Source: an uncultured Roseivirgaceae bacterium (GTDB taxonomy: Bacteria > Bacteroidota > Bacteroidia > Cytophagales > Cyclobacteriaceae). From it: 24,000 nucleotides of DNA. Of this stretch, positions 1-24,000 are shown in pieces. The stretch is taken from assembly GCA_964352205.1 (NCBI GenBank), contig CAYGQO010000002.1, forward strand, positions 594,976-618,975, in the 5' to 3' direction. Each line of letters starts with the position of its first letter. Positions within the stretch are counted from its first letter, which is position 1. The translations under genes and the position numbers were made by a program. The notes beneath the pieces are model-generated. The model worked only from the letters and a program-made list of their open reading frames with translations, had not been told where the DNA came from and ran no database searches.

Positions 1-105
1 GGAGGCAAACTGATTGTTCCCAAAACTGACATTGGCGAATTTGGATTCTTTGCCCATGTAATAGATACCGAAGGCAACCGCATTGGTCTGCACTCTGATA
101 GCTAG
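1..105 (+). CDS. VOC/glyoxalase-family protein, C-terminal fragment (5' end outside window)
   Basis: Frame 1 is open from base 1 to TAG at 103-105. It translates to [34 protein letters not shown], which resembles the terminal strands of glyoxalase/bleomycin-resistance (VOC) fold proteins (D.EGN.IGLHS). Confidence 0.6.
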
Positions 106-150
106 CCTATCTACTCTACAATAATCTTAATGGGTATTAACCCACTATCC

Positions 151-181
151 TACCCGGCCTTTCTGTTCGGGTATTTTTTTT
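151..181 (+). terminator. Rho-independent terminator candidate after the VOC gene
   Basis: Stem TACCCG (151-156) pairs with CGGGTA (168-173) around an 11-nt loop and is followed by a T-run (174-180). It lies 46 nt after the stop codon. Confidence 0.6.
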
Positions 182-239
182 ATGATCTTATGCATCCTTC
201 TAGAACTTCCGCGGTCTCTTAGTCAGATTTTTTATTAAA

Positions 240-294
240 ACTGCAATTACGAATAATATATTTCTATATATTTACTGCAATTACGAATAATATA
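240..294. promoter_or_regulatory. Perfect 21-bp tandem direct repeat (ACTGCAATTACGAATAATATA x2, 34-bp period); candidate operator/promoter of the PadR-permease operon
   Basis: Copies at 240-260 and 274-294 are identical, and the second ends 3 nt before the PadR ATG (298). The 13-bp spacer contains TATATTTA (267-274), a near match to the Bacteroidota -7 box TAnnTTTG. Confidence 0.5.
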
Positions 295-297
295 AAA

Positions 298-624
298 ATG
301 AAAAAAACGAAACTCGGGGAATTTGAAGAGCTTGTTCTCATGACAGTTGTGGTACTGCAAGCAGAAGCTTATGGTGTAGAGATTAAACGCGAATTAGAAG
401 ATCGATTGAAAGAAACACTTAGTGTAGGATCAATTCAATCCGCTCTCAAGCGCATGGAAGAAAAAGGCTTCCTGACCTCTGAATTTGGAGAAGCAAGTCA
501 GAAACGTGGCGGAAAACGCAAGCGTATTTATCAAGCCACTTCTCATGCACATAAAGTGCTACAAGAAATGAAAGATGTACGCTCACAACTATGGGCGTCA
601 ATGCCATCCATCGCAAGAAGCTAA
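298..624 (+). CDS. PadR-family transcriptional regulator (short, about 108 aa)
   Basis: Winged-helix signature typical of PadR: ELVLMTVVVLQAEAYGVEIKRELE...GSIQSALKRMEEKGFLTSEFGE...KRKRIYQATSHAHKVL. It is the first gene of the permease array, the usual PadR position. Confidence 0.85.
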   Translation: MKKTKLGEFEELVLMTVVVLQAEAYGVEIKRELEDRLKETLSVGSIQSALKRMEEKGFLTSEFGEASQKRGGKRKRIYQATSHAHKVLQEMKDVRSQLWASMPSIARS

Positions 625-3236
625 TCTTGAATTATACTCCAAACGATATTCAACCACCTCGCTGGTCACTTCGGCTCCTCAAGACCTTTCTCAAGAAAGA
701 TTACTTGGAAGAGATCGAAGGCGATATGGAAGAAGTCTTTGAGGAGAACTTAGAAAATCATTCAGTAAAGAAAGCCCGGAGAATGTATAACCGGGAGGTC
801 CTGAAATTACTTCGCCCCAACCTCATTAGAGCCATTGGCGGAAATCATCAACTCAATTATATCGGTATGTTACAACACAATCTCCTTATCACATTAAGAG
901 GATTCATGAGGCATAAAACCTCGTTTCTCATCAATTTAATCGGTTTATCAACCGGTCTAGCAGCCTCACTCCTCATCTTTCTTTGGGTACAGGATGAAAG
1001 ATCAGTCGATACATTCCATGAAAAGAATGATCAGTTGTATTGGGTCAAAGCTAATTTCGCCATCAATGATGATGTCCGAACCTGGGATTATACTACTGGC
1101 CGACTAGCAGATGGTCTATTAGCGGACTTTCCTGAAGTAGAAGAATCCGTTCGAGTAGGTAATGGCTTCTTTAGACCGCGTGGTACGGTTGCTTATGAAG
1201 AAAACTTATTTGAGGTCAACGGTCTCTTTGCTGGACCAAACTTCTTCGAAGTAATGTCTTATGAATTGGTCATCGGCAACCCAAAAGAGGTAATTCAAGA
1301 CAAGTCTTCCGTAGTGATTGCAGAATGGTTGGCCGAAAGCATATTTGGAAATGCTCAGAATGCCATTGGAAAAACCCTCGCTTGGGAAGATCGATTGGTG
1401 AATAAAGAATTTGTAGTCAGTGGAATTTTCAAAGCACCCCCTAAGAACTCTTCCAGACGCTTCAATATCGTGACTAGCTATGATAATCTAATAGACAGAG
1501 ATAGCTGGGCTGACGAATGGAACGGTGGCTATGCCAGAACCTACATCGTATTGAAGAAGGGTACTGATGTAGATGATTTCAATAGAAAGATTGCCGGTTA
1601 CATGAACTTGAAGAGTGATAGCGATCGCTTTACGCTTTTCGTTCAGAAATATGCGGACAATTATCTTTATGGAGAATATACCAGTGGCATTCAAACAGGA
1701 GGAAGAATTGAGAATGTCCGACTTTTTACTTTTATCGGCATTTTCATTTTAGCCATTGCCTGCATCAACTTCATGAATCTTTCTACTGCTCAGGCATCCA
1801 AGAAACTGAAGGAAGTAGGTGTAAAAAAGGCCATAGGCGCCAATAAAACTGCCTTGATTTTTCAATTTCTAAGCGAATCCATCCTGTTAGCAACCTTCTC
1901 TCTCATACTTTCAATTGGTATTGTGTCGCTAACTCTTCAGCAGTTTAATATCATTTCAGGTAAAACTCTGGACTTATCATTACAACAATATTTACTCCCC
2001 ATTATAGGTATGGTTGTTCTTACCGGAATCTTTGCCGGTAGCTACCCTGCTTTTTACCTGTCTGGATTCAAGCCGGCAGCTATACTCAAAGGGAAACTTG
2101 AGAACCCGCGTAGCGAACAGTGGATTAGAAAAGGCTTGGTGATTGTTCAATTCAGTTTATCTGTGATTTTCATTATAGGTGTTATTGTAATCAATCAGCA
2201 AATTGAATTCACACAGAAAAAGTCCTTGGGGTACGATAGAGAGTCTATCCTCACTTTTCGTGAACGAGGCGCGAAATATCAGGACCCTCAACCTTTCTTC
2301 AATGAGTTGATGAAAATTCCGGGAGTACTAGGCACAGCAAATATGTCTGGAGATTTTCTGACCGCGGATGACAACAATAGCGGTTTCTCTTGGATAGAAG
2401 GTACCAAAGATGATGACAATCACTTATTCAAATCTCCCAAAGTGGGTTATAACTTCATTGAAACACTAGGGCTTGAAATCTTAGAAGGTCGCTCCTTCTC
2501 TAGGGATTTTAATGATGGTATTGGAAGCATTATTCTCAATGAAGCAGCTGTGGAGTATATGGAGCTTGACAATCCTATAGGCACTAAAATCGGATGGAGC
2601 GAAGATTTAACAATGGAGGTTATTGGGGTGGTTAAGAATTTCCAGTACGGATCACTCCACAATAAGATCGAGCCCCTCATCTTACAATTCAGAAAAACTG
2701 GAAAAAAGTACTTCGTTAAATTGCAGCCCGGTACTGAAGTTGAAACAATTGCCGCAGTGGAAAAGGCCTTTGAGACCATTCATCCAGGTCAGATTTTTAA
2801 AGGTAGCTTACTAGCCGATGACTATACAGATCTCTACCATTCTGAAAACAAAGTGGCGGATTTGTCCAATTACATGGCAGGTATTGCCATTATCATCTCC
2901 TGCCTCGGTCTTTTTGGCCTGGCAGCCTTTACCGCTGAAAGAAGAACTAAGGAAATCGGAATACGCAAAATTCTGGGGGCAAGCCAAAGGGTTATCATAG
3001 GCCTGCTTACCAGTAGCTTCACCAAGACTGTTCTTATCTCCATCGTTTTAGCCCTGCCAATTGGTTACTTGGCCGTTTCTAAATGGTTGGAAAACTTTGC
3101 TTATGCTGTGGAAATTCAATGGTGGGTGTTTGCATTGGCGGGTTTAGCTTGTCTAGTCATTGCCTGGATCACGGTCGGTTTCCAAACCATCAAAGCATCC
3201 ATGGTTAACCCTGCTCAGTGCTTAAGAAATGAGTAA
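591..3236 (+). CDS. Duplicated FtsX/MacB-like ABC-type permease, paralog 1 (N-terminal cytoplasmic prefix, then two periplasmic-domain/FtsX modules)
   Basis: 881-aa ORF. Prefix motif YLEEIEGDMEEVF lies at nt 702-740. Two modules each have a TM helix (LINLIGLSTGLAASLLIFLWV and VIVQFSLSVIFIIGVIVI), a large extracytoplasmic domain and an FtsX-type TM bundle (INFMNLSTAQASKKLKEVGVKKAIGA and LFGLAAFTAERRTKEIGIRKILGA). The ATG at 591 overlaps PadR by 34 nt. An alternative TTG at 627, just after the PadR stop, is equally possible. Confidence 0.85.
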   Translation: MGVNAIHRKKLILNYTPNDIQPPRWSLRLLKTFLKKDYLEEIEGDMEEVFEENLENHSVKKARRMYNREVLKLLRPNLIRAIGGNHQLNYIGMLQHNLLITLRGFMRHKTSFLINLIGLSTGLAASLLIFLWVQDERSVDTFHEKNDQLYWVKANFAINDDVRTWDYTTGRLADGLLADFPEVEESVRVGNGFFRPRGTVAYEENLFEVNGLFAGPNFFEVMSYELVIGNPKEVIQDKSSVVIAEWLAESIFGNAQNAIGKTLAWEDRLVNKEFVVSGIFKAPPKNSSRRFNIVTSYDNLIDRDSWADEWNGGYARTYIVLKKGTDVDDFNRKIAGYMNLKSDSDRFTLFVQKYADNYLYGEYTSGIQTGGRIENVRLFTFIGIFILAIACINFMNLSTAQASKKLKEVGVKKAIGANKTALIFQFLSESILLATFSLILSIGIVSLTLQQFNIISGKTLDLSLQQYLLPIIGMVVLTGIFAGSYPAFYLSGFKPAAILKGKLENPRSEQWIRKGLVIVQFSLSVIFIIGVIVINQQIEFTQKKSLGYDRESILTFRERGAKYQDPQPFFNELMKIPGVLGTANMSGDFLTADDNNSGFSWIEGTKDDDNHLFKSPKVGYNFIETLGLEILEGRSFSRDFNDGIGSIILNEAAVEYMELDNPIGTKIGWSEDLTMEVIGVVKNFQYGSLHNKIEPLILQFRKTGKKYFVKLQPGTEVETIAAVEKAFETIHPGQIFKGSLLADDYTDLYHSENKVADLSNYMAGIAIIISCLGLFGLAAFTAERRTKEIGIRKILGASQRVIIGLLTSSFTKTVLISIVLALPIGYLAVSKWLENFAYAVEIQWWVFALAGLACLVIAWITVGFQTIKASMVNPAQCLRNE

Positions 3237-5844
3237 GGAACCATTAAGCCATGTTAACAAGCCACCCAAAGGGCTTGTGAGAATACTTAGATTCTTTATC
3301 AAGGGAGAATACCTCGAAGAAATCGAAGGTGATCTGGAAGAGATTTATCATGACCTGAGGGTAACGAATAGCGCCAAGCGCGCCAATCTAAGATATCTAT
3401 TTGAATTGCTTAGGCTTTTCAAGTTCAACCTAATTAAAAGCATCATGAATAACCATAAATACAACGTGCTCGGCCTCCTAACACATAGTATTAAGCTATC
3501 CTTTAGGGGCTTCAACCGTTATAGAACATCATTTATCATCAACATTATTGGCCTGTCAACAGGAATTGCAGCTGCATTCTTCATTTACCTATGGGTCAAT
3601 GATGAGTACAGTGTAGACAGGTTTCATACGAATGGAGATCGCCTTTATCAAGTGCTACAAAATGAGGTAGAACCTGAAGGTTTAGAAACTGATTTTGGTT
3701 CACCTTTTATTTTGGCAGACTATATCAAAGAGAGGTTTCCCGAGATAGAGCATGCCGTGACTATTGGTAATGATGAAATGAGCAGAAGAGCGATTTTCAA
3801 GTCAGAAGTTGATAACAAAGAAGCCCAATCCCGTGGTATTTTTGCGAATAGTGACTTCTTTAAGGCTTTTAGCTTTACTCTTTTGTCAGGTAGTGCGGAC
3901 GAGGTTTTCAGCCCTGAAAATGCCATTGTAATCTCCGAACAGCTAGCCATCTCGCTCTTTGGCTCCATTGAAAAGGCTAATGGTCAAATACTAAAAGCAA
4001 ATCGGGATTTATACAATGGCTCATATGTAGTAACTGGTGTATTCGAAAGCGTCCCTGAAAACTCAACCCTGAAGTTCGAATATGTAGCCAATTACAAAAT
4101 GGCCCTCAAGAATGAAGAGTGGCTGCGTGAATGGAGTGCCGATGGAGCGGTAAACTTCATTTCACTAAAGCCAGGAACTGACTTAAACGATTTCAATAAA
4201 AAGTTTGAGCAAGCCATCACTGATCAGCCCTATAGAGAAGGTAGTCTCATGATGGCCTACCCTTTTGAGAAACTCTACTTAGAAGGTGAGTTTACCAACG
4301 GACAGGCTTCAGGTGGTAGAATAGCCTATGTAAAACTAATGACCATAGCAGGCATCTTCATCCTACTGCTAGCCTGCATTAATTTCATGAACCTTTCAAC
4401 AGCCCAAGCGTCAAAAAGAGTAAAGGAGATTGGCGTTAAAAAGGTTTTTGGTGTTAGACGAGATGCATTGGTTTTCCAATTGCTCACCGAATCATTCTTG
4501 ATCACCCTCCTCTCCCTTCTGGTATCCATCGGGTTAGTTACTCTTTTGCTCCCGGCTGTAAATCAAGTAATCGACAAGGAACTGTCTTTATTTGGAACAC
4601 CCTTCGCTCTCGGTTTGTGTGCTGCCATATTGATAGCAGTAACACTGCTAGCGGGAACCTATCCGGCACTTTACTTATCTAAATTTCAGTCTCGCGACTT
4701 GATACGTGGAAGACTCAAACGAGGAGCAAATGATTTATGGATCAGAAAAGGTCTAGTCATTCTTCAGTTTTCAGTTTCAACTCTTTTTGTCAGTGGTTTT
4801 CTAGTCTTAAACAATCAAATCTCCTATATCCAGAATGTAGACCTCGGCTATGACAGGGATGACTTAATCCACTTTACATTAAGAGAAAGTAAACTACGAC
4901 AACCTTTTTGGGATGAGTTGAGGAAAATCCCCAATGTGATCGCATCGACAAACCTGTATGGAGGAAGTATTGCCGATTTGAAAGGTGCTGGGGGTGGCTT
5001 CAGTTGGGGCAACCCAGTCGAAAATGAGGAAATCACCTTTAGAAGACCTCAAGTCAACTACTCTTTCTTTGAAACCCTAAATATTGATGTGCTAGAGGGC
5101 CGAGCATTTTCCAGAGATTTTCAAAATGAAGAGCAAAAGCTCATGATCAATGAAGCTGCGGCTCAACTCATCGGCATTGAAAACATTGTTGGAAACACAA
5201 TCATGGATGGCGATATAGAAAAAGAGGTGATCGGTATTGTCAAAAACTTCAAGATTCAATCGCTCTACGAACCATTACAACCAGCCATTATTCGGTTCAT
5301 TCCGAACGGAAATCACTTCATGGTCAAGATCTCCAAAGAAAACCAGGCTGAAACACTCAAGACCATTGAAACCCTTTACAACCAATTCAATTCTCAATAT
5401 CCTTTCGAGCCAAAATTTGTCAATGATGAGTACGATCAAGTATACCAAGCAGAAGGAAAAGTTGTAGCGTTGTCAGGCTATTTCACCATAGTCGCCATTC
5501 TGATTGCTTGTCTCGGGCTGTTTGGTTTAGCACTTTACAATACCGAAAGAAGGACCAAAGAGGTAGGTATCAGAAAAGTATTAGGGTCTAGTACTTTCTC
5601 CCTGATCAAACTCTTATCCTCTGATTTTATCGCTCTAGTCGCCATTTCCTTGTTGATCGCCCTACCGATGAGCTATCTCTTGGTACTTGATTGGTTAAAT
5701 GGGTTTTCGATGCACTACGCGCCAGACTTACTGTTGTATGCAACTGTGGCTTTAGCAACACTCCTTTTGTCATTGGCTACAGTTGGCTTTCAAACCTTAA
5801 AAACGTCATTAATCAACCCTGTAGAATGTCTCAGAAATGAATAA
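3229..5844 (+). CDS. Duplicated FtsX/MacB-like ABC-type permease, paralog 2
   Basis: 871-aa ORF with the same architecture: YLEEIEGDLEEIY at nt 3310-3348, INFMNLSTAQASKRVKEIGVKKVFG, and LFGLALYNTERRTKEVGIRKVLG. Its ATG overlaps the upstream stop by 8 nt (ATGAGTAA). It is the most divergent of the three paralogs. Confidence 0.85.
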   Translation: MSKEPLSHVNKPPKGLVRILRFFIKGEYLEEIEGDLEEIYHDLRVTNSAKRANLRYLFELLRLFKFNLIKSIMNNHKYNVLGLLTHSIKLSFRGFNRYRTSFIINIIGLSTGIAAAFFIYLWVNDEYSVDRFHTNGDRLYQVLQNEVEPEGLETDFGSPFILADYIKERFPEIEHAVTIGNDEMSRRAIFKSEVDNKEAQSRGIFANSDFFKAFSFTLLSGSADEVFSPENAIVISEQLAISLFGSIEKANGQILKANRDLYNGSYVVTGVFESVPENSTLKFEYVANYKMALKNEEWLREWSADGAVNFISLKPGTDLNDFNKKFEQAITDQPYREGSLMMAYPFEKLYLEGEFTNGQASGGRIAYVKLMTIAGIFILLLACINFMNLSTAQASKRVKEIGVKKVFGVRRDALVFQLLTESFLITLLSLLVSIGLVTLLLPAVNQVIDKELSLFGTPFALGLCAAILIAVTLLAGTYPALYLSKFQSRDLIRGRLKRGANDLWIRKGLVILQFSVSTLFVSGFLVLNNQISYIQNVDLGYDRDDLIHFTLRESKLRQPFWDELRKIPNVIASTNLYGGSIADLKGAGGGFSWGNPVENEEITFRRPQVNYSFFETLNIDVLEGRAFSRDFQNEEQKLMINEAAAQLIGIENIVGNTIMDGDIEKEVIGIVKNFKIQSLYEPLQPAIIRFIPNGNHFMVKISKENQAETLKTIETLYNQFNSQYPFEPKFVNDEYDQVYQAEGKVVALSGYFTIVAILIACLGLFGLALYNTERRTKEVGIRKVLGSSTFSLIKLLSSDFIALVAISLLIALPMSYLLVLDWLNGFSMHYAPDLLLYATVALATLLLSLATVGFQTLKTSLINPVECLRNE

Positions 5845-8422
5845 CCAAAACACTCCTCGCTGGTCAACAAATCTTCTTCACTTTTTGCTAAGAGATGAAT
5901 ACTTAGAAGAAATCGAGGGAGATTTAGTGGAGATTTATAAAGAAAATTTAGAAAATAATTCAGTCAAAAAAGCCCGGAGACTATACAATCGGGAGGTCAT
6001 TAAACTTATTCGCCCAAACCTTTTAAAAAGGATAAGTGGCAGTCAAAAACTTAACTATATCGGCATGTTCCAACACAACCTAATACTTACATTCAGAAGC
6101 TATATGCGCTACAAAAGCGCTTTCCTTATCAATTTGATTGGCTTAGCCTCTGGCTTGGCATGCACACTGCTAATCTACCTATGGGTCCAAAGTGAATTAC
6201 AGGTCAATCAGTTTCATGACAAAAGCGAGAGGCTGTATCGCGTAGTGGCTAATTATGACGATGCCAGCGGTATAAGTACTAATTACGCCACTCCTGCCCT
6301 GCTACCGCGAACATTAGCAGCAGATTTCCCTGAAGTTGAATACGCCACAACCGAATCTTGGACCGGAGCCTACACAGTTTCACACGAACAAACGAATATT
6401 AACGCGATAGGACAATATGCTGGAGAAGACTACTTCAACGTGTTCTCTTATGAGCTCCTTCAGGGTGACAAAAACGAGGTCTTGAAAGACAAGAGTTCCA
6501 TTGTAATCTCAGATGAATTAGCTCTAAAACTCTTTGGTACTACAGTAGATGTTGTCGGTAAAACTGTAGACTATATGCATTTCAAGTCGTTTAAGGTTTC
6601 TGGAATATTCAAAAGCCCTCCGGCATCATCTTCACGTACATTCGATTTCATAATGACCTTCGAAGAGTTTAAAGAATCTCGATCATGGATTATGAACTGG
6701 AAAAATAATGGGCCTTCTACATTTGTGGTCTTAGCAGAAGGAACTGATGTAGCCACATTCAATTCAAAAATCAAAGATGTGGTAAGGGCTAACAATGGAG
6801 AGCCTAATATGACACCCTACGCCACTTTGTATAGTGACTTATATCTCAAAGGTAAGTTCCAGAATGGCATCCCTACTGCCGGAAGAATGATCTATGTACG
6901 ATTATTCTCCATCATTGCCTTTTTCATCTTGGCGATCGCTTGCATTAATTTTATGAACCTTTCTACGGCCAGGGTATCAAGACGACTGAAAGAGATTGGC
7001 ATCAAGAAAGCTGTTGGTGCGAGCAGAAAATCATTAATATTTCAATTTCTAAGTGAGTCCATTACCATGGCATTCATTTCATTAATCTTATCTCTGATCA
7101 TTGTATGGCTGGTGTTGCCGCTGTTTAATCAAGTCACCGATAAGGCCCTAGTCCTTCAGTTTTCGACAGATTTCAGCTTGATGCTTGTGGCCATTATGTG
7201 TCTAACAGGGCTTCTCTCTGGCAGTTACCCTGCCCTATACCTATCAGGCTTTAATCCCATTAAAGTACTTAAGGGACAATCACCCACTTCTTGGCGCGAA
7301 TTGTTTTTACGCAAAGGACTTGTTGTATTCCAGTTCACCCTTTCAATAATTCTGATCGTTTCTGTATTGGTCGTTTATAAACAGATCGAGTTCACTCAAA
7401 GAGAGCATATCGGCTTTAAAAAAGACAACATTATTTACTTCGAGCCAGAAGGAGAATTGGAACTAAGGCTTCAGACATTTCTTGATGAGGTTAAACGAGT
7501 ACCAGGGGTAGAAATGGCTTCGAGCACAGCGCATACTTTTGTTGAAGGTGGCTATACCGGCAACACTTACGACATGGCTTGGGAAGGAAAAGACCCCGAA
7601 GCTGTTCTTGCCATGGAATACATGCGGGTAAACCACGATTTGATTGAATTACTCGACTTTGAAGTAATTGCTGGGAGGTCTTACGACAAAGATTTCAGCA
7701 CCGACATAGGCAGTATTATCTTCAACGAAGCTGCCATCAAGGCCATGGATTTAAAAGATCCGGTCGGACAAAGCGTCAACGTGTTTGGTAGAAAGCGCCA
7801 GGTCTTGGGAGTAGTCAAAGACTTCAATTTCAGGAGTTTCCATGAGGCCATTGGTCCAGCTTTTTTCATCCTCAACCCTTCTGACACTTGGTTAATCATG
7901 GCAAAACTTCAATCTGGAAGAGAATCAGAGACCATCAGTAAGTTACAAACGCTTTATACGGAGGTAAATCCTGGTTTCAACTTTGACTATAAGTTTTTAA
8001 GCGATGACTACGCGAAACAATACGCTGCAGAACAACGCATTGCCACCCTTTCTAGGGCCTTTGCTGTAGTGGCTATACTCATTTCTTGCTTAGGTCTTTT
8101 TGGACTGGCTGCATTTACTGCAGAGCGCAGGCTCAAAGAAATTGGCATTCGTAAGATTCTAGGCTCTAGCAACACCAATATTATTCGGTTGCTATCAGGA
8201 GACTTCACCAAAATGGTATTGATCTCCATTGTCATTGCTGTACCGATCAGTTACTTTTTGGCTTCCCAATGGCTTCAAGGCTTTGCTTATAGTGTCAGCC
8301 TACAATGGTGGTTCTTTACACTTTCAGGGGCTTTTTCACTTCTTATCGCTTGGTTAACCGTTGGTTTCCAAACGCTGAAAGCTGCATTAGTCAACCCTTC
8401 TGAATGCTTAAGAAATGAGTAG
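5837..8422 (+). CDS. Duplicated FtsX/MacB-like ABC-type permease, paralog 3
   Basis: 861-aa ORF with the same architecture: YLEEIEGDLVEIY at nt 5900-5938, INFMNLSTARVSRRLKEIGIKKAVGA, and LFGLAAFTAERRLKEIGIRKILG. Its ATG overlaps the upstream stop by 8 nt (ATGAATAA). All three paralogs end in NP.(E/Q)CLRNE. Confidence 0.85.
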   Translation: MNNQNTPRWSTNLLHFLLRDEYLEEIEGDLVEIYKENLENNSVKKARRLYNREVIKLIRPNLLKRISGSQKLNYIGMFQHNLILTFRSYMRYKSAFLINLIGLASGLACTLLIYLWVQSELQVNQFHDKSERLYRVVANYDDASGISTNYATPALLPRTLAADFPEVEYATTESWTGAYTVSHEQTNINAIGQYAGEDYFNVFSYELLQGDKNEVLKDKSSIVISDELALKLFGTTVDVVGKTVDYMHFKSFKVSGIFKSPPASSSRTFDFIMTFEEFKESRSWIMNWKNNGPSTFVVLAEGTDVATFNSKIKDVVRANNGEPNMTPYATLYSDLYLKGKFQNGIPTAGRMIYVRLFSIIAFFILAIACINFMNLSTARVSRRLKEIGIKKAVGASRKSLIFQFLSESITMAFISLILSLIIVWLVLPLFNQVTDKALVLQFSTDFSLMLVAIMCLTGLLSGSYPALYLSGFNPIKVLKGQSPTSWRELFLRKGLVVFQFTLSIILIVSVLVVYKQIEFTQREHIGFKKDNIIYFEPEGELELRLQTFLDEVKRVPGVEMASSTAHTFVEGGYTGNTYDMAWEGKDPEAVLAMEYMRVNHDLIELLDFEVIAGRSYDKDFSTDIGSIIFNEAAIKAMDLKDPVGQSVNVFGRKRQVLGVVKDFNFRSFHEAIGPAFFILNPSDTWLIMAKLQSGRESETISKLQTLYTEVNPGFNFDYKFLSDDYAKQYAAEQRIATLSRAFAVVAILISCLGLFGLAAFTAERRLKEIGIRKILGSSNTNIIRLLSGDFTKMVLISIVIAVPISYFLASQWLQGFAYSVSLQWWFFTLSGAFSLLIAWLTVGFQTLKAALVNPSECLRNE

Positions 8423-8431
8423 TCTGACGAT

Positions 8432-8454
8432 AGTCAAATAAAATTGACTTTTTT
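8432..8454 (+). terminator. Weak rho-independent terminator candidate after the permease array
   Basis: AGTCAA (8432-8437) pairs with TTGACT (8444-8449) around a 6-nt loop, followed by TTTTT. The stem is short and AT-rich, so support is modest. Confidence 0.35.
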
Positions 8455-8560
8455 AAGAACTTAAATGTGGGCTTCTTGTTAGTAGATGGTTCCTTGCCAA
8501 ATAGTTTCAACCTTGAGGTTGATCGTATTAATAAAGGAACATCAATAACTCTAAGCAAAT

Positions 8561-9328
8561 TTGTCCAAATTACCCCAATCGTTTCAATTCTTAGACCTTT
8601 CTGATTATGGAAGGTCAGTAGCTAGACTGATTGCGAACGGCTTGAAGAACACTCGCCTTACACCTATTCATGTAACAATTGGATTTATCATTTCTGGGCT
8701 CTTGGCGATTGGCTGTATGCTAAATGGAGCTCATTGGTTGGCCGCCTTCTTTCTTATCTTCAAATCCATCCTAGATGCTGCTGACGGAGAATTGGCGCGG
8801 ATTAAAAAGACACCATCATATACTGGTCGATATTTTGATTCTATCGCGGATATCATCCTGAACTTCCTGTTCATCCTAACCATTTGGCATATTACGGAAG
8901 TGCAAATTGGTATTGCATTTTTGGCCTTCATTGGAATTCAGCTTCAAGGCACCCTTTATAATTATTACTACGTCATCTTACGCAATCAGCAAAACGGAGA
9001 CAAAACAAGTCGCGTATTGGAAGACCATGCACCTACTGCCCTGCCAGGGGAAAAACAAAAACATGTAGACATACTCTACAGAATTTACAATACGCATTAC
9101 ATTGTATTTGATAAAACGATTTATTGGCTAGACCCACGTGCCTTTGAAGAAAAACCTTTACCCAAATGGTTCATGACATTGCTCTCAACCCTAGGCCTTG
9201 GATTTCAACTCTTAATCATTAGTCTAATGTTAGTAGTAGGCTGGGTAGAATTTATCATTCCTTTCTTTGTGGCCTATTCACTTATGATTTTCGTCTTTAT
9301 TGGCGTCAGAAAGATTTTCCTTACCTAA
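8561..9328 (+). CDS. CDP-alcohol phosphatidyltransferase family protein
   Basis: Exact match to the family motif DG(x)2AR(x)8G(x)3D(x)3D in DGELARIKKTPSYTGRYFDSIADI. The protein is multi-TM throughout. The start is a TTG at 8561 with no in-frame ATG near the N-terminus, so the start is uncertain. Confidence 0.8.
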   Translation: MSKLPQSFQFLDLSDYGRSVARLIANGLKNTRLTPIHVTIGFIISGLLAIGCMLNGAHWLAAFFLIFKSILDAADGELARIKKTPSYTGRYFDSIADIILNFLFILTIWHITEVQIGIAFLAFIGIQLQGTLYNYYYVILRNQQNGDKTSRVLEDHAPTALPGEKQKHVDILYRIYNTHYIVFDKTIYWLDPRAFEEKPLPKWFMTLLSTLGLGFQLLIISLMLVVGWVEFIIPFFVAYSLMIFVFIGVRKIFLT

Positions 9329-9330
9329 GA

Positions 9331-9630
9331 TTAGCCTCCTATACTAACCGTTGGGCAACCGAGCATAATGGTTCCACCATGCGCTGTTGCGTCTCCCATT
9401 CGGGCTGCTGGTGCTCCCTCAATTGATACCGTAGCTGAACCCTTAACAATAACGTCAGGCGGACCAACGCAAATTAGCATATCTCCCACCTTAGCTGCGG
9501 GTAAGCCGCCAATTAATACCGTTGGAGCTCCAGGTCCTACAATGGGCCCTCCAACATGAGGGATTGGTACGATGGCAGGTTCTTCCATTGGGCACTCATG
9601 AAAATCTGTAAGTCTTGCTGCTGGAGGCAT
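9331..9630 (-). CDS. PAAR domain protein (minimal, 99 aa, no N- or C-terminal extension)
   Basis: Three PAAR-type motifs at the expected spacing: PPAARLTD (res 2-9), LPAAKVGD (43-50) and APAARMGD (73-80). Gly/Pro-rich beta strands and conserved His/Cys residues (H11, C13, C54, H84, C92) are present. The gene starts 10 nt after the spike gene stop. Confidence 0.9.
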   Translation of the reverse strand: MPPAARLTDFHECPMEEPAIVPIPHVGGPIVGPGAPTVLIGGLPAAKVGDMLICVGPPDVIVKGSATVSIEGAPAARMGDATAHGGTIMLGCPTVSIGG

Positions 9631-9640
9631 AAATTCTAAA

Positions 9641-10477
9641 TTAATTGATGGACACCATTGCCCCGTTAATTACTAATTGACCTTTGGCTTTAATAGATAG
9701 GGACAAGTTACTCTCAATAGAAATTCCCGAAGGAGATAAGGTAATGGCGTTACCATTTTTGTCTTTTATCTCAATTACCTCTTGGTCGTCTATCCTGCTT
9801 AAGTCTGAAACCAAATCCATCTCGGAGGTTATTTCAGTCTCCAGTGACGAATCATGCTCAATCAATGAAGATTCTTCTTCGTTCAAGCCAATATTTATAC
9901 TCGTAATCCATTGACCATCGGCTACGTGATGGTTCACACCAGCGACAAATTGATTACCCGCAAAACGTTTGCCTAAACCTTCTAAAGTAATCACACAGCC
10001 AGCTGTCAACTGACTGCTTCCAAAAACGTGTAAATCGCCCATTATCTGAGTACCTAAACTTGGGTCCACATTCAGACTACAAGTCAAGATGTCTTGACCA
10101 TAAACGAGCTTAAGGCTTGATTTAGCCTTTTGAAGGTCTGCTAGCGCAAAGGGATGAGCTTGGTGTGTGCCTTCACAAATCACCTCATAACCAGCACCTT
10201 GTTCTGGCTTTATGTATAGATTTTGACTTGAAATGGCACCCTTAAAAATTGACTGATTATTATTATCGTAGCCGAGCTTAATTTCAATTTGTCGATTGGC
10301 TTCAAGGTCACTTGAGTCTACTAATGCCGAAACATCTTCACCCGCGAGGAATATTATTCTGGCTTGCGCCACACCGGAAACATTGTGATACACTTCTAAT
10401 TCAACTACCTGCAATGCGTAATCAAGGGGTTTTCCTTCTGAGTATACTTGAAATGTAACCATGCCTGCCTGTATCAT
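9641..10477 (-). CDS. Compact VgrG/gp5-like central spike protein (278 aa)
   Basis: The N-terminus (VTFQVYSEGKPL...VYHNVSGVAQARIIF...IEIKLGYDNNNQSIFKGAI) resembles the start of VgrG/late-control-D-type proteins. Residues about 145-197 (GDLHVFGSSQLTAGCVITLEGLGKRFAGNQFVAGVNHHVADGQWITSINIG) resemble the OB-fold segment. An acidic/Ser linker follows, then a short beta-helix-like tail (IEIKDKNGNAITLSPSGISIESNLSLSIKAKGQLVINGAMVSIN). It lies immediately upstream of a PAAR gene. The assignment is from remembered alignment patterns, not a search. Confidence 0.65.
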   Translation of the reverse strand: MIQAGMVTFQVYSEGKPLDYALQVVELEVYHNVSGVAQARIIFLAGEDVSALVDSSDLEANRQIEIKLGYDNNNQSIFKGAISSQNLYIKPEQGAGYEVICEGTHQAHPFALADLQKAKSSLKLVYGQDILTCSLNVDPSLGTQIMGDLHVFGSSQLTAGCVITLEGLGKRFAGNQFVAGVNHHVADGQWITSINIGLNEEESSLIEHDSSLETEITSEMDLVSDLSRIDDQEVIEIKDKNGNAITLSPSGISIESNLSLSIKAKGQLVINGAMVSIN

Positions 10478-10567
10478 ATAGCTAATATTTAATTCATGGA
10501 AAGTTGATGATTTTGAACTAGGAATACAATCATCATAATTCTAATCAAACTTTGAAAGTTATAGTCT

Positions 10568-10575
10568 TACCTTTG
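10568..10575 (+). promoter_or_regulatory. Bacteroidota-type -7 promoter box (TACCTTTG = TAnnTTTG) for the SDR gene
   Basis: Exact TAnnTTTG match 18 nt upstream of the ATG at 10593, with an upstream TTTG at 10551-10554. The TTTG spacing is shorter than the canonical -33/-7 spacing. Confidence 0.45.
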
Positions 10576-10592
10576 TCTTGAAACCGTGATGC

Positions 10593-12152
10593 ATGGATAG
10601 CAAACAAGCAGGCGCACCCACTGAACCACTGAGTGCCCAACAAATAGAGCAGTGTATTGAAATTCTAAATACACTCAATCAGGACACCAATCAGATTTTC
10701 GAGATCCCCAAAGAAACACGGTTAGCGCTTTTAAAAGCTGCAGGACAGCTTTCACGACCGAATAGAGATGAGTTTGCGAAACGCAAGAAGGACGCAAAAA
10801 AGGCTATAAAACGAAAACAAGCGGCCAGAGACAAACATGCTCGGAACACCACGGGTATACGCAGTGCCAGAGAAGCTACCATCTTCATTGCCCCCACCAT
10901 GTCACAACTTACAGGCAAAGAAGCGGACGAGGCACCGGTGCTTGAATCTCCAAGAAATTGCTATGTGTGTAAGGCCGTTTTCAACAAACTCCATCACTTC
11001 TATGATACCATGTGTACTGAATGCGGTGACTTTAACTATGCCAAACGCTACCAAACGGCAGACCTCACAGGACAAGTAGCCCTGGTCACAGGTTCAAGGT
11101 TGAAAATTGGATATCACATCACTTTGATGATGCTTCGTGCAGGAGCCACAGTGATTGCCACCACCCGCTTTCCAGTTGATTCGGCCCTACGCTTTGCCAA
11201 AGAGCATGACTTCAGCGATTGGAGTGACCGATTGAAAATTCACGGACTTGACCTAAGGCATATCCCGAGTGTTGAAATCTTCTGCAACTTCATTGAGCAG
11301 CAATACGATCGATTGGATGTATTAATCAACAATGCTGCACAAACCGTAAGGCGTCCTTCTGGTTTCTATAAGCACCTCATGTCCAATGAAAACAAGCCTT
11401 TCGAGCAACTCCCTCCTTTTGCCCAAACGCTATTGGCAGATCATGATGCCTGCCTGAAAGAACTTCGCGCCCTGAGTGAGGGCATGGACAAAGGGCAGAA
11501 CAAGAACTTACCAGTCACCTGGCACGGAAAACAACTGGGTATTGGACTCAGTGCTTCAGCCCAGCTTTCTCAGATCCCTTACAGCATTGATAATTCACTC
11601 ACTGCTGAAGAGGTATTCCCGGATGGAAAACTTGATGCAGATTTACAGCAAGTTGACCTGCGCAAAACAAACAGCTGGCGCTTAAAACTGGGTGAAATCC
11701 CGACCACTGAGATGCTGGAAGTTCAGTTGGTCAACTCTGTGGCTCCCTTTGTATTATGCAATCGACTCGTCAATCTGATGAAAAAAGAAAACACGGGAAT
11801 GAAGCATGTCATCAACGTTTCCGCTATGGAGGGTAAGTTCCACCAATTCCATAAAGAGGACCGTCACCCACATACCAATATGGCCAAAGCAGCTTTGAAT
11901 ATGATGACACTCACGTCCGCCTCAGACTTTGCCAAACATGGCATCTACACCAATGCCGTAGACACCGGTTGGGTAACAGATGAAGACCCTATCGAGCTTG
12001 CTAAACGAAAGGAAGAATTGCATGACTTTCAGCCACCATTAGACATTGTCGATGGTGCTGCGCGTGTATTAGATCCACTTTTCGATGGTATCAATACAGG
12101 AAAGCATTGGAATGGCAAGTTTTTGAAGGACTACAAGCCTATCTCTTGGTAA
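10593..12152 (+). CDS. SDR-family oxidoreductase with long N-terminal extension and CxxC...CxxC zinc-ribbon
   Basis: Rossmann motif [13 protein letters not shown] (res 163-175) and NNAAQ (246-250). A four-Cys ribbon CYVC...CTEC covers res 123-144 (nt 10959-11024). A basic stretch (res about 55-90) precedes it. The C-terminal SDR half is NVSAMEG...[11 protein letters not shown]. Confidence 0.75.
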
Positions 12153-12171
12153 GAGAAAGTATGCTTAACCT

Positions 12172-12200
12172 TATCTCCTTTTCGAAAGAAGATATTTTAG
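12172..12200 (+). terminator. Weak terminator candidate after the SDR gene
   Basis: TATCTCC (12172-12178) pairs with GAAGATA (12188-12194) with one mismatch and a 9-nt loop, followed by TTTT. Confidence 0.3.
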
Positions 12201-12252
12201 TCCTTTCAACACACTGACACTATTATGCTCAACAATCCCAATTAGAGGCACC

Positions 12253-12762
12253 TTACTTTTTCCCTTCATCAATATTTTTCACAGCCATGGCTAACACTAT
12301 TGGAGCTAGACTTAAGATAGTACTAATGGTTTGAGTGGTTGTGGCCTCTGCTAGTATGTGAAGGTTTGCTTGACCAGCAACAGAGTTCATCATCATTTGA
12401 CTCATGCTATGGACAAAAGCATCTTCCAAGGATTTACTTCCGCTTTCCTCCTTCGCCTTTATTGGGGTACTCTCCTTTTTGGCAGATTGCGCTGTAATGG
12501 CCTGTTTCCTTTCTTCAGCTTGTTTAGCAGACTGCTTTTGTGCCTCTTCTAGCTGCTTTTCAACACCAGCCCTTGCCACATTAATCTCCATCTTGTTGAG
12601 TGTAGACATAGCGCCAAGGGTATTATTGATGAGGCTTTCACAGAATGATAAAAAGACCTTGTTCTCTTGATCAATGCTTTCGGCCAAAATCACTGCGGCA
12701 GCTCTTGCATCTGCGGTTACTTGAGCAAATTCTTGTGACGGGTTAGGTACTTCTGTTGGCAT
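12253..12762 (-). CDS. Hypothetical protein; possible RebB ('killing trait', R-body) related domain interrupted by a charged coiled-coil insert
   Basis: 169-aa ORF. Res 15-30 (VTADARAAAVILAESI) and res 117-150 (VHSMSQMMMNSVAGQANLHILAEATTTQTISTIL) resemble the two conserved blocks of RebB-family proteins as I recall them (..VKVLGESPA.. and ..NAV.AQQQ.NI..QAATTQG..). Res about 62-110 are Lys/Glu/Gln/Ala-rich. Confidence 0.35.
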   Translation of the reverse strand: MPTEVPNPSQEFAQVTADARAAAVILAESIDQENKVFLSFCESLINNTLGAMSTLNKMEINVARAGVEKQLEEAQKQSAKQAEERKQAITAQSAKKESTPIKAKEESGSKSLEDAFVHSMSQMMMNSVAGQANLHILAEATTTQTISTILSLAPIVLAMAVKNIDEGKK

Positions 12763-12829
12763 GTTTGTGTGGTTTAGTTGAGTCTGTAAGTTATGGAGCT
12801 TTCCGGCAGTCTATATGGTTGTTTTCAGC

Positions 12830-12837
12830 CAAATCTA
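12830..12837 (-). promoter_or_regulatory. Bacteroidota-type -7 box (TAGATTTG on the minus strand) upstream of the RebB-like gene
   Basis: Plus-strand CAAATCTA at 12830-12837 is an exact TAnnTTTG on the minus strand, about 68 nt upstream of the start codon at 12762. Confidence 0.4.
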
Positions 12838-12894
12838 ATTTTGCGCTAGCTGAATAAATAGACTTTGAAGCAGTCAACTAAACAATAAGGAAGC

Positions 12895-12933
12895 AAAAAT
12901 AGACAAGCCCGACTTTTGCAAACCGAGCTTGTC
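12895..12933 (-). terminator. Rho-independent terminator candidate after the NHL-lipoprotein gene
   Basis: GACAAGC (12902-12908) pairs with GCTTGTC (12927-12933). On the minus strand this is followed by TATTTTT (12895-12901). It begins 25 nt after the stop codon. The loop is long (18 nt). Confidence 0.45.
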
Positions 12934-12957
12934 ACGTTTATTCCAAAGAGCACTGCA

Positions 12958-14289
12958 CTATTGATCTAGCGGGATGACTCTAATGTTAGAAAGACCCCCA
13001 GCAATGGATTCAGAGACATAAAGCACTCTTTTATCCTTATCGACAGCAATGCCATTTGGTCCAGAAAAAGAAGCCTTGTCCAACTCACCGTTGCCAGAAC
13101 TGTTCGCTCCGCTACCCGCAAACTCTGTAACCTCTCCGGCCAATGACATTTTATAAATTTTTCTAGCACCTCCGGAAGTAGCATATACATAACCTTCAAA
13201 ATAGGTCAGATAGCCAATCACGGAACCTTGTCCACCTGCAGGTATTTTCCCTATGAGGGTAACATCACCGCTAGGATTGATGGAAAGCACGTCACCGGTA
13301 TCAAAATTCCCAACAATGATATTTCCATCGTTACCATAAACAATGCCTACTCCTCCACTGAGCCGTGAATTAGTTGCGAATTCGGTAACTGTACCTTCAG
13401 GGGTCACTTTGCTCACAACTCCTCGATTATAATTGCTGACGTAAAAATTACCATCTGTACCCAATAGCAAACCTGCTGGGTAGCCTTGAATGGTTGCTAT
13501 AGTAGTTTTTGTACCGTCTGTGGCTATTTTTAAAAGATTGCCTCTGGTAAAATTATTATCATCGTTTACATAGAAATTACCTTCTGCGTCAATGGCATTT
13601 CCAACCGGACTTGAAAGTCCCGTAACAAATTCAGAAACCTGACCATCTGGCGTAATTTTAAGTGCCTTAGTACCACTTCCCTTACCTTTGGATGGATCCC
13701 AAACCCCATAGTTAGAAACGTAGATGTTACCATCAGCATCAACCGAGACCGCATCATTTGCCTGTATTCTGCTTACAAGCGTGCTGGTTTCAGCATTAAT
13801 TAACATTTCAACAGCTTCTGACGCATCAGACAAGGCGTAAACCATTTCACCATTAAAGTCACCCATAGACAGTACTAAAAGTTTATAAGACTCGCCTTCT
13901 TGAATGGCTGCACCATCAAAGTCCTGCTGTGTTGGAGATAATTTTTCGGCATAGACAGTTCCACTTCCTGCCACGGCAGTATATCTATTGGCATCCAAAG
14001 CTTTCGCAGATTCTAAGTCTACACCATCTATGGTTGCCGTTTTCACGATAATCAGTCTATATTCTTGAATAGATTCTCGCGCCTGACCAGCACTAAATTC
14101 TACTTGAATATCACTGGAGTCTCCATTATTTGCCACATCACCAACGGCCGTTACACTGGCTTGATATTCGCTAATATTTAATACAGGTTCTTCAGTTGGA
14201 GTATCTCCATCGCAAGACATAGCCGTGGCCATAAAGAATAGAAGACAGAAGAAGATTGGTTTTCTTGAGCATTTGTTAATCATAGTCAT
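12958..14289 (-). CDS. Lipoprotein with N-terminal Ig-like region and NHL/SMP-30-type six-bladed beta-propeller repeats
   Basis: Signal peptide plus lipobox Cys (LLFFMATAMSCDGD). Repeated blades of the form DGNIYVSNY..., EGNFYVNDD..., DGNFYVSNYNRGVVSKVTPEGTVTEF, DGNIIVGNFDTGDV and PNGIAVDKDKRVLYVSE. Confidence 0.7.
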   Translation of the reverse strand: MTMINKCSRKPIFFCLLFFMATAMSCDGDTPTEEPVLNISEYQASVTAVGDVANNGDSSDIQVEFSAGQARESIQEYRLIIVKTATIDGVDLESAKALDANRYTAVAGSGTVYAEKLSPTQQDFDGAAIQEGESYKLLVLSMGDFNGEMVYALSDASEAVEMLINAETSTLVSRIQANDAVSVDADGNIYVSNYGVWDPSKGKGSGTKALKITPDGQVSEFVTGLSSPVGNAIDAEGNFYVNDDNNFTRGNLLKIATDGTKTTIATIQGYPAGLLLGTDGNFYVSNYNRGVVSKVTPEGTVTEFATNSRLSGGVGIVYGNDGNIIVGNFDTGDVLSINPSGDVTLIGKIPAGGQGSVIGYLTYFEGYVYATSGGARKIYKMSLAGEVTEFAGSGANSSGNGELDKASFSGPNGIAVDKDKRVLYVSESIAGGLSNIRVIPLDQ

Positions 14290-14367
14290 TTATAGTTTGA
14301 TAAAAATTGAATCAAACTTGACGGATTGAACAATGAGAATCGACCGAATGGGTACAAGTACACACCT

Positions 14368-15501
14368 TTACGCTACCTGAGACCTACTTTTTAGGTTCTT
14401 AATGTATTCGCTTGGGGTAATACCAACTTGTGTTTTGAACGCCTTGTTAAAGGTAGATTTGGAGTTAAACCCTACATCCATGGCTATGGCCAGTAACGTT
14501 TGTTGGGCATGGTCATTGGCATGAATGCGCGTTAAGAACTCCTTAATACGATATTCATTGATGAAGTCATAAAAGCTAGATTTATACGCGTTGTTTAACA
14601 ACCAAGAAACATCATTGGAAGATGCCCTCAATAACTTAGAGAGCCCCCCTAACGTCAACTCATTGTCTAAATAGACATGATTGTCTCGCAATAGGGTTTC
14701 TAAAGAGGCTTTTAATTGAGTTGTTTCAGCAGTGCTCAACCTCTTATGCTGAACCTTGAGCTTTTCCGGCTTTACTATTCTAAAAAGCTCTGGTTGCCTT
14801 AAGCTATAATAACCAACAATGTAGATGAAGAATGGAATTGCAACCCAAATGCTGTCATAGGAAATGATCATTGACACATTACGGAAATAGTAAGCATTGA
14901 CATAGCTGAACAGCCAAAAAAGCATGCATACAGTTATTGTACTTAAATAAAGAAATAGAAAACGATGGAAGTCTTGCGGGTTGGAGAGACGTCTCTTTTC
15001 TTCTTTTCTGTATCGATTGAGTAAGCTGAAATTCTTAGCAAGATAGATGAGGTTAGCACTGAGCCCCACCGCTTCAAAGGCGTTGAATGTCCAATAGATA
15101 TAGCCTTGCTGATAAAGGCTGAGACGGGTAGCTTCATCAATTACGTTGAGGTAAATGAAAATACCAGCGTATATAAATGCAGGCAGATAGTGCCACCAAG
15201 GTAATTTATATTTTGCTTCAGACTTAATAATTAACCTACGCACATACAGATAGGTTAATGGCCCGAAAAGAAAGATAATACTGTCCGTAAATGACAACCA
15301 TTTAAAGATGTGTAGCGCAAATTGATGAGCGATGATCATGCGACCCGTCAGTACAAAAGCGGTAACTAAAAGTATTTGAACCAATACCTTATTCGCATTT
15401 TTATTTTGATCCTTAATTCGTGTTAAGGCAACAGCCAAAAAAAGGCCCTGGACTATACCGAGTGATAAAACAATATCTATAAGCTCAAACTTCATAGGCA
15501 T
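14368..15501 (-). CDS. AraC-family transcriptional regulator with N-terminal multi-pass membrane domain
   Basis: About 7 hydrophobic segments in res 1-235. The C-terminal AraC HTH pair is LTLGGLSKLLRASSNDVSWLLN...FYDFINEYRIKEF...TLLAIAMDVGFNSKSTFNKAFKTQVGITPSEY. Confidence 0.8.
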   Translation of the reverse strand: MPMKFELIDIVLSLGIVQGLFLAVALTRIKDQNKNANKVLVQILLVTAFVLTGRMIIAHQFALHIFKWLSFTDSIIFLFGPLTYLYVRRLIIKSEAKYKLPWWHYLPAFIYAGIFIYLNVIDEATRLSLYQQGYIYWTFNAFEAVGLSANLIYLAKNFSLLNRYRKEEKRRLSNPQDFHRFLFLYLSTITVCMLFWLFSYVNAYYFRNVSMIISYDSIWVAIPFFIYIVGYYSLRQPELFRIVKPEKLKVQHKRLSTAETTQLKASLETLLRDNHVYLDNELTLGGLSKLLRASSNDVSWLLNNAYKSSFYDFINEYRIKEFLTRIHANDHAQQTLLAIAMDVGFNSKSTFNKAFKTQVGITPSEYIKNLKSRSQVA

Positions 15502-15760
15502 GAATGACTGCGGAAAATCAGTAGTTTAAAAAATGACACCCAACTGCTAATTAAAAAGCTGGGGTATTTCACTTCACATTTCAAACGTTAAAGATTTACA
15601 AAGTGTCAGTTCTAGCAAAACTTATTCTAAAAATACTGCCATAGCAGTTCCATTTACTACCCTTAGCACCGCGAAGTATCTCCATGAACAGCCTCCAAAA
15701 TAGAGCGTCATTTTGATCCTTTACTTCAAAAGGAGATATCTACCTTCTTCACTATAAATC

Positions 15761-15782
15761 TCGAGATAAATTCGAGATAGAT
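15761..15782. repeat. Tandem 11-bp direct repeat (TCGAGATAAAT / TCGAGATAGAT) in the AraC / NAD(P)H-binding divergent promoter region
   Basis: Two adjacent units match at 10 of 11 positions, preceded by a partial third unit (ATAAAT, 15754-15759). They lie 69-90 nt upstream of the ATG at 15851. Confidence 0.5.
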
Positions 15783-15825
15783 AGAGTGACGAATGGCTCC
15801 ATTCCCTACGCTCAGAAAAGTGTTT

Positions 15826-15833
15826 TAGGTTTG
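15826..15833 (+). promoter_or_regulatory. Bacteroidota-type -7 box (TAGGTTTG) for the NAD(P)H-binding gene
   Basis: Exact TAnnTTTG match 18 nt upstream of the ATG at 15851. Confidence 0.45.
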
Positions 15834-15850
15834 AATTGCCTAACTTCTAG

Positions 15851-16513
15851 ATGGATATGAAAATACTGATCTTAGGCGCAACAGGAAGAACTGGAAAACT
15901 TGTTTTGGAACAGGCTTTGAAAGAAGGATATCGCGTCAATTGTCTTGTCCGAAACCCTGAGAAGATAAAGCTTCAGTCAGAATCGCTGACGGTCTTTAAG
16001 GGAGATACTACCCATGCCGAAGATTTAGAAAAGGCGATCAAAGACTGTGAAGCTGTCATCAGCACCTTGAACATCTCTCGAGGCTCTGATTTTCCTTGGG
16101 CACCCTTAAGAACTCCTTCAGATTTCCTCTCGAATACCATGACACAATTAGTTGATGTTGCGCAGCGACACCCAACCAAAAGGATCATTGTCTGTAGTGC
16201 TTGGGGCGTGGCAGAAACAAAAAGTGACTTACCTAAGTGGTTTAAATGGTTTATCGACCATAGTAACATTGGAATCGCTTATGAAGATCACGAAAGGCAA
16301 GAAGCCATTTTAACAAACTCTGATCTAGACTGGACAATTATAAGGCCTACTGGGCTTACGAATTCAAGGAAGCCAAAAGCCGTGATAGAAAGCCTCAATA
16401 ACCAACCTAAACCCAAGCTTACCATCAGTAGACTCAGTGTAGCCATCTACATGCTAGGTGCTTTGAGTAAACCTCAGCTTATTAGAAAAAAGGTGGTGGT
16501 TTCTAATGAATAG
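15851..16513 (+). CDS. NAD(P)H-binding protein (atypical SDR, NmrA/BVR-B-like)
   Basis: N-terminal Rossmann motif MKILILGATGRTGKLVLEQALKEGYRVNCLVRNPEKI, about 220 aa long, with WTIIRPTGLTN near the C-terminus. The true start may be the second Met (15857). Confidence 0.75.
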   Translation: MDMKILILGATGRTGKLVLEQALKEGYRVNCLVRNPEKIKLQSESLTVFKGDTTHAEDLEKAIKDCEAVISTLNISRGSDFPWAPLRTPSDFLSNTMTQLVDVAQRHPTKRIIVCSAWGVAETKSDLPKWFKWFIDHSNIGIAYEDHERQEAILTNSDLDWTIIRPTGLTNSRKPKAVIESLNNQPKPKLTISRLSVAIYMLGALSKPQLIRKKVVVSNE

Positions 16514-16546
16514 AGCCCCTCAGTTTTCATTAGAATATCGTGATTA

Positions 16547-17695
16547 TCACTTATTGAGTTCAAATAGCTTAAAGCTCAAATAGTCTTCTCTGTTGTCTGG
16601 ATTATCCGGGTGGTTAATGGACAAGTATAAACCGCGTTTACCAACAAAGAAATTGCTCGTCACCAACTGAGTATCGGCCCCGAAAAACTCTTCTCCTATC
16701 ACCTTCAAATTTTCATCTAAGATTAGGATTGAAAATTTGTTTGGGAAAAGTGCCAAATCTCTTAAATCACCTTCGTCCTCAATTGCTACTTTCGGATAAC
16801 AAAAGCGATAATATACGGATCGAAAAGAATCGTAGATGATATTACCGTAATGAGCACTTGCAGCAAAATACCTTCGCCTATCCATTCGATCACCAGCTAG
16901 TGGAATGGCTTCCCATTCATCATTAAAATACTGACTGCGGGCGGTTTTAGCTTCTAATTGCCCATCTGCGGTTCGCGCAAAATATAAGTTATGATCCCCC
17001 CATAAGCTATACACAACTCCGTTGTCAGAAGCTGTAGTACTATATTGAAAGTGCTTTTTTGCATCACTCCAATAGTCGTTGGGGTAAGTATGATTTGAAT
17101 TTTGAACTTTAGAAGTTTTCAGGTCTATACTGTATGATAAGTGTAGCTGACTTAACTCCTCACGTTTAATGGTGCCATAATTACCCTGAAACATGGCTTT
17201 GGTAATAAGTCTGTCGCCTTTCAAAAAAGGGATGGCAGAAAAATACCTAGAGCCTACTTGGGCATTCCCATATCCTTCCGGTGCCTCATAATCGATTCTA
17301 TGAATTCTTTCTGCCTCACCATCAGTTAGATAAAGCCTGTTCCCATTCGCAGGAAATAGAAAGATACTATCGAGATTGTGGATGAACATTCCAGAGATAT
17401 TACCCACACCTCGTTCTCCTTCGACTTCAAAAGGCAGTGTTTTTACCAACTGCCCTTTGTTCAGCTCAAATACTTGAACTTCATTGAGGATAGAATTTAA
17501 TGAAAACAGAAGTTCTTGATCAGTGGCCTTATCATAAAAGTAAACCAACTGGTCACTGATATTTGAGGTGTTTTCATTGATACGGAAAGTCAACAGTTCT
17601 TCCGAAGCAGATAAAGCAACCGACTGATTGGAATACTCCTTTTGACAGGAGCTCAAAAGCAATGCAAATAAGGTTAAGAAAAGAATTCTGTTCAT
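16547..17695 (-). CDS. Bacteroidota lipoprotein, DUF4221-like / putative six-bladed beta-propeller
   Basis: Lipoprotein signal MNRILFLTLFALLLSSCQKE. The length (about 380 aa) and Tyr/Phe/Asn-rich strand pattern fit the DUF4221 family as I remember it. The family name is tentative. Confidence 0.45.
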   Translation of the reverse strand: MNRILFLTLFALLLSSCQKEYSNQSVALSASEELLTFRINENTSNISDQLVYFYDKATDQELLFSLNSILNEVQVFELNKGQLVKTLPFEVEGERGVGNISGMFIHNLDSIFLFPANGNRLYLTDGEAERIHRIDYEAPEGYGNAQVGSRYFSAIPFLKGDRLITKAMFQGNYGTIKREELSQLHLSYSIDLKTSKVQNSNHTYPNDYWSDAKKHFQYSTTASDNGVVYSLWGDHNLYFARTADGQLEAKTARSQYFNDEWEAIPLAGDRMDRRRYFAASAHYGNIIYDSFRSVYYRFCYPKVAIEDEGDLRDLALFPNKFSILILDENLKVIGEEFFGADTQLVTSNFFVGKRGLYLSINHPDNPDNREDYLSFKLFELNK

Positions 17696-18120
17696 AATTG
17701 ACCCTTTATTGACCCAGATAGTGTGGGGTCTAATAAATCAACTATAAAGTTAGTAGACCTATCGATTTAAACATGAACTTCTCTCAGTAAACTATGAATA
17801 ATTGGCGTGCCGCATAGTCTCTCATCTCCCTTTAGATGGCGAAGCCCATACGCATTAGGAATTGAGAATTAATTAAGGATTTTACATTTCCTAGGTGTTG
17901 ATATGGAAAGCCAAATCTAGACAACTAAAAAACCTAAAAGGAGTTAGACTAATTGAGATAAACAAGGCAGTGAAACCTATGAAAGGAAGGGCAAAAAATG
18001 ATACATCATTCCATCTTTTCATATGATCATCTCACTAGCCAGTTTATGCTCCTACTGTAAGTTGTATCCCTTACGGTGTGATTTTTTAGACGCTATAAAT
18101 TCATACTTAACAATTTGCAG

Positions 18121-18783
18121 ATGAAACCTTACATCAAAATCAGTTTTTTAACAGCAATACTCTTTACCCTATCATTCAGTATGCTGAATGCTCAAGCGGT
18201 TACCACTGCTGCTGCATCAGAAAAATCGTATAAATCATTGGAAGAGGCGCTCAAAAACCCTGTAAGGGTCTATCGACTTGATTTGAGTAACCAACAGTTC
18301 AAAACACTCCCAGATAGTATCTGGAGTAAGTTTGAGAACTTGGAATACTTGAGTTTAAAAAACGATCACCTAAAGGAAATACCAAAGGGCATCGGTAACC
18401 TTAAAAACTTGAGAGTTCTTGATTTGAGTGGCAACGATTTCAAGGTGCTTCCACAGTCATTTTCGGGCTTAAACAACTTAAGTGAAATCTACTTGAACAA
18501 CGAGAGTAAGATGAACTACACAAAGACCTTCAGCGTCATTAAGAATTTACCTAACCTGAGGGTATTACACCTTGAAAATGACAACCTAAAAAAAGTACCT
18601 AAGAGTCTACTCTACCTTCAACAGATAGATACGCTTTATCTAAATAACAACCTGTTTAATACCTTTCCCATGGAGTTGAAGAACTTGAAAAATCTAAAGT
18701 TTCTAGACCTGCACGACAATAAATTCAAGTTCAAAAGCTTTGAAAGTCAAAATCTCGGTGAGGGAATCAAAATACGGCTTTAG
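18121..18783 (+). CDS. Secreted leucine-rich repeat (LRR) protein
   Basis: Signal peptide MKPYIKISFLTAILFTLSFSMLNAQA. At least 6 LRR units of the form L..L..LdLs.N.f..lP (for example NLKNLRVLDLSGNDFKVLPQSF and NLKNLKFLDLHDNKF). I prefer the ATG at 18121 over the TTG at 18115 used in the ORF track. Confidence 0.8.
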   Translation: MKPYIKISFLTAILFTLSFSMLNAQAVTTAAASEKSYKSLEEALKNPVRVYRLDLSNQQFKTLPDSIWSKFENLEYLSLKNDHLKEIPKGIGNLKNLRVLDLSGNDFKVLPQSFSGLNNLSEIYLNNESKMNYTKTFSVIKNLPNLRVLHLENDNLKKVPKSLLYLQQIDTLYLNNNLFNTFPMELKNLKNLKFLDLHDNKFKFKSFESQNLGEGIKIRL

Positions 18784-18817
18784 AAAAAAAGTCTTGATTC
18801 TCATTGATATTCAAGAC
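18784..18817 (-). terminator. Rho-independent terminator after the cytochrome c fusion gene (hairpin shared with the convergent LRR gene)
   Basis: GTCTTGA (18791-18797) pairs with TCAAGAC (18811-18817). On the minus strand this is followed by TTTTTTT (18784-18790). It lies 32 nt after the minus-strand stop and directly after the plus-strand LRR stop. Confidence 0.65.
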
Positions 18818-18848
18818 CAAGTTCATTTCACGATAGACTGCTAAGACC

Positions 18849-20876
18849 TTAACTCCCATTCCGAACTGGAAAGCCCATTTGTGCCCAAACCAAAATACCC
18901 TCATCAATAATGGCGGCATTCTTGAACCCATTGCGCTTTAAGGTACTGAGTACTCTTTCTGATGCCGCATGCGGACAGGCACAATAAATCACAATTTGCG
19001 TACCGTCATTAGGAATATCATTGATAAACTCCTCGGGTTCTTTGTAATACGGAACCGGTACAGCTCCAGGAATATGCATTTGGCGCCAGGCCACTTCTGA
19101 TCGCGCGTCCAGGATCACCATTCGTTTGTTGTCCTTAATCGCCTGGTTCACCTGTTCTGCCGAGACGAATTTGCCGTCTTTCAATTCGAAAACAGGAGCT
19201 TCATTACCTTCATTCAATACATACTCCTCGGGTGTCGGCACAACAACACTATCGAGGTTAGGAATATCCCAGCCTGAAGCGCGGCTTCTTAAGAAAGCCG
19301 TTAAGCCATCAATCTTCTCATCACTCAAGCTGTCTTTAAAGGCGATCATTGGTGTGCCATCTCGCCCTTCCGCAATCGCATATCTTAAGAAGTGATCGGT
19401 AGCAGTGGCTAGCAGCATCGGGTTTGCCAAGGCCGGAGCTGAGATTCCTTCACCATTTTCACCGTGACAAACGGCACAGTTTTCTTCATAAACAGAAGCT
19501 CCTAACTCAATATCTCCTAACACAGGTTCTCTGGAAAGATCAATCGGTTTCTCTACTTCGGCCATTTGATAAAGCCACTCTAGAAGTAACTCGATCTCTA
19601 TGTATTCCATCGGACCACCCTGATTCTTCAAATAGCCCGCCATAGCACTATTTCCACGGCCAAATTGAATCGTATACCTCATAAAGTTATTATTCTTACT
19701 TGTCGCAAGCAGCGATTTTGAACGCAGTGAAGGCGCATTATCAGCCGCATAACCTTCACGATTATCTCCATGACAAAGTGCACAATACTTGGTATACAAT
19801 TCCTGAGCGTGTACAATAGCGACACTATCCAGGTCTGGCTTAGGCATAAGTTTTCTAGCCATCAGCCCCTGATCATATGGTTCCTCCTCAAATTCCAATT
19901 GAACACCAAAAGCATACTCCGGTAGTATTGTGATTAGGTCAGCTGATTTCGCAAAAGCTTCTTCTGGAAGTTCCTTTTCAAAGTACTGATAAGTAGAATC
20001 CAGTTGCTCTACCTCAAACCTGAGTGCAAAAACACCCTCTCCTCTTTTTGCCACAAAGTCTTTGACGGATTGGTCGCTCTCAGAAGATACTAGGTGAAGT
20101 TCATGGTTTCGATATAACTTATACCGTGCAGTAGTCTCGCTCTTGTCGATTAATTCAAAGCCCATCTTTTCAAACTCGTCATGTGAAGCATTGAGATCTT
20201 CCACTGCAATACGGATGGCGGACATGCCAATAACACCATTGGCGTGTTTATTAAACATTCTACCATAGACATAGTAAGTTCTCCAGTCACTATCGGTTCC
20301 TACATAGTCATAGCCCACACTTTCAATAAACCTTGGTAGATGTGCGGGGGGATTTGAGGCATCAAAATCAAGACTTCTACTGGTCGGATCGCCATCATCC
20401 CAAGACCAGCCCTGTGGCTGTCGCGCAGTATTGCGATAAGACTTCACTGAATCCATGGCGTAGCCATTCGTAGTCAGCGCTCTGAAGGTAGAGTCTACAG
20501 AGGAACTTGACAGGGAATACAACCTTACACCATCGTCAGATGACAGGAATCTCTGTATAAATTCCGGAACGGTGTTTTCTTCGGCCGAATCACTAATACC
20601 AAGCAATCTCAAGGAACTCATATCAGCAATGGAAATAGAAGCGGCTAAGGCGCCATCAAAAGCACCCGCTTGAGCGCCCCTCACATTGAAACCTAATGTA
20701 TCACGATAGTAACTCATAGCCGTCTCTAGATCGTTAACCAAAACTGAGGCGCTATTGATACCTGTACCCTGACCTAACAAAAAGGGCTTTTTGGGTGATT
20801 CTGACTGGCAACTAGAAAGTAAAAGACCCGATATAACAAGAGTAAGAAATAGAAGTAAGTTTCTACGAAAATTCAT
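18849..20876 (-). CDS. Lipoprotein fusion: two VOC/glyoxalase-like domains + two mono-haem cytochrome c domains + C-terminal rhodanese domain
   Basis: Lipoprotein signal LVISGLLLSSCQSE (Cys23). VOC-like blocks are at res about 40-135 and 215-330. CxxCH haem motifs are CALCH (res 365-369, nt 19770-19784) and CAVCH (res 467-471, nt 19464-19478), with downstream Met candidates M412 and M510. The rhodanese-like tail is MVILDARSEVAWRQMHIPGAVPVPY...IVIYCACPHAASERVLSTLKRNGFKNAAIIDEGILVW. Confidence 0.75.
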   Translation of the reverse strand: MNFRRNLLLFLTLVISGLLLSSCQSESPKKPFLLGQGTGINSASVLVNDLETAMSYYRDTLGFNVRGAQAGAFDGALAASISIADMSSLRLLGISDSAEENTVPEFIQRFLSSDDGVRLYSLSSSSVDSTFRALTTNGYAMDSVKSYRNTARQPQGWSWDDGDPTSRSLDFDASNPPAHLPRFIESVGYDYVGTDSDWRTYYVYGRMFNKHANGVIGMSAIRIAVEDLNASHDEFEKMGFELIDKSETTARYKLYRNHELHLVSSESDQSVKDFVAKRGEGVFALRFEVEQLDSTYQYFEKELPEEAFAKSADLITILPEYAFGVQLEFEEEPYDQGLMARKLMPKPDLDSVAIVHAQELYTKYCALCHGDNREGYAADNAPSLRSKSLLATSKNNNFMRYTIQFGRGNSAMAGYLKNQGGPMEYIEIELLLEWLYQMAEVEKPIDLSREPVLGDIELGASVYEENCAVCHGENGEGISAPALANPMLLATATDHFLRYAIAEGRDGTPMIAFKDSLSDEKIDGLTAFLRSRASGWDIPNLDSVVVPTPEEYVLNEGNEAPVFELKDGKFVSAEQVNQAIKDNKRMVILDARSEVAWRQMHIPGAVPVPYYKEPEEFINDIPNDGTQIVIYCACPHAASERVLSTLKRNGFKNAAIIDEGILVWAQMGFPVRNGS

Positions 20877-21015
20877 GTGGTGGTGATGCTTAGATTGATT
20901 TTGCTACTGGCAAGTGATTTTTGTCACCCATTAATTTAATGCACCGAAATTGCATTATCATTAGAATCCTGAAAAAATATGGATTCGGTCAAAAAATAGA
21001 AAGCTTTTAAACCTC

Positions 21016-21105
21016 CTCCCGATCAGTGTCTCCGAAGAGGACGCTCCTCTCAATCAGAGTCTCTCAAAGAGGACTCTGATCATTAAAACAAGTTCCCTCG
21101 ATAAA
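21016..21105. repeat. Palindromic intergenic repeat element, copy 1 (expanded, about 1.5 hairpin units)
   Basis: CTCCCGATCAGTGTCTCCGAAGAGGACGCT-CCTCTCAATCAGAGTCTCTCAAAGAGGACTCTGATCA...CCCTCGATAAA. It shares both flanks and the hairpin core with copy 2 at 23275-23336 and carries an extra internal unit of about 30 nt. Confidence 0.7.
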
Positions 21106-21386
21106 CTCGGGATAAAAAAGATACGGCATAGTAAAGTATCGTTAGTATTTCCAGCTCGAATCAAACCTCTGCCAAATACTCATGGACAAACTTGATGGCC
21201 ATGGCGCCCTCGCCAACTATTGAAGCCACTCCTCTTATTGTATTTTTTAAATTAAGAAAGTACATTGAGCCATGCATCTTTACGTGCTTGCAAATGTTTC
21301 TAGCCACCTTCAGGCGGCTGTACCGTTATAAAGGCCTGTGTCAACATTTAACAAATGTCTGGATGGTAAACAGAAATTAAAACTGA

Positions 21387-21950
21387 ATGAAGAAATCCTT
21401 ATTGACCCTAACCTTTTGTCTACTAACTGTTGTGGTGAAGTCTCAAACAGCTAGTGTGGAAAAATCAACATTTGGCATCCAAACTGGGCTTTTAGGCATA
21501 TGGGTACACAATGAAAGCATGTTATCTAATGCCATAGTATTAAGGACTGAAATCGGGCTTGACAGCGAGGTTTGGGGAGGAAGCTTTTATAATGGAACTG
21601 GGTTTTTAATGTCGCCAGTTATTACCCTTGAACCTAGACTCTATTACAACCTCAATAAAAGGATCACAAAATCACGTAGTATTGAAGGAAATAGCGGAAA
21701 CTTTATTGCTTTAAAGTCAAGCTATCATCCTGATTGGTTCGTTATTTCGAATACTGAAGGGGTTAATATATTGAGTGACATTTCAATAATTCCAACTTGG
21801 GGCATCAGAAGAAATATAGGGAAACACTTCACATATGAGACTGGGATTGGCATCGGTTATAGATACATATTCGCTAAACAAGCAGGTTTTTCAGAAAACG
21901 AAGGCGAAGCTATTTTGAATTTACATTTGAGAATTGGATACAGGTTCTAA
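21387..21950 (+). CDS. Small outer-membrane beta-barrel-like protein (hypothetical)
   Basis: Signal peptide MKKSLLTLTFCLLTVVVKSQT, alternating hydrophobic strand pattern, and a terminal ...HLRIGYRF with C-terminal Phe typical of OMP beta-barrels. Confidence 0.55.
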   Translation: MKKSLLTLTFCLLTVVVKSQTASVEKSTFGIQTGLLGIWVHNESMLSNAIVLRTEIGLDSEVWGGSFYNGTGFLMSPVITLEPRLYYNLNKRITKSRSIEGNSGNFIALKSSYHPDWFVISNTEGVNILSDISIIPTWGIRRNIGKHFTYETGIGIGYRYIFAKQAGFSENEGEAILNLHLRIGYRF

Positions 21951-22194
21951 TACGCATTATAAAACCTGATAGCGCGAGCATTCTCTACCACCTCTGCGCG
22001 AGCCTTATTCATTGCAATTAAACATCAAAGAAGCACATTGGACCACACCTTCAAATACCTACAAACCGTCTGAGCATCTACAAGTAGAAAATGCATTTAT
22101 CATGTGATTTTATCGCTTTATGGTTTATAAAGAAAAAGATACGAATCCCTTAAATATGTTTATCATTGCATGTCGCTAACATCAAACTTTCAAC

Positions 22195-23070
22195 ATGAAA
22201 ATAGCTGTATTATCCAGAAATCCTAAACTGTATTCTACTAGACGTCTCATCGAGGCAATCGAGGCAAGAGGTCATGAATCAATAGTAATTGATCACCTGA
22301 AGTGCATAATAGAGCTGGAAAAGAAATCGCCTAAAATGTACTACAACGGTGAGTATTTAGCGAATATTGATGCCATTATACCCAGAATAGGAGCCTCAGT
22401 CACTTTCTATGGAACTGCTGTGGTGAGGCAATTTGAGATGATGAAAGTCTTTTCTGCCGTTGAATCCCAAGCCTTGGTGAGGTCCAGGGATAAACTGAGA
22501 AGTTTGCAAATACTGTCAAGAGTTGGCGTGGGCCTACCTAAGACAACGTTTGCCGATAGTTCGAAATATGCCGATCATGTTGTGAAAAGTGTTGGCGGAG
22601 CACCGCTCATTATCAAGTTATTAGAGGGTACTCAAGGTCTAGGTGTCGTGATGGCCGAAACAAATAATGCTGCTAATTCAGTAATGGAGGCATTTGATGG
22701 CCTAAATGCAAGAGTTATCGCGCAGCAGTTTATTAAGGAAGCCGGTGGTGCTGACATCAGAGCATTTGTGGTTGATGGCGTTGTTGTTGGAGCGATGAAA
22801 AGACAAGGCAAAGAAGGAGAATTCAGATCTAATTTGCACCGAGGAGGAAGTGCATCGATCATTGAATTAACGGACCAAGAAGAATTGACAGCAATTAAAG
22901 CGACTAAGGCCATGGGCTTAGGCGTTGCAGGCGTTGATATGTTACAATCAACTAGTGGTCCTTTGGTGTTAGAGGTTAACTCCTCGCCAGGGCTTGAAGG
23001 CATCGAAAATGCCACTCAAAAGGATATCGCCAAAGAAATCATCAAGTACGTAGAAAGAAACGTAGACTAA
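22195..23070 (+). CDS. rimK: RimK-family ATP-grasp ligase (ribosomal protein S6--L-glutamate ligase type)
   Basis: [28 protein letters not shown]..., [40 protein letters not shown]..., [20 protein letters not shown] and [24 protein letters not shown] together match RimK closely along the full length (291 aa). Confidence 0.9.
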
Positions 23071-23274
23071 CTCAGTACCACAAAGACTATCATCCATGCG
23101 CTAGCATAACTTTTTGCAAAACAACTGTTATGCAATATCTTCATTGACATTTGTGAAGCACAGCTTAAGGATGATAGTTGAACATTACCTTTACACCTCC
23201 ACCAAATACGCACACAAACTTCATTACTGTAGTCCCCTTTCCTACAGCTAAGGCTACCCTTCTCATTGCATTAA

Positions 23275-23336
23275 CTCCCGATCAGTGTCTCTCAAAGAGG
23301 ACGCTGATCAATAATACATAAAGTCCACTCGATAAA
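23275..23336. repeat. Palindromic intergenic repeat element, copy 2 (single hairpin unit)
   Basis: CTCCCGATCAGTGTCTCTCAAAGAGGACGCTGATCA...CCACTCGATAAA. The core at 23280-23309 folds as GATCAGTGTC(T)CTC-AAA-GAGGACGCTGATC, a stem of about 13 bp with one G-U pair and one bulge. Confidence 0.7.
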
Positions 23337-23640
23337 TCCAGAAAGAACACTGGGTTGTATTGATCATAAAACATTGCCAAAGCTTAACCCCCCTTTTGCT
23401 CCTGCACCCAGCAGCGCACTATTCTCCTTGTCATTATTACAATAATTTCCTTCCTTCATGGGAGTTCGCACGGAATACATATATAGATCGTATTGCTTTC
23501 TGAAAACAATAAAAGATGCGCATAGCACACCATATGGGTTGGCTAACGCTCACTTATGTTAAATTACATGAAATATATCGCTCACTTTTATAAGCGTTAT
23601 ACAACTTTACAAGCAATATCTGCAGACGAAAATCATCAAC

Positions 23641-24000
23641 ATGGGAATTTTTGATAAACTGTTCAAGAAAAAAGAAGCGGCCGAACCAAAGCAAGCATAT
23701 CAACCAGAATGGGACTTCTATTTTTCGAACGTTGATGACAAATTTAGTTCAATTGCCGTTGATCTAGCTTTGAACAAAATTGCTCCGATTGAAAGTCAAC
23801 CTAACCTTATCTGGGTTTCGATTACCATGAATAATCCTAGACCAGATGGACTTTCATCAACCGAAGAGAGCGGAACTCTTGCGGACATTGAAGATGCCGT
23901 TGCCGATTCTTTAAAGAACAAATTTGGAGTAACACAATGTGGTCGATTAACATCTAATAACTTCAGAGACTTGTACTTTTTCCTTGGCGACTCAACTCTG
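23641..24000 (+). CDS. DUF695-like protein, N-terminal fragment (3' end outside window)
   Basis: Open from the ATG at 23641 to the window edge. MGIFDKLFKKKE...WDFYFSNVDDKFSSIAVDLAL...PNLIWVSITMNNPRPDGLSSTEESGTLADIEDAV matches my memory of DUF695-family N-termini. Confidence 0.5.
   Translation, partial: MGIFDKLFKKKEAAEPKQAYQPEWDFYFSNVDDKFSSIAVDLALNKIAPIESQPNLIWVSITMNNPRPDGLSSTEESGTLADIEDAVADSLKNKFGVTQCGRLTSNNFRDLYFFLGDSTL

What the first reader, a model, noticed from the sequence alone, without database searches (positions are those of the whole stretch)
9331..10477. Stand-alone compact spike (VgrG-like, 278 aa) plus minimal PAAR cap, with no contractile machinery or cargo nearby
These two co-oriented genes sit 10 nt apart and encode the tip complex of a contractile injection system. 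The PAAR protein has three PAAR motifs but no extension. The spike has only a short VgrG-type N-terminus, an OB-fold-like block, an acidic linker and roughly 45 aa of beta-helix, about half the length I would expect of a VgrG or Afp8-type spike, and most of the gp27-like body appears absent. No sheath, tube, baseplate, ATPase, effector, immunity gene or adaptor lies within 9 kb on either side. The neighbours are a convergent lipid-synthesis gene and a divergent SDR. The pair could be a spare tip for a distant T6SSiii or eCIS locus, a remnant, or a minimal puncturing module used in an undescribed way.
Basis: partly seen in the sequence, partly recalled or inferred. Interest (0 to 1): 0.7.

Follow-up and report, generated by a model that had tools for sequence, protein, structure and literature searches.

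The report
Orphan minimised injection-system spike and cap
Two adjacent genes encode a stripped-down needle tip (spike plus PAAR cap) of a phage-tail-like injection machine; selection keeps them intact although no other gene of such a machine lies nearby, their role is unknown, and similar orphan mini-spikes occur in other, unrelated bacteria.

Summary
Two co-oriented minus-strand genes lie 10 nt apart: a 278-aa spike homologue and a 99-aa PAAR protein. No sheath, tube, baseplate, ATPase or cargo gene occurs in the 24-kb window or in ±10 kb of syntenic genomes.

The anatomy needs correcting. The spike keeps the two core beta-barrels of the gp27-like hub. An acidic linker and about 49 aa of beta-helix follow.

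It is not a decaying fragment. dN/dS is 0.18 for the spike and 0.16 for PAAR, and the pair holds its chromosomal slot in at least two Cytophagales lineages (a third carries the pair on a short contig). Roseivirga relatives keep only the hub, also under selection, and have lost helix and PAAR together.

It is not unique either. Hub-only and hub+helix forms make up roughly a third of the best 182 spike homologues, and at least one more lineage (a high-GC contig) carries a clearly orphan pair. Other Roseivirga genomes carry a full eCIS with an 82%-identical PAAR.

My best reading is a functional minimised tip or hub module, probably acting with an eCIS encoded elsewhere. That last step is unproven. 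I rate it a new variant of a known kind, of moderate interest.

The parts
9641..10477 (-). Compact spike gene. 278 aa from the first ATG; 273 aa if started at Met6 (10462), as gene callers do.
   Evidence: ORF. PDB sequence hits to eCIS/T6SS spikes fall in three collinear pieces. Foldseek hits to Alg8, Cis8, Pvc8, Afp8, VgrG, gp27 and gp44. dN/dS 0.18 against OZ260101.1. The exact 278-aa product is on an NCBI contig of 624,647 bp.
10160..10462 (-). Hub barrel 1, the gp27-like N-terminal beta-barrel (segment A).
   Evidence: Aligns to residues 15-106 of 7aef_q and 12-111 of the Roseivirga eCIS spike. The AF2 model has strands throughout with pLDDT about 90. Translation checked.
9890..10114 (-). 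Conserved strand LKLVYGQDIL (segment C) plus hub barrel 2 (segment E, with motifs GLGKRFxG and HHxxxGxWxT).
   Evidence: Aligns to residues 201-217 and 294-351 of the 596-aa Roseivirga spike and to 305-365 of 7aef_q. pLDDT 80-96. Translation checked.
9791..9889 (-). Acidic, low-confidence linker (GLNEEESSLIEHDSSLETEITSEMDLVSDLSRI). It occupies the place of the missing OB/mid-barrel domain.
   Evidence: pLDDT 43-65. Length is variable: about 60 aa in P0007 and absent in most other compact forms. It has the highest dN/dS of the gene, 0.38. Translation checked.
9644..9790 (-). Short gp5-C-like beta-helix, 49 aa, ending in the conserved tip NGAMVSIN.
   Evidence: Aligns to residues 500-549 of 7aef_q and to the first helix part plus the terminal motif of full-length spikes. 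It is 76% identical to the P0007 tail, while the hubs are 43% identical. Translation checked.
9331..9630 (-). PAAR cap gene, 99 aa, no extension.
   Evidence: Pfam PF05488 2.6e-24. Median 73% identity to the PAARs (mostly 99 aa) next to spikes, mostly 596-aa full-length ones, in the fetched loci. 82% identity to the PAAR inside the Roseivirga eCIS locus. dN/dS 0.155 and 0.085.
10478..10592 (.). Divergent intergenic region shared with the SDR gene; presumed promoter region of the pair.
   Evidence: Sequence read. The sigma-70 scan was uninformative: 6 sites found against 3.8 expected. The Bacteroidota promoter type is not covered by the tool.

Best explanation
The pair is a vertically inherited, functional, domain-minimised derivative of the cis8-cis10-type spike-PAAR gene pair of extracellular contractile injection systems (eCIS). 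It sits alone in a housekeeping neighbourhood of a Cytophagales genome related to Roseivirga.

Shown:
- The protein keeps the two beta-barrels of the gp27-like hub. These form the ring that adapts 3-fold to 6-fold symmetry and faces the tube.
- It lacks both peripheral hub insertions and the OB/mid-barrel domain.
- It ends in a short triple-helix segment with the conserved PAAR-docking tip.
- The PAAR is of the canonical 99-aa eCIS type.
- All parts are under purifying selection.
- Helix and PAAR are kept or lost together.

Inferred:
- Three chains form a hub ring tethered by an acidic linker to a PAAR-capped beta-helix.
- This mini-tip, or its hub alone in Roseivirga, works in trans with an eCIS particle encoded elsewhere. 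It could serve as an alternative or auxiliary hub/tip, or as an assembly factor docking on the tube initiator, plug or tape measure. It would not act as a self-sufficient puncturing device.

The confidence of 0.45 is for the whole statement. The 'shown' part alone I put at about 0.85, and the in-trans step at about 0.35-0.4.
For: Homology and fold.

Selection:
- Spike omega is 0.18 (CI 0.11-0.28): hub 0.14, helix 0.24.
- PAAR omega is 0.155; neighbouring genes are 0.03-0.11.
- Hub-only orthologues stay intact at saturated dS with omega 0.08-0.17.

Synteny across lineages: the slot SDR / gene / CDP-OH transferase is shared.

Third lineage (P0007): the hub is only 43% identical, but the helix is 76% and the PAAR 84% identical.

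Helix and PAAR co-vary: every helix-bearing compact form examined has a 99-aa PAAR directly downstream, and every hub-only form examined has none.

Link to eCIS:
- The window PAAR is 82% identical to the PAAR inside the complete Roseivirga eCIS locus (Pvc16_N, sheath, two tubes, DUF5908 plug, CIS_tube/LysM, 596-aa spike, PAAR, gp25, baseplate, CIS_TMP).
- One compact hub, P0013, is fused to the C-terminal part of a CIS tape-measure protein (PF19268, 6.7e-65).
- In a Flavobacterium, a compact spike + PAAR follows a bona fide sheath gene.
Against: - I could not determine whether the window's own genome encodes an eCIS. All genome-wide routes were capped or failed.
- The hub is only about 30% identical to the Roseivirga eCIS spike, no closer than to spikes from other, unidentified metagenomic lineages.
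- The missing insertions and OB domain are the parts that, in solved eCIS baseplates, lie towards the wedges and carry the helix rigidly.
- A 30-60-aa acidic, low-confidence linker is a poor force transmitter.
- Hub-only forms persist under selection without any tip.
- An orphan pair sits among housekeeping genes on a high-GC contig, and another pair is flanked by opposite-strand genes on a 2.2-kb contig.
- No cargo or adaptor gene is adjacent.
- No compact spike occupied the spike position of a canonical eCIS locus among the 80 metagenome loci fetched.
Confidence: 0.45

Rival explanations
1. Autonomous function. The minimised hub, with or without its PAAR-capped helix, has been recruited to a role that needs no contractile machine, for example a stand-alone trimeric ring or envelope-associated structure, or a decoy that interferes with assembly of foreign tails or tailocins.
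For: Hub-only orthologues are kept intact under purifying selection at saturated dS. Orphan hub-only and orphan spike+PAAR genes sit among housekeeping genes in several lineages. The hub is strongly diverged from the eCIS spike of related genomes. A flexible linker replaces a rigid OB connector. Loss of the hub insertions goes with loss of the OB domain: 24 of 26 forms lacking insertion B also lack OB, against 6 of 116 forms that keep B (counts; not phylogenetically corrected).
Against: No mechanism is suggested by any neighbour. PADLOC finds no defence family. The PAAR stays almost canonical, 73-82% identical to eCIS PAARs. The tip motif is conserved, there is a fusion to a CIS tape-measure C-terminus, and one compact spike is adjacent to a sheath gene. 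All of these tie the family to CIS particles.
Confidence: 0.3
2. Decaying remnant. These are the last two genes of a lost eCIS locus, a deletion fragment on its way to pseudogenisation and without function.
For: The protein is collinear with roughly 596-aa spikes and has four internal or terminal gaps. Roseivirga lineages have gone further and lost helix + PAAR. In the NJ tree, reduced forms are scattered among full-length ones, which suggests repeated reductions. omega is somewhat higher than in neighbouring genes. The Flavobacterium compact spike has omega 0.54.
Against: omega is 0.18 with the bootstrap never reaching 1; PAAR omega is 0.085-0.155. There are no frameshifts or stops in any lineage, and no indels between the window and OZ260101.1, although dS is 0.4 to above 2. 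The gaps fall on domain boundaries and are shared by dozens of 50%-identity clusters. The helix and PAAR are the best-conserved parts.
Confidence: 0.07
3. Ordinary edge of a CIS/T6SS locus lying just outside the window.
For: None. The only point is that the window shows just 9.3 kb on one side and 13.5 kb on the other.
Against: Flanks of ±10 kb in the same contig and in syntenic genomes show PadR, MacB permeases, a DEAD helicase, glyoxalase, AraC, an NHL protein, RebB, DUF4221 and the like, and no CIS gene. The flanking genes are convergent and divergent, so the pair is its own transcription unit.
Confidence: 0.02
4. T6SS-style orphan vgrG-PAAR island that loads a specific effector.
For: Orphan VgrG-PAAR islands are common in T6SS genomes (established knowledge; reviewed in PMC10433429 and PMC7376260, both seen only as search hits and not read).
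Against: There is no effector, immunity, DUF4123, DUF1795 or DUF2169 adaptor gene nearby. The PAAR has no extension. The nearest relatives are eCIS-type spikes (AlgoCIS, tCIS), and the related Roseivirga machine is an eCIS (Pvc16_N, CIS_tube, CIS_TMP), not a T6SS.
Confidence: 0.05
5. Phage or prophage baseplate hub.
For: Foldseek matches phage hubs: Mu gp44, T4 gp27, and the 285-305-aa hubs of phages PhiTE, Pa193 and E217.
Against: No sequence match in 50,697 phage records or in IMG/VR. There are no phage genes around it. The chromosomal synteny is stable across genera. The best matches are eCIS spikes, not phage hubs.
Confidence: 0.01

Closest known systems
Alg8 spike + Alg10 PAAR of the Algoriphagus eCIS (AlgoCIS, PDB 7aef; PMC8894135), and Cis8 of the Anabaena tCIS (7b5h)
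   Same: Best sequence and fold matches. The spike-then-PAAR gene order is the same, the PAAR is of the same 99-aa type, and the same gp27-like core barrels and gp5-C-like helix tip are present.
   Different: Alg8 is 581 aa with a complete gp27-like domain, a mid beta-barrel and a long helix, and it is encoded inside a full eCIS cluster. The window protein is 278 aa. It lacks both hub insertions, the mid barrel and about half of the helix, has an acidic linker instead, and is an orphan.
Afp8 / Pvc8 spikes (PDB 6rbk, 6j0m, 9qgm)
   Same: Fold matches. These spikes are about 500-535 aa; homologues of that size class in my set lack one hub insertion (class ABC-EFGH), which shows that spike domain content varies naturally. 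I did not align Afp8 or Pvc8 themselves, so assigning them to that class rests on length alone.
   Different: They keep the OB domain and insertion B, and they sit inside complete clusters.
Orphan vgrG-PAAR islands of T6SS
   Same: A spike and cap encoded away from the core machinery and used in trans (established knowledge).
   Different: Those VgrGs are full length (600 aa or more) and come with effector, immunity or adaptor genes. Here the spike is minimised and no cargo gene is present.
Francisella VgrG (164 aa; PMC5924787)
   Same: A naturally very short spike that lacks the OB fold.
   Different: The reduction is complementary. Francisella VgrG keeps only the helix and has lost the gp27-like head, which PdpA supplies. 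The window protein keeps the head core and most of its loss is elsewhere.
Phage baseplate hubs (T4 gp27, Mu gp44, pyocin R2 hub, and the hubs of phages PhiTE, Pa193 and E217)
   Same: The hub fold. Hub and spike can be separate proteins in phages, as in the hub-only relatives seen here.
   Different: The phage hubs are 285-380 aa with the insertion domains, and they lie in a phage context. There is no sequence similarity to any phage record.

Membership tests
PAAR-repeat protein (PF05488) | PAAR_motif domain above the Pfam gathering score | tested here: met
   85.7 bits against a cutoff of 27, E 2.6e-24.
PAAR-repeat protein (PF05488) | Three PAAR-like repeats in a domain of about 95-100 aa | tested here: met
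   PAAR at residues 3-6, PAAK at 44-47, PAAR at 74-77; 99 aa with no extension. 73% median identity to the PAARs next to spikes in the fetched loci.
PAAR-repeat protein (PF05488) | Binds the blunt end of a trimeric beta-helix; Zn site | not testable with these tools
   His and Cys candidates are present (H11, C13, H25, C54, H84, C92) but were not mapped. No multimer prediction is available.
Cis8 / VgrG-type spike (gp27-gp5 fusion) | gp27-like hub domain | tested here: inconclusive
   Both core barrels are present by sequence and fold. Both insertion segments are absent. There is no Pfam Phage_GPD hit.
Cis8 / VgrG-type spike (gp27-gp5 fusion) | OB-fold / mid beta-barrel domain (PF04717 Phage_base_V) | tested here: not met
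   No PF04717 hit. Only 12-33 linker residues stand where homologues have about 130 aa.
Cis8 / VgrG-type spike (gp27-gp5 fusion) | C-terminal gp5-C-like triple beta-helix with a PAAR-docking tip | tested here: met
   49 aa align to residues 500-549 of 7aef_q and end in NGAMVSIN, against the consensus KGAxVMIN. This is about half the usual helix length.
Cis8 / VgrG-type spike (gp27-gp5 fusion) | Curated whole-protein model score (NCBIfam VgrG models) | tested here: not met
   The best hit is VgrG_rel at 17.4 bits against a cutoff of 275.
eCIS gene cluster | Sheath, tube, tube initiator, gp25-like, baseplate, tape measure and cap genes in one locus | tested here: not met
   None in the window or in ±10 kb of syntenic loci. 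Compare the complete cluster in Roseivirga, L100.
eCIS gene cluster | The same genome carries an eCIS elsewhere | not testable with these tools
   The genome-wide scans were capped. 90%-identity cluster look-ups of 7 Roseivirga eCIS proteins returned no member from the window lineage.
T6SS orphan vgrG island | Adjacent effector, immunity or adaptor genes | tested here: not met
   The neighbours are a CDP-alcohol phosphatidyltransferase and an SDR, both 85-97% conserved housekeeping genes.
Phage baseplate hub | Phage or prophage context, or similarity to phage records | tested here: not met
   No match in the phage collection or in IMG/VR. Similarity is at the fold level only.

The most novel reading that the evidence does not exclude
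Minimised spike homologues (hub-only at about 200 aa; hub+helix at 250-360 aa with a dedicated 99-aa PAAR) form a widespread, undescribed class of orphan genes. On this reading they have been recruited from eCIS spikes to a role that does not need a contractile sheath-tube machine. The optional PAAR-capped helix would be a tethered module, not a driven needle.
Probability: 0.3. Interest if true: 0.75.

Novelty: new variant of a known kind. Interest (0 to 1): 0.5.

Why it matters
If the pair works in trans with an eCIS, then extracellular injection systems, like T6SS, would use spare tips encoded elsewhere. It would also show that a spike can work without the OB domain and the hub insertions, which is useful for engineering smaller eCIS tips.

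If it works alone, it would be a case of a phage-tail hub being recruited to a new cellular role.

Either way, the graded series of domain architectures defines which spike parts are dispensable. The series runs from full 596-aa forms, through forms of about 500-540 aa (the size range of Afp8/Pvc8), to OB-less, insertion-less and hub-only forms. The orphan forms are currently annotated as hypothetical proteins with no Pfam family.

Tried and rejected
- Pfam, NCBIfam, PHROGs and PADLOC on the spike gave no family above threshold, only weak partial hits.
- The sigma-70 promoter and terminator scan was not above shuffled expectation and is not suited to Bacteroidota.
- The viral-contig scan and the phage tblastn found nothing. 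The plasmid tblastn found only two full-length VgrGs.
- The metagenome scan with compact-spike alignment A3 returned mostly full-length eCIS spikes, because the search pattern was the shared C-terminal tip. These were used as reference loci instead.
- I tried to find an eCIS in the window's lineage through the PAAR search and exact cluster look-ups. They showed a complete eCIS in other Roseivirga genomes but nothing from the window's own genome.
- Literature searches found no description of orphan or minimised eCIS spikes, nor of Roseivirga CIS.
- Pseudogene, locus-edge, prophage-hub and effector-island readings were rejected on the evidence listed under the rival explanations.
Full report
**1. 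What is in the sequence**

On the minus strand, an ORF at 9641-10477 (278 aa) is followed after 10 nt by an ORF at 9331-9630 (99 aa). Gene callers start the first ORF at Met6, position 10462, giving 273 aa.

The 99-aa protein is a clear PAAR protein. Pfam PAAR_motif scores 2.6e-24, 85.7 bits against a cutoff of 27. It carries PAAR, PAAK and PAAR repeats and no extension.

The 278-aa protein hits no Pfam family and scores only 17 bits on NCBIfam VgrG_rel. phmmer against PDB sequences, however, finds the spikes of the Algoriphagus eCIS (7aef_q, 2e-21), a T6SS VgrG (9rce_F, 1.5e-17) and the Anabaena tCIS (7b5h_AJ, 2e-16).

No other contractile-system gene is in the window. The ORFs are:
- PadR and three MacB/FtsX permeases;
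- a CDP-alcohol phosphatidyltransferase, convergent with its stop 2 nt from the PAAR stop;
- a 519-aa SDR, divergent;
- a RebB-like protein, an NHL/SGL protein and an AraC regulator;
- an NAD-binding protein, DUF4221, an LRR protein and a glyoxalase-cytochrome c-rhodanese fusion;
- an ORF without a family, and RimK.

I also took twelve proteins of a related complete eCIS and searched all six-frame ORFs of the window and of the syntenic loci. Only the spike and the PAAR were hit. GC content is uniform.

**2. Anatomy of the spike**

The PDB alignments are collinear but come in three pieces: query 6-94 = target 15-106, 153-215 = 305-365, and 228-277 = 500-549. Against the 596-aa spike of the Roseivirga eCIS there is a fourth short piece, 117-133 = 201-217.

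I aligned 182 homologues to a 594-aa reference and scored eight segments:
- A, barrel 1
- B, insertion 1
- C, a conserved strand
- D, insertion 2
- E, barrel 2
- F, the OB/mid barrel
- G and H, the two halves of the helix

The window protein is A-C-E-G-. It keeps both core barrels and the linking strand. It lacks both insertions, the entire OB/mid-barrel domain (PF04717) and the distal half of the helix. It still ends in the family's tip motif, NGAMVSIN against the consensus KGAxVMIN.

The AF2 model has mean pLDDT 82.7. It shows two all-beta domains (1-101 and 117-191, pLDDT about 90), a low-confidence acidic linker, and short strands in the tail, as expected for a helix that only forms as a trimer.

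Foldseek places the model with Alg8, Cis8, the Streptomyces CIS spike, Pvc8, Afp8 and VgrGs. It also matches phage hubs: Mu gp44, T4 gp27 and the pyocin R2 hub (viral proteins).

The AlgoCIS paper describes Alg8 as a gp27-like domain (the 3-to-6-fold adaptor), then a mid beta-barrel, then a gp5-C-like domain capped by one PAAR-like Alg10 (PMC8894135). The OB domain is what is missing.

**3. Is it a dead fragment?**

No.
- Against a MAG chromosome labelled Cyclobacteriaceae (OZ260101.1), which has the same gene order, the spike is 86% identical with no indel. dN/dS is 0.18, with a bootstrap 95% CI of 0.11-0.28: hub 0.14, helix 0.24, linker 0.38.
- The PAAR is 95% identical, with dN/dS 0.155. 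Flanking genes give 0.03-0.11.
- A third, more distant lineage (P0007, 302 aa) again has a 99-aa PAAR directly downstream. There the hub is only 43% identical, but the helix is 76% and the PAAR 84% identical; PAAR dN/dS is 0.085.

In Roseivirga MAGs and in metagenomes including Ace Lake, the slot between the SDR and the CDP-OH transferase holds a 199-204-aa orthologue. (In one of these contigs, L010, two extra genes lie between the SDR and the orthologue.) This orthologue stops right after barrel 2, and there is no PAAR gene. It is intact at saturated dS, with dN/dS 0.08-0.17.

So the hub is the constrained core. Helix and PAAR form a second unit that is kept or lost together. Long and short forms interleave in the tree (P0007 with P0008; P0001 and P0002 with P0003-5). 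Helix+PAAR was therefore probably lost at least twice.

**4. Is the architecture unique?**

No. An exhaustive HMMER search of 1.84 billion representatives gave 917 hits. The architectures of the 182 homologues on hand (the 150 best hits of that search plus hits of the word-index searches) are:

| Architecture | Count | Note |
|---|---|---|
| ABCDEFGH | 91 | full length |
| ABC-EFGH | 14 | 503-539 aa, the size range of Afp8/Pvc8 |
| ABC-E-GH | 5 | |
| A-C-EFGH | 2 | |
| A-C-E-GH | 17 | |
| A-C-E-G- | 7 | the window's class |
| A-C-E--- | 33 | hub only |

Eleven sequences with other combinations, mostly fragments, are not listed.

Loss of insertion B goes with loss of the OB domain. 24 of 26 forms without B also lack OB, against 6 of 116 forms with B (raw counts, not corrected for phylogeny). 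This fits the known role of the lower gp27 cup in holding the gp5 OB domain. That role is established knowledge from T4 gp27-gp5; the review PMC5924787 states that the OB domain contacts gp27.

Contexts of reduced forms:
- A 348-aa spike + PAAR sits between opposite-strand genes (L018).
- A roughly 356-aa spike + PAAR on a high-GC contig lies among SbmA/BacA, a histidine kinase, cytochrome bo oxidase and an MFS transporter (L033).
- A hub-only gene lies among SDR, epimerase and beta-lactamase genes (L099).
- In a Flavobacterium chromosome the order is VWA - AAA+ - sheath - 349-aa spike - PAAR, with no tube or baseplate gene (L015). That sheath is strongly homologous (E about 1e-150) to the sheaths of canonical loci.
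- One compact hub (P0013) is fused to the C-terminal part of a CIS tape-measure protein (PF19268, 6.7e-65).

**5. Link to a real machine**

In the 80 metagenome loci fetched, the canonical arrangement is sheath, about 1.9 kb of tube genes, a 596-aa spike, then a 99-aa PAAR. The window PAAR is 73% identical (median) to the PAARs in the fetched loci.

The PAAR search found the exact protein on an NCBI contig of 624,647 bp. That contig also carries the exact 278-aa spike, SDR, transferase and RebB proteins, so it is probably the source of the window.

The same search found an 82%-identical PAAR named as Roseivirga. That PAAR sits in a complete eCIS locus: Pvc16_N, a 278-aa protein, a 526-aa sheath, two gp19-type tubes, the DUF5908 plug, CIS_tube/LysM, a 596-aa spike, PAAR, gp25, two large baseplate proteins and CIS_TMP. 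The compact spike is only about 30% identical to that resident-type spike. It is therefore an old paralogue, not a recent copy.

I could not establish whether the window's own genome has an eCIS.

**6. Reading**

Shown:
- A selected, vertically inherited, domain-minimised spike-PAAR pair of eCIS ancestry, encoded alone.
- A hub core that is the constrained unit.
- A helix and PAAR that travel together.
- Membership of a broad set of reduced spike homologues, many of them orphans.

Inferred:
- A trimeric ring of six barrels tethered to a PAAR-capped helix.
- Action with an eCIS encoded elsewhere. I put this at about 0.35-0.4, against about 0.3 for an autonomous role.

Arguments against in-trans use:
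- the low identity to the resident-type spike;
- loss of the parts that contact the baseplate and stiffen the needle;
- the flexible acidic linker;
- the persistence of tip-less forms.

Arguments for in-trans use:
- the near-canonical PAAR and tip motif;
- the tape-measure fusion;
- the adjacency to a sheath gene in Flavobacterium;
- the presence of a complete eCIS in other Roseivirga genomes.

The remnant, locus-edge, prophage and effector-island readings are poorly supported.

**7. Novelty**

I found no description of OB-less, insertion-less eCIS spikes or of orphan eCIS spike-PAAR pairs in the searchable literature. The nearest precedent for a very short spike is Francisella VgrG (164 aa). 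It shows the opposite reduction: only the helix is kept, and PdpA supplies the head (PMC5924787).

I rate this a new variant of a known kind, of moderate interest. The main gaps are the unknown function and the missing whole-genome context.

Noticed in passing
window 12253-12762 (-): A 169-aa protein with a RebB ('killing trait', R-body) domain: 8.6e-06, 26.2 bits against a cutoff of 24. A 167-aa counterpart lies near the hub-only gene in L011 (3626-4129). No such gene was called in the syntenic stretch of OZ260101.1 (L003).
   Followed up: partly
window 591-8422 (+): PadR is followed by three tandem MacB/FtsX permease genes of about 870 aa each. The middle copy is only 40% identical between the window and OZ260101.1, while the copy next to it is 92% identical. 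This suggests a paralogue replacement within the array.
   Followed up: no
window 10593-12152 (+): The SDR is unusually long at 519 aa. It has an N-terminal extension of about 150 aa containing CxxC...CxxC. It is 92-97% conserved across lineages and always lies divergent from the spike or hub gene.
   Followed up: no
L015 5820-11366 (Flavobacterium CP012586.1); also L016, L019, L020: A five-gene cluster: VWA - AAA+ (AAA_5) - sheath (479 aa) - compact spike (349 aa) - PAAR (99 aa), with no tube or baseplate genes. dN/dS between L015 and L016 is 0.011 (VWA), 0.004 (AAA+), 0.20 (sheath), 0.54 (compact spike) and 0.026 (PAAR). It is either a reduced CIS-derived system or a remnant.
   Followed up: partly
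P0013 (421 aa, metagenomic protein): A compact hub (residues 1-205) is fused to the C-terminal part of a CIS tape-measure protein (PF19268 positions 291-463, E 6.7e-65). It is either a Rosetta-stone link between hub and tape measure or the product of a deletion inside an eCIS locus.
   Followed up: no
L033 1409-2904 and L018 252-1615: Orphan compact spike + 99-aa PAAR pairs on other contigs: a high-GC contig, among SbmA/BacA, a histidine kinase and cytochrome bo oxidase, and a 2.2-kb metagenome contig.
   Followed up: partly
L100 3405-20300 (Roseivirga thermotolerans / sp. UBA838 type): A complete eCIS locus in other Roseivirga genomes. It is preceded by two MacB/FtsX permease genes, the same gene type that flanks the orphan pair in the window. 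This is probably coincidence, given how many such paralogues these genomes carry.
   Followed up: no
window 18849-20876 (-): A 675-aa fusion protein with glyoxalase/dioxygenase-like domains, a cytochrome c domain and a C-terminal rhodanese domain.
   Followed up: no
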